From the NCBI GenBank assembly GCA_963674695.2, contig CAXXGI010000002.1:448001-512000 (forward strand): a stretch of DNA of 64,000 nucleotides, written 5' to 3'. Under the pieces are notes generated by a model. That model saw nothing but the letters and a program-made list of their open reading frames with translations. It searched no databases and was not told the DNA's origin. Position 1 is the first letter of the stretch, and each line of letters starts with the position of its first letter. Below, one piece after another: positions 1 through 64,000 of the stretch. The stretch comes from a bacterium (lineage in GTDB: Bacteria > UBA10199 > 2-02-FULL-44-16 > JAAZCA01). The translations under genes were made by a program, and so were the position numbers.

Positions 1-3000
1 GGGGCCAGGCCAAAGCTCAAACTCATCGACTTCGGCCTGGCCGGCGTCGATCCGCGCGGGAAACTCATCGGCACGCCCTCCTACATGCCGCCCGAGATCA
101 TCAACGTTGAGCCGGCCGATGGGCGCGCGGACCTCTATTCGTTGGGCGTCCTTTGGTACTACGCGCTCATGCGCAAGAATCCCTTTCGTGCGCGCACCAC
201 CGAGGACACGCTCGAGAATCAGCTGCATCGAATTCCGCCGCCCCCGTCGAGCGTTGTGAACGCTCTTCCCCAATGGCTCGACACGATCCTCGGACGTTTG
301 CTCGAGAAAAATCGCGCCAACCGCTTTCCCACCGCCGCGCGCGTCATTCGTGCCATCAATCGGTTTGTCGAGAAACCCTATGCGCTCGAGACGGCCGCAA
401 CGCTGCTCTCCTATCTTCCGGAGGAGGGGCGACTGGTTGGACGCGAGCAGGTGCAGAGCGAACTGCTGACGGAAATGGAGCACTTGAAAGGGACGACGCA
501 GGCGGGGACGAGTTGGTTGCTGCACGGCGTGCGCGGCGGCGGTCGCAGCCGCTGGCTTCGCGAGGCCAAGTATACTGCACAGCTCGGCGATGTGCGCGTG
601 ACGAGCGCGTCGGGTTCGGATGCTGTGCAGGCACAGGCCTTGCTCGAACGGCTGAGTGCGCATTTGGCATCGGGAGAGGGATTCGAGTTCTTCCTGCTCG
701 ACGACGCGCAGGCCCTCATCGACGAGGAGCGCGCCTGGCGTCTGCTCTTGGCGCGCCTGGCGCAGACGCGGCGGCCGGCCGGCGGTGCTTGTGCCATGGT
801 CATCGTCGCTGTGCGCGACGATGAAATCGATGCCGATACGTTGGGGCAGCTGGGCGAACTCTGCTCGAAGACATTTGAGATCGGCACCTTCACCGAGGCG
901 GAGCTGAAATCCTACCTTGTTTCGCTCACCGGCATCGAGGAGCCGCCGTCGGTGCTGCTCGATGGGATCTATCGTCGTACCGATGGCAACCCGATGTTCG
1001 TCACCGAGATCCTGCGTTCGCTCATCCTCTCGGGCGCGCTCTTCGACGAAGGCGGGCGCTGGAACGAGTCGCTCTTCGAGGACGTCGGCGTCGATTTTTC
1101 CCGCATCATCGTGCCGCAGACCATCGGTGCCCTGCTGCGCGAGCAGGCCGGAACGCTTGAGTTGGCAGAGCGGGATATCGTCGAGTTGCTCGCGGCATCG
1201 ACCGAACCGCTGACCGCAACGGTGCTGGGCGCGGGAAGGGATCCGGATGAGGTCGGCGTGGCGCTCACGGCGCTCACCCGCAAGGGGTTTATCGAACGCG
1301 ACGAGGGGATGACCTATCGCTTGCACAACGACCTGATGGGACAGGCCCTCTTCGAGGCCTTGAGCCGTGAACAGCAGCAGCACCTGCACGATCGCCTCGC
1401 GCGTGCGCTGCGCGGGGCAGGGGTCGAGCTCACCCGCGTGGCCCATCACCAGAGCCGCGGGAGCGATCCGGAGGTAGCGCAGGAGGCCTCCTTGGCGCTG
1501 GGCGATATCTATCTCCGGCGCGGGCTGGGGCGTCGCGCTGCCGACTATCTGGAGCGCGCTGAACGGTTGATCCCCGAACACGATGTCGAGCGGCGCATCG
1601 AGGCGGCGATGAAACGCGGGGAGGCGCAGCTGATTAGCCATCGTTACGAGGCGGCCGAGCACACCTTCGAGAAGGTCGATCACCTCTTCGCTGAACTGCC
1701 GGAGAGTTCGCGCCTCAACCCCCTGCACGTGGATGCGCATGTGCGGTTGGGCGGAACCTATCTCAAGCTCGGCGATTTCGAGAGGGCGCTCATGTCCTTT
1801 GCCGAGGCCAAGCGCACGCTCAGCCTCATCGGCGGCGATCCGGTGCGCGAGATCGTCATCGAAAACTTTCGTGCGAGCGCGCTGCTGTCGCAGGGCAAGG
1901 CCGAGGAAGCGAGCAGGGCCTTTGTCGCCTCGAAGGTGGCTTTCGAGGCGCTGCCGGCTGGACGGCGCTCGGCGATCACCAACAACGACCTCGGCATGAG
2001 CCTGCTCGCTCTCGGAAAACTCGACGAGGCCGAGGCCGCCTTCCAGGATGACCTCCAGTTTGCCGAGTCGCTCAAGGATAACTTGCTCATCGCGCGGGTG
2101 CGCTACAACTTTGCGCAGCTGGCCCTTGCGCGTGGTCGATACGATGAGGCGATCATTGCCTTTGAGACCTGTGCCGAGATCTGCAAGCGCTGCAACAACA
2201 CGGAACTCCTGCTGCGCACCTACAACGGTCTGGGCAATCTCTATCGCGGGCAGGGAAAACTCGAGCAAAGCTACGCGGCCTACGCGCGCGGGATTGCGCT
2301 GCACGAGCACCTGGGCGATCCCTCTGGCGGTGCGATTCTGAAGGTGAACCTGGGGATCATCGAGAGCGAGCGCGGCGAGGACGACCAGGCGCTCGACGAT
2401 CTGGTGCCGGCGGTGGACTATTTGCGCAGTGTGCCGCAGAAGACGGCCAACGATCGGGCCGCTCTCTCGCGTGGCTTGCTCGAGATGGGGGATCTGCTTC
2501 AGCGCAAGGGGGATCTCGATGGTGCGCGACGCGCGCTCGAGGAGGCGCGCGGAGTCGCCGAAGAGGAGGCGAGTGCGGCGCCGCAGCGTTTCTGGATTGC
2601 GCTCACCCTCGCCGAGGTGGCGCTGGGCGAGGGCGGCAGCGGACATGAAGAGGAGGTGCAGGAGCTCGTTGCCGAGGTTTCAAATCTCGCCGAGACCGAC
2701 GACGAACGCGAGAAGTCGGTGGAACTCTCGCAGCGCATCGACCAATCGATCGCGCGCACGTCGTCGCCAAAGGAGGCACCGCCGCCGACTGCGGCCGCAC
2801 AAGGGCCCACGTCTGCGCTGTCGGGGATCGACGAGATCTCCGGGCGCGGTCTCCAGGTGTCGGGACGGTGGCCGTCGCCGGAGACGCCGCAGCTGGCGGC
2901 GGTCGACCGGTATACGCGTTTGCTTGAGATCAACCGGCTCATCAACGCCGAGAGCGATCTGACCTATGTGCTCAACTCTGTGCTCTATGCCGCCGCGGAG

Positions 3001-4677
3001 CTGGCAGGCGCTGCGCGCGGCGCGGTGATGTTGATCACCTCGGCTGGTGAGCCCACCGTGATTTGCCAGCACAACATGGCTGTCGAGGCCCAGGAGGGGA
3101 TCATCAGCCATTCGCTGATCACCCGCACGTTGCAGGAGGGGCGCGTGATCGTCACCGACGACGCGCTGTCCGATGAGCGCTTCTCCGGCGAGGAGTCAGT
3201 GGTGGCCCATCGCTTCAAGTCGGTGCTCTGTGCGCCCATTCGCGCGCGTCGGCGCGTGATCGGCATCCTCTATCTGGATCATCCCGCGCGCACGGCGGCG
3301 TTTGCGCACATCGACCTGGGGCTCTTGGACGCCTTCTGCGATCAGGCGGGGCTGGCCATCGAAAACGCCCAGCTGCGTGAACGCGCCCTGCGCCCCGACG
3401 GACGCACCGAGGCCAAGGCCCGCGTGGAGGATATGCATCAGGAGCGCGAGCGCGACGCGATGCCGGTGCACTCGACCTACGTGCCGACGCAGAGCTTTGG
3501 CGTGATCGGAAAGAGTAAGTCCATGCAGGAGATCTTAAAGCTCTTGGACAAGATCGCGGATACGGACCTGGCGGTTCTGCTCTTCGGCGAGTCGGGCACC
3601 GGAAAAGAGTTGGTTGCGCGCGCGTTGCATGAAAATCATCGTCGTCGTCGGAGCGAACGCTTCGTTGCGGTTAACTGCGGTGCCATTCCCGGAACGCTCA
3701 TGGAGTCGGAGCTCTTCGGCCACAAGGCGGGCGCATTCACGGGTGCGGTGCGCGACAAGAAGGGACTCTTCGTCGAGGCCGATGGCGGAACGCTCTTCCT
3801 CGACGAGGTGGCTGAACTCGACCTGATGCTTCAGGTGAAACTCCTGCGCGCCCTTCAGGAGAAGGAATGCACGCCGGTGGGCGGTACGCATACCGTACGC
3901 TGCGATGTGCGCGTCGTGGCGGCGAGCAACCGCGACGTCGAGGCGCTCATGCGCAAGGAGCGCTTTCGCGAGGATCTCTACTATCGCCTCTGCCAGATCC
4001 GCGTCGAGATTCCGCCTCTGCGCACGCGCCACGAAGACATCCCGCTGCTCGTCGAGGAGTTCATCGCCGAGTCACGGCCCGGCGAGAGCATCATGGTGGC
4101 GCCTTCCCTCATGGGGCATCTGCTCACCTACCCCTGGCCGGGAAACGTGCGCGAGCTCAAGAACCTGATCGAAGTCGCCTGTGCGCTTGCGGAGGGGAGC
4201 GTCATCGATGAACGCGCCGTGCCCGACAGCTATGAGATCACCAAACAGATTCGCGGTGGCGGCGAAGTGGAATTATCGACTGACTCGCTCATCGAATCGA
4301 TGTCAGGCGATCTCTGGATCGACGAGGAGAATACCTACGATTCCGAGACCTCCTGGAAGGGGTACGAGCGTGTGATCATCGCCAAGGCCTTCGAGGCGAA
4401 TCAGTTTCAGGCGCGTCCGGCAGCTGCAGAGCTGGGTCTCTCGGTCACCACGCTCTACAAGCGTATCGCCGAATGGGATCTGAAAAACCGCGACAATCCG
4501 GTCTACCGTGACCCCTTTCGCTATGTGCGGGGAAAGACGCTCTCGGAATACCTCACGCTCGTCTTCACCGCGGCTTACGAATATTCCGATCGGCGCTCCT
4601 ACATCGCCATCGCCAACCTGCGCGTGAGCCAGGGCCATTTTTATAAGGTGATGAAAAATCGTCGCGAGAAAGAATGA
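1..4677 (+). CDS. Ser/Thr kinase - AAA/STAND-like ATPase - TPR - GAF - sigma54-dependent enhancer-binding protein (5' partial)
   Basis: Frame 1 is open from base 1 with kinase motifs [16 protein letters not shown] and DLYSLG. It also has a degenerate P-loop [11 protein letters not shown]-like helices, a GAF-like segment (SVLCAPI...IGILYLD), bEBP motifs [37 protein letters not shown] and WPGNVREL, and a C-terminal Fis-type HTH. Confidence 0.9.
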
Positions 4678-4687
4678 CGTATGCGCC

Positions 4688-4708
4688 TGTCATCCCCGCG
4701 AAAGCGGG
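4688..4708. repeat. truncated copy of TGTCAT(T/C)CCC palindromic intergenic repeat (dRS3/REP-like)
   Basis: tgtcatccccgcgaaagcggg matches the first hairpin of the fuller copies at 13690, 35671 and 62445. Confidence 0.55.
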
Positions 4709-4755
4709 CCTACGCCGCGCCGTAGTCGATTTGTAGCGCACTCAAGGGGGATTGT

Positions 4756-5202
4756 ATGAGATCTGTTTGCATCTGTTGCGTATTAGTTCTCCTCACCACC
4801 GCCTGCTCGCTGCGCGTGCCTGGTCTGGACGACCGCGTGGGCGACTTTGAGAAGTCGAATTTCGAGGCCAAGCAGGTGGCACGGCGCATCGCGTTTCAGA
4901 TGCGCGTAGTGCGCTCGCGCCCGATTATCAATGCCAAGACCAAGGATCCGGGTGTCGAGGTGACGGTCCAGGAGAAGGGTCGAAAGTACAACTTTAAGGT
5001 CTATAAAATCGCCTCCGAGGCGAACCTCAAGCGCATCGTCGCGACCTTTGACGGTATCGAGACGGTGTCGGCCGCGAAATCCAAGCAGGTCCGAAAGTGG
5101 CGCTATATGTCCCGCAAGGATCTCCTCTTCGACTATATGCTCATGCCCAGGGATATGGACGACGAGTTGGAGAAGCGATTTAAAAAGGCCGTCACACGCT
5201 GA
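4756..5202 (+). CDS. hypothetical lipoprotein
   Basis: 148-aa ORF with RBS aagggggg-like motif and a hydrophobic N-terminus ending in lipobox-like LTTA-C. Confidence 0.7.
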   Translation: MRSVCICCVLVLLTTACSLRVPGLDDRVGDFEKSNFEAKQVARRIAFQMRVVRSRPIINAKTKDPGVEVTVQEKGRKYNFKVYKIASEANLKRIVATFDGIETVSAAKSKQVRKWRYMSRKDLLFDYMLMPRDMDDELEKRFKKAVTR

Positions 5203-5206
5203 AACG

Positions 5207-5233
5207 AAAACCGGCCCCAAAAGAGGGGCCGGT
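5207..5233 (-). terminator. intrinsic terminator between convergent genes
   Basis: Stem accggcccc/ggggccggt; the A-run on the left reads as a U-tail on the minus strand. Confidence 0.7.
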
Positions 5234-5257
5234 GGTGGTTTGCCGTGTAACCGAGGT

Positions 5258-8251
5258 CTACTGGAGGCACATGAGGCCCGCGCACGGACAGGCACCGTTG
5301 CCGATGTCATCGCCGTCAAAGCAACCGATCCCCCAGACTTCCTCGTCTGAGGAATTGATGTACATCGTCATGCAGGAGATCGCGTCATCCACGTCGCCTT
5401 CGTTGACGCCCATTCCGGAGAGCATCCCACTCAAGTCAGCGTAGTTCACGCCGCCTGCGGCACCGCATGCGTCACCGACAACGAGAGTCGAACACGGGTT
5501 TCCTCCCGCATCATCCGTACACAACGGCGTATCCTGATACCTCTCACTCCACCGGGTGAAGGACAGGGAGTCATAGCTGTGCAGCGCGCTGTTATAATCC
5601 CAGAAGTTGTAGAGGATCAGCTTAAAGTCGGTGGTGCTGGTGCGATGGATGTGCATCTGCATGCGGACCTTTTCACCACTTTCGCAGTTGCCTTCAGCCG
5701 TGTCGGTTCCATACGCACACTCGATGCTGCCGAAGCTCTCCGGTGAATTGTGAGAACCGGGAAAGAGTTGCGGTGATTGTAGGACGAAAGAAGAAAGATT
5801 GACGACATCCCGCGAGACGTTCGCCACCGCGACCATCGGCTGGTTCCCGATCTCTCCTTGCGTTCCATCCCAACCGGTCATGTCGCGCAGCGTCAGTTGG
5901 TAGTTGTCCCCTCCCATGTCGTTGCAGTCGAGATAGAGCTTGCTGTCTATTGGCACGGCAGCAACGTTGAGGGAGGTGAGCTGGGCCTGATCGATCCAGT
6001 CGGGTGGGTTGCCTTGGAAGCCCGTGTTCTGCATGCTGCCATAAAAACCCTCGATGGCGTTGCAGACGTTTCCATTTCCATCCGACAGCGGAATGTTCGC
6101 CGCTATGGAGGATGCGTCGAAGAAAAACGGCGCGAAGAAGTTGAGGGCGCAGACGTCGATCGCGTACGGTAATATGCCGACATTGTTCATACAATAGGCG
6201 CTCACGCAGTTGTAGCAGTCTCCTTCAGGAATCGAGTCCGCATCAACGCCTGAGCAGGCCATCTCGCACTCTACCGGGAATCGGTCGGCATCTTCACTAT
6301 TATCATCATCATCATCATCGCCAGAGCCGGCGGGTGCGTCGCAGGCGTTTCCGTCGGCGATGGAGGCGACATAGGCCGAATACGGCAGACAGCCCGAATG
6401 CGAAATGCCTTCGCGGTCGTCATAGCCGACATAGGTGCTCAGGCAGGCGATCCATGCATCGCGGTCGTTGTTCCACGCAGCTGGGAGCGTATCCGAGTTC
6501 GTGAAAATCGTCGAGAGGTCAGTATAGTCAAAGGTATCGCCGTCTCCGGGGTTTCCTCCACTATAGGTGCATGAATATCCGCTGAATAAATTGTTGCATG
6601 CGCAGAAGCTCCCGTTCACCTCGGTGTCGCACATCTCTGGTGTCCCGCCGCTCCATCCGCATGAGCCCCCATCGTCGTCATCGTCGCCGAGCCCGCCAAT
6701 GCCGCCTACCATCAGGCTCATCAGGCCCGTTCGCTGCAAGATGACCAGCATGCCGGCGCCGGAGCACTGTTCCTGTCCGTCGGCACGATCGGCCAGGAGC
6801 TGAAAACACATCGTGAAACAGGGCGCCAGGTTGAGATCGGCACCGAAATTGCCGTTCAGTATGCCGGTGACCAACTCGTCTTGGACGCTTTGCATCTCCA
6901 GGATGCTCGCCATAAAATCGACCAGGTCCACGCCCTCGGTGGCGTCGCTCAGACAGGCGGTGACCCGGTTGAGTTCGGCCGGTGGGGTGTTGTTCGTCAC
7001 GTTGGAGATGAGATCGGCAAGACCGTCGCCACCACCATCATCATCATCTATGCTCGCCATCATGAACATCGTGAGGAAGACCTCGTGCTGGCCGCGACAC
7101 TTGTTGACCATACTGGCGGTGACGGCGTTTCCGGTTTTATAGTTGCAGTTGGTGTCCTCAACCAGATCTGAAATCGCGCTCAGTGCGGTGATGACGCGTC
7201 CATCTTGGGCATCGTAACAGCGCAGAAATCCACCCACGGTCGCATCATATCCGCTGCAATCGACGTCATCATCCATCTGTTGGGTGAGAATCGTTTCGTA
7301 GGTGCGCATGAGGGCCATGGTGCCCTGCATCGACTTGCTCGGATCGGCCCCGCCCTCTCTTGCACGCTGGAGGACCAGGTTGACCATCGTGGCATCGTTG
7401 ACGAAGCGCCATTCGCAGGCGGCAAGCGCCATGCCGAACTCCTCGGGTTCGGTCAGCTCGGCAAAATTCACCTGTTTGAGGATGTTGACAAAATCGCCGA
7501 CCGTTTCGTTTGCACCGCCGACGGCGATGCGCGCACGGACGAGCGCGTCGATTCCATTGCCATAGTTCTGGATGAAGAAGAGCTTGAGGTTTGCCACATC
7601 GCGCAAGACCGCGTCGATGTCGTCATACCCCTGTGGGTCCTGATGGAAGATGTGCGCGGCCACGAGATAGACGCTGGGAAGCCCCGTGGCGACATCCATG
7701 CTGATGCTGGCGTCGGCGGCCAGTTCCTCGTCGCTGAGGAAGGCGAGCGCCATGGTCGTTCCTTCATGGATCTCGCCGCAGGCGACATCGATCGACCCTT
7801 CGGTGGTGACGTTCGCACAGAGCCCCTCGATGAAGCAGTCGCTCTCGAGGTGCAGGATGGCCCCTTCGGTGGGGAGCAGGCTCGCATCCGTGACGTCGCA
7901 GGAAAAAGCGCCGACGGTGTCGACGACACAGGAGGCGATCTCCGTCGCGCCATCGAGCACCGAGATGGTGCAGCCAGTCAGCGGAACGGTTCCGGCCTCT
8001 TTGGCCACCGCTGCGCTGAGGGCATCCTCCGGCGTCATGGCCGCGATGACAGCGTCGGTCGGGATGGATGCCGTTCCGGCAAAGGTCGCCAGCGGCGGCG
8101 GGGTGGTCTCCCCCCCCTCGGTTCCCGCACCAGCGGTCGTTGCACCGGCCCCGCTGCCGCTTCCGCCGCACCCGATCCAGAAGAGGATCGCGCAGCTCAA
8201 CGCTACGAGCATCATCGTCCAGGAACGATTTCGATAGGATGTGTTCTTCAT
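5258..8251 (-). CDS. large acidic Cys-rich surface lipoprotein
   Basis: 997 aa with lipobox LFWIG-C, poly-Asp linkers (GDDDDD) separating Cys-rich modules, and a gggg-type RBS. Confidence 0.8.
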   Translation of the reverse strand: MKNTSYRNRSWTMMLVALSCAILFWIGCGGSGSGAGATTAGAGTEGGETTPPPLATFAGTASIPTDAVIAAMTPEDALSAAVAKEAGTVPLTGCTISVLDGATEIASCVVDTVGAFSCDVTDASLLPTEGAILHLESDCFIEGLCANVTTEGSIDVACGEIHEGTTMALAFLSDEELAADASISMDVATGLPSVYLVAAHIFHQDPQGYDDIDAVLRDVANLKLFFIQNYGNGIDALVRARIAVGGANETVGDFVNILKQVNFAELTEPEEFGMALAACEWRFVNDATMVNLVLQRAREGGADPSKSMQGTMALMRTYETILTQQMDDDVDCSGYDATVGGFLRCYDAQDGRVITALSAISDLVEDTNCNYKTGNAVTASMVNKCRGQHEVFLTMFMMASIDDDDGGGDGLADLISNVTNNTPPAELNRVTACLSDATEGVDLVDFMASILEMQSVQDELVTGILNGNFGADLNLAPCFTMCFQLLADRADGQEQCSGAGMLVILQRTGLMSLMVGGIGGLGDDDDDGGSCGWSGGTPEMCDTEVNGSFCACNNLFSGYSCTYSGGNPGDGDTFDYTDLSTIFTNSDTLPAAWNNDRDAWIACLSTYVGYDDREGISHSGCLPYSAYVASIADGNACDAPAGSGDDDDDDNSEDADRFPVECEMACSGVDADSIPEGDCYNCVSAYCMNNVGILPYAIDVCALNFFAPFFFDASSIAANIPLSDGNGNVCNAIEGFYGSMQNTGFQGNPPDWIDQAQLTSLNVAAVPIDSKLYLDCNDMGGDNYQLTLRDMTGWDGTQGEIGNQPMVAVANVSRDVVNLSSFVLQSPQLFPGSHNSPESFGSIECAYGTDTAEGNCESGEKVRMQMHIHRTSTTDFKLILYNFWDYNSALHSYDSLSFTRWSERYQDTPLCTDDAGGNPCSTLVVGDACGAAGGVNYADLSGMLSGMGVNEGDVDDAISCMTMYINSSDEEVWGIGCFDGDDIGNGACPCAGLMCLQ

Positions 8252-8323
8252 GATGCTACCCCCGCTTGAATTCCTACGATAGTACCAATGTGCACAGATC
8301 CTCTCTGTTCATCAGAATCATCC

Positions 8324-10765
8324 TCAAAACATGGCGCAGATGGGGTACGATGAGTCAATCGCACAGCCGTCCGCGATGCATTGCATGCATGCGCCAAAGA
8401 ATGGATTTCCGGTGTCATCAGGACCCTGAAGTGTTCCACAATACTCGTCGCTATTACACTCCGGCGGTATTTCATCGCCACCACCACCATCATCGTCATC
8501 ATCATCGCCACCGCCGCCGACACTGTTCGGGTCGTAATAGACCTTGGTGCACGATACAGGGTTTTCTCCTGATTCGGCGTCAGCCGGGATGGGACCGAAC
8601 CCGCAGTGGATGGCCATGCAGCCTGCTTCTCCCAACTCGCTGAAGCCGTTATAGTTCAGGCAGTACTTTTCATCGACCCAGCAGCCCAGCTGCGGTCCGC
8701 TCCAGCTTCCGGTCAGCGGCCAGTTGCTCAGATGGTAATAGGTATCCGCAACGGTTTGGTGATTGTCGCCGTCAAAGGTGAGGTCGAAGAGGTCTTCTCG
8801 CGTGTCACGATCGATGAACATGGGAGTGAGGTCAACGCCATCACCGTTGTACTTGGCGAGATTGAAGCGGCACTCCGAGTCGAGGCTCATCGCCAGCGTT
8901 CCGTCGGGGAGGATGTTGAGCGCATTGAGTCCAGCGATGTAGGTTGCGACTGCGGCTTCATCACCTTCAATGCCCGAGCAATCATCTTCAACCCAGTCAT
9001 AGCTGGCTCCGCCTTCATCCCGAGGGGCGGCGTCCCATAGGGTTTGTGAGCGTACGCTACAAGCGCCTCCTCCATCGTCATCATCGCCCTGCTGATCATC
9101 ATCATCATCACCCTGCTGATCATCATCATCATCGTCACCATCACCGTTATCGCCGCCCATCAGCGCCATCGGGTCGCCATCGGCGGCGAGGCGGACGATT
9201 CGCGTCATGCGGGAATCGATCATGACCGGTCCGTATGCAGGGAGCATGCAGGGCAGGCTCTCATCCATGCTGCCCAGGATATTGATGCCAAGGGCCTCGC
9301 CACAGACGGAGAGGCAGTCGATCCATTCCACCGTATCCTCCAGATCGACAGCACCCTGGGTCAGGTCTTGTCCATTCAGGATTCCACCGATGAAGTCGGC
9401 GGCGCCACCGCCGGCATCTTTGAACTTGGGCGAGGCGCTCGGGTTCACGGCTACGTTGGCCAGCTCGATGAGCGAGTGGCCGGGGATATCTCCGGCCATC
9501 ATGATCAGCATAAAGTCGCTCATGCCGTTGGGCATCGTGGTGATCGAGCAGGTGGCCGCTTGGCTCATCGCGGCGAGGGTGGCGGTATCAAGGCTCTCGC
9601 TCTGCAGGTCCACGCCCAGCGTCATGACGCCGAAGCCAAAGGCCTTCATGTGATCGCGGCAGACCTGCCAGCCGTCGGCCGAGGCGATGCCGCTCGGGCG
9701 CATCGTTGCTGAGACGCAGGCGGAGGTGATGGCACCGCCGCTCATCGCGTTGAGGACGAACTGACTGATCTGCGCGCCGCCCTCTTGGGCCAGCATCGCG
9801 GCATAGACCTCGTCGTAGCTGTCGCCCATGGCCCCCAGGTCGCGCAGGTAGTCGGTCAGGGCAAAGGCACCGAACATGAGCTGGGCGCGATTGGTGACGC
9901 CTTCCATCGCCATCATGGTGCCGAACATGCTGGACTGAATCGCTTCCGGTTCGAGGCTCAACACCGCGAAGAGCAGGTCATCGTCGGCGAGCGCCGCGGC
10001 GTTTTCGGTGATGACCAGCAGATACGGAACGATCGGCGTGATGTATCCATCGATGGCGGCGGAAAGGCCGTCGCCGAAGTTTTCCACGAAGGCCACGCGC
10101 CAGGCATAGATCTGAGCCAGCGCGGTATCGGTCGCTTCCGTCGCAGCGGAGAGATCGGCGTTGCCCATCGCCAGCGCGGCGGTGAAGCGATCGACGATCG
10201 CGGCGACGTTTGCGCCCATGGCCTTGCCCGTGTTTTCGCTCATGTTGGCGATGCTGGCCTGAACCGATTCATTCTGGAATGCCCAGTAGGCGAGCGTGGA
10301 GTCCATGTCGAAGCTGCCCGCATCGAAGGAGGCGCCATCGGGCATCGTGAAGGTGACTGCTCCCTGAATCAGGGGTTCGGTACCGCCTTCGGGCATGACC
10401 GTGAGGACCAGTTCGCTGCCGTCGGCCGGGATTTCACCCAGTTCATAGAAGGGGCAGTCCAGGATGCTGCTGAGGACCGTGCAGCTGACGACGGTTTCGC
10501 CGTTCAGCGCGAGGGTGGCGTCGTAGCTGACGCCGCTGATGTCGGCCACGGCCGAGGCATCGGCGCCCAGGACGGAACCCGCCGTTGGCGTGATGACGCT
10601 GCCGCTGATCGTCAGGATCGGGACCGGAGCGGAATCATCTCCCCCTCCTCCCCAGCCCTCGGGCGGATTCACGCCGGAGGAGCAGCCGAGCCAGAAGAGC
10701 ACGACGGTTGTGACCATGATGGCTATCGTCGAGAAGTAACGATACGTCAGTCTGTTGTTCCTCAT
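8324..10765 (-). CDS. large acidic Cys-rich surface lipoprotein, paralog of 5258-8251
   Basis: Start moved to ATG 10765 (MRNNRL, gggggt RBS). Lipobox LFWLG-C and the same architecture with poly-Asp linkers. Confidence 0.8.
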   Translation of the reverse strand: MRNNRLTYRYFSTIAIMVTTVVLFWLGCSSGVNPPEGWGGGGDDSAPVPILTISGSVITPTAGSVLGADASAVADISGVSYDATLALNGETVVSCTVLSSILDCPFYELGEIPADGSELVLTVMPEGGTEPLIQGAVTFTMPDGASFDAGSFDMDSTLAYWAFQNESVQASIANMSENTGKAMGANVAAIVDRFTAALAMGNADLSAATEATDTALAQIYAWRVAFVENFGDGLSAAIDGYITPIVPYLLVITENAAALADDDLLFAVLSLEPEAIQSSMFGTMMAMEGVTNRAQLMFGAFALTDYLRDLGAMGDSYDEVYAAMLAQEGGAQISQFVLNAMSGGAITSACVSATMRPSGIASADGWQVCRDHMKAFGFGVMTLGVDLQSESLDTATLAAMSQAATCSITTMPNGMSDFMLIMMAGDIPGHSLIELANVAVNPSASPKFKDAGGGAADFIGGILNGQDLTQGAVDLEDTVEWIDCLSVCGEALGINILGSMDESLPCMLPAYGPVMIDSRMTRIVRLAADGDPMALMGGDNGDGDDDDDDQQGDDDDDQQGDDDDGGGACSVRSQTLWDAAPRDEGGASYDWVEDDCSGIEGDEAAVATYIAGLNALNILPDGTLAMSLDSECRFNLAKYNGDGVDLTPMFIDRDTREDLFDLTFDGDNHQTVADTYYHLSNWPLTGSWSGPQLGCWVDEKYCLNYNGFSELGEAGCMAIHCGFGPIPADAESGENPVSCTKVYYDPNSVGGGGDDDDDDGGGGDEIPPECNSDEYCGTLQGPDDTGNPFFGACMQCIADGCAIDSSYPICAMF
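9075..9140. repeat. 24-bp coding tandem repeat (QQGDDDDD linker)
   Basis: ccctgctgatcatcatcatcatc occurs twice with 24-bp period. Confidence 0.75.
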
Positions 10766-10815
10766 AAGACCACCCCCGAAGATGGAGTCAGACACCTCTG
10801 TTCAACTCCTATGAG

Positions 10816-10832
10816 AGCAAGTTGCGTGCCAA
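10816..10832 (-). promoter_or_regulatory. sigma54 (-24/-12) promoter of the lipoprotein pair
   Basis: Minus strand reads TTGGCACGCAACTTGCT, a perfect TGGCACG-N4-TTGC match about 50 nt upstream of the start. Confidence 0.85.
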
Positions 10833-10967
10833 AGATGGGGGCTTCAATGTGAGAACTATCTATTTGAAATTATAGCGATATTTCGATTTGCGGGTTTTTT
10901 GGCGGGGGGGCGAAATGTCGGGAAATACCCAGGAGTGTCAACGAACTGACATCGTATTGAAATTCTG

Positions 10968-11900
10968 TCAATTTCCAAATCCGAAGAGCTCCGGGTGGAT
11001 GACGATGCCGCCGTTGGCAAACCAGCTCATCTTCTGCTGTGAAGAAAATGAATTGTTGGCGCGATCGCGAAAACGGTATTTTCGAAAGGGATTCACGCCA
11101 CCCCAGAGTTCGATATCGAGTCCCTTGATCGGTGTAAATCCCACGCCCGCGCCGGTGCGGATCTCCATCATTTCGAGGAAGTGATTCGGGATGCCGCCGC
11201 CCCCCTTCACATCCCACTGAAAGCCCTCGAATTCGCCTTTGAGGAAGAGACGGCAGAAGGAGGCGACGCGAAAGTTCATGCGCAGGTATTGCGGCAGGAT
11301 CGTCTCCAATTCGAAGAAGGAGGCGGCTCCCTTCGGGCGCACGACGAATCCGACGAGCGGCACCGGGAAGTAGATCCAGAACTGTTTCGAGACGAAGACG
11401 CCGAAGATGAGCGAGGCGGAATCGGAAAACGCCCACGCCGCGGTGGCCTGCCCCAGCCACTGCAGATCGTGCGAGCCGATATCCTTGAGATCCGATGAGA
11501 GCGTCGGCCAAAAACCGGCCGAGAAGAACCAGTTGTCCGAGAGAAAGGCCAGCGCGTCGAGCTGCAGGTTGATGAAGTAGGCGTTGCGCGAGTTGTTCGG
11601 AATGTAGTTGGTGACGTTATTGAGGATGAAGTGGTGCAGATTGAACTTGAGCCCCGGCGTGAAGTAGACGCGCTCCGTGATCGGGATGGGGATGTGCCCG
11701 CCGGCGTCGATCTCGTGGTAGCTGATCTTCTCCGTCGGCGAGTTCTTCAGCGCCGTGCTGGAGTCGTAGGTGTAGTTCACATGCGCCAGCCCCCGAAGCT
11801 CGGGCAGCAGTCCTCCGATGCGATCCTTGGCGTGGACCGGTGCCGCGGTGGCGATGAGTGCAAGAAGCGCGATGGTGGCCGAGGAGACGAGACGTTTCAT
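10968..11900 (-). CDS. outer-membrane beta-barrel protein (DUF6268-like)
   Basis: Signal peptide MKRLVSS...APVHA and alternating amphipathic aromatic strands. Start set at ATG 11900 with ggggg RBS. Confidence 0.65.
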   Translation of the reverse strand: MKRLVSSATIALLALIATAAPVHAKDRIGGLLPELRGLAHVNYTYDSSTALKNSPTEKISYHEIDAGGHIPIPITERVYFTPGLKFNLHHFILNNVTNYIPNNSRNAYFINLQLDALAFLSDNWFFSAGFWPTLSSDLKDIGSHDLQWLGQATAAWAFSDSASLIFGVFVSKQFWIYFPVPLVGFVVRPKGAASFFELETILPQYLRMNFRVASFCRLFLKGEFEGFQWDVKGGGGIPNHFLEMMEIRTGAGVGFTPIKGLDIELWGGVNPFRKYRFRDRANNSFSSQQKMSWFANGGIVIHPELFGFGN

Positions 11901-12076
11901 AGAATCCCCCATGTTTGATGATAGCCGCAGCCATACCAGCGCTTCCTGTCCTTTGCAATGCACCACCCGATACAAGAAAAAGAAAAATGATTCTCATCTG
12001 TTCCGTCAGTGGGTATAATGCGGCGATTGTGTCTGATATTTGACTCTTTTTTGAAGAGGGAATGTCCCTTGATTGC

Positions 12077-12093
12077 GGCATCGATCGTGCCAA
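12077..12093 (-). promoter_or_regulatory. sigma54 promoter candidate, with an IHF-like box at about 12153-12165
   Basis: Minus strand TTGGCACGATCGATGCC (GG-N10-GC). TATCAATATATTT upstream resembles the IHF consensus WATCAANNNNTTR. Confidence 0.65.
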
Positions 12094-12311
12094 CACAAGG
12101 GGGTTGCGGAGAGAGGATGCTCCGATCGTGGAGCAGGGACTTGTATCAGATGTATCAATATATTTATACTAGGGCATCGAGTGAAAAAGAGGCGAAGGGG
12201 CTGGATTGCACGACCGAACGCGCGCAAGCGTCATCATCAGGAGAGGCGCGATAGTGCGAGGGAAGACGTTGCTGTCGGCAATGATTCGGCCCGGAAAAAA
12301 GGGGAGCACAT

Positions 12312-13673
12312 ATGCGAAATATTCTGGGGGTGGGAGCAATTATTTTATGTCTGTTTTTTCTGGCCGCTTGTGGCGGGTCCAGCGCTGACGGAGGCTTGAG
12401 TGGTCCGACGATATCCACGATCGACGCGTTGCCGCGCGCGACGAGTCCCATGGTCACGAGCGCTTCCGCTTCGGTCGCTCGGAGTGTCGAAAAGGCGGCG
12501 GCGACGGGTATGAATCTCTGGACGACCGACGAGAGTTTTTTCGATACCAACAGTAGCATGTCTTCCTGTGAGGCGCTCAACACCGCGCGCGAATCGTTCG
12601 GGTCGGCGATGCAGGCCGATATGATCCTCTGCTATGTCCAGCAGATGAGCAGCGCCTTCACCGATCTGACCGACGCCGCGGGCGATCCGGTCAACGTCTA
12701 TGACGGGGCGTGGCACGTCATGAACCTCAACATCGCCGAGTGCACGACCGATGCCGACTGCAGCGGCGACGAATATCCCGAGGGGGCAACGTGCAACACG
12801 ACCACCGCGCGCTGTGAGGTGGACGGCGTCGATGTGGGACATACGCCCAATCGCATCAAGATGAAGATCGTCAAGAACGCGGCTGGTTCCATTACCGATT
12901 TTACCATGTACATGTGCAAGTATGACGATGGCGTATTGACCCAGAACGAATATACCAACCAGACGATCAGCGGTGCGAGTTTTGCGATGCGTGCGCTTGG
13001 ATTTCACTCCGAGGGAAACGGCGGTGTCGGCGCGCACCTGGTGGATGTCGACGGCACGCTCAACTCGAGTGGCGCGTTCGTGTCGCGCGAGATCGTCAAT
13101 CGCGGTATGTGGAGCCAGGACGATCACTTGAGCTGGCAGAATGGAACGCTCACGCAGGTGGAAGCGGGTTTGTACACCTATGAGGGGTATAACTACGGCA
13201 GCTACACCGACCCGAACGCGCAGACGGGCATCTATTCGAATTCGCTCTTTGCGGCAGCCCAGATCCTGGGCGACACCAGCAGCGATGTTTCGGCACTCGC
13301 ACTCGGCGACGGTGCGGTGCTCTTCGAGTACTCCGGAACATATGATGGGCAGAGTTGGGGGCCGGAGTCGGGCGAGGAGGCCTGGACCGGCGATAACGGC
13401 GAGCCCGTCGATCCCGCGAGTTCCAGCGACTACTATGCGACGGCCGCCGACGGAACGATTCCGGTCGTAGTCACCGATGCGACCTTCGATACGTTTATTG
13501 TCTTTGGTGCGAATGAAACCTGGGACTGCACTGACGACGTGAGCGTGGGGATCGTCGACATGCCGCAGTTTCAGGAGGCGACGATCAACGCGGCCTGTTC
13601 CGAATACGTGCAGAGCCACGATTGGATCAACTGCTGGGAGACCATCCAACAGCCGCTGGAACCGGTCGAGTAA
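12312..13673 (+). CDS. hypothetical lipoprotein with small Cys-rich insertion
   Basis: 453 aa with lipobox FLAA-C, a CTTDADC...TCNTTTARC module and RBS aaggggag. Confidence 0.8.
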   Translation: MRNILGVGAIILCLFFLAACGGSSADGGLSGPTISTIDALPRATSPMVTSASASVARSVEKAAATGMNLWTTDESFFDTNSSMSSCEALNTARESFGSAMQADMILCYVQQMSSAFTDLTDAAGDPVNVYDGAWHVMNLNIAECTTDADCSGDEYPEGATCNTTTARCEVDGVDVGHTPNRIKMKIVKNAAGSITDFTMYMCKYDDGVLTQNEYTNQTISGASFAMRALGFHSEGNGGVGAHLVDVDGTLNSSGAFVSREIVNRGMWSQDDHLSWQNGTLTQVEAGLYTYEGYNYGSYTDPNAQTGIYSNSLFAAAQILGDTSSDVSALALGDGAVLFEYSGTYDGQSWGPESGEEAWTGDNGEPVDPASSSDYYATAADGTIPVVVTDATFDTFIVFGANETWDCTDDVSVGIVDMPQFQEATINAACSEYVQSHDWINCWETIQQPLEPVE

Positions 13674-13689
13674 GCGTCGTTCGTTTTGG

Positions 13690-13765
13690 TGTCATTCCCG
13701 CAGGGTGTAAGCGGGAATCCCGATTGTCACGATACATCGAGATCCTCGCGTTCGCGGGGATGACA
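13690..13765. repeat. palindromic intergenic repeat (dRS3/REP-like)
   Basis: tgtcattcccgc...gcgggaatcc...gcggggatgaca with terminal inverted TGTCAT/ATGACA. Confidence 0.75.
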
Positions 13766-13779
13766 CATCGCGTGGTTTT

Positions 13780-13816
13780 CAAAACCCCCCGGTCGCTATT
13801 GCGGCCGGGGGGTTTT
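13780..13816. terminator. bidirectional intrinsic terminator
   Basis: aaaaccccccggtcgc/gcggccggggggtttt between convergent genes. Confidence 0.8.
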
Positions 13817-13846
13817 AAACGGTGTCACATTCATGAAGCCGAAGGG

Positions 13847-13876
13847 TGTCATTCCCGCGCAGGCGGGAATCTCGAT
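13847..13876. repeat. half copy of dRS3/REP-like repeat, followed by gtcacga-type heptamers
   Basis: tgtcattcccgcgcaggcgggaatctcgat. Confidence 0.7.
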
Positions 13877-13901
13877 TGTCACACGAATTACGTGTCACGA
13901 G

Positions 13902-15188
13902 TTACGGCTTCTCTATCTCCATATTCACCCGCCGATTCTTCGCGCGTCCCCACGGGGTTTTTCCGGAGTCTGCCGGCTGCGAGCTGCCCACGCCGACCGC
14001 CTCCATGCGGTCATCGGCGATACCGTGCAGGTTGATATACCACTTCACTTTCTCGGCGCGCTCCTGGGAGAGGCGTTCATTCTCACGCCGCTTGCCGGTC
14101 GCATCGGTGTGGCCGATGACGCGGATCTTCGTGTCGGGATGCGCAGTCAGGGCGTCGGCCACGACGCCGAGCTCCTGCGCGTCTTTGACGTCGGTGATCG
14201 CCGCGCTGTCGGTAGCGAAGTGCACGACGGTCGCCGGGATGATATCGAGCGAGAGCGCATCGGTTGGAAAATGTTTCGGCCGACGGCGCGGCGAGTAGGA
14301 GATCCCTGCGAGCACGCGAAACCTCGGCGAGCCGGAGCTGCGGATGATCCCCAAGCCGCCGCCGACGCTGGCGAGCAGTCCCGTGTTGCCGATCTCCCAG
14401 CGCAGACCCGCGCGCGCCTCAGTTGGGGTCTCCACCTTGCGCGAAAAAGGAGAGCGCAGTCGCGGTTCGGTGTTGATCTCAGCGGTGACCGAGAGCCCCT
14501 TCCAGACGCGCACGGCCGTGCCCAGGTCGAGCAAGATCTGACCGTCCTTGCGGATGTCGTTCATGAAGGTATAGCTCTGGCGCAGAAAGACACCCGCGTT
14601 GAGCGCGATCGACCAGCGCTCGAAGGGCTTTCCTTCCAGAATGACCTTTCCACCGCCGGCGAACGTGCCGTTGCCAAAGAAGTAGCGGCCGTATCCGGTG
14701 GGGATCGAGGCGAATGGCAGCACGGCGATGCCGAGGTATTTCGAGCGAAAGAGTTCTGACTTGAGATAGACGCGAATGTCCTCGACCACCATCTCGTTCT
14801 GCCGCGGCGAGCCCGCGACGTTCGGATTCTGGTAGGTGGTAAACCACCCCATCGGGATATCCACGCCCATGGAGAGCCACCGGTCGAGAAAACCGATGCC
14901 GCCGAGGAAGTGCTGCACCACGGTGTAGTCGACGATCCCCTGCACGCGCGTGCTGCCGCGGCTGAGTTGGAAGGGGCGATAGGCGTAGCTCGCCATCGTG
15001 CCGGCCTCCCACTCCCACTGGTCGAGGTTGCGGCTGCCCCAGACGCTGAAGTAGGGCGCGCCATCGGTGTTCGGCCGAAAGGCGTCGACCTCGAATCCCT
15101 TGGTGAGCGCGTGTGTGGTTGCGGAGGACAGGATCAGTCCCAGACAGATGACGACGATGGAGAGGCGAAAGAGACGAGGCATAGACAT
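13902..15188 (-). CDS. OmpA-family protein with N-terminal beta-barrel
   Basis: Signal peptide, and a C-terminal OmpA domain with motifs VHFATDS, IGHTD, N..LS..RA and NRRV. Confidence 0.85.
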   Translation of the reverse strand: MSMPRLFRLSIVVICLGLILSSATTHALTKGFEVDAFRPNTDGAPYFSVWGSRNLDQWEWEAGTMASYAYRPFQLSRGSTRVQGIVDYTVVQHFLGGIGFLDRWLSMGVDIPMGWFTTYQNPNVAGSPRQNEMVVEDIRVYLKSELFRSKYLGIAVLPFASIPTGYGRYFFGNGTFAGGGKVILEGKPFERWSIALNAGVFLRQSYTFMNDIRKDGQILLDLGTAVRVWKGLSVTAEINTEPRLRSPFSRKVETPTEARAGLRWEIGNTGLLASVGGGLGIIRSSGSPRFRVLAGISYSPRRRPKHFPTDALSLDIIPATVVHFATDSAAITDVKDAQELGVVADALTAHPDTKIRVIGHTDATGKRRENERLSQERAEKVKWYINLHGIADDRMEAVGVGSSQPADSGKTPWGRAKNRRVNMEIEKP

Positions 15189-15203
15189 TCCCCCAAGTTA
15201 CAC

Positions 15204-15317
15204 GGTCCCCCTCCTTTGTAAGCCCGCCAGAGGCGGGCAGGGAGGGGATGGGGGAGGGAGATCGTTTTTTTGAAATCGATCTCCCTCCTCAACTCCCCCT
15301 TACAAAGGGGGAGGACC
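15204..15317. repeat. palindromic CCCCTCCTTTGTAAG-family intergenic element
   Basis: Ends ggtccccctcctttgtaag...cttacaaagggggaggacc. Related copies at 21347, 55059 and 60159. Confidence 0.75.
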
Positions 15318-15397
15318 AATTTTTTGATACACCGGAATTATTGTAATTTCTCCTGTAAATACAAGAATTTCCATGAACTGTCAACGGTGTGCGCCCC

Positions 15398-15826
15398 TCA
15401 GCCGGATCGGTGATAGGGTTCATTCCGGAGGATCGAGCAGGCGCGGTAGAGCTGTTCGAGCAGGAGAACCTGCGCCAGTTCGTGCGGCAGCGTCATGCGC
15501 GAGAGCGCGAGCATGTCGTTCGCGCGGGTGCGCATCGCGTCGCTCACGCCGTCGGGTCCGCCGATGAAGCAGATGATGCGCTTGATCCCGCGCGCTTGGT
15601 GTTCGGCGATTGTCTGCGCGAGCTCCTCGGAGGTGCATTCGCGCCCGCGTTCATCCAGGACGATGAGGTGGTCGTTGGCTTCGAGGTGTTTGAGCGCGGC
15701 GGCATCGTCGCGCACGGCCTTCGTTTCGAAGGGGAGGTAGTGACCCAGGCGCGCACCATAGTCGGCGGCAAGTGCTGCCATCTCGCGCGACTTCATCTTG
15801 CCGACGGCGATGAGGAGGAGTTTCAT
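15398..15826 (-). CDS. rlmH: 23S rRNA m3Psi1915 methyltransferase
   Basis: SPOUT motifs LDERG, FIGGPDG, LSRMTLPHELA and EQLYRA..I....PYH. Confidence 0.95.
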   Translation of the reverse strand: MKLLLIAVGKMKSREMAALAADYGARLGHYLPFETKAVRDDAAALKHLEANDHLIVLDERGRECTSEELAQTIAEHQARGIKRIICFIGGPDGVSDAMRTRANDMLALSRMTLPHELAQVLLLEQLYRACSILRNEPYHRSG

Positions 15827-16488
15827 CGGCTCATCTCCACGATCGCCCCGACGAGTTTTTCGATCCCTTCCCAGACCTCCCCGATCGATCGTGCGTTCAT
15901 ATATGCCGGGGTCGTGACGATGCGGTTTGCGCCATCGATGACACAGTCCGTGGCCTCTGCCTTCTCGATGTGATGCCCCAGCGTTTCGATGTCGGTGCCG
16001 ACCGCATCGTCGGTGCCGGCGGTGAGCGTGGCCTTCACGCCGAGTTGTGCCAGCGCGAGCGCGAGCGTTGCCGGCGCGATGCAGATGGCGCCGATCGGTT
16101 TCTGTGCGTGCAGCATCTGCTCGATCAGTGTTGTGAGGGGTGCATTCACGCTGCCGTTCGTTCCATCGACGAGATAGGTCGAGAGGTTTTTCGCCGCGCC
16201 CTGACCGCCGGGGATGATCAGGGCGTCGAGATCGTCGGCCTTGGCCTCGGACAGTGGTTGAATCTTTCCCCGTGCGATGCGCGCCGACTCGACGAGCATG
16301 TCGCGTTCCTCATCGACGTTTTTGCCCGAGAGGTGATTGCTCGTACACCGTTGTGCGCCCTGCGGCGCGAAGCAGATCGCCTCGGCACCCGCCCGATCGA
16401 TGGCGAGAAGCGTGAGCGTCGCCTCGTGCACCTCAGAGCCGTCCCGATGTCCGCATCCACACAAGACCACGCCGATTCGTTGCTTCAT
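15823..16488 (-). CDS. elbB: isoprenoid biosynthesis glyoxalase ElbB (DJ-1/PfpI family)
   Basis: GCGHRDGSEVHEA, VESARIARG, PGG.GAAKNL, ICIAP and VTTPAYM. The real start is ATG 16488; the 867-aa ORF is antisense run-in from priA. Confidence 0.9.
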   Translation of the reverse strand: MKQRIGVVLCGCGHRDGSEVHEATLTLLAIDRAGAEAICFAPQGAQRCTSNHLSGKNVDEERDMLVESARIARGKIQPLSEAKADDLDALIIPGGQGAAKNLSTYLVDGTNGSVNAPLTTLIEQMLHAQKPIGAICIAPATLALALAQLGVKATLTAGTDDAVGTDIETLGHHIEKAEATDCVIDGANRIVTTPAYMNARSIGEVWEGIEKLVGAIVEMSR

Positions 16489-16578
16489 GTTCCCTCCCGA
16501 TGCCAGGTTTTCTAGCCTACGAGTACGGCAAAGACAAGCGCTTGCATGTCGGGTCTGGTTGACATAGAGCTGCAGCCG

Positions 16579-18645
16579 ATGCCCTTCGCCGATATTGCCA
16601 TTCCAAGTCCCATGCGCACGGCCTTTACCTATCTCGTTCCCGAGGGGATGCCCATCGAGGTGGGCATGCGTGCGGTCGTTCCCTTTCACCGACGGACGAT
16701 CGTGGGGGTTTGCCTGAGCGTCTCCGATGTTGCGCCTGAGGGGATCGCGGCGAATCGCTTTAAGCCGCTGCAGGAGGTCCTCGACGAGAAACCGATCTTT
16801 AGCGCGAAGCTCATGGAACTCATGCGATGGATGGCCGCCTACTACGGCCAACCGATCGGCGAGATCGTTCGCGCGGCACTGCCCGCGCGCCTGCTCAAGC
16901 AGGATGGCCCGCGCACGACGCGGCCCACTACACCTCTGGAGGTGATGTCCCTTCCGGACGAGCACTTTACGCTCAACGAGGGTCAGCAGCAGGCGTTCGA
17001 TGACTGCGTTTGCGCGACCGCTTCCGAGCATCCAGGCGCGGTTCTTCTGCACGGCATTACCGGGAGCGGCAAGACCGAGGTCTACCTGCGCCTCTTCGAA
17101 CGCCTGATCGAGGAGAAACGCCAGGGCTTGTTGCTCGTCCCCGAGATCGGGCTCACCTCTCAACTCGTCGGCCGCACAGCCGCGCGCTTCGGCGAGCGCA
17201 TCGCGGTCTATCACTCGGGGCTCACCGATGCGCAGCGCCATGAGCAGTGGCGTCGCATTCGTTCGGGCGAGGTCGATCTGGTCATTGGGACGCGTTCGGC
17301 GCTCTTCGCGCCGCTCGATCGCTTGGGCGCCATCGTCGTGGATGAGGAGCACGACAGTTCCTACAAGCAGGACGAGGGGGTGAACTATCACGGGCGTGAC
17401 GTCGCGGTGATGCGCGCGCATCTCGAGGGGGCACTCGTCGTCATGGGAAGTGCGACGCCGTCGCTCGAGAGTCTGGCCAACGTGCGCAACGGAAAGTATC
17501 GGCTGCATCATCTTCCCGTGCGCACCGGTGTGGCAACCCTTCCCTCCATCGAGATCGTCGACATGCGGCGCGATCGGCGGCGTCGCAAGGAGCATCCCAA
17601 CACCGAAGGGTGGCGTCGGATCGACGAACTTCACTCGCTCTCGCCCGAACTCTACGACGCCGTCGCCCAGACCTTCGATCGTGGCGAGCAGTCGCTCATC
17701 TTCATCGGACGTCGCGGCTTTGCCAGCATGATCCAGTGCGAGGATTGCGGCGAGGTCTTTCACTGCCCCAACTGCGACATCGCGCTGACGGCCCACGATA
17801 TGAATGGTGCCGGGCGGCTTTCCTGCCACTACTGCGACTATACGATTCCGGCGCCGGAGGCGTGTGCGGCCTGTCATTCGTCGAACATCGTTTCCCTCGG
17901 GCGCGGCACCGAACGCGTCGAGGCGGAACTGGCCGATTTTTTCCCCGAGGCGCGGATTGCGCGGCTCGACAGCGACATGGCCGCCAGCGCGAAGCGTCGT
18001 GGGCGCATCATCGATGACATGCGCCGCGGTGCGATCGACATCCTCGTCGGTACGCAGATGGTGACCAAGGGGCACGACTTTCCGGCGGTGACGCTCGTGG
18101 GGGTGATCTCGGCTGATCTCGCCCTGCACCTGCCGGATTTTCGCGCGGCCGAACGCACCTTTCAGCTCGTCACCCAGGTGGCCGGGCGTGCGGGGCGTGC
18201 CGACAAACCGGGGCGCGTGATCGTGCAGACGCACAACCCCGAACACTTTAGTCTTTTGGCCGCACGCGATCACGACGTGGAAGGCTTTGCGAGCGAGGAG
18301 CTCGCGCACCGCATGCTGCTGGGATATCCCCCGATCGTGCGGCTCGCCAATGTGCGTTTCTCCGCCACCGACTCGAAGTTTGCCGGCGATGCGGCCGAAC
18401 GGGTCACCGCCCTGCTGCGCAAGCATTCGGGCGCCCAGGCGGATGCGCAGGGTATCACCGTCCTCGGACCGGCGCCGGCGCCGTTGTCAAGAGTGCGCGG
18501 GCGCTACCGCTTCCACGCGCTCATCAAGGCCCCAACCGCCGTCGTGCTCACACGGTTTTTGGCGCAGGTGCGCCCGGAGATCGAAGCCATCCTTCCTCGT
18601 CGCGTGCGTTTGAGTATCGACGTCGACCCGACCAGCCTGCTCTGA
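16579..18645 (+). CDS. priA: primosomal protein N' (replication restart helicase)
   Basis: GITGSGKT, DEEH, four CxxC Zn ligands, GTQMVTKGHDF and DVDP C-terminus. Start is 16579 or 16546. Confidence 0.95.
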   Translation: MPFADIAIPSPMRTAFTYLVPEGMPIEVGMRAVVPFHRRTIVGVCLSVSDVAPEGIAANRFKPLQEVLDEKPIFSAKLMELMRWMAAYYGQPIGEIVRAALPARLLKQDGPRTTRPTTPLEVMSLPDEHFTLNEGQQQAFDDCVCATASEHPGAVLLHGITGSGKTEVYLRLFERLIEEKRQGLLLVPEIGLTSQLVGRTAARFGERIAVYHSGLTDAQRHEQWRRIRSGEVDLVIGTRSALFAPLDRLGAIVVDEEHDSSYKQDEGVNYHGRDVAVMRAHLEGALVVMGSATPSLESLANVRNGKYRLHHLPVRTGVATLPSIEIVDMRRDRRRRKEHPNTEGWRRIDELHSLSPELYDAVAQTFDRGEQSLIFIGRRGFASMIQCEDCGEVFHCPNCDIALTAHDMNGAGRLSCHYCDYTIPAPEACAACHSSNIVSLGRGTERVEAELADFFPEARIARLDSDMAASAKRRGRIIDDMRRGAIDILVGTQMVTKGHDFPAVTLVGVISADLALHLPDFRAAERTFQLVTQVAGRAGRADKPGRVIVQTHNPEHFSLLAARDHDVEGFASEELAHRMLLGYPPIVRLANVRFSATDSKFAGDAAERVTALLRKHSGAQADAQGITVLGPAPAPLSRVRGRYRFHALIKAPTAVVLTRFLAQVRPEIEAILPRRVRLSIDVDPTSLL

Positions 18646-18735
18646 CGCAAAAAGCGCATATAAATTGAATAGTTATATAGTCTCTCTCCAGAGGGCCGTT
18701 TTTTCTATTTGGCGGCATTTTTTTTCATCTCACAC

Positions 18736-18764
18736 GCAACTTTGCCTCCCCCTTCAGCCGATAA
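18736..18764 (+). promoter_or_regulatory. sigma28-like promoter GCAAC-N17-CCGATAA
   Basis: GCCGATAA is the canonical FliA -10; the same bipartite motif recurs at six other intergenic sites. Confidence 0.7.
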
Positions 18765-18769
18765 TACCA

Positions 18770-18851
18770 ATGGAAGCAGCAAGAGCAGTACTGAGATTGA
18801 CCCCCCCCTTTTGGGCCCTTCAGCGATAGTGTTGGAGGGTCCTTTTTTTTT
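18770..18851 (+). ncRNA. candidate small RNA (or 19-aa leaderless peptide)
   Basis: About 80 nt bounded by the sigma28-like promoter and a strong terminator. It contains a C8 run and the ORF MEAARAVLRLTPPFWALQR at 18770-18829. Confidence 0.5.
18813..18851 (+). terminator. intrinsic terminator
   Basis: gggcccttcagcg-atag-tgttggagggtcc hairpin followed by T9. Confidence 0.8.
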
Positions 18852-19027
18852 CGATGCAACACGGTTTTTTCGCAGGAAAAAACGTTCATCGCATCGAGAA
18901 CCCGCCAACGGTGTCGTGGCGGGTCATGAAAAGGCGGATTGTCAGAACCGCTTGAAATGATACGGGGTTCTTGGTAGGGGAGAGGCGCTCGCTTTAAAGC
19001 GGGCGGGAGAGGTGGTATCATTCTAGT

Positions 19028-19549
19028 ATGATAAGGGAAATCGTTACCCATCCGGATCCGGTGCTCACCCTCGTGGCCGAAGTGGTCGACGCGGTCGATG
19101 AGGAGATCCGTGAGCTCGTCGCCGACATGATCGAGACGATGATCGACGGCGACGGCGTGGGCCTGGCCGCCCCGCAGGTCGGGGTGTCGCTGCGCGTGAT
19201 CGTGGTCGATGTGCACGACGGCGAAGGGGCGACGCCGATGATCAACCCGGTCATCGTCGAACGCGATGGCGAGATCGCCTTCGAAGAGGGGTGTCTGTCC
19301 GTCCCCGACTTTCGCATCTCGATCGACCGGAGCGAGCGCGTCCGGGTCCGATTTCTCAACGTCGATGGGGATGAGCAGGAGTGTGATGCCGAAAACCTCA
19401 AGGCCGTGGCCATCCAGCACGAGATCGATCACCTCGACGGCCGACTCATCATCGACCGCGCCAGTCGCCTCAAGCAGGACCTCTATGTGCGCAAGGTTCG
19501 CAAACGTCGCCGCGAGGAGAAGGAGGGGAAAGAGCAGTACACCTTCTGA
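19028..19549 (+). CDS. def: peptide deformylase
   Basis: GVGLAAPQ, EGCLS and QHEIDHLDG. Confidence 0.97.
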   Translation: MIREIVTHPDPVLTLVAEVVDAVDEEIRELVADMIETMIDGDGVGLAAPQVGVSLRVIVVDVHDGEGATPMINPVIVERDGEIAFEEGCLSVPDFRISIDRSERVRVRFLNVDGDEQECDAENLKAVAIQHEIDHLDGRLIIDRASRLKQDLYVRKVRKRRREEKEGKEQYTF

Positions 19550-19615
19550 CCGCATATCCCCGATCGCCGAAAACTTTTCCTTGCAGCGCGCGCCTCGCGC
19601 AGACATGTTCCCCCT

Positions 19616-20545
19616 ATGCGTATCATCTTTATGGGTTCGGCTGGGTTCGCAGTTCCTGCGCTCTCGGCCCTGATCGATTCCGAACATGACGTGATCGAGG
19701 TCGTGGCGCAACCGGACAAGCCCGCCGGCCGTGGCCAAAAGGTCACCGCCTGTCCGGTGGCGACCTGTGCGCGCGAGAGCGAGCTCCCCCTCTATCAGCC
19801 CAAGGGGGTGCGAAAGCCGGAGCGCATCGAGCACTTTCGCGAACTTGCCCCGGACCTGATCGCCGTGGTCGCTTATGGCAAGATCCTCCCGCGCGAACTC
19901 ATCGACATCCCGAAACACGGTTGCATCAACGTGCATGCCTCGCTCCTGCCGAACTATCGCGGTGCGGCGCCCATTCAGTGGGCCATCGTCAATGGCGATG
20001 CCGAGACCGGCGTGACCACGCAGCGCATGGTCGAGGAGCTCGATGCGGGCGATGTGCTCATGGCCGCCTCCACGCCGATCGATGCGTGTGAGACGGCGCG
20101 CGAGCTGCACGACCGGCTCGCCCTCATGGGTGCCGACCTTCTCCTGCACACGATCGAGGCGATCGAGGAGGACACGCTCGTCCCGATTCCGCAGGAGCCC
20201 GCGCAGGTGACCTTCGCGCCCATCATCGAAAAGGCGGACGGGCGCATCGACTGGACGCAGTCGGCCCAGGCCATCTACAACCGCGTGCGCGGCTTTGCCG
20301 TATGGCCGGGGACGTTTACAACATGGCAGGGCAAACAGCTGCGTCTCCATGAGGTGGCGCCGGTGGAAGGTCCCTGCGATGCCAAGCCGGGAACCGTCGT
20401 CGAGGTGGGGGATGCGCATATCGCGATCGCCTGCGGCGAGGGCATGCTCTATCTCCTCGAGGTGCAGCTCGAAGGAAAGCGCCGCATGCCCGTCGCGGAT
20501 TTTCTGCGCGGACACAAAGTTGCACCGGAAAGTATTTTGGAATAA
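19616..20545 (+). CDS. fmt: methionyl-tRNA formyltransferase
   Basis: MRIIFMG, QPDKPAGRG and INVHASLLP.YRGAAPIQ; adjacent to def. Confidence 0.97.
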   Translation: MRIIFMGSAGFAVPALSALIDSEHDVIEVVAQPDKPAGRGQKVTACPVATCARESELPLYQPKGVRKPERIEHFRELAPDLIAVVAYGKILPRELIDIPKHGCINVHASLLPNYRGAAPIQWAIVNGDAETGVTTQRMVEELDAGDVLMAASTPIDACETARELHDRLALMGADLLLHTIEAIEEDTLVPIPQEPAQVTFAPIIEKADGRIDWTQSAQAIYNRVRGFAVWPGTFTTWQGKQLRLHEVAPVEGPCDAKPGTVVEVGDAHIAIACGEGMLYLLEVQLEGKRRMPVADFLRGHKVAPESILE

Positions 20546-20559
20546 ACGAACAACGACGC

Positions 20560-20645
20560 TGTCATCCCGAGTGACCCGAAGGGGAGTCGAGGGATCTCTG
20601 GAGATTCCTCCACTCGTTCGTTTCACTCACTCGGTCGGAATGACA
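20560..20645. repeat. palindromic intergenic repeat (TGTCAT...ATGACA family variant)
   Basis: tgtcatcccgag...gagggatctc...gagattcctc...cggaatgaca. Confidence 0.7.
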
Positions 20646-20659
20646 ACAACGGGATATAC

Positions 20660-21319
20660 ATGAAAAAACAGATCGCTCCATCGATATTGTCGGCCGACTT
20701 CGCGCGTTTGGGCGAGCAGATCGCGGCCGTTGAAAAGGCGGGTGCTGACGTCATCCACGTCGATGTGATGGACGGGCATTTCGTGCCGAACATCACGATC
20801 GGACCGCCGGTCGTGAAGAAGCTTCGTCCCTGCACGAAGCTTCCCTTCGATTGCCACCTCATGATTTCGGAGCCGGCCAAATACATCAAGGCCTTCGCCG
20901 AAGCGGGTGCGGACTGGATCTCGGTGCACGTCGAGTGCTGCGACCTGCAGGAACTCCTCCCCGCCATCCGCGCGCTCGGCTGCAAGGCCGGTTGTGTCAT
21001 CAACCCGCCGACACCGGTGAAGGATATCCTGCCGTTCGTGCCGCTGTCGGATTTCGTCCTCGTCATGACCGTCAATCCCGGCTTCGGCGGCCAGACGATG
21101 ATCGAGGACTGTCTGGAAAAGATAGTGCGGATCAAATCCTTCTGCGCCGAGCGCGGACTGACCATTCCGGTCGAGGTCGACGGCGGGGTGAACCCCGACA
21201 CGATCGAAAAAGTGGCCGCGGTGGGTGCCGACATCCTCGTCGCCGGCAACGCCATCTTTGGCAAAGACGATTACGCCGCCGCCATCGCCAAACTTCGCCA
21301 ACCCTTCAAGACTTCATAA
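20660..21319 (+). CDS. rpe: ribulose-phosphate 3-epimerase
   Basis: IAPSILSADF, HVDVMDGHFVPN, MTVNPGFGGQ and EVDGG. Confidence 0.97.
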   Translation: MKKQIAPSILSADFARLGEQIAAVEKAGADVIHVDVMDGHFVPNITIGPPVVKKLRPCTKLPFDCHLMISEPAKYIKAFAEAGADWISVHVECCDLQELLPAIRALGCKAGCVINPPTPVKDILPFVPLSDFVLVMTVNPGFGGQTMIEDCLEKIVRIKSFCAERGLTIPVEVDGGVNPDTIEKVAAVGADILVAGNAIFGKDDYAAAIAKLRQPFKTS

Positions 21320-21346
21320 CGCCATTCCCGATGTGCGTTGTAAACT

Positions 21347-21385
21347 CTCCCCTCCTTTGTAAGGAGGGGATGGGGGAGGTAGATC
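21347..21385. repeat. half copy of CCCCTCCTTTGTAAG element
   Basis: ctcccctcctttgtaaggaggggatgggggaggtagatc. Confidence 0.7.
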
Positions 21386-21413
21386 ATGGATGTACCCGAT
21401 GTTGAATTGAACA

Positions 21414-22811
21414 TCATGCTCCGCACGTCGGATCCGGATCGAGGGCGCACTCGAGGTTGTCCAGATTGAAGGCTCCGCCCGCGGTCATCTCGTCGAAATC
21501 GGTGATGGTATCGCCGTCGGTATCCGGGTCACACGGATCGGTCTCGAATCCTTCATCGACGATACCGTTGCAGTTGTGATCCTCGCCCATGCCCATGGAG
21601 GAAACCCATCCGTCGGGGAGGCGATCGCCATCGGTATCGGAGCTGAGGGGGTTGGTCTCGATTCCTTGATCGAAGACGCCGTTTCGGTTGGCGTCCTCCA
21701 ACCCGTCGAGGATGCCGTCGCCGTCGGTGTCGGGATGGAGCGGATTGGTTCCGAGCCGAGCCTCCAGGTCATCCATCAGTCCATCGTCGTCGCTGTCGGC
21801 TTCATACCAACAGGTTTCCCCGGGATCGCAGACGCAGTTGCGATTGCTATCTTCGGTGTCGTCGGAAAGGTGATCGCCGTCGCTGTCATAGCCGGGGGCG
21901 ACGATGCCGGTCTGGCCGCTATGGGTGATGCCGCGGTAGAGTCGGCATTCCTGCACGTTCGCGAAGCGCTCACTCGCGTTGCCGCTGTCGTCATGGAGCG
22001 GATAGTTGTCTTCGCCATCGAAGATGCCGTCATCGTCGGTGTCGGGATCAAACGGATCGGTTCCGAGCCTCGCTTCCATGCCATCGGTCAGTCCATCGGC
22101 ATCGGAGTCGATCAATTCAGCGTTCGGCTCATCCTCAGCGGGGTCGTCTTCTTCAATAGTCACCTCTGATTCCAGTTCGTACCCGGGCAATGGCACAAAA
22201 TGTTCCGGTTCGGTCCCTTCCGTTGAGGTTCCATCCTCACCATTGGTCTTGTTTGCAGAATCGGTTTCATTCTCTTCGGTATCATCATCATCATCATCAT
22301 CACCATCGCCGTTTCCATCGCCGATGGCGACAAAGCGGAACGCATCCAGATCGTTCTCGCTCATCGCCGATGCGGTGAGGGTGAAGTGCGCGAGCGTCGT
22401 GCCGCGCAGGAGATAGATGCTCCAGGTGTTTTCGCCGGAGGTGTTCGTTGAAGCGATGAGCCCCTGCTCGAATCCCTCGGCGCTGTAGGGCGTGAAGGTG
22501 GTGCCCTCGTGAAAGAGCCGGACGTAGTCGCTCAGATTCGCGATGGGGGCGGGCAGACGGTTGAAGATGATCGTCGCCTGCGCGCGTTTGGCGACGAGCA
22601 TCGGTTTGATGAGGATGCTCTCGTCGTCGATGATGGTTGCGACCCAGTCGAGCGGATAGCTGATGCGCACGCCATAGGCGGTGCTCAGGTAGGTCTGCGT
22701 CTCGACGATGTCCGGCACCGGGTTTTCCACCTCGGTTCCGCCGGAGGGGCCGGCGCAGGCGGCGGTGATGAACATCAGCGCCAGCAGGAGCAGGAGACGT
22801 TTATGTTTCAT
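21414..22811 (-). CDS. lipoprotein with PsbP-like N-domain and Ca-binding TSP3/CglD-like repeats
   Basis: Start ATG 22811 (MKHKRLLL, lipobox TAA-C). YGVRISYPLDW motif, then DxDxDG..DG.E...GTxP repeats. Confidence 0.8.
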   Translation of the reverse strand: MKHKRLLLLLALMFITAACAGPSGGTEVENPVPDIVETQTYLSTAYGVRISYPLDWVATIIDDESILIKPMLVAKRAQATIIFNRLPAPIANLSDYVRLFHEGTTFTPYSAEGFEQGLIASTNTSGENTWSIYLLRGTTLAHFTLTASAMSENDLDAFRFVAIGDGNGDGDDDDDDDTEENETDSANKTNGEDGTSTEGTEPEHFVPLPGYELESEVTIEEDDPAEDEPNAELIDSDADGLTDGMEARLGTDPFDPDTDDDGIFDGEDNYPLHDDSGNASERFANVQECRLYRGITHSGQTGIVAPGYDSDGDHLSDDTEDSNRNCVCDPGETCWYEADSDDDGLMDDLEARLGTNPLHPDTDGDGILDGLEDANRNGVFDQGIETNPLSSDTDGDRLPDGWVSSMGMGEDHNCNGIVDEGFETDPCDPDTDGDTITDFDEMTAGGAFNLDNLECALDPDPTCGA

Positions 22812-23649
22812 CGGGCACCTCGCTGAGATTGAAGAGCTGTAGGTTGAGCTGATAGATGACATCGGCCGCTTCTCCCTCGGCCATGAACGCATGCAGCTCG
22901 CGTTTGAACGCGTGGATGCGGCGCTTGACCTCCGCGATCTTCTCCTTCGAGACGGCGACGGTCAGCGCCGAGATGTCGCGATGCTGCGCCTGGCTGCGAT
23001 CAATCGATTCGCGCGCCTTTTCAATCATCTGGTGGTGGAAGTTCGCGGCGGCCAGCGATGCGACCTCATAGACCGTTCCGAGATGGCGTTCCGATTGCAC
23101 GATGCGTCCCTCATCGGTGCGCGTCCAGAGGCCGAGCCGAAAGAGCAGTTCCATCGCTTCAGTCGCTTCACAGGTGCTGATGCGCGGTGTGAGCCGGGCG
23201 GCGATCCACTTCGGGTCCTCGCGAAATGTGGGGAGCAGGACCATTTCGCGCACGGCGGCGAAATACCATTTGGACAGATACTCGTACTGATCCTTCTCGA
23301 TGTGGCGAACCTCGATGTAGCCCTTCGAGGAGGCCAGTCGCTGATAATAGTGATTCTTCTCCTCGTTCGTCTTGGCCTGGTTGAACAGGACGAGATTTTC
23401 AAAAAATGCGCTCTCGCGCTTCTTGAGTTTGAGTCCCTTCGCGAATTTTCGGATCGTGCCGTTGCCCAGGCTCTTGCGTCCGGTGATCACCTGCCAGAGA
23501 TGGTTGTCGGAGGAGAGCCCGGCCGTGCGCGAGAAGAGGCGATAGGAGTAGCTCGGGTTCTCGCGCTTCTTCCACGCATAGAACGCCTTGAGATAGGCCC
23601 GATAATCGGTGAAGGCGTAGAGGTTGGGTTTGTCGGGACGCGCGGTCAT
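22801..23649 (-). CDS. TIGR02147-family protein (HTH + DUF4423-like)
   Basis: DYRAYL...NPSYSYR.F, WYFAAVRE, NFHHQMI, RDISALT and YQLNLQLF pattern; overlaps the downstream lipoprotein start by 11 nt. Confidence 0.85.
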   Translation of the reverse strand: MTARPDKPNLYAFTDYRAYLKAFYAWKKRENPSYSYRLFSRTAGLSSDNHLWQVITGRKSLGNGTIRKFAKGLKLKKRESAFFENLVLFNQAKTNEEKNHYYQRLASSKGYIEVRHIEKDQYEYLSKWYFAAVREMVLLPTFREDPKWIAARLTPRISTCEATEAMELLFRLGLWTRTDEGRIVQSERHLGTVYEVASLAAANFHHQMIEKARESIDRSQAQHRDISALTVAVSKEKIAEVKRRIHAFKRELHAFMAEGEAADVIYQLNLQLFNLSEVPDET

Positions 23650-23658
23650 ATATGCTCC

Positions 23659-23687
23659 TTATCGGCACATGACCCCCCTGAAGTTGC
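23659..23687 (-). promoter_or_regulatory. sigma28-like promoter GCAAC-N17-CCGATAA
   Basis: Minus strand gcaac-ttcaggggggtcatgtg-ccgataa, directly upstream of the TIGR02147 gene. Confidence 0.6.
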
Positions 23688-23852
23688 GTATACCGGAGAA
23701 GAGGACAGGTGTATGGTGCACGCCTTTATCCGTTCCGGCGGAAGTTGCTAAATATTGTGTAATATCGCGATGTTACTGCGGCTCCTACAGGTTCGTCTTC
23801 CTGTACGGTATGTGAGAAATATCAAAGAAATGGCGCGTCGATAGAGGCAGGC

Positions 23853-23876
23853 GGCCCCGCCCCTATTGACGGGGCC
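23853..23876 (-). terminator. hairpin downstream of 23890-24819
   Basis: ggccccg/cggggcc stem; no clear U-tail. Confidence 0.4.
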
Positions 23877-23889
23877 ACCCATGGGGGAG

Positions 23890-24819
23890 TCAGGCTTCGC
23901 AGCTCGGATCCGGATCCAGAGCGCATTCGAGGTTGTCCAGATTGAAGGCTCCGCCCGCGGTCATCTCGTCGAAATCGGTGATGGTATCGCCGTCGGTATC
24001 CGGGTCACACGGATCGGTCTCGACTCCTTCGTCGAAGATGCCGTTGCAGTTGTGATCCTCGCCCATGCCCATGGAGGAAACCCATCCGTCGGGGAGGCGA
24101 TCGCCATCGGTATCGGAGCTGAGGGGGTTGGTCTCGGAGTCAACATCGTAGACGCCGTTTCGGTTGGCATCCTCCAGTCCGTCGAGGATGCAGTCGCCGT
24201 CGGTGTCGGGATTTCGCGGATCGGTTCCGAGCCTCGTCTCCAGCGCATCGCTGAGTCCATCGCCGTCGGCATCGATGGTGTCGCCGTCGTCGGCATCGAG
24301 CGGATATTCATCCACGCCGTCGACGATGCCATCATTATCGGTGTCGGCCTTATACCAGCAGGTCTCATCGGGATCGCAGACGCAGTTTCGGTCTTCGTCT
24401 TCGATATCGTCGACGATGCCGTCACCGTCAGTGTCGTAGCCGGGGGCGACGAGTCCCGTCTGTCCGCTGTGGATGAGGCTGCGCATTTGACGGCATTCCT
24501 GCACGCTCGCGAAGCGGCCGCTGTCGCTGCCATTGTCGGCGTCGAGCGGATAACCGTCCTGCCCATCGAAGATGCCGTCGTCGTCCGAATCGCGATCGAG
24601 CGGATTCGTGCCGATTTCACGCTCCCATTCGTTGAGGAGCCCGTCGCCGTCCGCGTCAGGGGCGAGCTGGATCTTTCCCCGAAAGGGTGTCGTCTGAACC
24701 CCGTATCGCTGGCGGATGAGCTTCCCCGCGGGCTTGTTCACCGAGAACTCAAACGCTGATGCGCTGCCTGCGGTAATCAGAAAAACGAGCGCGCTGCAAA
24801 TGCCGATGATGCCCTTCAT
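23890..24819 (-). CDS. secreted Ca-binding TSP3/CglD-like repeat protein, paralog of 21414-22811
   Basis: Start ATG 24819 with aggagg RBS and signal peptide ending ASA-F. The C-terminal repeats are near-identical to the neighbouring lipoprotein. Confidence 0.8.
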   Translation of the reverse strand: MKGIIGICSALVFLITAGSASAFEFSVNKPAGKLIRQRYGVQTTPFRGKIQLAPDADGDGLLNEWEREIGTNPLDRDSDDDGIFDGQDGYPLDADNGSDSGRFASVQECRQMRSLIHSGQTGLVAPGYDTDGDGIVDDIEDEDRNCVCDPDETCWYKADTDNDGIVDGVDEYPLDADDGDTIDADGDGLSDALETRLGTDPRNPDTDGDCILDGLEDANRNGVYDVDSETNPLSSDTDGDRLPDGWVSSMGMGEDHNCNGIFDEGVETDPCDPDTDGDTITDFDEMTAGGAFNLDNLECALDPDPSCEA

Positions 24820-24866
24820 GGTGACCTCCTTCTGCATGCTGTTGTTGCCCCGTCCTTTCACCCTCG

Positions 24867-24894
24867 TTATCGGTCCCGACCGAAGTGTTGTTGC
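24867..24894 (-). promoter_or_regulatory. sigma28-like promoter GCAAC-N16-CCGATAA
   Basis: Minus strand gcaac-aacacttcggtcggga-ccgataa. Confidence 0.7.
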
Positions 24895-25103
24895 GCACTC
24901 AAATCGTGCCGCTTCGCGCGCGGTGGCGGACAGTTTTAAAAATGAGAGCGAGTTCGGGAGGATGACCCCTGTACCGCGGTACACGAAAACTGTGTGGCGG
25001 GCATCCGTTCGAGATGGGGTTGGAAGGAGGGTGAGGAGAAAAAATGGCCGCTCCCCGTGAAGCATCGGGGGCGGCCGATGTATGATGGGCGTAACAGTGT
25101 GGG

Positions 25104-25727
25104 CTATTCGCCCTGATGTACAGATTCCACGAACATCTCCTCGATCGCCCACACGGCATCGATGATCGCGTCGAGTTCTTCGGGCATGTCGACGCGTTTG
25201 TCGAAACAGATGCGCTTATCGTCATGCGTTTCGGCGATGTCGAAGGTGATGCATGCGAGCGGATAATCGGTCGCACAGTTTTCTCCTTCACAGCGATATT
25301 CATCTTCCAGGCTGAACAGGGGGGCTGAACAGACGGTCTCCTGGAAATCGGCCAGGTTTTCGTTCGTGAGTTCTCTGGTGTGTCTGCTGACATGATCATC
25401 GGTTTCATAGATCCAGGTGACAAAGCCATAGTCCTCGACGGTGAGCGTGCTCGCCCAGAGTTCATGGCCGCCGTGTCGTTCAAAGGTCAGTCGCAGCGTG
25501 CACGGATCTGCCTTTGCCATCTCACCGCCGGTCGCAGTGCCGTCGCCCTCTTCGCCAGCGTCCACAAATCCTGTGCCGTCATTTGTTTCGTTTTCCTCCT
25601 CCCCATCTTGAACCGTGCTGCGGTCGTTCTTCAACCCATCCGCCGAAGGGATTGGGCCGGAGGCGCTACAGCCGACGATCGTTATCATAAGGAATAATGC
25701 GATGAAGAAGGCGGTGATCGTTTTCAT
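25104..25727 (-). CDS. hypothetical lipoprotein
   Basis: Start ATG 25727 with aaggag RBS and lipobox TIVG-C; CEGENCATD motif. Confidence 0.75.
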   Translation of the reverse strand: MKTITAFFIALFLMITIVGCSASGPIPSADGLKNDRSTVQDGEEENETNDGTGFVDAGEEGDGTATGGEMAKADPCTLRLTFERHGGHELWASTLTVEDYGFVTWIYETDDHVSRHTRELTNENLADFQETVCSAPLFSLEDEYRCEGENCATDYPLACITFDIAETHDDKRICFDKRVDMPEELDAIIDAVWAIEEMFVESVHQGE

Positions 25728-25765
25728 AGGTGCTCCTTGTGAGGGTGATGTCATTTCTATCTTGG

Positions 25766-25793
25766 TTATCGGTTGCGGCGTGGCGGGGGTTGC
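25766..25793 (-). promoter_or_regulatory. sigma28-like promoter GCAAC-N16-CCGATAA
   Basis: Minus strand gcaac-ccccgccacgccgcaa-ccgataa. Confidence 0.7.
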
Positions 25794-25941
25794 GACGAAA
25801 TGGCGTCGAGAACACGGTTTCTCGGCGGGATCCGTCCAGCGCGAGGGAATGCATCTGCAATATGAAGGGGTTAGATGCCACTCGTATCCGATGGCGGTGT
25901 GTTCTCGATGGGACGCGTGCTCTCGGGGATGGTGCTGTCGA

Positions 25942-27252
25942 TTATTTCTTCAGCCGATGTCGCAGCAGGGGCAGGCCGATGTGTTGGCGAGCGGTTTCGC
26001 CTTCGAGGTGTTGCTGTTTTCGCTGCGCGATTCCTCCGCGCTCGCCTCCGTGTTGCGCAGAGAGACAGGCGCTGTCAGCGAAAAAGATCGTGTGTTTGCC
26101 GTAGCGTGCGGCCGCTTCGTCCACGGCGGCAAAGAGCGCTTCGTTCTCTATCTGCCGCTTCGGATCGTCGAAGAGCGAAAACTGCGATGGCCGCGGATCG
26201 GTGAGATCGGCCAGCACCACACCGGTGGCGCGATAGAGGACGCGGGCACGATAGCACGCGTCGAAGAGGCGCTTGAGGTGCGGGGCGATTTCGTTCGGAG
26301 CGCTCGTGGGAAACGGGAGCTTCGTCTCGTTTCCCGATCCGTCGAAGTCCTGCGTGCGCAGAAAGAGCGAGAGCTTCTGCGCCGCAAGCCGATGACGGCG
26401 CGCCTTGATGCAGGCCGATTCCAGGTTGCGCAGCGCGCGCGCCCAGACCTGTGCGCGATCCATCGAGGGCGGGGTGAAGGTCTTCGTCTTCGAGATCGAG
26501 GCCTGGCGCGATGGTATTTCGGCGTTCACCGGGGCGACCGATTCGCCGCGCAGCTCCAACCAGATTTCATTCCCCACCTTTCCCAGGAGTGCCGAGACAA
26601 ACGCCTTCGGACGCGAAATGAAGTCGAGTGCGGTGGTGAGACCGTGTTTCTCCAGGAGTGCCACGGTGTTGGGGCCGAAGCCCCAGACCTGCGGGAGTGT
26701 CGTGCGCTCCAGAAGGAGGTGAATGTGCCGGCCGCTCACGGCGGTGATGCCGTTCGGTTTCCGAAACTTCGAGCAGAGTTTGGCCAGGCCCTTGGAGAGC
26801 GACACGCCCACCGAAACGGTGATGCCCAGTTCCGCGGCGACCGCCTCCTGCATCTGTCGTGCGATGTCGCGATAGGAGGCGTGAAAGAGTCGGCGCAGTC
26901 CCGTGAGGTCGGCAAACCCTTCGTCGATCGAATACTCCTCCACCAGCGGCGAGAAGCGTCGCATGATGCTGAAGAGGCGCTTGGAGTAGAGCGCATAGGT
27001 TTCATAGTCCGAAGGCATCAGGATGCATTCGGGACAGATGCGGCGCACCTCGTAGAGCGGCACGCCGCGTTTGACGCCGCGCGCCTTGGCCTCGTAGGAG
27101 GCGGCCGAGACGATGCCGCGCTCGGCTCCGGTGACCAGCGGTTGTCCCTTCAGTTCCGGATGCACGGCCTGCTCGACCGAGGCGAAGAAGGCGTCGGCGT
27201 CGAGGTGAGCGATGGCGCGCGGCCAGCGGCGAAGGAGGAGGGGGCGGGACAT
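25942..27252 (-). CDS. dinB: DNA polymerase IV (Y-family)
   Basis: HLDADAFFASVE, ASYEAK..GV, YSIDE and KPNG motifs. Confidence 0.93.
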   Translation of the reverse strand: MSRPLLLRRWPRAIAHLDADAFFASVEQAVHPELKGQPLVTGAERGIVSAASYEAKARGVKRGVPLYEVRRICPECILMPSDYETYALYSKRLFSIMRRFSPLVEEYSIDEGFADLTGLRRLFHASYRDIARQMQEAVAAELGITVSVGVSLSKGLAKLCSKFRKPNGITAVSGRHIHLLLERTTLPQVWGFGPNTVALLEKHGLTTALDFISRPKAFVSALLGKVGNEIWLELRGESVAPVNAEIPSRQASISKTKTFTPPSMDRAQVWARALRNLESACIKARRHRLAAQKLSLFLRTQDFDGSGNETKLPFPTSAPNEIAPHLKRLFDACYRARVLYRATGVVLADLTDPRPSQFSLFDDPKRQIENEALFAAVDEAAARYGKHTIFFADSACLSAQHGGERGGIAQRKQQHLEGETARQHIGLPLLRHRLKK

Positions 27253-27278
27253 GCGATCAGCGTTAGGGGAGGCCCCGT

Positions 27279-28076
27279 TCACATGTCAACGTTCTCCTCA
27301 AAGGGGGGATCTCTGTGGAGCGCATTGTAGGGACAGGCCTCCTGACAGATGTCGCAGCCGTAGGTGAAGCCGTGACTCGTGACTCGTGACTCGTGACTCG
27401 GAACATCTTCAGGATTGTGGCGAGGGGCTTCGATGGTGAGGTAGGAGATGCACCGGCGTGCGTCGAGGTGATAGGGGGCGATGAGCGCTGCGGTGGGACA
27501 GGCATCCAGGCAGGCGCGGCAGTCGCCGCAGCGATTTTCGGCGGGCGTGTTCGGGGCGAGATCGAGATCGGTGATGATCTCGCCCAGGACGAAGAAGGAG
27601 CCGAGGGCTTCATTGACGAGCAGCGTGTGCTTGCCGATCCAGCCCAACCCTGCGCGCTGGGCGAGCGCCTTCTCCAGCAGCGGGCTCGTGTCGACACAGA
27701 TCTTTGCACGCGCATTGGGATGGCCCTCAGCGATCGTCGCCCAGAGTGCATCCAGTTTTTCGCGCATTACCTCATGATACTCTGCGCTGCGGGCGAAGCG
27801 GGCGCGGCGCGTGTCGGGTGCGGCGGCGTGCGGCGGAAGCCCGCGTTCAGTATAGGGATAGGCACAACAGATGACCGAGCGTGCATCGGGTAGGAGCGAG
27901 GTCGGATCGCAGCGGCGCGCGGGGTCGCGCGCGAGCCATCGCATCGAGGCGTTGCGTCCGGCTTCGATGGCGGCATCCAGATGCGCGCGCGCATCGATCG
28001 GGGAGGCATCGGTGATGCCGACGGCAGCGAAGCCGAGCGCACCGGCGCGTTCGCGAATCTCGCTTTCGATGCTCAT
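27279..28076 (-). CDS. queG: tRNA epoxyqueuosine reductase (short form)
   Basis: AGLGWIGK, CGDCRACLDACPT, DARRCISYLTIE and GCDICQEACPYN; ATGA overlap with the upstream gene. Confidence 0.9.
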   Translation of the reverse strand: MSIESEIRERAGALGFAAVGITDASPIDARAHLDAAIEAGRNASMRWLARDPARRCDPTSLLPDARSVICCAYPYTERGLPPHAAAPDTRRARFARSAEYHEVMREKLDALWATIAEGHPNARAKICVDTSPLLEKALAQRAGLGWIGKHTLLVNEALGSFFVLGEIITDLDLAPNTPAENRCGDCRACLDACPTAALIAPYHLDARRCISYLTIEAPRHNPEDVPSHESRVTSHGFTYGCDICQEACPYNALHRDPPFEENVDM

Positions 28077-28381
28077 GTGCGCAGCTTCTTTCCGACCTTT
28101 TCCTCGACGCGCGCGACTTTGCTCTTCAACCGGCCGCTCGAACCTGTGCGCGCATCGATCTTGATCGAACACTCGATGCGATTACAGTCGGCGCGCATCG
28201 CGGTGTAGCACTTTCCGATCACATCCATGACCTCTGTCCACTCGCCCTCAAGCGTCGTCCCCATCGGCCCGAGTGTGTAGGCGAGCCCCGAGGCATCGAC
28301 GATTTCGAGTGAGCGCGCGACGAAGGTCGAGAGCGACTCCCCCTTGTCCAACGGGAACATCGAAAATTCAGCCAGAATCAT
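28073..28381 (-). CDS. MTH1187-family thiamine-binding protein
   Basis: EFSMFP, SGL.Y.LGPMGT.LEG and IKIDAR. Confidence 0.85.
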   Translation of the reverse strand: MILAEFSMFPLDKGESLSTFVARSLEIVDASGLAYTLGPMGTTLEGEWTEVMDVIGKCYTAMRADCNRIECSIKIDARTGSSGRLKSKVARVEEKVGKKLRT

Positions 28382-28475
28382 AGAGGCCTCCTGTGTGCGC
28401 GATGTTTTCCTCCTTGTCCTTTTCCCCTCCTCCCTATAGGGAACGAAGCACAAATTCAATGCCAAGGAGCGTGTT

Positions 28476-28766
28476 ATGGAACAGCCAAAAAAGAATGTGC
28501 AGATGCAGGTGAAGGCGACCGATGCGGTCATGGCCGGCAGCTATGCCAACCACCTGATGCTGCACATGAATCGGGAGGAGTTCGTCCTCGATTTCATAGG
28601 CGTCGTGCCGCCGCACGCCACGCTCAACTCCCGGGTGGTGCTCTCCCCCGGCAACCTCAAGCGGATGCTGCACATTCTCCGGGAGAGTCTGGAGAAATAT
28701 GAAAAGGAGTTCGGCGAGGTCGTCGTCGGCCCGCCGCCTTCCAAGGCGGAAGAATTGATACAATAG
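28476..28766 (+). CDS. DUF3467-like protein
   Basis: GSYAN, EEFVLDF, RVVLSP and YEKEFG pattern. Confidence 0.75.
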   Translation: MEQPKKNVQMQVKATDAVMAGSYANHLMLHMNREEFVLDFIGVVPPHATLNSRVVLSPGNLKRMLHILRESLEKYEKEFGEVVVGPPPSKAEELIQ

Positions 28767-28853
28767 AGGGATGTATGCGTTTCCCGCAGAAACCCCCTTG
28801 TCCTCTTTTTGCGGCGGGTATATGGTGAACCCCCATCAGCGAGGAGGCCTGTC

Positions 28854-30191
28854 ATGGCAAACGTGAAGAACGGAAAGAAGAAGATCAAGAAGGCGAAGCA
28901 GAGCGGCAGCTTCGAGTATGACAACCGGTCGATCACGAGCATCAGCGCCTTTGAAAACGCGCTCACCCAGTTCGATGCGGCGGCAGAGGTCATCGGTCTC
29001 ACTCCCGATCAGGTGGCGGTCATCCGTCAGCCGCGCAAGATCGTGGAGGTCAAGCTCCCGGTGCGCATGGACGATGGCTCCGTCGAGGTCTTCACCGCTT
29101 ATCGCGTGCAGCACAACATCGCGCGCGGCCCGGCCAAGGGCGGCGTCCGCTTTCATCCCGATGTCAACCTCGACGAGGTCAAGGCGCTCGCCTTCTGGAT
29201 GACCTTCAAGTGTGCGACCGTGGGCATTCCCATGGGCGGCGGCAAGGGCGGCATCGTTGTCGATCCCTCCGATATCTCGAAGGGAGAACTCGAACGCCTC
29301 TCGCGCCGTTATTTTGCTGATCTCATCGACATGTTCGGACCCGATCGCGATGTGCCCGCGCCGGATGTCGGCACCAATCCTGAGGTGATGTGTTGGTTCA
29401 TGGATACCTATTCCATGCACTATAACGATTTCACGCCGGCGGTGGTCACCGGAAAACCTTTGGGGCTGGGCGGATCCGAAGGACGCATGGAGGCCACCGC
29501 GCAGGGCATGGTCTATTGTCTGCGCGAAGCGGCCAATGTGAAGGGGTTTTCCATCAAGAACGCGACGGTGGCGATTCAGGGGTTTGGCAACGCCGGCGCC
29601 AATGCGGCCAAGCTCCTGGCCGCCGACGGGGCGCGCATCGTGGCCATCTCGGATGTCTCCGGCGCCTATCGCAACGACGACGGCATCGATATCAATGCGG
29701 CCATTGCGCATTGTAAAGAACACCGCACGCTGGCAGGGTTTGAACAGGACGGAAAAGTTCAGTGTATGGACGATCCGATGAAGCTCCTGGAGCTGCCCGT
29801 CGATATCCTCATCCCCGCGGCGCTCGAAAATCAGATCACGCATAAGAACGCCGATCAGATTCAGGCCAAGGTTATCGCCGAGTGCGCCAACGGTCCGATC
29901 ACGCCGAAGGCCGATGCGGTCCTCGATGCGAAGGGGACCTTCATCATCCCCGACATCCTCTGCAACGCGGGTGGCGTGACCGTCTCCTACCTCGAGTGGG
30001 TGCAGAACCGCATGGGCTACTATTGGGACAACGAGCGCATCCAGGAAGACCTGGGCAAGTACATGACGCGCGCCTTCCAGGCGGTGTACAAGGCGTCGCA
30101 GAAACACGAGATCAGCATGCGCGTGGCGGCCTTTGTCGTCGCCATTCAGCGCGTCATCCGCGCGGCCGAGATGCGCGGACTCTATGCGTAA
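28854..30191 (+). CDS. gdhA: Glu/Leu/Phe/Val dehydrogenase (glutamate dehydrogenase)
   Basis: RGPAKGG.RF, GGGKGG, DVPAPD, VVTGKP, QGFGN.G and NAGGVTVSY; RBS aggagg. Confidence 0.93.
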
Positions 30192-30305
30192 GGCGCTGCC
30201 GTCATGCGGTGTCAAACCGGACGATCGGGCGGGTTCGCTGAGGTGCGGGCCCGCTCTTTCTTTAACTATATGATATTATAGCGGAAATATTTTTTCCCTT
30301 TTGGG

Positions 30306-30333
30306 GAAACATTTCCCTCTCCGCAACCGATAA
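30306..30333 (+). promoter_or_regulatory. sigma28-like promoter GAAAC-N16-CCGATAA
   Basis: gaaac-atttccctctccgcaa-ccgataa, with an IHF-like AT box at about 30263. Confidence 0.6.
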
Positions 30334-30403
30334 TAAGAAGAGGGATTATTGTTGTTCAGGGGTATGAAGGGGAAGGGCGCGGTGCGCTCCTCCGGAGGGG
30401 TTT

Positions 30404-31129
30404 ATGGTCGTCGAAAAGATCAGCGCACAGGCAGCCGGCCTGCCGCCATCGTGGATGCCACGCGTGAGCACGGGCGGGCAGGCGATGGGCAATGCCGAAG
30501 CGATCAAGAAGATGCTCGGCGAGCCGATTCCACAGATGGTCGATCCGTCGACCCTTTCCGATGCGGTGGCCAAGTTCTTCGGGCCAAACGGTATGCTCGA
30601 ACGGTTGCGCCGAAAGCTCGCCCTCTTCTCGCGCAAGAAGGGCGGGAAGTTTATTCCTGCGCGCAATACGGTCGCATCCGTCGATGAAGAGGATAACGTC
30701 TACGTCGGCGTTGAATTTCTCGAACAGTTTGGCGAGGACGAAGATCTCATCGCCGGGGTTATCGCGCACGAGTGGGGGCACATGCTCTCGGATCTTCCGC
30801 GTGGCGTGGACTGGTCGCATCTGAGCTGGGAGGAGCTCTTCGCCCTGCGTCGTGACGAGGAGGGGGATGCCGACGGTTTTGCCGGTCGCGCGATGCAGCT
30901 CATGGGATATTCGCCCAAGTCGATGATCGCGTTTCTTGCCGCCAACGACAAGCGGCGCAAAGAGAAGAAATTGCCCTGCCACAAGTATCACAATCACGCC
31001 ACGCGTGAGGCGATCCTGTTGGAATCCTTCAAAGCGCAAAAGGAATCGATGGAGGTCGCGCGTCGCCTCTTCTTCGGCGGCAAGGATTCGACGGGTCCAA
31101 AGATTGGGCGCGTCATCGGGGCGGGTTAA
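30404..31129 (+). CDS. M48-like zinc metallopeptidase-domain protein without signal peptide
   Basis: VIAHEWGH plus downstream EE.DAD; RBS ggagggg. Confidence 0.7.
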   Translation: MVVEKISAQAAGLPPSWMPRVSTGGQAMGNAEAIKKMLGEPIPQMVDPSTLSDAVAKFFGPNGMLERLRRKLALFSRKKGGKFIPARNTVASVDEEDNVYVGVEFLEQFGEDEDLIAGVIAHEWGHMLSDLPRGVDWSHLSWEELFALRRDEEGDADGFAGRAMQLMGYSPKSMIAFLAANDKRRKEKKLPCHKYHNHATREAILLESFKAQKESMEVARRLFFGGKDSTGPKIGRVIGAG

Positions 31130-31134
31130 AAGCA

Positions 31135-31196
31135 GTGGGAAGTGGGAAGTGGAAAGTGGAAAGTGGAAAAGTCACTTCTCACATTTAACTTTTCAC
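31135..31196. repeat. heptamer short tandem repeats (gtgggaa/gtggaaa) with inverted tail
   Basis: gtgggaa gtgggaa gtggaaa gtggaaa gtggaaa between convergent stop codons. Confidence 0.7.
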
Positions 31197-31505
31197 TGCA
31201 TCTCGCATCCATTCCAGATAGTCGTCGCTGCCGTCGATGATCGGCATCACCAAAAACTCCGGCACTTCATAGCTGTGGTGTTTCTCAATCAGGCGGCGCA
31301 CCGCTTTGATCTGTTTGTCGTGGGTCTTGATCAGCAGGAGGTATTCCTGTTCGTCGTGGATCTTCCCCTCCCATTCATAGATCGAGTTGATCTTCGAGAC
31401 GATCTGCACGCAGGCGGCTGCGCGCTCGCGCACGAGGATTTCGGCAAGCCCTTTGGCTTCGCGTTCGGTGTTGGTGGTGGTCATGGCCAGAACCGGTTCG
31501 ATCAT
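31185..31505 (-). CDS. cutA: divalent-cation tolerance protein CutA
   Basis: AACVQ, SIYEWEG, E.LLLIKT and HSYEVPE. Confidence 0.93.
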   Translation of the reverse strand: MIEPVLAMTTTNTEREAKGLAEILVRERAAACVQIVSKINSIYEWEGKIHDEQEYLLLIKTHDKQIKAVRRLIEKHHSYEVPEFLVMPIIDGSDDYLEWMRDAVKS

Positions 31506-31509
31506 GACG

Positions 31510-32055
31510 TTATCCCTCGTTGGCATCGAATGGAATTCCGGATTGAACCTCGACGGCGCGTGCGAGCAGGAAGAGGTAGTCGGAAATGCGGTTGATATAG
31601 ATGAGCCCCTGCGGGTTTTGATAGGCGCCCTCTTCGGCGAGTCGGACGGCGTTGCGCTCGAGGCGTCGCGCCACCGTTCGGGCGACCTCCAGCGCGGCCG
31701 ATGCCGTGCAGGTGCCGGGGATCAGGAACGATTTCGGCAATTGGATCTGTCCCTCGATCTTCCGGATGCGCGCCTCGATGGCGATGACGTGTTCCTCGGC
31801 GGTCGCCTCGACCCAGTCGTGCTGGTCCGGATCGATCGCCGCGAACTCCGCGGCCAGACGAAAGAGCCCGACCTGCAGATGGCGTATTTCCTTCGCGAGT
31901 GCCGCATCCTTGATGAACGTGCGCGCCAACCCCAGCTGCGCGGCGAGCTCATCGATGGTGCCGTAGGCCTCGAGGCGCACATCCGCTTTGGAAACCTCTT
32001 CGCCGGAGAGCAGCCTGGTTGTGCGCCGATCCCCCTTTTTCGTAACGATGCTCAT
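31510..32055 (-). CDS. cob(I)alamin adenosyltransferase (PduO-type)
   Basis: SIVTKKGD..T, EAYGTIDEL, ARTVARRLER and YINRISDYLF. Confidence 0.88.
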   Translation of the reverse strand: MSIVTKKGDRRTTRLLSGEEVSKADVRLEAYGTIDELAAQLGLARTFIKDAALAKEIRHLQVGLFRLAAEFAAIDPDQHDWVEATAEEHVIAIEARIRKIEGQIQLPKSFLIPGTCTASAALEVARTVARRLERNAVRLAEEGAYQNPQGLIYINRISDYLFLLARAVEVQSGIPFDANEG

Positions 32056-32186
32056 GGCCACGGACCATAGAGGCTCGGGCGCCATTTGTAAACGGGACCG
32101 TTTTTCGCTGGCACGACGCGGAATGAGGCGTACAATACGGTCCATCGTCAATGGTCCATGGTCGCTCTTTCAATGGGGGAGGAATT

Positions 32187-32675
32187 ATGTTCGTCTTTCG
32201 CACCGTCGTTTGGGGCGCCATCTTCTCTTTTTTGGCGCTCATCGCGGGTCCCTTCATCGCCGTGCAGTTCGACGGCAGTTTCCCCGATGTCGCTCTCGGC
32301 ATATGGCGCACGCTCGGAGCACCGCTTATCGTCGTTGGGCTCGCCCTCACGCTCTACTGCGCATGGGCGCTCTTCGTCCCGGGCAAATCGCGCCCGGCGC
32401 CGTATGACGCCGGCGGCGCCTTCACCATCGCGGGCCCCTATCGCTTCGTGCGCAACCCCTACATGCTGGGCATCTTGCTCGCCGCATGGGGCGAGGTGCT
32501 CGTCATGAGCCTCGTGGCCATGTTCGTCTATGCGTTTTTGCTGACCTGGGTGATTCACTTCTGGGTCGTCTTCTATGAGGAGCCCTCTCTGCAGGAGAGC
32601 TTCGGCCCGGAATACGAGACCTACCGCCGCGCCGTCCCGCGCTGGTTCCCCAAACTCCGTCGTTATCGGGGGTGA
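32187..32675 (+). CDS. isoprenylcysteine carboxyl methyltransferase-family membrane protein
   Basis: GPYRFVRNP, EE..L...FG..Y..Y...VPRW and TM helices. Confidence 0.85.
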   Translation: MFVFRTVVWGAIFSFLALIAGPFIAVQFDGSFPDVALGIWRTLGAPLIVVGLALTLYCAWALFVPGKSRPAPYDAGGAFTIAGPYRFVRNPYMLGILLAAWGEVLVMSLVAMFVYAFLLTWVIHFWVVFYEEPSLQESFGPEYETYRRAVPRWFPKLRRYRG

Positions 32676-33272
32676 TTAGAACGCGTCGTCGATGGGGGTG
32701 GGGGCGAAGGGTGAGGGTTCGCCGCCGATCTCGGCTCGCAGCTCGGCGATGCGCGTCATCCACTCCGGGTCGGCGCCGAGCAGGGCTTCGGCCTTGTCCA
32801 GGAGTCCGAGGGCGGCATCCCCTTCATCCTGTCGTGCGCGCGTGAGCGCGAGCGAGTAGTAGGCCACCCCGTTGGTGCCGTCCACGTTGATCGCATCGCG
32901 GAAGAACGTGGTGGCGCGATCGTACTCCTGCGCTTCGAGCATCGCGTTTCCCTTTTCCACCAATCGCATCGAGGCATGGCGTTTCGGCGTGGCCGCCTGT
33001 GCGGCTGCAGCCGCAGCGGGGGCTTCGGCGGGACGAATGACTTCCTTCGGTGCGGTGCGCTTCTGTGGCAGGCGTTTGTGCGTGGGGCGTTTTGGCATCT
33101 CGGCACATCCGGCGAGAATGGTCCCCGCCAGCAGCATGACGCCGATCAGAAGTAATCCGGTGCGTCGGTTTTTTGTGCCGGTGCGGGTGGTGCTGCCGGT
33201 GCGATGCGTGTGGCCTCGCCGGAAAGCGGCGGGGGTGTGAACGACGGGGCAGAAAGGTCGATATCCTCGCAT
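32676..33272 (-). CDS. TPR lipoprotein, LpoP-like PBP1B partner (start uncertain: 33272 or 33137)
   Basis: Lipobox ILAG-C, Pro/Ala linker and two TPRs; directly downstream of mrcB. Confidence 0.7.
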   Translation of the reverse strand: MRGYRPFCPVVHTPAAFRRGHTHRTGSTTRTGTKNRRTGLLLIGVMLLAGTILAGCAEMPKRPTHKRLPQKRTAPKEVIRPAEAPAAAAAAQAATPKRHASMRLVEKGNAMLEAQEYDRATTFFRDAINVDGTNGVAYYSLALTRARQDEGDAALGLLDKAEALLGADPEWMTRIAELRAEIGGEPSPFAPTPIDDAF

Positions 33273-35596
33273 GCGAGCTCCGGTTCCGTGCCTTCGATAA
33301 AGGCTTCAAAGATGCCGCCGGGGCAGCTGTTGCTCACGAGCCCGCCGGTTACCGGATCGATCTTTACCAGAATCACCCCGGGCGGGCTAGGGAATTTCCC
33401 CGATTCCTCAGCTGCGGCCTGCTTCATGAAGTGCGTCCAGATCGGCAGGGCCGCACGACCGCCGCTCATCTTCATCTCGGCGTTGTCGTCGAAGCCGACC
33501 CAGGCCAGCGCCAAGAGGTTCGGCGTGAAGCCGACGAACCACGCATCGCGATAGTTCGAGGTGGTTCCGGTTTTTCCCCCAGCCGGTGCGGTGAATCCGC
33601 GTGCGCGTGTGCCCGCGCCGGTGCCGCGATCGACGACCCCTTCGAGGAGCTTGGTCGTCACCGCCACGGGGGCGGCATCGAAGGCGCGCTTCATACGGAT
33701 CTGTTTCTTCTCCAAAACATCGTTTTCCTTCGTGACGACGTTGATGATGGCGATCGGCTGCGCCAGAATGCCGCCGTTGGGAAAGATCGTGTAGGCGGAA
33801 GCCATCTCCATCGGGCTCACCTCGAACGCGCCGAGCGAGAGCGACGGCACTGCCATCAGCTCACTGGTGATCCCCGCGTCGCGCGCAGTGGCGACGACGT
33901 TTTCGAGCCCTGCCTCCAGGGCGAGTTTTGCGGTGGCGATGTTGTAGCTCTTCTCCAGTGCGCGACGGAGCGTGACCGGGCCATGATCCTTCTTGTCGTA
34001 GTTGCGCGGCTTCCAGTTTTTACCGCCCGATTCCACGTCAAAGCTGCTGTCGTCGATGATCGAAGCGGGCGTGAAGAGCTTGTCCGTGCGGCGCGCATCG
34101 AAGGCGGTGAGATAGACGAAGGGTTTGAAGGTCGAGCCGGGCTGGCGCGCGGCCTGCGTGCAGCGATCGAACTGGCTTGAGCCATAGTCGCGTCCGCCCA
34201 CGAGCGCGCGAACATAGCCGTTGTTGGGCTGAATGGTGATGAGACAGGCCTGCAGCGGGTCGGCATGATCCTTCGGCAACAGGTGCGCGAAGTCCTTCTC
34301 GAGGAGCTTAAGCTCCTCGCTCACGGCCGCTTCGGCGGCGACCTGCATCGTCGTGTCGAGGGTCGTGAAGATGCGAAGGCCCTCGGTCGTGAGCGTCTCG
34401 GGCGAATAGAACTCCGCCAGCTGTCGTTTGACGAAGTCGGTGAAGTAGGGCGCGGCGCCGACGCGAATGCGCAGCTTCGGCGTCACGATCCGTTCGGCGC
34501 GCGCCCGTTGGTAGTCCTCATTCGAGACGAGGCCATTCTCCCGCATGCGTTGCAACACGAAGTCACGCCGCTCGCGAGCGGCCTCGGGGTGTCGCATCGG
34601 ATTGTATTTCGAGGGGGAACGGATCATGCCCGCGAGCAGCGCGCACTCGCCGAGGGTGAGTTGATCGACGTTCTTGCCGAAGTAGAGGCGGCTGGCCTCG
34701 GCCACGCCCGAGACGGAGGAGGCGCCGCGTTGCCCCAGGTAGATTTCATTGAGATAGGCCTGTAGGATTTCGGACTTGCTGTGCGTGCGTTCGATGCGCC
34801 AGGCCATGATCGCTTCGTTAAGCTTGCGGGCATAGGTCTTCTTCGCGTGCAGGAAGAAGTTTTTCACGAGCTGTTGGGTGAGCGTCGAGCCGCCCTGCAC
34901 GATGCGCATCGATCTCAAGTTCACGAGCGCCGCGCGCAGGATGCCGATGGGATCCACACCCCCGTGTTTGAAAAAACGCTCATCCTCGATGAGCACGATC
35001 GCCTCGACGAGCGTCGGCGGTACCTCGGCGAGCGTGACGATCGTGCGGTCCTCCATCAGGTCGTTGAAAATCGAAGTGATCAGTTCCGGTTCGAGTCGGA
35101 TCAGGTCGAGCCCTTCGCGGTCGTCGAGGTTGACGATGCTCGCGATCGTCTTTCCGGAGAGGAGCAGACGGACCGGAAAACCGGCGAAGCGTTCGTCCGG
35201 GTAATCGAAATCGTGCAGATAGATGTCGAGCCGTCCCTCGCCCAGGGCATAGTCGCCGGGGCCACGGATCTCTTCGCCCGTATTGCGGTAGCCCAGGCGG
35301 TCGAGCTTGGCGACGATGCGGCGAGCAGCGGTATTCGTGCCGGGATAGAGGTATTCGGCATCGGAGTAGACGCGCGAGGGGAGATCCCAGCGGCGCTGCT
35401 GGTCGAACTGCTCCGCGATCGTGCGGTCGATGCGACGACCGTAATAGAGCAGCGCCACCGTGCCGATGATGATGAGAACGATGAGCAGCTTCACGATACG
35501 CCAGAGAAAACGCGCCTTCTCCCGCAGCGTGCGTTTCTTTGACGTCGGTTTCTTTCGACGCGAGGTAAAACTCTTGTAGCGTTTGCGAGGGCACAT
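33146..35596 (-). CDS. mrcB: penicillin-binding protein 1B
   Basis: TM anchor, UB2H-like insert, GT motifs EDERF and GGSTLTQQLVKN, and TP motifs STFK, SYN and KTG. Confidence 0.93.
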   Translation of the reverse strand: MCPRKRYKSFTSRRKKPTSKKRTLREKARFLWRIVKLLIVLIIIGTVALLYYGRRIDRTIAEQFDQQRRWDLPSRVYSDAEYLYPGTNTAARRIVAKLDRLGYRNTGEEIRGPGDYALGEGRLDIYLHDFDYPDERFAGFPVRLLLSGKTIASIVNLDDREGLDLIRLEPELITSIFNDLMEDRTIVTLAEVPPTLVEAIVLIEDERFFKHGGVDPIGILRAALVNLRSMRIVQGGSTLTQQLVKNFFLHAKKTYARKLNEAIMAWRIERTHSKSEILQAYLNEIYLGQRGASSVSGVAEASRLYFGKNVDQLTLGECALLAGMIRSPSKYNPMRHPEAARERRDFVLQRMRENGLVSNEDYQRARAERIVTPKLRIRVGAAPYFTDFVKRQLAEFYSPETLTTEGLRIFTTLDTTMQVAAEAAVSEELKLLEKDFAHLLPKDHADPLQACLITIQPNNGYVRALVGGRDYGSSQFDRCTQAARQPGSTFKPFVYLTAFDARRTDKLFTPASIIDDSSFDVESGGKNWKPRNYDKKDHGPVTLRRALEKSYNIATAKLALEAGLENVVATARDAGITSELMAVPSLSLGAFEVSPMEMASAYTIFPNGGILAQPIAIINVVTKENDVLEKKQIRMKRAFDAAPVAVTTKLLEGVVDRGTGAGTRARGFTAPAGGKTGTTSNYRDAWFVGFTPNLLALAWVGFDDNAEMKMSGGRAALPIWTHFMKQAAAEESGKFPSPPGVILVKIDPVTGGLVSNSCPGGIFEAFIEGTEPELACEDIDLSAPSFTPPPLSGEATRIAPAAPPAPAQKTDAPDYF

Positions 35597-35670
35597 GGTT
35601 CGCTACCATGAGAAAAAAGGATTGATTTCGCAAGGGGATTACATAGAACCTTTCAGAAGTTGGTTTTTGC

Positions 35671-35741
35671 TGTCATTCCCGAGGAGTCGGGAATCTCGAA
35701 GGACTTGAAAAATCGAGATTCCCGATTCCTCGGGAATGACA
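35671..35741. repeat. full palindromic dRS3/REP-like element
   Basis: tgtcattcccgaggagtcgggaatctcga...tcgagattcccgattcctcgggaatgaca; near-identical to the reverse complement of 62445-62515. Confidence 0.85.
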
Positions 35742-35813
35742 AAAACCGTTAAAATCGCCAGTTTCCGATAGGTTCTTTCCAGAGCAACGATTCGTGTGCT
35801 CGACGCATTGAGC

Positions 35814-35900
<87 letters not shown>

Positions 35901-36089
35901 CAATGCGTCGAGTTTTCAAAAGATTATGCTCTCATGCTTCTCCCGCCGGGATTTCCTCCGTGGCGCCAAAATTATGACGGTGTCAGCGTTTCGCCCGCCT
36001 GAATCCCTCACATTGAGAGTCGTGAAATCGATGGTCAAGTAATTCACTTGTTATTTCAATGGGTTATTAGATGTCCCCGACCGTTCCTT

Positions 36090-36106
36090 TCGGAATGATT
36101 CTTGCA
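36090..36106 (+). promoter_or_regulatory. sigma54 promoter candidate with upstream IHF-like box
   Basis: tcGGaatgattcttGCa (GG-N10-GC with TTGC); TTTCAATGGGTTA at about 36054. Confidence 0.5.
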
Positions 36107-36136
36107 AATAAGAAATGATGGCACAAGGAGGTCGTT

Positions 36137-37327
36137 ATGAAACGCACATGGATACTTCTCACCCTGGTCGTCCTCGTCGGCGTGGGCTCAAGCGCCTGCA
36201 GCAGCAAGGCGGCCAAAAAGGTCTACGATGAATGGGCCGAAAACCTGGATTTCTTTGTCGAGGATCCATCCCCGTATCAGCCCTCATCCTCGTCGGACGA
36301 CGACGATTCCGGAGGGTCCTCCCCTTCGGGCGATGACGACGACGATGCAGTGCCGCCCGAACCGGAGCCGGGACCTCAGTCGGTTATCGATCGGCTCGAT
36401 TTTTCGGTGACGATGGTGAAGGACGGTAGTGATTTTGGTGAGATCGTTTCCGGGTTCATCGACTTTACCTACGACGAGAATGGAATGCTCAAGCAGCTTG
36501 AGCAGACGTTCGATTCCATCGATGTGGGTAATCCCACTCAGAAGCGTTTCGAGTATACCGCCCAGCTCTTTACCTATGAGGGCGGCGTGTTGAAGGAGCA
36601 AAACGACTACGTGTTCAAAACCGAATATCCCTCCGTGGATCCAGCTCCGACCGTTCCTGCATTGGATACTTTTGATGATGAATACAAGAAGCAGCGAGAA
36701 TACGTCTACGATGCACAGGGCGTTCTCAAGGAGATCGTACTCACCAGCGGCGATAAGACCAAAGAGCTCTACACGGTTCATGAAGCAGAGGATGGATCGC
36801 GATGGGTCGAGATCAGGAAATCGAGTTTTGAGGATAACCAATGGAGCGATCCGTCGGAAAAGTATACGCGCATCGATCTCGACGCGAATGGCTTTCCGGC
36901 AAGCGAGATGAAGTGTGAAGCGTCTGGGTGTCGTGCGAATTCAAAGAAGACATTTCAGATTGTCGATCATGTTCTGCGGAAGTATGTCAGGACAGATCCG
37001 ATGCTGATGTATGCTATTGTGACAGATGCGGCAAATCAGGTGATCAGCGGGGAGCTGCTCGATGATGAATTGGGATTGTTTTCCATTACCCCCACCCGGG
37101 ATGAACAGGGTCGCATCGTCGAGGAAGTGATTATCAATGACGATTATGAGCCGGGTAATTCCATAATAACGAAGATCACCGAGGTTCATCAGGTGACGTG
37201 GCTTGAATTCGATCACCCCGTCATTTCTCCCCTCAAGAATATCCTCCTGACGCGATCGATTTCCGGAAAGCCCATGACCACGCTGCTCTACATGGATCAG
37301 CCGGAATTTCTCTTCCGGAAGTGGTAA
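36137..37327 (+). CDS. hypothetical lipoprotein with YD-like beta-hairpin repeats
   Basis: Lipobox-like SSA-C, Ser/Asp linker, YDENG/YDAQG/RDEQGR motifs and RBS aggagg. Confidence 0.75.
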   Translation: MKRTWILLTLVVLVGVGSSACSSKAAKKVYDEWAENLDFFVEDPSPYQPSSSSDDDDSGGSSPSGDDDDDAVPPEPEPGPQSVIDRLDFSVTMVKDGSDFGEIVSGFIDFTYDENGMLKQLEQTFDSIDVGNPTQKRFEYTAQLFTYEGGVLKEQNDYVFKTEYPSVDPAPTVPALDTFDDEYKKQREYVYDAQGVLKEIVLTSGDKTKELYTVHEAEDGSRWVEIRKSSFEDNQWSDPSEKYTRIDLDANGFPASEMKCEASGCRANSKKTFQIVDHVLRKYVRTDPMLMYAIVTDAANQVISGELLDDELGLFSITPTRDEQGRIVEEVIINDDYEPGNSIITKITEVHQVTWLEFDHPVISPLKNILLTRSISGKPMTTLLYMDQPEFLFRKW

Positions 37328-37343
37328 GCGATACGACGAAGAT

Positions 37344-37377
37344 AAAAAAACGGCGGGGCCTTCGCAGCCCCGCCGTT
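37344..37377. terminator. intrinsic terminator between convergent genes
   Basis: A7 then cggcggggc/gccccgccg stem. Confidence 0.8.
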
Positions 37378-37405
37378 GTTGTATGTGCGATGGGAGGTGA
37401 TGGGA

Positions 37406-39070
37406 TCAGTAATGCAGGCGAACCGTGCCGATAGGGTTGTTGCTGATAGCGCCTTCGCCGGTCATGATTTCGATTGCACCGTCATTGTTGAGATCGACCC
37501 CGATGCCACAGATGATCGAGAGCTGCTCGGGCAGGACGAGAAAGCTGTTGTCGATATCGATACTCTCGCCGCCCAGGATGATGCGAGATTCAAAGGCGGT
37601 GTTCACGACGAGCAGATCGTCGATCCCGTCGTCGTTGACATCCCCGGCGGGGGTTATGTCGTAGGCGAGCCCAAGGTCGATTACCTGGGGGGACTGGCTG
37701 GCAAAGGCCGTTCCGCCGGGATAGAGCTTTATCGTGGCCTCCGGCCAGGCGCTGCCCGAGGGATAGTTGGAAGAGGTGGTGATCAGGTCGGGATGGCCGT
37801 CGCCGTCCAGGTCGCCGAGGTTGTATTCGGTCCAGGGACGATAGGAGAATTCATCATCTCCACAGCCATCCGCGGCGGTTGGATCTATCGTGCGCCCCGG
37901 CGTCGAGGAGAAGCCGTCCGCACTCCCGAAAAAGACGTAGGTGCGTCCGCACCCTTCTGCGCCATAGTCGGGGGCCCCCACGACGAGGTCGCGAAAACCG
38001 TCGGCGTTGAGATCTCCCGGCGATCCGACGTTCATGCCGAACTCGGCGTTGGCCGTGAGGCCGGCCGGCTGCAGCTCGGTGAAGGGAACGGGATCGCCCG
38101 GCGTGGTGGTGTCGACGATATCCTGGCCGCTATAGAGGCGCACCACGCCTAGATTTTCATCCTCTGGATCGCCCACGGCGATCTCGCTCTTGCCATCGCC
38201 GTCGATATCGCCCAGGTCGGCGAACTCCTCGGCAAAGAGTTCGCGGTCTTCGTCGATGAAGATGATTCGATCCAATTCCGCAATCGCTATCTCGCCGCTG
38301 AAGCGTTTTCCATAATAGACTATAATTGCATAGTAGGGGCCGTCGCTGTCTCCATAGCGGATGAGAACATCCATCTTACCGTCGCCGTTGACATCCGAGA
38401 GGGCCAAATAGGTGGCAAAATAGTTATTTCCTGCCGCAGTCGGATTGATGAACTGCGCGGGAGCGCTCAAAGAGAGATCCGGTCCACCGAAGAAGAGATA
38501 GACGTCGGCATCGTCCGAACTGCCATTGTCGCCGACGAGCACGTCGTCGTAGCCGTCGCCGTCGACATCGCCCACGACCATGCGCATCGGTGTGAGGTTG
38601 GCCACGATGGCCGGCATCGACATCGATCGATAGTCGGTCTGCACCGTTGCGATGTTCGAGATCGCCGAGGTGTTTCCCTCGGCGTCGATCATCAGTATGG
38701 CGGCGTAGTAGGTGGTGTTGGGGATGAGCGATTCAAAGTCGTAGGTCTGCGTTTCACCGGACGCCGACGGTGTCGGGACATCGATGACGGCGCTGGCCGC
38801 GTCGAAATTCGTGGCGTTGATGATTTCCGTCGAGTAGCGGATGTCGTATTGGGCGATCGCCGCGCCGGACGGATGCGAATCGGGAACCGTCCAGGAGATC
38901 TGGTTGCGCGTCCCGGAGACCTGGGCAAGCGTGGTGACTCCCAACCAGGACAGGACGTCGCTGCCCCCTCCACTGGAGGGATCGTAATCGCCCATGCCGA
39001 TGCCCGCGCCGCAGCCGGCGGTGACGAAGATCACGCTCAGGATAAGACCGATGTACAGGGTGTGTTTCAT
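37406..39070 (-). CDS. lipoprotein with FN3-like domain and FG-GAP (integrin-like) repeats
   Basis: Lipobox TAG-C, YDIRYS and LIPNTTYYAA, repeated GDxDGDG.DDxxVG and FG.NVG...GAP. Confidence 0.85.
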   Translation of the reverse strand: MKHTLYIGLILSVIFVTAGCGAGIGMGDYDPSSGGGSDVLSWLGVTTLAQVSGTRNQISWTVPDSHPSGAAIAQYDIRYSTEIINATNFDAASAVIDVPTPSASGETQTYDFESLIPNTTYYAAILMIDAEGNTSAISNIATVQTDYRSMSMPAIVANLTPMRMVVGDVDGDGYDDVLVGDNGSSDDADVYLFFGGPDLSLSAPAQFINPTAAGNNYFATYLALSDVNGDGKMDVLIRYGDSDGPYYAIIVYYGKRFSGEIAIAELDRIIFIDEDRELFAEEFADLGDIDGDGKSEIAVGDPEDENLGVVRLYSGQDIVDTTTPGDPVPFTELQPAGLTANAEFGMNVGSPGDLNADGFRDLVVGAPDYGAEGCGRTYVFFGSADGFSSTPGRTIDPTAADGCGDDEFSYRPWTEYNLGDLDGDGHPDLITTSSNYPSGSAWPEATIKLYPGGTAFASQSPQVIDLGLAYDITPAGDVNDDGIDDLLVVNTAFESRIILGGESIDIDNSFLVLPEQLSIICGIGVDLNNDGAIEIMTGEGAISNNPIGTVRLHY

Positions 39071-39096
39071 AGGGTTCCCCCACGACAATCCTAATT

Positions 39097-39112
39097 AGCA
39101 AGGAGCGTGCCA
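39097..39112 (-). promoter_or_regulatory. sigma54 (-24/-12) promoter
   Basis: Minus strand TGGCACGCTCCTTGCT is a perfect consensus match. Confidence 0.85.
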
Positions 39113-39245
39113 TGGAGGAATTCGCTAATAGGCTGAATTGAAGGTGTTTTATTGTGACATCTCTGACAAATTGACGAACCCTGGGCGAGAATCGTCAAAA
39201 TAGTGCCATCGAGGGGGTGAAAGTTGACGTAGGCACCATCGCGTC

Positions 39246-41156
39246 CTATCGCCGCCACTTTCCATATGCCATGCGCAGGAGGTAGAAGCCCAGTCCCATG
39301 AAGAGCAGGAACGAGACGATCTCGCCCATGTGCCCCGGCCAGTCGATCCCGAGTCCGGACGGCTTTCCATAGAAGAAGGCGTAGAAGGCGATGGCAACAC
39401 CCAGGAGCCCTTCGCCGGCGATCAGCCCGGAGCTGAAGAGCACGCCCTGGTCGCGGCGCGATTCGAGCAGCGCTTCGTCGTCGCGGCTGTGGTGGTCGAC
39501 GATGCGTCGAATGACACCGCCCAAAAAGACGGGCACCATCGTGGACAGCGGCAGGTAGATTCCCACGGCAAAGGCCAGCGGCTTGATGCCGAGCAGTTCC
39601 GCCACCAGTGCAAGTCCGGCGCCGATAAAGACCAGCCCCCACGGGAGGTTGGCCTGCAGCACGCCCTCGACCACGGTCTTCATGAGCATTGCCTGCGGCG
39701 CGGGCAACTCTTCCGTGCCGAAACCGAAGGTCTCGCCCAAGAGCCAGACCGCCGCGGCGATGAAGAAGGCGGAGGTCAGCACACCGATGAGTTCGCCGGT
39801 CTGTTGTCGGCTCGGCGTGGCGCCGACGATATAGCCGGTCTTTAAGTCCTGCGACGTATCGCCCGCGATCGATGCAGCCACGGCCACCACCGTGCCCACG
39901 GTGAGTGCGGCGGCCATGCCGGTGATGTCGGTCCAGCCCAGCATCGCAAAGACGATCGACGTTCCCAGGAGTGTGACGATCGTCATGCCCGAGGTGGGAT
40001 TCGAGGTGACCCCCACCATGCCGACGATGCGCGAACTCACGGTCACGAAGAGAAATGCGAAGAAGCCGATGCAGAGCGCGCCGAGTACGCGCACGAGCGC
40101 GGTATTCGATTCCCCGATCACATGCGGCAACACGGCGATGGCCAGGACGATGCAGAGCGCGCCGATGAAGACGACCGACATCGGTAGATCGTGATCGGTA
40201 CGCACGCGTCCTGCCTTTGCGGAGGTGCGCCGGGTCAGTTCATGAAACCCCATGCGCGCCGCCGCATACATCGTGGGGAGCGATTTGATCACCGTCACGA
40301 TGCCGGCAAAGGCCACCGCCCCCGCGCCGATATAGCGAATGTAGCGCGTCCAGATTTGATCGGAGCTCATCGCCGCGATTGGGTCGGTCATCTCCGGAAA
40401 GAAGGGACTGGAAAGACCCTGGCCGAACGTCGCGATCAGCGGGATGAGGACGAGCCAGGAGAGCAGTCCGCCGGCGACCATGATCGAGGCGATGCGATAG
40501 TTGAGGATGAACCCCACGCCCAGCAGTGCGGGCGATGTCTCCATGCCGATGACGGCCTTCTTGAGGATCGGCACTCGTATCGAAACTTCGCCCGGCACGA
40601 GTTTGAGAAACGAGAGGATCGCCTTGTAGGCGGCGGCGATGCCCATGCCATAGAAGATGTTGCGCGCCTTGGTGCCGCCGCTGTCGGCGGCGATCAGCAC
40701 ATGCCCCGCAGCGGTGCCCTCCGGGTAGGGGAGCGTGGCGTGTTCGCGCACAATGAGAAAGCGGCGCAGCGGAATCATGAAGAGTACGCCGAGCAGTCCG
40801 CCCAGAAGGGCGAGCATTCCGATCTGGGCGATCGAGGGGGAAAGCCCCCAGAGGAAGAGCGCCGGAATCGTGAAGATGATTCCGGAGGCGAGCGACGATG
40901 AGGCCGAGCCGATCGTCTGCGTCATGTTCGTTTCCAGGATGGTCGCTGGCGCCCAGGCGTTCTTGAGGACGCGAAAGACCGCCACCGCAATCACCGCGAT
41001 CGGAATCGAGGTCGAGATCGTCAACCCCACGCGCAGGCCCAGATAGGCGTTGGCCGTGCCGAACAGGATGCCAAAGAGGATGCCGAGGATGATCGAGCGC
41101 AGGCTGAATTCTCGCATCGACATCTCCGGTGCGACGTAGGGCTGAAATGCCTTCAT
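39246..41156 (-). CDS. OPT-family oligopeptide transporter
   Basis: YLGLRVGLT, ETNMTQTIGSA, PYPEGTA, SNPTSGMTI, QDLKTG and PAPQA. Confidence 0.93.
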   Translation of the reverse strand: MKAFQPYVAPEMSMREFSLRSIILGILFGILFGTANAYLGLRVGLTISTSIPIAVIAVAVFRVLKNAWAPATILETNMTQTIGSASSSLASGIIFTIPALFLWGLSPSIAQIGMLALLGGLLGVLFMIPLRRFLIVREHATLPYPEGTAAGHVLIAADSGGTKARNIFYGMGIAAAYKAILSFLKLVPGEVSIRVPILKKAVIGMETSPALLGVGFILNYRIASIMVAGGLLSWLVLIPLIATFGQGLSSPFFPEMTDPIAAMSSDQIWTRYIRYIGAGAVAFAGIVTVIKSLPTMYAAARMGFHELTRRTSAKAGRVRTDHDLPMSVVFIGALCIVLAIAVLPHVIGESNTALVRVLGALCIGFFAFLFVTVSSRIVGMVGVTSNPTSGMTIVTLLGTSIVFAMLGWTDITGMAAALTVGTVVAVAASIAGDTSQDLKTGYIVGATPSRQQTGELIGVLTSAFFIAAAVWLLGETFGFGTEELPAPQAMLMKTVVEGVLQANLPWGLVFIGAGLALVAELLGIKPLAFAVGIYLPLSTMVPVFLGGVIRRIVDHHSRDDEALLESRRDQGVLFSSGLIAGEGLLGVAIAFYAFFYGKPSGLGIDWPGHMGEIVSFLLFMGLGFYLLRMAYGKWRR

Positions 41157-41191
41157 GAACGACTCCTTGTGAGGGGGTGTATCGTTTAAGC

Positions 41192-41273
41192 TGTCATCCC
41201 CGAATGATTCTATCGGGGATCCAGTCTGGAAAACACCTGGCTGGATTCCCGCTTACACCATGCGGGAATGACA
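41192..41273. repeat. palindromic dRS3/REP-like element
   Basis: tgtcatccccga...tcggggatccag...ctggattcccgc...gcgggaatgaca. Confidence 0.8.
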
Positions 41274-41310
41274 CGACATGAATTCAGGGCTTGTTATCCT
41301 CGGTCTGTCG

Positions 41311-42717
41311 TTACAGCCATCGTCCCGTCTGAGACTCCGGCCCGCCCTTCGGTTTATCCTCGCCGTCGATATCCTTGATCTCCTCCTGCATCGGCGCGGG
41401 GAGTTCCTCGATTGAGGGGACCGGCTGCGGCGATGGCGGTGGCACGCTCATGACCGGCGGTGCCGCCATCGGTGCAGCAGCTGCAGGTGGTGGCAGCGGC
41501 ATGGGCATCGGCGCGGGCGCTACGGGCGGTGGCATCGGCGCGATGGGGGCAGCTCTGGGGACCGCGGTGGAGCCGGGCAGATCCTCGAGGCGATATTTTC
41601 CCTCGGGAACCGGGGTCGGCTCATGCCAATCCTCGGGGAGATCGGACTGGGCACCGCTGTAGCCGGGGCGTTCCATCGGCGGCGGCGGTGGGGCGCTCAT
41701 GGGGGCGTTCGGTGCGGCGCCGGTTTCTCCGCGTGCCTCTGGAGGGGCCTTGCTCCAATCTACGGGGAGCGAACGGGTGTTGCCATCGACCGCGCCTGCG
41801 CCGGTCATCGCCGGAACATCGGGCATCGGTGGTGGTGGTGCAGCCACGGGTGCCGGCATCGGTTCGGCATACGGTTCGGGCATCGGTGCAGGCGGCGGTG
41901 CCATCGGGAGCGGAGCGGGAGTCCCGCTCTGTGCCTCGGCAGGAGCCTTGCTCCAATCGACGGGGAGTGAGCGCGTATTGCCTGTGGTCGAACCCAGGTT
42001 GGGGCCCGCATCCATCATCGGTGCCGGCGGCGGTGCGGTCAGGGGCGCGGATATGCCGCCGGAGCCGGGCAGATCTTCGAGGCGATATTTGCCCTCGGGC
42101 ACGGGGGTCGGCTCATGCCAGTCCTCGGGGAGATCGGATGCTGCACCGCTGTAGACCGGCCTTTCCATCGGTGGCGGTGGCGGGGCTGACGGCATCGGCG
42201 CGACCGGCGCCGGGCTCATTGCCGACGGCGAACTCGCCGTCGTTCGCGGCATTGGCGAGGTGGCGCCGCGGTTGCGCGCTTCCGCTGGGGCGTTGGACCA
42301 ATCGACCGGCTGCGTGCGCGTGTCGCCGCCGAAGGAGGGCGTGCCGACATCGGCCGCACTCGGCACGGACGGCGGCGCGACGGGCGCTGGTGGCGGTGCG
42401 GCAACCGGTGCGGGCGGCGGCAGGGCGGGTTCGATATACGGCGGTGGAATCTGTTCCGGTGCAGCTGGCGCTACCGGCGGCGTCGGCATCGGTGCGGGCA
42501 TCGGTGTGGTCGGTGCTGCCTGCGGCGTGCGCGGAACCATGCCGTCGGCGGGCAGGTCTTCGAGGCGATACTTTCCCTCGGGGACGACGACCGGTTCCTC
42601 CCATCCCTCCGGGAGATCGGATGCCGGCGCCGATGACTGGGCGCTGGCCCAAACGGGCATGAAGAAAAAGGTGGCGATGAGTGTACCCAGCGCCACGAAG
42701 CTGCGGAATGATGCCAT
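41311..42717 (-). CDS. secreted proline-rich disordered protein with two interspersed repeat motifs
   Basis: Signal peptide ending ASA-Q; 3x SDLPExWxEPxxVPEGKYRLEDLP and 3x GxTRxxPVDWSxAPxEA. Confidence 0.75.
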   Translation of the reverse strand: MASFRSFVALGTLIATFFFMPVWASAQSSAPASDLPEGWEEPVVVPEGKYRLEDLPADGMVPRTPQAAPTTPMPAPMPTPPVAPAAPEQIPPPYIEPALPPPAPVAAPPPAPVAPPSVPSAADVGTPSFGGDTRTQPVDWSNAPAEARNRGATSPMPRTTASSPSAMSPAPVAPMPSAPPPPPMERPVYSGAASDLPEDWHEPTPVPEGKYRLEDLPGSGGISAPLTAPPPAPMMDAGPNLGSTTGNTRSLPVDWSKAPAEAQSGTPAPLPMAPPPAPMPEPYAEPMPAPVAAPPPPMPDVPAMTGAGAVDGNTRSLPVDWSKAPPEARGETGAAPNAPMSAPPPPPMERPGYSGAQSDLPEDWHEPTPVPEGKYRLEDLPGSTAVPRAAPIAPMPPPVAPAPMPMPLPPPAAAAPMAAPPVMSVPPPSPQPVPSIEELPAPMQEEIKDIDGEDKPKGGPESQTGRWL

Positions 42718-42831
42718 GACTCCCCCCTTACACGAAGCCATGCCAGTGTAGCACTTTTATGAGAAAAAACAACAGGGTGGGAGGTTGTTCCGGGTGGGGA
42801 ACGGGCGCCGAGCTCCGGTGTGGATCTCCTG

Positions 42832-44547
42832 CTACGCCTTTTCCTCCCACGGCCACTTCCCGGTGTCGCGATAGATGACGATGGCCTTCTCGGCGTATTT
42901 CTTTCCCGCCTCCGTGCCGAGGATCTTGTCGCTCATGGCTTCGTTTGCGATTCGAAGGGCGTACGGATGGACCTCCGCATGAGGAAAATTTTCGACCGTC
43001 AGCCGTGCCGCCCGGTAGGCGTCGATGAGCTCGCCGGCGAAGTACGCTCCCGCCTCCATGCCGCGGGTTCCCGCCCCCGCCGTGATGGTTGCGATCATGG
43101 GGGCGTTGCCCTTTATGTTCGCATCGGCATGATTTTCGGCAAGCTTGCGCGCTGCCTGATACGCCGCGATGACGTCCTCGGCGAATCGCTCCCCCGCTTC
43201 TTCGCCGCGAATGCCGATATGTGCCGCGGCATTCGCGATCGTGGGGGCGTTGTCCCTCACGTTTTCATCGTCGTGTCCTTTCGCGATGGATCGCACCTTC
43301 TGGTAAGCGGCGATTACATCCTCGGCAAACATTTTTCCCGCATTTTCACCGCGGATGTCGGCTTTCGCTGCGGCGTTCGCGATCGTGGGGGCGTTGTCCC
43401 TCACGTTTTCGTCGTCATGCCTTTCTGCGGTGGACAGCGCCGCCCGATAGGCGAGTACAGCATTGCGGACAAACTCGTGCCCCTCTTCCTTTCCACGCAT
43501 CCCGCTGTTGGCGATGGCCTTCGTGAAGGCGGGAATCTTCTTCACCAGGGTTTTGTTGCGGGTTTGCTTCACGATGGCAATCGCTTCCTGACAGGCGGCG
43601 ATGATCTCTTCGGCGGCCTGGGCCCCCGCCTTGGCGCCGCGGACCTCCTGGCGGGCAACGGCGGTCGCGATCGTGGAAGCCTTGTTCCGCATCCTTTTGT
43701 CGGTCTGTTTGATTACGGTTTCGAACGCGGCGCACCGTGCCGATTCAATCGCATGCGCCGCGTTGAGCGCATCCGATTGATGGATGCTCGCATGACGGAC
43801 CGTCCCGGGAAACGGCAGGAGCATCCGGAACGTCTCCTCCGCGTGTCGGTGCAGGCCAAAGCCCAAGGCGCTCTTGCTGTACCCGAGCGATCGAATCGTC
43901 TTCGCCTTCTTCGCGATGTGCACTCCCAGCTGCCGGATTCCCTTCTCGCCGAGCGCTTCGGCCAGCGCCTGATCGAAACCGTAGTTTCGCACCCATTTTC
44001 CTGCGCAGGCTTTGGTCACCTGGTCCCAGATCGAGTGCGGGACCGATTCCGGACGCAGGGTTCCCCAGCCACCGGTTATCATCCGGACGACCTGTTTCTG
44101 CTGCGGGAGCAGCTGCCCCCGTATGCTCGGTGCGCCGTTGTCGAGATAGGCCATGAGGCCATCGATCATCTGCTCGACGGTCGCGTCTGCCGGGCTGTTT
44201 CGGAGCGCGTGTGCGAGCCGGTGCAGCGGCTCCTCGAAAGTTGCGTCCGTTGCCTGCTCGGACTGCGCCAGCGCATTTTGCCAGGACTGCGCGACCGGTG
44301 CGGGAGGCGTGGGGAGCTTCCCGTAGAATCGCGCCATCCCCTCGGCGATGAAGCGGTCCCCTTCTTCCGCATAGGCCCCGGCGATCGCCTCGGCGGCATC
44401 CGCTCCTTCGAGGAAGGCGGCGGCCTCGCTCGGGTCGGGCGGAATATCCGCCGACCATTCCATCGCGGGAGCGATCGCCGCGCAGGCGGCGGTCGAAAGG
44501 GCAGGGGTAGTCATGATCCAGGTCATCGACGGTACTCCTCTCTCCAT
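42832..44547 (-). CDS. orphan protein with about six 48-aa alpha-helical tandem repeats (start 44547 or 44526)
   Basis: VRDNAPTIANAAA..IRGE.AG..FAEDVIAAYQ...HDDEN period of 48 aa. Confidence 0.75.
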   Translation of the reverse strand: MERGVPSMTWIMTTPALSTAACAAIAPAMEWSADIPPDPSEAAAFLEGADAAEAIAGAYAEEGDRFIAEGMARFYGKLPTPPAPVAQSWQNALAQSEQATDATFEEPLHRLAHALRNSPADATVEQMIDGLMAYLDNGAPSIRGQLLPQQKQVVRMITGGWGTLRPESVPHSIWDQVTKACAGKWVRNYGFDQALAEALGEKGIRQLGVHIAKKAKTIRSLGYSKSALGFGLHRHAEETFRMLLPFPGTVRHASIHQSDALNAAHAIESARCAAFETVIKQTDKRMRNKASTIATAVARQEVRGAKAGAQAAEEIIAACQEAIAIVKQTRNKTLVKKIPAFTKAIANSGMRGKEEGHEFVRNAVLAYRAALSTAERHDDENVRDNAPTIANAAAKADIRGENAGKMFAEDVIAAYQKVRSIAKGHDDENVRDNAPTIANAAAHIGIRGEEAGERFAEDVIAAYQAARKLAENHADANIKGNAPMIATITAGAGTRGMEAGAYFAGELIDAYRAARLTVENFPHAEVHPYALRIANEAMSDKILGTEAGKKYAEKAIVIYRDTGKWPWEEKA

Positions 44548-44565
44548 GGACGCGTATCGACGACA

Positions 44566-44592
44566 TCATCGTCCCGTGGGGGAAAAAGTTGC
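44566..44592 (-). promoter_or_regulatory. sigma28-like promoter GCAAC-N15-ACGATGA (degenerate)
   Basis: Minus strand gcaac-tttttcccccacggg-acgatga. Confidence 0.5.
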
Positions 44593-44723
44593 TCTTTTTT
44601 TAAGGAGATCGGTCGGTTGTGACGTTTCTTTTTGAGGCCGTCGAGGGGGTCGGCTGCCGGTTTTTCTCCGGGGTCGGCCCCTTCCGGTTTGTCTTTTTCC
44701 CTGTTTTGGTCGATGAGGGTCCC

Positions 44724-46439
44724 ATGGACCGACACGAGATCGCACAGGTGCTCCACGAGATGGGGCTCATGCTGGAACTGACGGGCGCGAACGCCTTCAA
44801 GGTGCGCGCGTATACGAACGCGGCGCGCGCTCTGGAGGAGCTTGCCGACGATATCGGCGCGCTGATCGCATCGGGGGAGCTCACCGCGATCCGCGGCATC
44901 GGCAAGAATCTCGCCGAACACATCGCCGAACTCCATCGCACGGGGGGGCTTGCTGAATACGATGAACTCCGGGGCCAGATTCCCGACGGCGTCATCGAGA
45001 TGCTGCGCATCCAGGGGCTCGGCCCCAAGAAGGCGCGCGCCATCTGGAAGGAGCTGCACGTCACCTCGGTGGGCGAGCTCGAGATGGCGTGCCGTCGCCA
45101 CATGGTCCAAGCGCTTCCGGGGTTCGGTGCCAAGAGCGAGGCGAAGATCCTTTCGGGCATCGAGGTCCTCAAGAAATTCGCGGATAAACACCTCTTCGCC
45201 GAAGGGGTGGCGTGGGCGGAACTCATACACGATCAGGTCAAAAGCTGGCCCGAGGTGATGCGCTCCGAGATCGCTGGTTCCATTCGGCGACGGCGCGAGG
45301 TCATCAAGGATATCGATATCCTCGTCGCGACCGATGCGCCGGAGGAGGTGATGGAGCGATTCATCGCCCTTGCATCGATTGAACGCGTGATCGCGCATGG
45401 CGCGACGAAGTCGTCGGTGATGCTCGAGGGCGGAATCAACTGCGACCTGCGTGCGGTGACGGATGCCGAATATCCCTTCGCGCTCCATTATTTCACGGGG
45501 TCGAAGGAGCACAACGTCGCGATGCGCGCGCGGGCGAAGAAGTACGATTGCAAGCTCAATGAGTATGGCCTCTTCAATGGGGCATCGCAGTCGTCGCTCG
45601 CGTGTGCGGACGAGGCGGAGATCTTCGCGGCGCTCGAACTCGAATACATCCCGCCGGAGCTGCGCGAGGATCGCGGCGAGATCGAGGCGGCAAGCGAGGG
45701 GGCGCTCCCGACGCTCGTCGAACAGGCCGATCTCAAGGGAATTCTGCACGTGCACACGACCTTCACCGATGGCACCGCGACGGTGGCCGAGATGGCCGAG
45801 GCCGCGCGCGAGCGCGGATACGCCTACATCGCCATCTGCGATCACAGCCAGGCGGTGACGATTGCCGGCGGGATGAAGCCCGCCGATGTGCGCCGCCAGC
45901 ACAAGGAGATCGACGCGCTCAATCGGAAATGGAAAGGGTTTCGCGTCCTCAAGGGGATCGAGGTCGACATCCTCGCCGATGGAACGCTCGACTTCGACGA
46001 TGAGCTGCTCGCCACGTTCGACATCGTCATCGCCGCGGTGCATTCGCGCTTCGGCATGTCCGAGTCGGAGATGACCGAGCGGATCGTTCGTGGCATTTCA
46101 AATCCGCACGTCGATATCCTCGCGCATCCGACCGGGAGATTGCTGCTCGCGCGCGAGGGGTATGCTCTGGATCTCAAACGCGTGCTCGAGGCGATCGGCA
46201 GGAGTGGCAAGGCCGTCGAGATCAATGCGCATCCGCGTCGCCTCGATCTGGATTGGCGCTGGCACCGCGTCGCCATCGAGTGCGGCGCGAAGCTCGTCAT
46301 CTGTCCGGATGCCCACGCCCCCGACGGCCTCGACGATGTCAGCTTTGGCATAAATGTCGCCCGCAAGGGGTGGCTGAAAAAGGCCGACCTCCTCAATAGC
46401 CTCTCTGTCGAGGAGCTGCTGCGGTGGAAAAGGCGCTGA
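44724..46439 (+). CDS. polX: DNA polymerase X / PHP 3'-5' exonuclease
   Basis: GSIRR...KDIDIL, FTGSKEHN, IPPELRE and PHP motifs LHVHT, DHS and DAH. Confidence 0.93.
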   Translation: MDRHEIAQVLHEMGLMLELTGANAFKVRAYTNAARALEELADDIGALIASGELTAIRGIGKNLAEHIAELHRTGGLAEYDELRGQIPDGVIEMLRIQGLGPKKARAIWKELHVTSVGELEMACRRHMVQALPGFGAKSEAKILSGIEVLKKFADKHLFAEGVAWAELIHDQVKSWPEVMRSEIAGSIRRRREVIKDIDILVATDAPEEVMERFIALASIERVIAHGATKSSVMLEGGINCDLRAVTDAEYPFALHYFTGSKEHNVAMRARAKKYDCKLNEYGLFNGASQSSLACADEAEIFAALELEYIPPELREDRGEIEAASEGALPTLVEQADLKGILHVHTTFTDGTATVAEMAEAARERGYAYIAICDHSQAVTIAGGMKPADVRRQHKEIDALNRKWKGFRVLKGIEVDILADGTLDFDDELLATFDIVIAAVHSRFGMSESEMTERIVRGISNPHVDILAHPTGRLLLAREGYALDLKRVLEAIGRSGKAVEINAHPRRLDLDWRWHRVAIECGAKLVICPDAHAPDGLDDVSFGINVARKGWLKKADLLNSLSVEELLRWKRR

Positions 46440-46501
46440 TCCCACCTTTACTTCCGATTTATATTTCAGTAAAACGCGGCCCTCATCCCAGGAGGTCCGC
46501 C

Positions 46502-48595
46502 GTGTTGGAAAATCTCTTCACTCCGAAGGCCGTCGCCGTCGTTGGCGCATCGAGCAAGCCGGGCAAGGTTGGCAATGCCTTGCTCAAGAACCTGATCGAG
46601 CATGGGTTCAAAGGGCCGATCTATCCGATCAATCCCAAGGCCGATCAGATCGAGGGCTTGAAGTGTCTGCCCGATATCCCGTCGCTGCCCGACGGGGTCG
46701 ATCTGGCCGTCATCATCATTCCCGCCAAGGGCGTTCCCGCTGCGATCGAACAGTGTGGGGCCAAGGGGATTGGCGCGGCCATCGTCATCTCGGCTGGCTT
46801 CAAAGAGGTGGGCGAGGCGGGTAAGGATCTGGAGAAGCGCCTCTTCAACGCCGCGATGACCAGCGGCGTGCGCATCCTGGGGCCGAACTGCCTGGGGCTG
46901 ATCAACGCCAACTACGGTATGGATGCCTCCTTTGCCGCGGCCTTTCCGGAGCCGGGCGATATCGCGGTACTGTCGCAGTCGGGGGCGCTCTGCACGGCGA
47001 TCCTCGATTGGGCGACGCGCAATCATATCGGGTTTTCAAAACTCATCAGCATCGGGAATAAGACCGACATCGATGAAGAGGTGATCATCGAGGCGCTCGG
47101 GGAAGACCCCGAGACGAAGGTGATCCTGGGATATCTCGAGGACATCCACAACGGTCCGCACTTCATGCGCACCGCTGAACGCGTGACGAAGAGCAAGCCG
47201 ATCATCCTGATCAAAGCGGGCAACACCGTTGCAGGCGCGGCGGCGGCCAGTTCTCACACGGGGAGTATGGCGGGCGCGCGCATGGCCTATGAGTGTGCCT
47301 TTCGCACCAGCGGCATCCTGCAGGCCGCCTCCCTCGAGGCGCTCTTCGACTATGCACAGGCATTTTCCTATCAGCCGTTGCCGAAGGGCAATCGCGTGGC
47401 GGTGGTGACCAACGCTGGCGGTCCCGGGATCATGGCGGCTGATGCCATCGAGAATGCGGGGCTCACGTTCGCCAAGCCTTCCGAGGAGACGCAGGAGAAG
47501 CTGCGCTCCTTCCTGCCGGCGGCGGCGAACGTCCACAATCCGGTCGACATCCTGGGGGATGCCGCGGCGCCCGTGTATGGCAAGGCGGTCGAGACGGTGC
47601 TGGCCGACGAGGGTGTGGATTCACTCGTCGTGCTGCTCACCCCGCAGGCGATGATCGATGCGTCCGAAGCCGCGCGTGAGATCGCCGAGATGGCGAAGCG
47701 TTTCGAGAAGCCGGTGATGACCGCCTTCATCGGTGCCGAACGCGTGGCCGAGGGGATCGAGTTTTTACAGCGCAGCCGCATTCCCCATTATCCCACGCCG
47801 GAGCGCGCGGTGGATTCGCTTCGCATGATGGTCGATTATACCAAGTGGCTCGAGCGCCCGCGTCGCGTGATCGAGCGCTTTTCGGTCAACACCACGAAGG
47901 TCGATCGCGTCATTAATCTCAACCGCAAGCGCGGGCTCGTCAATATCAGCGAGCAGGACTCGAAGTCGATTCTCACGGCCTATGGCTTTACCGTTCCGCG
48001 CTCGGGCATGGCGCGCAGCGCCGATGAAGCCACGGGTGTGGCCTCCCACCTCGGTTATCCGGTTGTGATGAAGATCGTCTCTCCCGACATCGTTCACAAG
48101 TCGGACGTCGGTGGTGTGAAGGTGGGACTGCGCGGGCCGGGGGAAGTGCACGATGCCTATGAGCTGATGTTCTCCCGCATTCGGCAGCGCATGCCGCACG
48201 CGCGCATTCATGGTGTGCTGGTGCAGGAGATGATCACCGAGGGGCGCGAGATCATCATCGGCATGACGCGCGATCCGCAGTTCGGACCGATGCTCATGTT
48301 CGGTCTGGGCGGGATCTACGTCGAGGTCTTGCGCGATGTTTCTTTCCAGCTCGCCCCCATCACCGCCGATGAAGCAACACAGATGCTCATGGGGACGAAG
48401 ACCTATAAACTGCTCAAGGGCGTGCGCGGTGAGAAGTCAGTCGATATGCAGTTGGTGGCCGAGTGCATTCAGCGCATCTCCCAGCTCTCGGTCGACTTTC
48501 CGATGATCGAAGAGATGGACATCAACCCGCTCAAGGTCAGTAGTGAATTTGCACGCGCGGTTGCCGTCGATGGCCGTGTACGCATTTCGGAGTGA
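46502..48595 (+). CDS. acetate/acyl-CoA ligase (ADP-forming), fused alpha/beta
   Basis: AVVGAS, GPNCLG, SQSGA, SSHTG (phospho-His), NPVDILG and ATP-grasp YPVVMKI..HKSDVGGV; GTG start with aggagg RBS. Confidence 0.88.
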   Translation: MLENLFTPKAVAVVGASSKPGKVGNALLKNLIEHGFKGPIYPINPKADQIEGLKCLPDIPSLPDGVDLAVIIIPAKGVPAAIEQCGAKGIGAAIVISAGFKEVGEAGKDLEKRLFNAAMTSGVRILGPNCLGLINANYGMDASFAAAFPEPGDIAVLSQSGALCTAILDWATRNHIGFSKLISIGNKTDIDEEVIIEALGEDPETKVILGYLEDIHNGPHFMRTAERVTKSKPIILIKAGNTVAGAAAASSHTGSMAGARMAYECAFRTSGILQAASLEALFDYAQAFSYQPLPKGNRVAVVTNAGGPGIMAADAIENAGLTFAKPSEETQEKLRSFLPAAANVHNPVDILGDAAAPVYGKAVETVLADEGVDSLVVLLTPQAMIDASEAAREIAEMAKRFEKPVMTAFIGAERVAEGIEFLQRSRIPHYPTPERAVDSLRMMVDYTKWLERPRRVIERFSVNTTKVDRVINLNRKRGLVNISEQDSKSILTAYGFTVPRSGMARSADEATGVASHLGYPVVMKIVSPDIVHKSDVGGVKVGLRGPGEVHDAYELMFSRIRQRMPHARIHGVLVQEMITEGREIIIGMTRDPQFGPMLMFGLGGIYVEVLRDVSFQLAPITADEATQMLMGTKTYKLLKGVRGEKSVDMQLVAECIQRISQLSVDFPMIEEMDINPLKVSSEFARAVAVDGRVRISE

Positions 48596-48605
48596 GGACA
48601 TCATT

Positions 48606-50474
48606 ATGGAACCGTTCAATTGGAAGCAGGTCTACGATCACAAGATCGTCTCCGCATCGGAGGCGCTTTCGCACATCCGTCCGGGCGACAAGATCTTCAT
48701 CGGCACGGGGTGTGCCGCACCCCAGGTGCTCATCGAGGCGCTCACCGCCGAAGACCAGAATGTCTCGGATACCTCCATCTTTCATCTGCTCACGATGGGG
48801 ATTGCACCGTATGCGCAGACCAAGCTCACCGATCGTTTTCGGTTCAATAGCTTCTTCATCAGCGAGAACGTGCGCGATGCGGTGCAACAGGGAATGGGCG
48901 ATTACACGCCGGTCTTTCTCTCGGATATTCCCTCCCTCTTCGAGTCGGGGCGAACGCCGATCGACGTGGCGCTCATCCAGGTCTCTCCGCCGGATGTCAA
49001 TGGCATGGTGAGCCTTGGTGTTTCGGTCGACATCGTCAAGAGTGCCACTGAGAATGCCGGTATCGTCATCGCCGAGGTCAATCCGAACATGCCGCGCACG
49101 CGCGGCAACTCGCAGATTCCCGCCGACTTCATCGACTACATGGTCCTCTCCAATTGCGAACTCTTGACCTATCACCCGGTCGAGGTCGATGATACCATTC
49201 GCAGCATCGGTCGGCATGTTGCATCGCTCATCGAGGATGGCTCCACCATCGAGGTGGGCATCGGCGCCATTCCGCAGTCGATCCTCGAGTTCTTGGGCGA
49301 GAAGAAACACCTCGGTATTCATACCGAGATGTTCACCGATCAGCTCGTCGACCTCATTCAGGCGGGCGTGGTCGATGGGTCGAAGAAGATCCTCGATCGC
49401 GGAAAGGTGGTCGCGTCATTCCTCATGGGGACGAAGAAACTCTACGACTTCGTGCACGACAACCCGGTGGTCGAGATGCATCCGTCGGAATATGTCAACG
49501 ACCCGTATGTTATCGGTCAGCAGCCGAAGATGGTTGCCATCAACGTGGCGCTCGAGGTCGATCTCACGGGGCAGGTCTGCTCCGACTCATTGGGCTATCG
49601 CTTCTACAGTGGCATCGGCGGACAGCTCGATTTCATCCGGGGGGCGTCGCGTTCTGTCGGCGGAAAGCCGATCATCGCCATGCGCTCGACTGCACTCGAC
49701 GATAGTGTTTCGCGCATCGTGCCCTGTTTGAGCGAGGGGGCGGGCGTGGTGACGACCCGCGGCGATGTGCACTATGTGATCACCGAATACGGTATCGCCG
49801 ATCTGCACGGTAAAAATATCCGTGAGCGCACGATGGCGCTCATCAACATCGCACACCCGCGCTTTCGCGCAGAGCTTCTGCGCGAGGCCAAGAAGCGCAA
49901 TTTTATCTATGAAGATCAGATCGATCTGGCCGAAAAGGTCGCGTACCCGGAGGAGCTCGAGCGGTGTCAGGTGATCGCTGACGGCACCGAGGTGCTCTTT
50001 CGTCCGGTCAAGCCCACCGACGAGGAGCCGATGCGCGAGCTCTTCTATTCCCTCTCCGAACAGAGCGTCTATCTGCGATTTTTCCAGCCGGTCAAGAGCA
50101 TGCCGCATGTTCGCATCATGCCGCTGGTCTCCATCGACTACGACAAGGATATGGCGGTCGTGGCCACCGTCGAGGATATGGCGGGGGAGAAGATCCTCTC
50201 CGTCGGGCGGTATCAGCGTGCCTCAAAAGAGGACAAACTCGCCGAGGTCTCCTTCATCGTGCGCGACGACTGGCAGAACCGCGGCATGGGCCGTGCGCTT
50301 TTGGGGACGCTCATCGAAATCGCCAAAGGCAGGGGTGTCGAGGGATTTGTGGCGACCGTGCTCGGCAGCAACAAACAGATGCTCTCCGTCTTCCACCACT
50401 GTGGCTACAAACTGCACATGACCTTCGAAGAGGGGACCTACGAGCTGATGTTCCGGTTCGACGAACCGGGGTAG
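48606..50474 (+). CDS. acetyl-CoA hydrolase/transferase fused to a C-terminal GNAT domain
   Basis: GIGAIP, LGIHTEM, SGIGGQLDF and TEYG; GNAT motif VRDDWQNRGMG. Confidence 0.9.
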   Translation: MEPFNWKQVYDHKIVSASEALSHIRPGDKIFIGTGCAAPQVLIEALTAEDQNVSDTSIFHLLTMGIAPYAQTKLTDRFRFNSFFISENVRDAVQQGMGDYTPVFLSDIPSLFESGRTPIDVALIQVSPPDVNGMVSLGVSVDIVKSATENAGIVIAEVNPNMPRTRGNSQIPADFIDYMVLSNCELLTYHPVEVDDTIRSIGRHVASLIEDGSTIEVGIGAIPQSILEFLGEKKHLGIHTEMFTDQLVDLIQAGVVDGSKKILDRGKVVASFLMGTKKLYDFVHDNPVVEMHPSEYVNDPYVIGQQPKMVAINVALEVDLTGQVCSDSLGYRFYSGIGGQLDFIRGASRSVGGKPIIAMRSTALDDSVSRIVPCLSEGAGVVTTRGDVHYVITEYGIADLHGKNIRERTMALINIAHPRFRAELLREAKKRNFIYEDQIDLAEKVAYPEELERCQVIADGTEVLFRPVKPTDEEPMRELFYSLSEQSVYLRFFQPVKSMPHVRIMPLVSIDYDKDMAVVATVEDMAGEKILSVGRYQRASKEDKLAEVSFIVRDDWQNRGMGRALLGTLIEIAKGRGVEGFVATVLGSNKQMLSVFHHCGYKLHMTFEEGTYELMFRFDEPG

Positions 50475-50490
50475 AATGGTGTTATTTTCC

Positions 50491-51132
50491 ATGGCGACGC
50501 TTTTGGCGAAACAATCACGGGCGAGCGAGATTTTTAAGCGCCTCAAGAAGCTCTATCCCAAGGCCGATTGTGAGCTGAACTTCACCTCTCCCTTGCAGCT
50601 GCTCGTCGCGACGATCCTCTCGGCGCAGTGCACCGATGCGCGGGTGAACGAGGTGACCCCTGCGCTCTTCAAGCGCTATACGGACGCCAAGGCGTTTGCC
50701 AAGGCCGAGAGCGAAGAGCTCAAGGGGCTCATCCGCTCCACCGGTTTCTTTCAGAACAAGGCGCGCTCCATACAAGATTGCTGCATGCAGATCGTGATGG
50801 AGCACAAGGGCGACGTCCCCGAATCGATGGAGGCGCTCGTCGCGCTTTCCGGCGTCGGGCGCAAGACCGCCAACCTCGTGCGTTCTTTTGCCTTCGGTCA
50901 TCCGGGCATCATCTGCGATACGCATGTCCTGCGCGTGACGAAACGCCTGGGGCTCACCGAAAATACCAAGCCGGAGAAGGTCGAGGCGGATCTCGCCGCG
51001 ATCGTTCCGGAGAAGGACTGGACGCGCTTTTCCACCGCTGTCATGTGGCACGGGCGTCGTTGCTGCAACGCGCGTAAGCCGGATTGTGCTGCGTGTACGG
51101 TTCGAGATCTTTGCCCATCAGCTGTTACGTAA
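50491..51132 (+). CDS. nth: endonuclease III
   Basis: LLVATILSAQCTD, HhH GVGRKTAN, DTH and C-x6-C-x2-C-x5-C cluster. Confidence 0.95.
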   Translation: MATLLAKQSRASEIFKRLKKLYPKADCELNFTSPLQLLVATILSAQCTDARVNEVTPALFKRYTDAKAFAKAESEELKGLIRSTGFFQNKARSIQDCCMQIVMEHKGDVPESMEALVALSGVGRKTANLVRSFAFGHPGIICDTHVLRVTKRLGLTENTKPEKVEADLAAIVPEKDWTRFSTAVMWHGRRCCNARKPDCAACTVRDLCPSAVT

Positions 51133-51143
51133 AGGAGAAGAAA

Positions 51144-51374
51144 ATGGCCATCGGAGAAGACAAGGTCGCGGAGAACGTGGCGGGAAAATTCTACGTCGAT
51201 TCCCAGTGCATCGACTGCGGTCTGTGCAAGGACGTGGCGCCGGAGAACTTCGCGCATCAGGAGGAGGCGGGCTATATGTATGTAAGCCGCCAGCCCGTGA
51301 ACGAAGAGCAGGAGGCGCAATGCGTCGAGGCCAAGGAGAGCTGCCCCGTCGAGGCAATCGGTGATGATGGATGA
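51144..51374 (+). CDS. single-cluster ferredoxin
   Basis: CIDCGLC...CPVEAI; RBS aaggag. Confidence 0.9.
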   Translation: MAIGEDKVAENVAGKFYVDSQCIDCGLCKDVAPENFAHQEEAGYMYVSRQPVNEEQEAQCVEAKESCPVEAIGDDG

Positions 51375-51380
51375 ACTGTT

Positions 51381-52163
51381 TTACCGCCGCTTGCGTCTCC
51401 GTTTGGAGGGCATGCTTGTGGCGGGTTTGATCAGCCCCGAGGCGTCCCGTACTTCGAGGCAGGGGGCAGTTGATAGCGGGGGAGAGAGCGTCGGGCCTGA
51501 GGTGCTTGCAGGTTTCTGCCATGTCGCGAGGTGTTGTGAAAACCGAGTATCGCCGGCGATGCTTGCGAAGTCGTCGGTGATGGCGAGCCACATGCGGGTG
51601 CGCTCGGGATCGAGCGCATACGCTTCATCGAGCGCTGCGATCGCTTCGTCGATTTCATCGACCGCGGCATGATAGGTCGCGCGATATTCAGCCGCTTCAT
51701 ATCCTCCCTTGAGCAGCTTCAGATCGACCTTGGAAAATTTCTTATTGGCTTTCTGTATCTCTCCCTGAGCCCCCAGGAGCGAGGCCAGCAGGAGATCGCA
51801 TTCGGCCTTGTGGAGCTTCGTTCCCTTCCGGCGCGCTTTTTTGTAATAGCGATGGGCCTCATCGGCGAATGCTTCTCCCGTGCGACCTTGCGCCTTCAAA
51901 AAGAGATAGAGGTTGTGATAGGCGACCCCGATGCTGCGCCAGGTCTGGTGCGCGGTGGTGCGTTCCGGTTCTTCGCTCGCTTCAAAGGCAACGATGCGCG
52001 AGGCCTGTCGCAGCAGGTGGCGGCCCTTGGGGCAGTCGGCCGAAGCGCGCAGCGCCTGGATGGCGACTTCCAGATCATCGTTTGCAAACGCCTCCACAAC
52101 GGCGGGCGAGACGGGACCAGCGTTGGCCGATGAAACGAAGACGAGCAGGATCAGTCCAAGCAT
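51381..52163 (-). CDS. secreted TPR-like protein
   Basis: Signal peptide ending ANA; helical repeats with a DEAIAALDEAYALDP...DDFASI pattern. Confidence 0.65.
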   Translation of the reverse strand: MLGLILLVFVSSANAGPVSPAVVEAFANDDLEVAIQALRASADCPKGRHLLRQASRIVAFEASEEPERTTAHQTWRSIGVAYHNLYLFLKAQGRTGEAFADEAHRYYKKARRKGTKLHKAECDLLLASLLGAQGEIQKANKKFSKVDLKLLKGGYEAAEYRATYHAAVDEIDEAIAALDEAYALDPERTRMWLAITDDFASIAGDTRFSQHLATWQKPASTSGPTLSPPLSTAPCLEVRDASGLIKPATSMPSKRRRKRR

Positions 52164-52241
52164 GAACGGCCATCGAATGTGAGGTGCGAATTTCAGAGTG
52201 ATCTCCTGAGGCGAACGTTCTGTCGGGTCACGTGTTACGTG

Positions 52242-52919
52242 TCACGGCTTCTTCACCGACACCGCAAAGTTCTTATAGTCGCATGCGGCGGTCTTGTGCA
52301 CGGCGTTGCCGTCGGTGAGGATGCCGACGCCGGAGGGGTTCCTCTCGAGTTTTCGTCCGAAGAGCTGTTCGTAATCGGAGACGACATCGACCGTGTGCGC
52401 GATCCACTGTCCCTTTTGGGCGGCACCGCTGTCGAGGACCTTGATCTTGAGTTTGCCCCCGCGACGCGTGACCACGGTGCCCGGTGCGAGCGTCGTGCTC
52501 CAGACGTATTTGATCGCGTGACCCTGCCATTTGCCGACTACGACGTAGACGCCGCAGGCGCTGTCGTTGGTGGCGTCATTGTTTTCCGCTGCCCCCTCCG
52601 GGAGCGTCATCGCGCGCCACGACCAGGAGAGCATCGGGCGTTTGGCCACCGGCCAGTCGAAGTTACGGAAGATCTGAACCGAATACCCCTTGTCGTCCAT
52701 GGCGCGAATGAAGCGCCTGTTTCCCTCTGCCCCAACTTTGTAGACGTATTCGACTTCATCCCCCTGCGTGGGCCAGTTGCGCCACCCCTTCGGAAAGGCG
52801 CCGACTTTCCAGGCCTTCGTGTTGTCGAGTGAAAAACGAGTGATGCCCTCCTGGGCGGAACCGATTGTGGGAGCAGCCAGGAGAAGCGCGCAGATGAGAA
52901 CCATGCCGAGAGTTTTCAT
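52242..52919 (-). CDS. DUF3047-like secreted protein
   Basis: Signal peptide, LSWSWR, IKYVWS, DV.SDYEQLFG and GILTD. Confidence 0.75.
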   Translation of the reverse strand: MKTLGMVLICALLLAAPTIGSAQEGITRFSLDNTKAWKVGAFPKGWRNWPTQGDEVEYVYKVGAEGNRRFIRAMDDKGYSVQIFRNFDWPVAKRPMLSWSWRAMTLPEGAAENNDATNDSACGVYVVVGKWQGHAIKYVWSTTLAPGTVVTRRGGKLKIKVLDSGAAQKGQWIAHTVDVVSDYEQLFGRKLERNPSGVGILTDGNAVHKTAACDYKNFAVSVKKP

Positions 52920-52954
52920 GGGTTTCGTATAGAGGGGATGGCGCATGCTGTCAA

Positions 52955-53728
52955 TTATACCGCGATCAGTCGGCGAAGCGCCGCTTCAAAGGGTTTCGGC
53001 AGCGGTGTGGTGAATGTGAGTTGCGCACCGGATTTTGAATGGATGAAGGATATCGTTTCGGCGTGCAGCAGGTGATGCGTGGGGGCGAGCGGATCTTGCT
53101 CGCGCTTCTTCGGATTCTGGTAGAGCGTATCTCCGGAGAGGGGGAAGCCGAGCCCACTCAAGTGCGCGCGAATCTGATGCCGCACGCCCGTTTCGATTGT
53201 CACGCGCAGCAGGGCATAAGGGAGAGGGATCCCATCGCCGCGGAACTGAAAACGCCTCTCGACGGAAAAGGCGGTGTGCGCCTCGCGGGCCTTGAGCTCT
53301 CGCGCACGCTCGCTTGATTCGCAGACGACCATCTTCTTCTTCTTGCGCGGATGATGCGCGATGGGCGCATCGATCCTTCCCGCATTCGGCGGGATTCCCA
53401 CGACGAGGGCAAGGTACTCCTTGTGAATGGCATGATCGGCGAGCTGTTGGCGGAGATTCTCGTAGGTTTCCATCGTGCGCGCCGCGACGATGACGCCCGA
53501 AGTATCGTTGTCGAGACGATGCACGAGCCCCGCCTCGAGTGCTCCATCGGGGAGTTTGCGCTGCTCGGGAAATGCATCGAGGATCCAGGCCGCGAGCGTT
53601 CCCGTTTCATCCGCGCACAGGTTTGCCGCCGCCATCCCCGCAGGCTTGTCGAGGATCAGGAGGAAGTCATCCTGATACAGGATCTTTGGCATTTCTGCAT
53701 TCATAAGCGATGGGGTTTTACGCTTCAC
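52955..53728 (-). CDS. RluA-family pseudouridine synthase
   Basis: LDKPAG, VHRLDNDTSG, TG.RHQIRAH and GDTLY; exact start uncertain. Confidence 0.9.
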   Translation of the reverse strand: MKRKTPSLMNAEMPKILYQDDFLLILDKPAGMAAANLCADETGTLAAWILDAFPEQRKLPDGALEAGLVHRLDNDTSGVIVAARTMETYENLRQQLADHAIHKEYLALVVGIPPNAGRIDAPIAHHPRKKKKMVVCESSERARELKAREAHTAFSVERRFQFRGDGIPLPYALLRVTIETGVRHQIRAHLSGLGFPLSGDTLYQNPKKREQDPLAPTHHLLHAETISFIHSKSGAQLTFTTPLPKPFEAALRRLIAV

Positions 53729-53761
53729 GGATCACGGGTCACGTGTAACGGGTTACAGTTC

Positions 53762-55051
53762 TTACGGCGTCACCCGCGTGATCATGCGCGGAAAGGGGAT
53801 CGCCTCGCGGATGTGGCGCACGCCACAGATCCAACCGACGAGCCGTTCCAGGCCGAAGCCAAAACCGGAGTGGGTGACACTTCCGTACCGGCGCAGATCG
53901 AGATACCATCCAAAAGAATCACGCGGGAGACCGTGTTCATCGATGCGCGCAAGCAATGTATCATAGTCGTCTTCGCGCTGGCTTCCACCGATGACCTCTC
54001 CGAACCCTTCGGGCGCGAGGAGGTCGGCGCACATCGCGAGCCCCTCGTCCTCGGGATCGCGCTTCATATAGAAGGCCTTGATCGCGGCCGGATATTTTTC
54101 GACGAAGAGCGGCGTGTCGAGGTTCTCCGTCAGCAGCGTCTCATCTTCGGCGCCAAGATCCTTTTCCGATGTGATGGCACTGCCGAGCCCCTGGAGCTTC
54201 TTCACCGCGTCGGCATGTGTCATGCGCGCAAAGGGTGCATCGGCCTTGTTGAGTCGCTCCACATCGCGCTCGAGGATCGCAAGTTCCTGCTCGCAGTTTT
54301 TCAGACAGCGCCGTACGATATGACGGATGAGTGCCTCCTGAATGACCAAGTTCCCCTCATGGTCGCAGAAGGCCATCTCGGCATCCATCATCCAGAATTC
54401 AGTCAGGTGTCGACGCGTCTTGCTCTTCTCCGCGCGGAAGGTCGGCCCGAAGTCGAAGACGCGCCCGAAGCTCATGATCGCCGCCTCGAGGTAGAGCTGG
54501 CCCGACTGCGAGAGATAGGCCTTGCCCAGGTCGAAGTAGGGGACCTCGAAGAGCGTGGTCGTGCCCTCGCACGCGGCGGGGGTCAGGATGGGCGAGTCGA
54601 ACTTGATGAAGTCGTTGTCGCCAAACCACTCGTAGGTGCCATCGATGACCTCGTTGCGCACGCGCTGGATCGCCCACTGTCTCTTCGAGCGCAGCCAGAG
54701 GTGGCGGTTATCGAGGAGGAAGTCCGGTCCGTGTTCCTTCTTGGAGATCGGATATTCCGCAGCGATCTGCACGATCTCAATGCCGCTCACCTGCAGTTCG
54801 TACTCCTCCTTCTTCGGGTGCTTGCTCACGGTTCCGGTAACGATAGCGGATGATTCCATGGTCAGCGCGTGGGCGTCATCCCAGACCAATTCCTCCACGT
54901 CCGGTCGGTGCACGATGCCCTGCACGAATCCCGAGCCGTCGCGGATTTGGAGGAAGGTGATCTTGCCGGATGAGCGCGTGTTGTAGATCCATCCCTTGAC
55001 GGTGACTGTTTTGCCCACATGTTCGGCGATGTCGGTGATCAGAATATCCAT
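53762..55051 (-). CDS. asnS: asparagine--tRNA ligase
   Basis: OB fold, [30 protein letters not shown] and GFG.GLER. Confidence 0.95.
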
Positions 55052-55084
55052 TATTGTTTCCTTACAAAGGAGGGGGGTGTCACT

Positions 55085-55972
55085 CTATTCATCCACATCC
55101 CGCGTGACGTGCGCCGCGAGTATCTTCTGTATGAACGGGGCGAGGTCCTCGCCGTGATCGCGAAGTCCGTAGAAGAGGTTGGCCTCGAGAAATCCGATGG
55201 GATCGCCCGTGTCGAACTGTCGCCCCTCATATTCATATGCGATCATTTTGTCGGCGGCGGCGAGCGTATTCATGGCGTCGGCCAGTTGAATTTCGCCACC
55301 ACGTCCCGGCGGGGTTTGTTCCAAAACCTCCATCACCTCATTCGTGAAGAGATAGCGCCCCACCACCGAGAGGTCGCTCGGCGCTTCGTCGGCCGTTGGT
55401 TTTTCCACGACGCTCCGGGCGTAGTGCAGTCGATCCTCCGAACGCGCGATGTCATAGATGCCATAGAGGTGAATCTTGTCGCGCGGCGTGTGTTCGGTGG
55501 CATTCACCGACAGCCCCGTTTTTTCGTATGCCTCGATCAGCTGCTGACAACAGGGCGTTTCGCTCTCGATGAGGACATCCGGCAGGATGATGATGAAGGG
55601 CTCTCCCGCCACCGCCTCTTTGGCGCAGAGGATCGCGTGGCCGAGCCCCTTGGGGTTCTCCTGCGGCGCGGCGGTAATGCGCACCCCATGGGTGAGTTCG
55701 CGCAGCCCATCGAGCAGGGCCCCTTTTCCCGCTTGGGCCAGTTTACGGTCATAGGCGGTATCGCCCCGGAAGTAGTCGAGGATCTCCTCCTTGTCGGGCG
55801 AGGTGATCAGGATCACCTCGTCGATGCCGGAGCACACGGCCTCTTCGATCACCAGGTGCAGCGTGGGCCTGGTTCCAATGGGGAGCAGCTCCTTCGGAAT
55901 CACCTTGGTGATGGGCAGAAATCGTGTTCCCATCCCCGCCACCGGGATGACGACCTTTCGCACGTTGGACAT
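55085..55972 (-). CDS. galU: UTP--glucose-1-phosphate uridylyltransferase
   Basis: VIPVAGMGTRFLP.TK..PKE.LP, GLGHA, VEKP and GEIQL.DA. Confidence 0.92.
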   Translation of the reverse strand: MSNVRKVVIPVAGMGTRFLPITKVIPKELLPIGTRPTLHLVIEEAVCSGIDEVILITSPDKEEILDYFRGDTAYDRKLAQAGKGALLDGLRELTHGVRITAAPQENPKGLGHAILCAKEAVAGEPFIIILPDVLIESETPCCQQLIEAYEKTGLSVNATEHTPRDKIHLYGIYDIARSEDRLHYARSVVEKPTADEAPSDLSVVGRYLFTNEVMEVLEQTPPGRGGEIQLADAMNTLAAADKMIAYEYEGRQFDTGDPIGFLEANLFYGLRDHGEDLAPFIQKILAAHVTRDVDE

Positions 55973-56110
55973 GATGACCTCCAGGGAGCGTCGAAGCTTT
56001 AGCAATGCCCCTGATTCCTGTAAAGTCCTTTTTTTCCAATGGGTTGGAAGGTTTCTGTGTGACGCTGAAAACTAAATGATGGTATTTATAGTATTCTCTG
56101 GTTTTTTTAC

Positions 56111-56137
56111 GCAACATTTGCGAACAAGTTCCGATAA
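56111..56137 (+). promoter_or_regulatory. sigma28-like promoter GCAAC-N15-CCGATAA
   Basis: gcaac-atttgcgaacaagtt-ccgataa, 9 nt before the ATG. Confidence 0.65.
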
Positions 56138-56146
56138 GGGAGGCCT

Positions 56147-58330
56147 ATGGACAATCAGAGTTTCGGCCTCTGGACGTCGCCGATTACAAAAAACCCATCC
56201 CACGAGTTGAGTGTGGCAAAGGCTGAGAAGCACGGCGCCACCGTGCATGACGTCGATTGCAATGGATTCGTGAATGTCGGCGATACCATCGCCATTCCGA
56301 CGTTTCATCGAAACTCCTCCTATCAGCGACGGCCGTTTGTCTTCAGCGTCACCGAGCAGAATGAGCGTGAACTCAGTTTGATTTTTTCGAGTCCACCTGG
56401 GTTTCGCGTGCGGCGGCACTTTCGCGATCGCGGGGATACGAAACAGTGGATGCACTATTCCTATCAGTTCACGCGTGGGCAGCTTGAGTTCGATCAGGTG
56501 CAGACGCTCACGATGATCGGGAGTGCGTGCCGTGTCTTTGAAAACGATGTGAATAACGTTCAGGACCGTCCCTGTACGCCATTTGAGAAATCACTCTTTC
56601 GGACGAACGCCGATGATGAGGTTCCCTTCATAACAGAGCGCCTTATCGTGGAACGACACATGGCGGCGGTGGAGGAACTCGAACGTCTGCAGCAGGAGAT
56701 TCGTTGGACCAACGATACAGAGGGACGCGATCTGGATCTCGAGCCGACCTATCGCGGTTACGAATTTCTCTTCTCCGACGATGTGATCCCCACCATCGAT
56801 GCCCTGATTCAGCATGTCGAGCAATCGGGTGATAGCGATGAGACCGCAGGGCTGGGGGTGAAGGAGCTGCAGTTCTATCGGCAGTACCTGATCGCCATGT
56901 GGCTGGAGCGGGGTGTTGGAGCATATGAGGATCGGATCAAAGATGTTCTGAATGAGGATCGCATTCCCATCTCATGGTTGGATCGAAAGGTCTGTGCTCA
57001 TGAGTTGGGGCAGTTGCTCGCAAGTGAGCAAAGTGGCGACAGACGGCAAGAACTCCTGAAGCTGCGGGCGCAGTTTCAGCGCGAGGTCTACAACCCGCTG
57101 TTGCTCGAACGGGAAGGATTCTATACGGAAGCGGTGCAGAAGTTTTATCCCTCCTATTTCGATTTCGTCGTTTCCGCCAAGAATGTTGCAGATCCGAACG
57201 GTATTATCGATTCGGCAAAGGCATTTTCGGAGAGGACCGACTCGATCTATCAGCAGCTGCTCGCGCATAGGGCCAAAGGGATTGGAAAGACGGTGGAGGA
57301 GCTGCGTTGGTCCGATCTCGGCGTCCTCTTCGATCCGCTCTCCTCCCGGAAATTCTTTCCGGCGGAGCTGATGGTCCCGTTCATGCGATATACATTTGAA
57401 GGCATGGGTTTTACCTTCGACGAGGATCTCAACCAAGCCATCCTCATCAATGATTTTCCCCACCCGCGCAAGGATCCAAACCCAAAGACCTATCCGGTCT
57501 CCGTGCCGGACGATGTGCGTTTCACCATCATGCCCCACGGCGGCATGAGTGATTTCAATGCCATGTTGCATGAGATGACCCACGCGCTGCACTATACCAA
57601 TGTTTCAACACAGCAGTGGGCGCTGAAATATCTCGGCGATCGGATGGCGCTGGAGACCTATGCGGTTATGATTGGGCATCTGATGTGCGACCCCGATTTT
57701 CTCATGCACTATCGTGACTTCGTGCACGCGTGGAACAGCCAGGGTGCCGTTGAGAAGAAGGTGCCGGAGCTCGCCGATAAGGATATCGCCGAGATCGTTC
57801 GCGCGGGGGCGCTCCGGAAGCTCTATATGGTGCGGCGATATAATGTCGGAAAGATGCAGTATGAGCGCGCGGTGATGCGTGGAGACGGCTATCGTCTCAA
57901 CGATAGTCCGACGGAGCCGTCGATTGGGCGGCGCACCTATTATGGGCATGTCTTCGAGGGGGTCTATGGATTTCCCCTGGAGGAGGAAGATTTAGATCGG
58001 TATGTCTCCGATGTGAGTCCTGACTTTGTCACCGTCGATTATGCGCGCGCGTTCACCCTGGCGCCCCATTTTTCCGAGCTCCTCAGCCGTGATGTCGGTT
58101 CCGACTGGTATGTGAATCCGGACACAGCGGATTTTCTGCGCACCTGGTGTTTTCAGTGGGGCACTTCCGATACAGAGGCTGAATATGCCGATCGATTCGG
58201 TATGAGTGTCACCGATAACTCTGCGCTGTTTCGTGAGATTCAGTCGAACCTTCGTCGTGCTGATGAGCTGGCTGGTCCCCTTCCCTCCGATGGGACGGAC
58301 GGGGGATTCTTCGATTTCCTCTTCAAATAG
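56147..58330 (+). CDS. M3/gluzincin-like metallopeptidase with orphan N-terminal extension
   Basis: LHEMTHALH plus downstream Glu (ETYA); PRK.P...VPDDVR..GG..D pattern; no signal peptide. Confidence 0.65.
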   Translation: MDNQSFGLWTSPITKNPSHELSVAKAEKHGATVHDVDCNGFVNVGDTIAIPTFHRNSSYQRRPFVFSVTEQNERELSLIFSSPPGFRVRRHFRDRGDTKQWMHYSYQFTRGQLEFDQVQTLTMIGSACRVFENDVNNVQDRPCTPFEKSLFRTNADDEVPFITERLIVERHMAAVEELERLQQEIRWTNDTEGRDLDLEPTYRGYEFLFSDDVIPTIDALIQHVEQSGDSDETAGLGVKELQFYRQYLIAMWLERGVGAYEDRIKDVLNEDRIPISWLDRKVCAHELGQLLASEQSGDRRQELLKLRAQFQREVYNPLLLEREGFYTEAVQKFYPSYFDFVVSAKNVADPNGIIDSAKAFSERTDSIYQQLLAHRAKGIGKTVEELRWSDLGVLFDPLSSRKFFPAELMVPFMRYTFEGMGFTFDEDLNQAILINDFPHPRKDPNPKTYPVSVPDDVRFTIMPHGGMSDFNAMLHEMTHALHYTNVSTQQWALKYLGDRMALETYAVMIGHLMCDPDFLMHYRDFVHAWNSQGAVEKKVPELADKDIAEIVRAGALRKLYMVRRYNVGKMQYERAVMRGDGYRLNDSPTEPSIGRRTYYGHVFEGVYGFPLEEEDLDRYVSDVSPDFVTVDYARAFTLAPHFSELLSRDVGSDWYVNPDTADFLRTWCFQWGTSDTEAEYADRFGMSVTDNSALFREIQSNLRRADELAGPLPSDGTDGGFFDFLFK

Positions 58331-59097
58331 GTACAGTAGGGCACACCCCTTGTTTCATCCCATCCAATATGGACATCCGCGCCGAAGACGGCAGCCATCA
58401 TCTCCGATGTGATGATCGTCCGCGGGTGGCCGTTCGCGGCGATGGCCCCCTCCCGCATGAGCACCATGCGATCGCAGAGGGTTGCGGCCATGTTGATGTC
58501 GTGCAGGACGATAGCGATGGCCAATCCCTCGTCGTGCGCTAATCGGCGCAGGCGCTCGGCCAGTTCTGCTCCGTGGCGCAGATCGAGGAAGGTGGTCGGT
58601 TCATCCAGGAGCAGCACGGGGGTGCGCTGCGCGAGCGCACAGGCGAGCAATACCCGTTGGTGTTCGCCGCCGGAGAGTTCGTGAATGGAACGGTGAGCAA
58701 AACGAGTGGTATCGGTCGCCTCCATCGCGCGTTGGGCGATCGCCAGATCCTCAGCCGATTCAAATCCAAAGGGGCTGAGATGTGGGGCGCGGCCCATCAG
58801 CACGATTTCGAGCGCCGTGAAGGAAAACGGAATGTGGTTCTCCTGCGGAAGCCATGCGATCAGCTGTGCGCGCTCGCGAGCGGAGAGCGCAGCGAGTTTC
58901 TTCTCTTGTGCCATCACCTCACCCTCGGTGCTCTCGAGTGCGCCGGCCAGCAGCCCCAGCAGCGTTGATTTCCCGGCGCCGTTTGGCCCAAGGATTCCCA
59001 AGATTTCACCGGCGCGTACCTCAAGCGAAACCCCGCGGATGATCGGGGTGTCGTCGTAGGAGAAGTGAAGGTCCTTTGCGGCGAGCATGGTTTTCAT
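58240..59097 (-). CDS. cobalamin/Fe-siderophore ABC transporter ATP-binding protein (BtuD-like)
   Basis: GPNGAGKS, LSGGE, LLLDEPT and LHD; ATGA overlap with the permease. Confidence 0.9.
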   Translation of the reverse strand: MKTMLAAKDLHFSYDDTPIIRGVSLEVRAGEILGILGPNGAGKSTLLGLLAGALESTEGEVMAQEKKLAALSARERAQLIAWLPQENHIPFSFTALEIVLMGRAPHLSPFGFESAEDLAIAQRAMEATDTTRFAHRSIHELSGGEHQRVLLACALAQRTPVLLLDEPTTFLDLRHGAELAERLRRLAHDEGLAIAIVLHDINMAATLCDRMVLMREGAIAANGHPRTIITSEMMAAVFGADVHIGWDETRGVPYCTYLKRKSKNPPSVPSEGRGPASSSARRRFD

Positions 59098-60104
59098 CGG
59101 GTCTTTGCCCCCCGTTTCAAGAGGATCAGAAACAGCGGCGCGCCGACCATCGCGGTGATGACCCCGACGGGCAGCTGGGTTGCATAGTCGGTATGCATCA
59201 GAAGCGTGCGCGCGCCGGTATCCGCCCAGATGAGAAAGATCGCTCCTCCCAGCCCCGAGGCGGGGATGACCAGTCGGTTGTCCGCGCCGAAGGCGAGCCG
59301 CACCATGTGGGGCACAGCCAGGCCCACAAAACCGATAAGCCCGGATGCGGCGACCGCCGCCCCGACCATGAGGGAGCTGGCGATGAAGAGCATGAATTTG
59401 AGTCGTTCGATATTGACTCCGAGCGTGCGGGCTTGGGCTTCCCCGAGGATAAGCAGATTCATGCGACCGGCGAGCAGGCAGAGCACGATGTAGCCGGCGA
59501 GCACGCATGCAGCGATGATTCCCACGAGCTTTAAACTCATCGCTTCGAGGTTTCCGATGAGCAAAAAGAGAATTTGATAAGCCTCCTCCATCGTGACGAT
59601 GGAATTGATAAAGAGGATGAGCGCGAAGCAGAAGGCATTGAAGATGACTCCGGTGAGCAGGAGCGTCGTCGCGGGAAGGCGTCCGCTCGTGCGGGCAAAC
59701 CAGAAGATGGCCAACATGGACGCGGCGGCGCTGACAAATGCCGCGAGCGGGACGGCGGCGAAGGGGAGGGAAAAAGACATGGCGATGATCGCGCCGAGGG
59801 CCGCGCCGCCGGAAACCCCAAGGATGAAGGGATCCGCGAGCGGATTGCGCAGGAGTGCTTGATAGGTCCCGCCGGCGGAGGCCAGCGCCATTCCCACGCA
59901 GGCGGCAAGCAGGACGCGCGGCAAGCGCGAGGCATAGAGGATCGCATGGGCGCGCATATCGTCGGAGAAGAGTTGCGCCAGCCCAACCGATTCGGAGCCG
60001 ATATCGAGCGCACCGAGAATCGAAAGAATGAGTAGAGCGGTGAGCGCCCCCATGATGAGGAGGAAGCGCTTGCGCGTGAGATGTGTGCTCTGCAGAAGCG
60101 ACAT
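59094..60104 (-). CDS. FecCD/BtuC-family ABC permease
   Basis: RLPR, RNPLADP.ILG.SGGA, GLIGFVGL.VPH and PVGVITA..GAP.F. Confidence 0.92.
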   Translation of the reverse strand: MSLLQSTHLTRKRFLLIMGALTALLILSILGALDIGSESVGLAQLFSDDMRAHAILYASRLPRVLLAACVGMALASAGGTYQALLRNPLADPFILGVSGGAALGAIIAMSFSLPFAAVPLAAFVSAAASMLAIFWFARTSGRLPATTLLLTGVIFNAFCFALILFINSIVTMEEAYQILFLLIGNLEAMSLKLVGIIAACVLAGYIVLCLLAGRMNLLILGEAQARTLGVNIERLKFMLFIASSLMVGAAVAASGLIGFVGLAVPHMVRLAFGADNRLVIPASGLGGAIFLIWADTGARTLLMHTDYATQLPVGVITAMVGAPLFLILLKRGAKTR

Positions 60105-60158
60105 GATTATATCATTCTCATGCGCAAACGTGAGAATTCCTCTTTAGAACTCATATAT

Positions 60159-60239
60159 TCCCTCCCCTTTGTAAGGGGAGGGTTAGGGTGGGGTAGGTCG
60201 ATCTACCTCCCCTATCCCCTCCTTACAAAGGAGGGGGAC
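60159..60239. repeat. full CCCCTCCTTTGTAAG palindromic element
   Basis: ccctcccctttgtaaggggaggg...cccctccttacaaaggaggggg; it supplies the stop codon of the upstream binding-protein gene. Confidence 0.8.
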
Positions 60240-61086
60240 TGTTCAGTCGGGTTCGTTTTTTCCCATGAATCAGCTGTGCCATCCGTGCAAGTCCCTTCGG
60301 GAGGTTCGGCCCTGGGCGCAGCAGCGTTGCGTTCATCGCGTGGAGGTGACCCTCGCGTACCGCTCGAAGCGCTTCAAGATGTGTCCAGGGTCGCGCGTTC
60401 GCATCCGATTTCACTTCGCTTCCCATCGAGAGGTCGATGATCGCATCCGGATCCATGGCGATGAGCTCCTCGAGCCCGATGCGCGGATAGGCGGTTGATC
60501 CGTGCTCAATCGCATTGATGGCCCCGATGGTTGTGAGCTGTTCGTCAATATAGGTTCCGCGTCCCCCGACGATGATGGGTCGCGTTCCCCATATGAGGAG
60601 AACGCGCACCGGATCTTTCTTCTTCCATGTGCGGGACAATTCGGCAAGCTGCTCGCGTGTCTGTTGCTCCAGGTGTTTTCCCGCCTCTGAAATGCCGAGC
60701 GCGTCGGCGATCTCATGGATCGAGGTGAGGATATCCTCCATCGTTCGGAAGGAGAAGAGACGCACCGGAATGTTGAGGCTCTTGAGCATATCGATCGAGC
60801 GACGGCTGGCATTCTCCTTCGAGGCGAGCACCATGTCCGGTGCGAGCGCGATGATGCGTTCGGAGTGCGCTCGCGCATAGTCGCCGATGATCGTGGGCCG
60901 CTGCGTTCCCTGTGGGAGATCGCAGTAGCGCGTGACACCGACGAGTTTCTTCGTAGCGCCGAGCGCGACGACGATATCGGTGATGTTGGGTTTGAGCGAG
61001 ATCACGCGTGTGGGTTCCGCCGCCGTGCTCACCACATGAGCGGCGAGTACGGCAGCGAAGACCACGATGGAAAAAGGTCGACGCAT
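60223..61086 (-). CDS. BtuF-like periplasmic binding protein
   Basis: RVISLKP..T.I..ALG....LVGVT.YCD.P, E.IIAL.PD and LLRPGP. Confidence 0.88.
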   Translation of the reverse strand: MRRPFSIVVFAAVLAAHVVSTAAEPTRVISLKPNITDIVVALGATKKLVGVTRYCDLPQGTQRPTIIGDYARAHSERIIALAPDMVLASKENASRRSIDMLKSLNIPVRLFSFRTMEDILTSIHEIADALGISEAGKHLEQQTREQLAELSRTWKKKDPVRVLLIWGTRPIIVGGRGTYIDEQLTTIGAINAIEHGSTAYPRIGLEELIAMDPDAIIDLSMGSEVKSDANARPWTHLEALRAVREGHLHAMNATLLRPGPNLPKGLARMAQLIHGKKRTRLNSPPPL

Positions 61087-62400
61087 TTAGTGCAGCTCCG
61101 TCATGTCGATGGAAACGATCGACGCGCTCATGGCGTCGTTTGCGGTGACGGCGATATACAGGGTGTCGCCTGCCATGATCGCGGGCCCCGCGGCGCCGGT
61201 GAGCTCCGTGATGGGCACACCTTCCCATCCGTTGGCGCGCGTGTCCAGGAAGAGGACGCGCCCGCCTTCGCCGAAGACGCCGAAGTCGGCGACGGCTGCG
61301 ACGGCGCCGTCGGTCTGTACGGAAGAGATGAAGTTTTCCACCTGCGGCAGTTCGTGATCGGCTGCGATTCCCTCGCTGTCGACGATCATCAGGGCGTTGT
61401 CGGGGCGCTGCCGTGCGAAACAGAGAGCGCCGTTGTCCAGAAGCGCCATTGTCGGGGCGACCTGTCCGGTGATGTTTCCCAAATCGATGATTTGGCGCGA
61501 CAGGTTCGGCAAGGTGAACAGTTCCAGCGCCGCGGAATTGCCGGAATCCAGGTCATAGGTATTTGCTTCCAGCACCGCCAAGCTCCCGTTCGCGAGGAGT
61601 GCCATCGACGTCGGATTCTTGGCCTCGGTCTCGAAGGCCGTACAGGCTTGGCCGTCGACGATGCCGTCTCCCTCGTACGGACAGGCCAGGACCGTTCCAC
61701 TGAAATAGGTGGTCAGGGCCGGGTCGGTGTAGTCGGCGGTATCGATGTTGGAGGTGGCGATGAAGATCTGTTCGCCGGCAAGGATTGCGCCGTTTGGATT
61801 GTTCGGTGCAAACCCGAGAGTGCTCACGATTGGCAGCGATGCAAAATTGATGGCGGTTGTAGCGGCGCCGCTTTCCGCATCGACGACCGTGATCCCGTCT
61901 GGGCTGGCATGAGCGATCAGGTGGTAGCGATCGGAAAGGCGGATATGGTTGGAGGGATAGCCATCTGCATATCCCACCTCACTCCAGTTCGGTGCGCCGT
62001 CGGTCAGCGGGGTGGAACGAAACAGCGCGCTGGGGGCACCGCTGCAGGTGGCCATGAGTCGATCTCCAGCGGCATCATAGGAGAGGCTGGCGGGGAAGGC
62101 GCAGGGAGCTTGCCCGACAAAGGTAGCGGTGGGACTCATCGGAGTCTCAGGCCGAAGCGCCTGTTCGTCCTCGCGTTCGGTTGCGTCGAAATCATCTTCG
62201 GCATCGGCGATTTCTTCATCCTCATCCAGATCGCCGCCGGTCACCTCATCGTCAGGGTCGCCGTCGACCGGTGGGTCGGCATCGAAGGGGGAGTCCGTGC
62301 GATGGTCGAGGTCACCGTCGGCGGGTTTGTTCTCCGACGAAGAACAGCCCCATGCCGTGATGGCCAACGTGATGAGTGTGATTGCGATTCCCAGTCCCAT
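61087..62400 (-). CDS. beta-propeller lipoprotein (BtuG/YncE-like)
   Basis: Start ATG 62400 with aggag RBS, lipobox TAWG-C, acidic linker and repeated blades (IFIATSN, KNPT). Confidence 0.7.
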   Translation of the reverse strand: MGLGIAITLITLAITAWGCSSSENKPADGDLDHRTDSPFDADPPVDGDPDDEVTGGDLDEDEEIADAEDDFDATEREDEQALRPETPMSPTATFVGQAPCAFPASLSYDAAGDRLMATCSGAPSALFRSTPLTDGAPNWSEVGYADGYPSNHIRLSDRYHLIAHASPDGITVVDAESGAATTAINFASLPIVSTLGFAPNNPNGAILAGEQIFIATSNIDTADYTDPALTTYFSGTVLACPYEGDGIVDGQACTAFETEAKNPTSMALLANGSLAVLEANTYDLDSGNSAALELFTLPNLSRQIIDLGNITGQVAPTMALLDNGALCFARQRPDNALMIVDSEGIAADHELPQVENFISSVQTDGAVAAVADFGVFGEGGRVLFLDTRANGWEGVPITELTGAAGPAIMAGDTLYIAVTANDAMSASIVSIDMTELH

Positions 62401-62444
62401 GATGTTCTCCTGTTTCTTTGTGAAAAAACGATTTTGCCAATCTT

Positions 62445-62515
62445 TGTCATTCCCGCGGAGGCGGGAATCTCGATTTTTCAAGTACTTCGAGATTCCCGCC
62501 TCCGCGGGAATGACA
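62445..62515. repeat. full palindromic dRS3/REP-like element
   Basis: tgtcattcccgcggaggcgggaatctcga...tcgagattcccgcctccgcgggaatga-ca; contains ATTCCC-N8-GGGAAT twice. Confidence 0.85.
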
Positions 62516-62520
62516 ACAAA

Positions 62521-64000
62521 TCACTCGTTCTCAATCGTTCCATTGACGACGGCGATGGCATCCAGATCATAGCCGAACGAGTTTCCTCCCAGCCCTGATC
62601 CATCCCGATCGCGGATGCGGATGTAGCGTGCACGGTCGATGCCGATGTCAGCCAGATCGAAGGCTTCACCGCCGGCGGTATCCACATCGAAGGGGCTGAT
62701 GCCATTGTCCGGATGCGAGAAGACGCGTTCATAACCCGAGCATCCTTCGAAGGTCGCCGGGTCGCAGTCGAACTCGGTGAAGTTCACCCCGTCGTCACTC
62801 ACGCCGACGACGCCGAGTTCTTCCCATCCGCTGAAGGCATTTTCAAAGACGATGAAGTCCTCTCCAGCATCATCGACGGCGACACAGGTGCCCAGATCGA
62901 GAACGATCTCGCCGTGCACGCCCAGCGAGAGGACGTGATAGCCGCCGCCGCTGGTCGCCCCGCGTGGCGGGCCCAGGACGATGTCGGGAAAGTCCGCCTG
63001 ACCGAACCCGGCGCCATCGCCGTAGGTGACGGAATGCACCGCCTGCGCAAATCCCTGACAGGGTTCGTCGTCCGTTCCCGTCGGCGGATCCGGCGGCGGA
63101 TCGTTGTCCGATTCGCTTTCCTCCGGCGGCGTGAGCACGATGTCGTTGGGCGATTCGGAGTCGATCGCCACGAGTGTTCCCGGATAGCCGGTGAGCGTGA
63201 AGAGATCGGCGCCGGTGTAATCCTCGCCGCGCAGGCCCGGCCGTACCGCCAGTGCTCCCGCGCCGGTGTTCGCGCCCGTCGGGTTCTCAGCCGATACGCC
63301 GGACGCATACCCGATCACGAACGGATCGCCGCGCGTGGGATTGATCTCGGACAGATCGAACGGAAAGATCGCGCTCTGCTCGAAACTCGAAGCGAAGAGA
63401 TACCGGTTGTCAGTCGAGAGCGTGACGTCCGTGATGTAATCGGTGCCATCGGAGACGACGATCGGGTTGGAGAGGCCGCGCACGACGCGTTCACTTGAGA
63501 AGTCGATCTGATAGACATGTCCATAGGCGGCCGATCCGACATAGCCCATCGTGCCGTCATAGGTCAGCGTCACACCGTGGAAGGCAGCTCCCGCACGACC
63601 CAATGAGAAGGAGCGTGTGATCTCCTCCGCATCCGCGTCGACGATGTCGATGCTCGAATCGCTGCGCGGGAGTCCTGCGGCATCGACGATATCGATGACG
63701 CCGGAGTTGACCACGATGAGCTCCTCGCCAACTCGCACGGTGATTCCGGTCGGGTTGAAGGCGCTGGTGAAGAGAAAGCCGGTGCGCGTGAGGGAAAAAT
63801 CTGCGCCGATATCGAAGATCTGAATGGTGCCCGGTGCACAGACGGACGGTGCTGCGGTGCGGATATAGTTGGCACTCGAGACGAAGAGCTTATCGCCGAT
63901 GCGCGCAATGCCGCCGGGATAAGCGGGGGTGATCGTGTCGTCCGCCTGCGTGCCGTTTGAATTCAGCTGCCCTGGATCGATGGCGATCGGTTCCACCGCG
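62521..64000 (-). CDS. beta-propeller surface protein with C-terminal BtuH-like domain (5' partial)
   Basis: Blades LFVSSAN and FNPT; C-domain LSLG..GEIVL...DFIVFENAF...GGEAFDL...YIRIRD...DLDAI. The frame is open past the window end. Confidence 0.7.
   Translation of the reverse strand, partial: AVEPIAIDPGQLNSNGTQADDTITPAYPGGIARIGDKLFVSSANYIRTAAPSVCAPGTIQIFDIGADFSLTRTGFLFTSAFNPTGITVRVGEELIVVNSGVIDIVDAAGLPRSDSSIDIVDADAEEITRSFSLGRAGAAFHGVTLTYDGTMGYVGSAAYGHVYQIDFSSERVVRGLSNPIVVSDGTDYITDVTLSTDNRYLFASSFEQSAIFPFDLSEINPTRGDPFVIGYASGVSAENPTGANTGAGALAVRPGLRGEDYTGADLFTLTGYPGTLVAIDSESPNDIVLTPPEESESDNDPPPDPPTGTDDEPCQGFAQAVHSVTYGDGAGFGQADFPDIVLGPPRGATSGGGYHVLSLGVHGEIVLDLGTCVAVDDAGEDFIVFENAFSGWEELGVVGVSDDGVNFTEFDCDPATFEGCSGYERVFSHPDNGISPFDVDTAGGEAFDLADIGIDRARYIRIRDRDGSGLGGNSFGYDLDAIAVVNGTIENE

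Follow-up and report, generated by a model that had tools for sequence, protein, structure and literature searches.

Comparison among 93 species genomes of the phylum points to a discrete and conserved small-RNA gene between priA and def in the window (the whole stretch of DNA that was analysed, 64,000 nucleotides). The RNA belongs to a new sRNA family, which is of a known kind. The putative gene carries a FliA-type promoter and a terminator of its own, as the preliminary description had proposed, and both its conservation and the covariation of its hairpin bore the proposal out. An unpaired C/U tract before the terminator was complementary to a minority class of G-rich Shine-Dalgarno sites. 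We hold, at slightly better than an even chance, that the locus contains an independent gene whose product is a trans-acting RNA of ~80 nt, and that the C/U tract of this RNA would pair with G-rich ribosome-binding sites.

Anatomy and conservation of the RNA unit

The promoter, C tract, ATG, hairpin and T9 run of the preliminary description were all found in place (Table 1), and its remark that the unit lacks a gene-sized ORF was confirmed for the + strand between priA (end 18645) and def (start 19028). The two promoter boxes were arranged as CAACTT-N14-GCCGATAA. Transcription would begin 6–8 bases 3′ of the −10 box, where a conserved R-T-R-R-A word suggests the start, and would end at the hairpin and U9. 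In the window, an ATG (18770–18772) was located 6 bases past the −10 box and opened a frame of 19 codons.

Table 1. Positions of the RNA unit, of flanking elements and of candidate target sites in the window
Feature	Position	Strand	Basis or remark
G5 run before 997-aa protein without a Pfam family, candidate target	8259..8263	-	inference only
G5 Shine-Dalgarno run of OmpA-domain protein (13905-15182), candidate target	15190..15194	-	G run before best homologue in 10/13 f1 genomes
Weak terminator-like hairpin (18682-18695, 5 bp) and T6	18682..18704	+	terminator scan; directly 3′ of priA
Candidate sRNA unit	18737-18851	+	FliA-type promoter, ~80 transcribed bases, C8U4, terminator hairpin, T9
−35-like box CAACTT	18737..18742	+	first 4 bases (nearly) invariant in alignments of 20 and 33 copies
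−10 box GCCGATAA	18757..18764	+	exact match; CCGATAA almost invariant across aligned copies
Predicted sRNA, ~80 nt	18770..18851	+	unit conserved in order and phylum; predicted to end within T run
C8U4 tract, proposed seed	18801..18812	+	C8 18801-18808, T4 18809-18812
Terminator hairpin	18813..18842	+	12-13 bp (13 including G-T, 7 G-C); terminator scan
T9 run, U tail of terminator	18843..18851	+	T-rich run 3′ of hairpin in all aligned copies
Putative sigma70-like promoter of def: TTTAAA, 17 bases, TATCAT, with TG	18993..19021	+	consensus match only; boxes of other families by analogy
G6 Shine-Dalgarno run of 468-aa protein without a Pfam family, candidate target	42722..42727	-	pairing inferred

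The predicted RNA would consist of a variable 5′ part, an unpaired C/U tract and the terminator hairpin. The 5′ part varied in length among the aligned copies through indels. The tract consisted of C5–C9 and then U3–U6 in 33/33 aligned copies and was unpaired in the RNAalifold consensus of these copies; in the ensemble fold of the window's RNA, the unpaired probability of its C bases was ~0.7–0.8. The loop word of the hairpin, R-A-U-W-G-U, was conserved, as was the base of the stem. A seed-only model leaves the conservation of the loop and of the stem base unexplained. In the contigs of three DNA runs from one study, which possibly include the window's own source, the C8 run did not vary in length and positions 18600–19100 showed no differences.

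The unit rises above chance because it is conserved as a whole and its hairpin covaries. When bases 84–206 of the spacer query (window 18729–18851) were compared, the unit was 72–77% identical in other genera. Covariance model R1 matched 22/22 genomes of the order at E ≤ 1e-3 and 21/22 at E ≤ 7.2e-9, and the whole unit was retained in 21/22. In the phylum, R1 matched 43/93 genomes, and model R2 matched 51 at E ≤ 1e-4, 46 at E ≤ 1e-6 and 32 at E ≤ 1e-12. Nine R1 matches outside the training set were inspected, and they were alike in promoter, C/U tract and hairpin. In the MAFFT alignment, 99.2% of the 240 hairpin cells were paired and 6 of the 12 pairs changed on both sides. The hairpin was equalled by 0/500 shuffles, slid controls were 28–69% paired, and an identical helix was recovered by RNAalifold. 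About one fifth of the hairpin cells were G-U pairs; therefore, the helix suits the + strand only. The alignment across relatives that had been suggested as a check thus gave a structure that covaries and codons that are not conserved. Promoter and terminator were kept together in 33 copies without a conserved ORF, which is consistent with a free-standing sRNA gene.

When positions 18300–19300 of the window were searched against Rfam 15 at E ≤ 10, no match fell on the body of the RNA. The matches below the gathering cut-offs were DicF (19.4 bits vs 48), STnc100 (16.8 vs 47) and L20_leader (14.2 vs 58.7). Eight further loci with homologues or the paralogue gave 0 Rfam matches at E ≤ 0.1. In public records, members of the phylum were labelled as Deltaproteobacteria, Bdellovibrio sp., Myxococcota or Pseudomonadota MAGs.

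Independence from the neighbouring genes

The order priA-RNA-def was limited to the window's family (f1). In families f2, f3, f4 and f18, the RNA had a DeoC or PNP_UDP_1 gene in divergent orientation on one side and an FHA-domain gene on the other, and the FHA-domain gene had its own sigma70-like boxes of the TTGAC-N17-TATA type. The gene after the RNA was convergent in f6 and in a single f18 genome. In the window's own genome, the RNA had been lost from the FHA locus. Within the window, a terminator-like hairpin of its own follows priA (Table 1), so that priA need not depend on the hairpin downstream, and the putative def promoter ended 6 bases before the def ATG. Judged from these contexts, the RNA gene is independent of the neighbouring genes.

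The preliminary description had considered that the hairpin might simply terminate priA; priA has its own hairpin, and outside f1 the unit was found without priA and def. In a broader form, the unit would be a cis element, namely the true priA terminator and/or a terminator-controlled leader, of def-fmt here and of the FHA-domain gene elsewhere. We regard this as very unlikely. It would agree with the single orientation that the unit always keeps between priA and def in f1, and with its co-oriented position directly 5′ of the FHA-domain gene in f2, f3, f4 and f18. However, the unit's own promoter was conserved in 33/33 copies, the sigma70-like boxes of the downstream genes were located 3′ of the terminator, and no conserved alternative anti-terminator pairing was found in the 33 copies. 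The convergent genes in f6 and f18, the replacement of the downstream gene from family to family, and the FHA gene that manages without the unit in the window's genome also argue against a cis element.

A leaderless 19-aa peptide, MEAARAVLRLTPPFWALQR, had been offered as the alternative product of the locus. The window's genome has an ATG at the predicted start and an open frame of 19 codons, but the comparison of the 33 copies showed that neither the start codon nor the frame is conserved. ATG, GTG or TTG occupied the start position in 23/33 copies, the spacing between this position and the C tract was spread over all three frames, and the indels of the 5′ part were not multiples of three. 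The read-out products ranged from 3 aa to no stop, with residues unconserved past the first two or three. The peptide alternative thus failed, and its probability is close to nil. The same negligible weight is given to a chance promoter-like word beside an ordinary terminator, with a product of no consequence. Such a coincidence would fit the count of GCCGATAA, which alone was not significantly enriched in the window (4 vs 1.68 expected; 9/100 shuffles reach 4), and the ordinary fold energy of the 81-nt RNA (z = −0.66). It would not fit a unit that was conserved over genera, families and orders with a covarying stem, survived a change of genomic location, and was duplicated in two genomes (G004 and G070).

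Promoter class, pairing and candidate targets

At least 104 copies of the two-box motif, consisting of a CAACTT-type box and the −10 box, were present in the genome, and most of them stood 5–40 bases before long ORFs. The best sigma candidate was FliA/WhiG-like, with 132 bits, which was the top score among sigma families and below the curated cut-off; it was retained in 91/93 genomes. A CCGATA box, which matches the −10 box here, was reported for FliA promoters in Bdellovibrio (PMC3627812). A FliA/WhiG-like alternative sigma therefore probably reads the CAACTT-N14-GCCGATAA promoter, and the class of the motif together with the presence of this sigma suggests that it recognises the promoter of the unit. 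No match to Flagellin_N (flagellin) or Flg_bb_rod (rod) was found in the genome, which was rated 100% complete, and the gene of the FHIPEP export protein was the sole such component found. Of the sigma28 programme that had been suggested, the FliA-type promoter and the FliA/WhiG-like sigma were upheld, but the programme is not flagellar and the sRNA is not a member of a flagellar hierarchy.

The suggested link to sigma54 surface proteins proved weak. A strict sigma54 motif was located upstream of 8/175 genes with a G-run site vs 38/2055 other genes, and a perfect TGGCAC-N5-TTGC box preceded one of the six window genes cited for it, at 10765. These counts were too weak to serve as a basis for a model, and the link was dropped.

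The same six genes had been cited for G-rich ribosome-binding sites that the RNA might occlude. All six sites exist, with G5 before 4756, 8251, 10765 and 11900, G4 before 12312 and G6 before 42717. The proposal stood in so far as the tract is predicted to be unpaired and is complementary to a minority Shine-Dalgarno class that is conserved across the phylum in at least one gene and across the family in two more; the pairing itself is plausible. The 16S tail was canonical (CACCUCCUUUCU). In a set of 2230 genes from a home-made gene finder, 175 (~8%) had a G run of at least 5 at the ribosome-binding site. When a 16-nt seed was scanned against positions −30 to +6 of each gene start, 67 duplexes at or below −18 kcal/mol were found at ribosome-binding sites vs 12 in an internal control region. 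The reversed seed gave 43 vs 10 at the same cut-off, so that the excess is mostly a property of purine-rich sites. The 45-nt 5′ part, scanned against 90-nt start regions, formed long loop-ridden duplexes with many genes and gave no discrimination. Sites with A-G6 before ATG exceeded the mirror control 3.61-fold in 32 genomes with a strong match to the RNA and 2.20-fold in 45 without a match, a comparison that is confounded by relatedness. The lengths of the C run and of the G run both differed between species. Pairing of the C/U tract with AAAGGGGG-type Shine-Dalgarno sites is thus plausible on complementarity, and a conserved AAAGGGGG site could also be simply a strong Shine-Dalgarno sequence.

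The best candidate target is the OPT oligopeptide transporter, whose seed duplex of −26.4 kcal/mol ranked first of the 2230 genes. A site with at least five G's was retained in 14/18 clear orthologues and 17/24 homologues, among them 4/4 from families f18, f9 and f23. The OPT leader outside this site was not conserved, and the adjoining OPT paralogue had an ordinary GGAG site. An OPT orthologue (E ≤ 1e-150) was found in 21/93 genomes, all in RNA-bearing families, so that the comparison is without an RNA-negative group. Within f1, the candidate targets also include a periplasmic protein that is DsbA-like and a protein with an OmpA domain. At least five G's were present before the DsbA-like gene in 9/13 f1 genomes, and before the best homologue of the OmpA-like gene in 10/13 f1 genomes and 0/9 genomes of the order's other families, with uncertain orthology in a family of many paralogues. 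Both sites were canonical in f2–f4, which carry the RNA. The seed duplex of the 468-aa protein with a G6 site (−22.1 kcal/mol) ranked ninth of the 2230 genes. Two further genes that ranked near the top were rejected as targets. The G9 run of YceG fell within the last part of the gene upstream of it and was not kept in relatives, and MscS had no clear orthologues in the order, with weak matches in 5/22 genomes.

In the mechanism that we propose, the FliA/WhiG-like sigma would drive more than 100 promoters in a non-flagellated genome, including that of the RNA. The C/U tract of the RNA would pair with A2-4 G5-9 ribosome-binding sites. Such a site would form one G-U wobble with the 16S tail, where GGAGG pairs perfectly, and G-C pairs throughout with the RNA. 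It is proposed that the RNA would thereby prevail over the 30S subunit in the competition for a minority of messages (~8% of genes, many of them for the envelope), and that GGAGG-type messages would be spared. The effect on these messages would be repression. A bolder version, which is possible but doubtful, takes the RNA as a mimic of the anti-Shine-Dalgarno tail in which the U of CCUCC has become C. Under a FliA-like developmental sigma in a flagella-less phylum, it would take the GGGGG messages and spare the GGAGG ones. Together with a CU-rich sibling, it would switch off a dedicated envelope and transport set, and the G-for-A 'wobble' would be a selected address label.

No match to Hfq (PF17209) was found in the genome, and ProQ and CsrA were not found; a KhpA-type KH protein was encoded (86.4 bits). 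With no Hfq match in the genome, the RNA would not be of the Hfq-dependent class. It is conceivable, though unlikely, that the RNA is real but binds or titrates a protein and not messages; a KH-domain protein of the KhpA type, or another protein with a preference for C-rich single strands, would recognise the base and loop of the hairpin along with the C/U tract. Sequence conservation in the loop word and in the lower part of the stem went beyond the needs of termination, the set of RNA-binding proteins in the genome would agree with such a partner, and the target statistics of the seed were barely above those of the reversed control. However, gene neighbourhood tied no protein to the RNA, whose contexts vary by family, and the OPT leader has a conserved site complementary to the RNA, which agrees with pairing. 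Known multi-site protein sponges are also unlike a single short C tract.

With the trans-acting RNA gene proposed here, a clearly delimited regulatory RNA becomes available for an uncultured lineage of phylum rank, together with a covariance model, a promoter type and testable candidate targets. If the selectivity holds, it would offer a simple reason for the persistence of GGGGG ribosome-binding sites, which are sub-optimal, in a minority of genes, and a single short RNA could act on all these genes together with no need of a chaperone. The breadth of the FliA-type sigma, with over 100 promoters where flagellin and rod genes are absent, resembles the global role of FliA in the attack phase of Bdellovibrio (PMC3627812).

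Comparison with known systems

RsaE/RoxS of Firmicutes (PMC6158497; PMC8216469) are small trans-acting RNAs with unpaired C-rich motifs. In RsaE/RoxS, several short C motifs, which are located in loops, base-pair with ribosome-binding regions that are G-rich in a number of messages; these RNAs are conserved over a wide taxon and have an intrinsic terminator. The window's RNA resembles them in the unpaired C-rich motif, in its wide conservation and in its terminator, and would be of the same trans-acting type. It differs in that it had no Rfam match, in the single homopolymeric C5-9 that, with its U's, abuts the terminator, and in promoter class and phylum.

The 6C sRNA of Actinobacteria was reported to bind several messages through C-rich motifs in hairpin loops, independently of RNA chaperones (PMC6486639). 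This independence fits a genome in which Hfq and ProQ were not found. The motifs of 6C are located in loops, whereas the tract here is a linear single strand between the 5′ part and the terminator, again without an Rfam match. In sX13, the C-rich motifs contact G-rich motifs close to the start of translation. The sX13 RNA of Xanthomonas was described as a conserved and abundant sRNA that affects type III secretion genes (PMC3771888). It differs from the window's RNA in architecture and phylum, and no link to secretion genes was found here. The window's genome has the FHIPEP export gene alongside the absence of flagellin and rod genes.

Small RNAs under sigma28 control include UhpU, MotR, FliX and FlgO of E. 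coli, which are UTR-derived and act on flagellar synthesis (PMC10578931), and FliA- and RpoN-dependent sRNAs of C. jejuni (PMC11187230). Among the attack-phase sRNAs of Bdellovibrio bacteriovorus, three were reported with FliA promoters, and APsRNA3, 6 and 7 were named; FliA was described there as a global regulator well beyond flagella (PMC3627812). These sRNAs have in common with the window's RNA a FliA-type promoter in an alternative-sigma programme. The global role of FliA in Bdellovibrio, compared by description, agrees with the number of promoters found here. The E. coli sRNAs are described as UTR-derived and flagellar, whereas the window's RNA appears free-standing in a genome without the corresponding flagellar genes.

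In RepG of Helicobacter pylori, a C/U-rich stretch in the terminator loop binds the leader of a message at a homopolymeric G repeat. This repeat is phase-variable, and its length sets the strength of the effect. For the window's RNA and its candidate target sites, too, C-run and G-run lengths differ from species to species. The tract of the window's RNA is linear and not in a loop, and its C8 run was of constant length in the contigs compared. With a conserved C5-9 motif in 33 copies that is predicted to be unpaired, the window's RNA would belong to the C-rich-seed type.

The unit between priA and def

The priA-def spacer was 382 bases long and contained a FliA-type promoter, a C8T4 tract and a terminator hairpin followed by a T9 run. 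The promoter, ATG, C8 tract, hairpin and T9 were all present where the preliminary description had placed them, and the six G-rich ribosome-binding sites that it had cited in the window were also found.

Coordinates of the spacer features, sibling units and two candidate target genes (bare numbers are window positions; C1, C2 and C3 are contigs of G000, the genome carrying the window)
Feature	Position	Remark
priA	end 18645	upstream neighbour of the RNA
Weak terminator-like hairpin and T6	18682-18695	immediately 3' of priA
CAACTT	18737-18742	upstream box of FliA-type promoter
GCCGATAA	18757-18764	−10 box of FliA-type promoter
ATG	18770	near predicted RNA start
C8	18801-18808	C tract of the RNA
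T4	18809-18812	directly after C8
Hairpin and T9	18813-18842 (hairpin)	13 pairs including G-T, 7 of them G-C
sigma70-like promoter match	18993-19021	ends 6 bases short of the def ATG
def	start 19028	downstream neighbour of the RNA; fmt next
Sibling unit	C2:331057-331166, − strand	about 117 kb before the window start
Short unit	C1:~836870, − strand	FliA-type promoter and terminator, no ORF
Short unit	C1:~805955, − strand	FliA-type promoter and terminator, no ORF
OPT transporter gene	C3:555460-557496	G9 site; rank 1/2230, −26.4 kcal/mol
OmpA-domain gene	13905-15182	

The single parts of the unit were unremarkable when taken alone. The −10 box occurred 4 times in the window against 1.68 expected, a count reached in 9 of 100 shuffles, and the 81-nt RNA folded no better than shuffles (z = −0.66). 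The whole spacer folded far better than shuffles (z = −4.89, 0/100), with three additional hairpins in its remaining part (18852-19027). Pieces of spacer bases 215-282 matched unrelated contigs in relatives, as a dispersed repeat would. No well-spaced Shine-Dalgarno site was evident upstream of def (18993-19030), and given this and the close promoter match, the def message may be leaderless. Comparably close-set TTGAC-N17-TATA boxes were located at the FHA-domain genes 3' of the RNA in other families.

Conservation, distribution and genomic setting

When 61 related genomes were searched at the DNA level, spacer bases 84-206 (18729-18851) were matched with 72-77% identity in other genera of the family, and the C tract and hairpin with 81-89% identity in the order's other families, while the remainder of the spacer showed no conservation. 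The matched part was exactly the stretch that had been marked beforehand. In the aligned copies, CAAC followed after 12-14 bases by (N)CCGATAA was nearly invariant, and a conserved R-T-R-R-A word lay 6-10 bases further on. The middle part differed in length through indels, and was followed by C5-9, T3-6, the hairpin and a T run.

Covariation was measured on a MAFFT alignment fitted to no structure. The terminator hairpin was paired in 99.2% of 240 cells and 6 of 12 pairs were changed on both sides, values reached in 0 of 500 shuffles; sliding the partner by 1-3 columns reduced the pairing to 28-69%. About a fifth of the hairpin cells were G-U pairs, which would be C-A mismatches on the opposite strand, and the + strand is therefore the folding strand. 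RNAalifold independently recovered the same helix and left everything upstream unpaired. Within the RNA body, the C5-9 U3-6 tract alone was both conserved and unpaired, and the conserved loop and stem base of the hairpin are not accounted for by pairing with messages alone. As judged from the alignments, conservation marks the unit as real.

The covariance model R1, built from 20 copies, matched every one of the 22 genomes in the order at E <= 1e-3 and 21 of them at E <= 7.2e-9, the exception being a genome 78% complete. Among the 93 genomes of the phylum, an identical set to the class, 43 were matched at E <= 1e-4. Nine matches from families outside the training set were inspected and shared the promoter, the C/U tract and the hairpin, frequently with a small 5' hairpin. 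The model R2, built from 33 copies, which therefore match by construction, matched 51, 46 and 32 of the 93 genomes at E <= 1e-4, 1e-6 and 1e-12, respectively. The model searches found the RNA in 0 of 3 genomes of family f5, 0 of 10 of f10, 0 of 6 of f11 and only 1 of 14 of f7; both models contain the promoter, so a copy under another promoter would be missed. Two copies of the RNA gene were found in tandem in G004 (L037 1501-1850) and 1.4 kb apart in G070 (L067 1501-3058). In G031 (L064 712-748), a second terminator hairpin alone lay about 750 bases from the RNA gene. Labels on public records of phylum members include Deltaproteobacteria, Bdellovibrio sp., Myxococcota and Pseudomonadota bacterium.

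The order priA-RNA-def was found only in f1, the family of G000. In f2, f3, f4 and f18, the RNA had a divergent gene, DeoC or PNP_UDP_1, on one side and an FHA-domain gene in its own orientation on the other, and in f6 and one f18 genome the gene after the RNA was convergent. The FHA orthologue of G000 (C3:197382-198383) kept its sigma70-like boxes, and its gap to the DeoC-like gene, the ancestral RNA site (C3:~198400-198480, L184), contained heptamer repeats in place of the RNA. The unit, including its predicted promoter and terminator, is retained through this change of genomic address. Because it persists in differing gene settings, the reading of the hairpin as simply the terminator of priA, which the preliminary description had allowed, was contradicted and is ruled out. 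For the same reason the unit is unlikely to be a leader or attenuator of the downstream gene: it moved as a whole, the next gene in f6 was convergent, and a TTGAC-N17-TATA-type match between the T run and the FHA gene makes that gene independent of the promoter of the RNA.

A leaderless peptide opening at the ATG had also been proposed. Among the 33 copies, however, the aligned position was ATG, GTG or TTG in 23 and ATA or GTA in 10, the distance to the C tract represented all three frames, and the products ranged from 3 aa to no stop. With start codon, frame and product length unconserved, the peptide-coding reading was rejected as extremely improbable. The RNA is very probably a real, independent, phylum-wide small-RNA gene.

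Promoter, sibling units and predicted targets

G000 contained at least 104 occurrences of the two-box promoter motif, most of them 5-40 bases upstream of long ORFs, as ahead of the two window genes that begin at 23649 (− strand) and 56147. In sequence, the −10 box equals the CCGATA box, which is reported for 92 of the 140 attack-phase promoters in Bdellovibrio and attributed there to FliA (PMC3627812). The best sigma candidate in G000 was a 289-aa protein (C3:8530-9396) whose best families were FliA/WhiG (132 bits, short of the curated cut-off of 189.6), WhiG and FliA, with SigB/F/G behind. A FliA/WhiG-like sigma was kept in 91 of 93 phylum genomes, the two others being 73% and 78% complete. 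Since G000, rated 100% complete, had no match to Flagellin_N or Flg_bb_rod, the programme is not flagellar; a FHIPEP export protein was all that it had. From the promoter type and the sigma, the earlier term 'sigma28-dependent' is a reasonable inference, whereas a flagellar programme did not hold. The pattern resembles the re-use of a flagellar-type sigma for global regulation.

The sibling unit on C2 (R1, 41 bits) shared the FliA-type promoter, resembled the RNA in its 5' word, and had a strong terminator and an unpaired CU-rich tract closer still to the 16S anti-Shine-Dalgarno tail. The unit at C1:~836870 had a G-rich 5' part (GGGG-AAA-GGGG), for which C-rich RNAs would in principle be possible pairing partners.

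The C5-9 U3-6 tract of the RNA would base-pair with G-run ribosome-binding sites of messages. The 16S rRNA tail of G000 was canonical (CACCUCCUUUCU). In the 2230 genes called for this analysis, AGGAG and GGAGG were the commonest Shine-Dalgarno words, and a G run of 5 or more was located at the ribosome-binding site of 175 (7.8%). A AAAGGGGG-type site forms one G-U wobble with the 16S tail, where A would be perfect, and only G-C and A-U pairs with the C/U tract. Duplexes of the 16-nt seed with positions −30..+6 of each gene were computed, with an internal region as control. At −18 kcal/mol or stronger, 67 of them lay at ribosome-binding sites versus 12 in the control; the reversed seed gave 43 versus 10, so most of the excess reflects purine-rich sites generally. 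When A-G6, 3-9 bases and ATG was compared with the same pattern read backwards in the 93 genomes, the excess was 3.61-fold in the 32 genomes whose RNA match was strong, 2.38-fold in 16 with a middling match and 2.20-fold in 45 without a match (rank test, p = 6e-5, which overstates the association because the genomes are related). Base-pairing with G-run ribosome-binding sites is on balance the probable mode of action. Hfq, ProQ and CsrA were searched for in G000 and not found; an encoded KhpA-type KH protein could be a partner.

The top 20 seed-duplex candidates were rich in envelope functions and included the OPT transporter, MscS, a porin, YceG, two DsbA-like proteins, an L,D-transpeptidase, an FG-GAP/cadherin protein, an F5/8-type-C protein and a subtilase. 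YceG, whose G run was not kept in relatives, and MscS, which had no clear orthologues, were rejected as targets. At the OPT gene, 14 of the 18 clear orthologues (identity of 57% or higher) and 17 of the 24 homologues kept a G run of 5 or more, including 4 of 4 retrieved from f18, f9 and f23; the leader around it was not conserved, and the neighbouring paralogue had an ordinary GGAG site. Possibly the run is retained for its own sake as a strong Shine-Dalgarno sequence. A one-step G-to-A change would improve 16S pairing, however, and the retention of G over deep divergence suggests a pairing partner other than 16S rRNA. The DsbA-like gene had a G run of 5 or more in 9 of 13 f1 genomes (2 unresolved) and in 1 of 8 from the order's remaining families. 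For the OmpA-domain gene, such a run stood at the best homologue in 10 of 13 f1 genomes and 0 of 9 others, with uncertain orthology. In the spacer of the divergent OPT paralogues (C3:557650-557790, L154), an extended inverted repeat was present, and a ~19-base unit was repeated in tandem about four times immediately ahead of the second OPT gene.

The proposed link to sigma54 surface proteins was weak, with the strict motif at 8 of 175 G-run genes versus 38 of 2055 others. Lineage-specific genes were clustered at window positions 4700-15200; few had a Pfam family, the exceptions being one DUF6268 protein and one OmpA-domain protein, and most were preceded by G5 ribosome-binding sites. A perfect TGGCAC-N5-TTGC sigma54-type box was located about 50 bases upstream of the gene starting at 10765.

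Comparison with known small RNAs

RepG is an RNA whose C-rich seed meets G-rich ribosome-binding regions. Closest in mechanism, together with RepG, are RsaE/RoxS (PMC6158497, PMC8216469), 6C (PMC6486639) and sX13 (PMC3771888), which direct C-rich seeds at such regions. Closest in regulation are the sigma28-dependent sRNAs of E. coli (PMC10578931) and C. jejuni (PMC11187230) and the FliA-promoter attack-phase sRNAs of Bdellovibrio (PMC3627812). Neither by sequence nor by model does the RNA fall into any of these families, the Bdellovibrio sRNAs being compared by description only, and the Rfam search suggested earlier gave no family match for the window or 8 related loci. Judged against Rfam and the named comparators, the RNA constitutes a new family within a known kind of sRNA, well-founded and with a neat, testable idea of selectivity.
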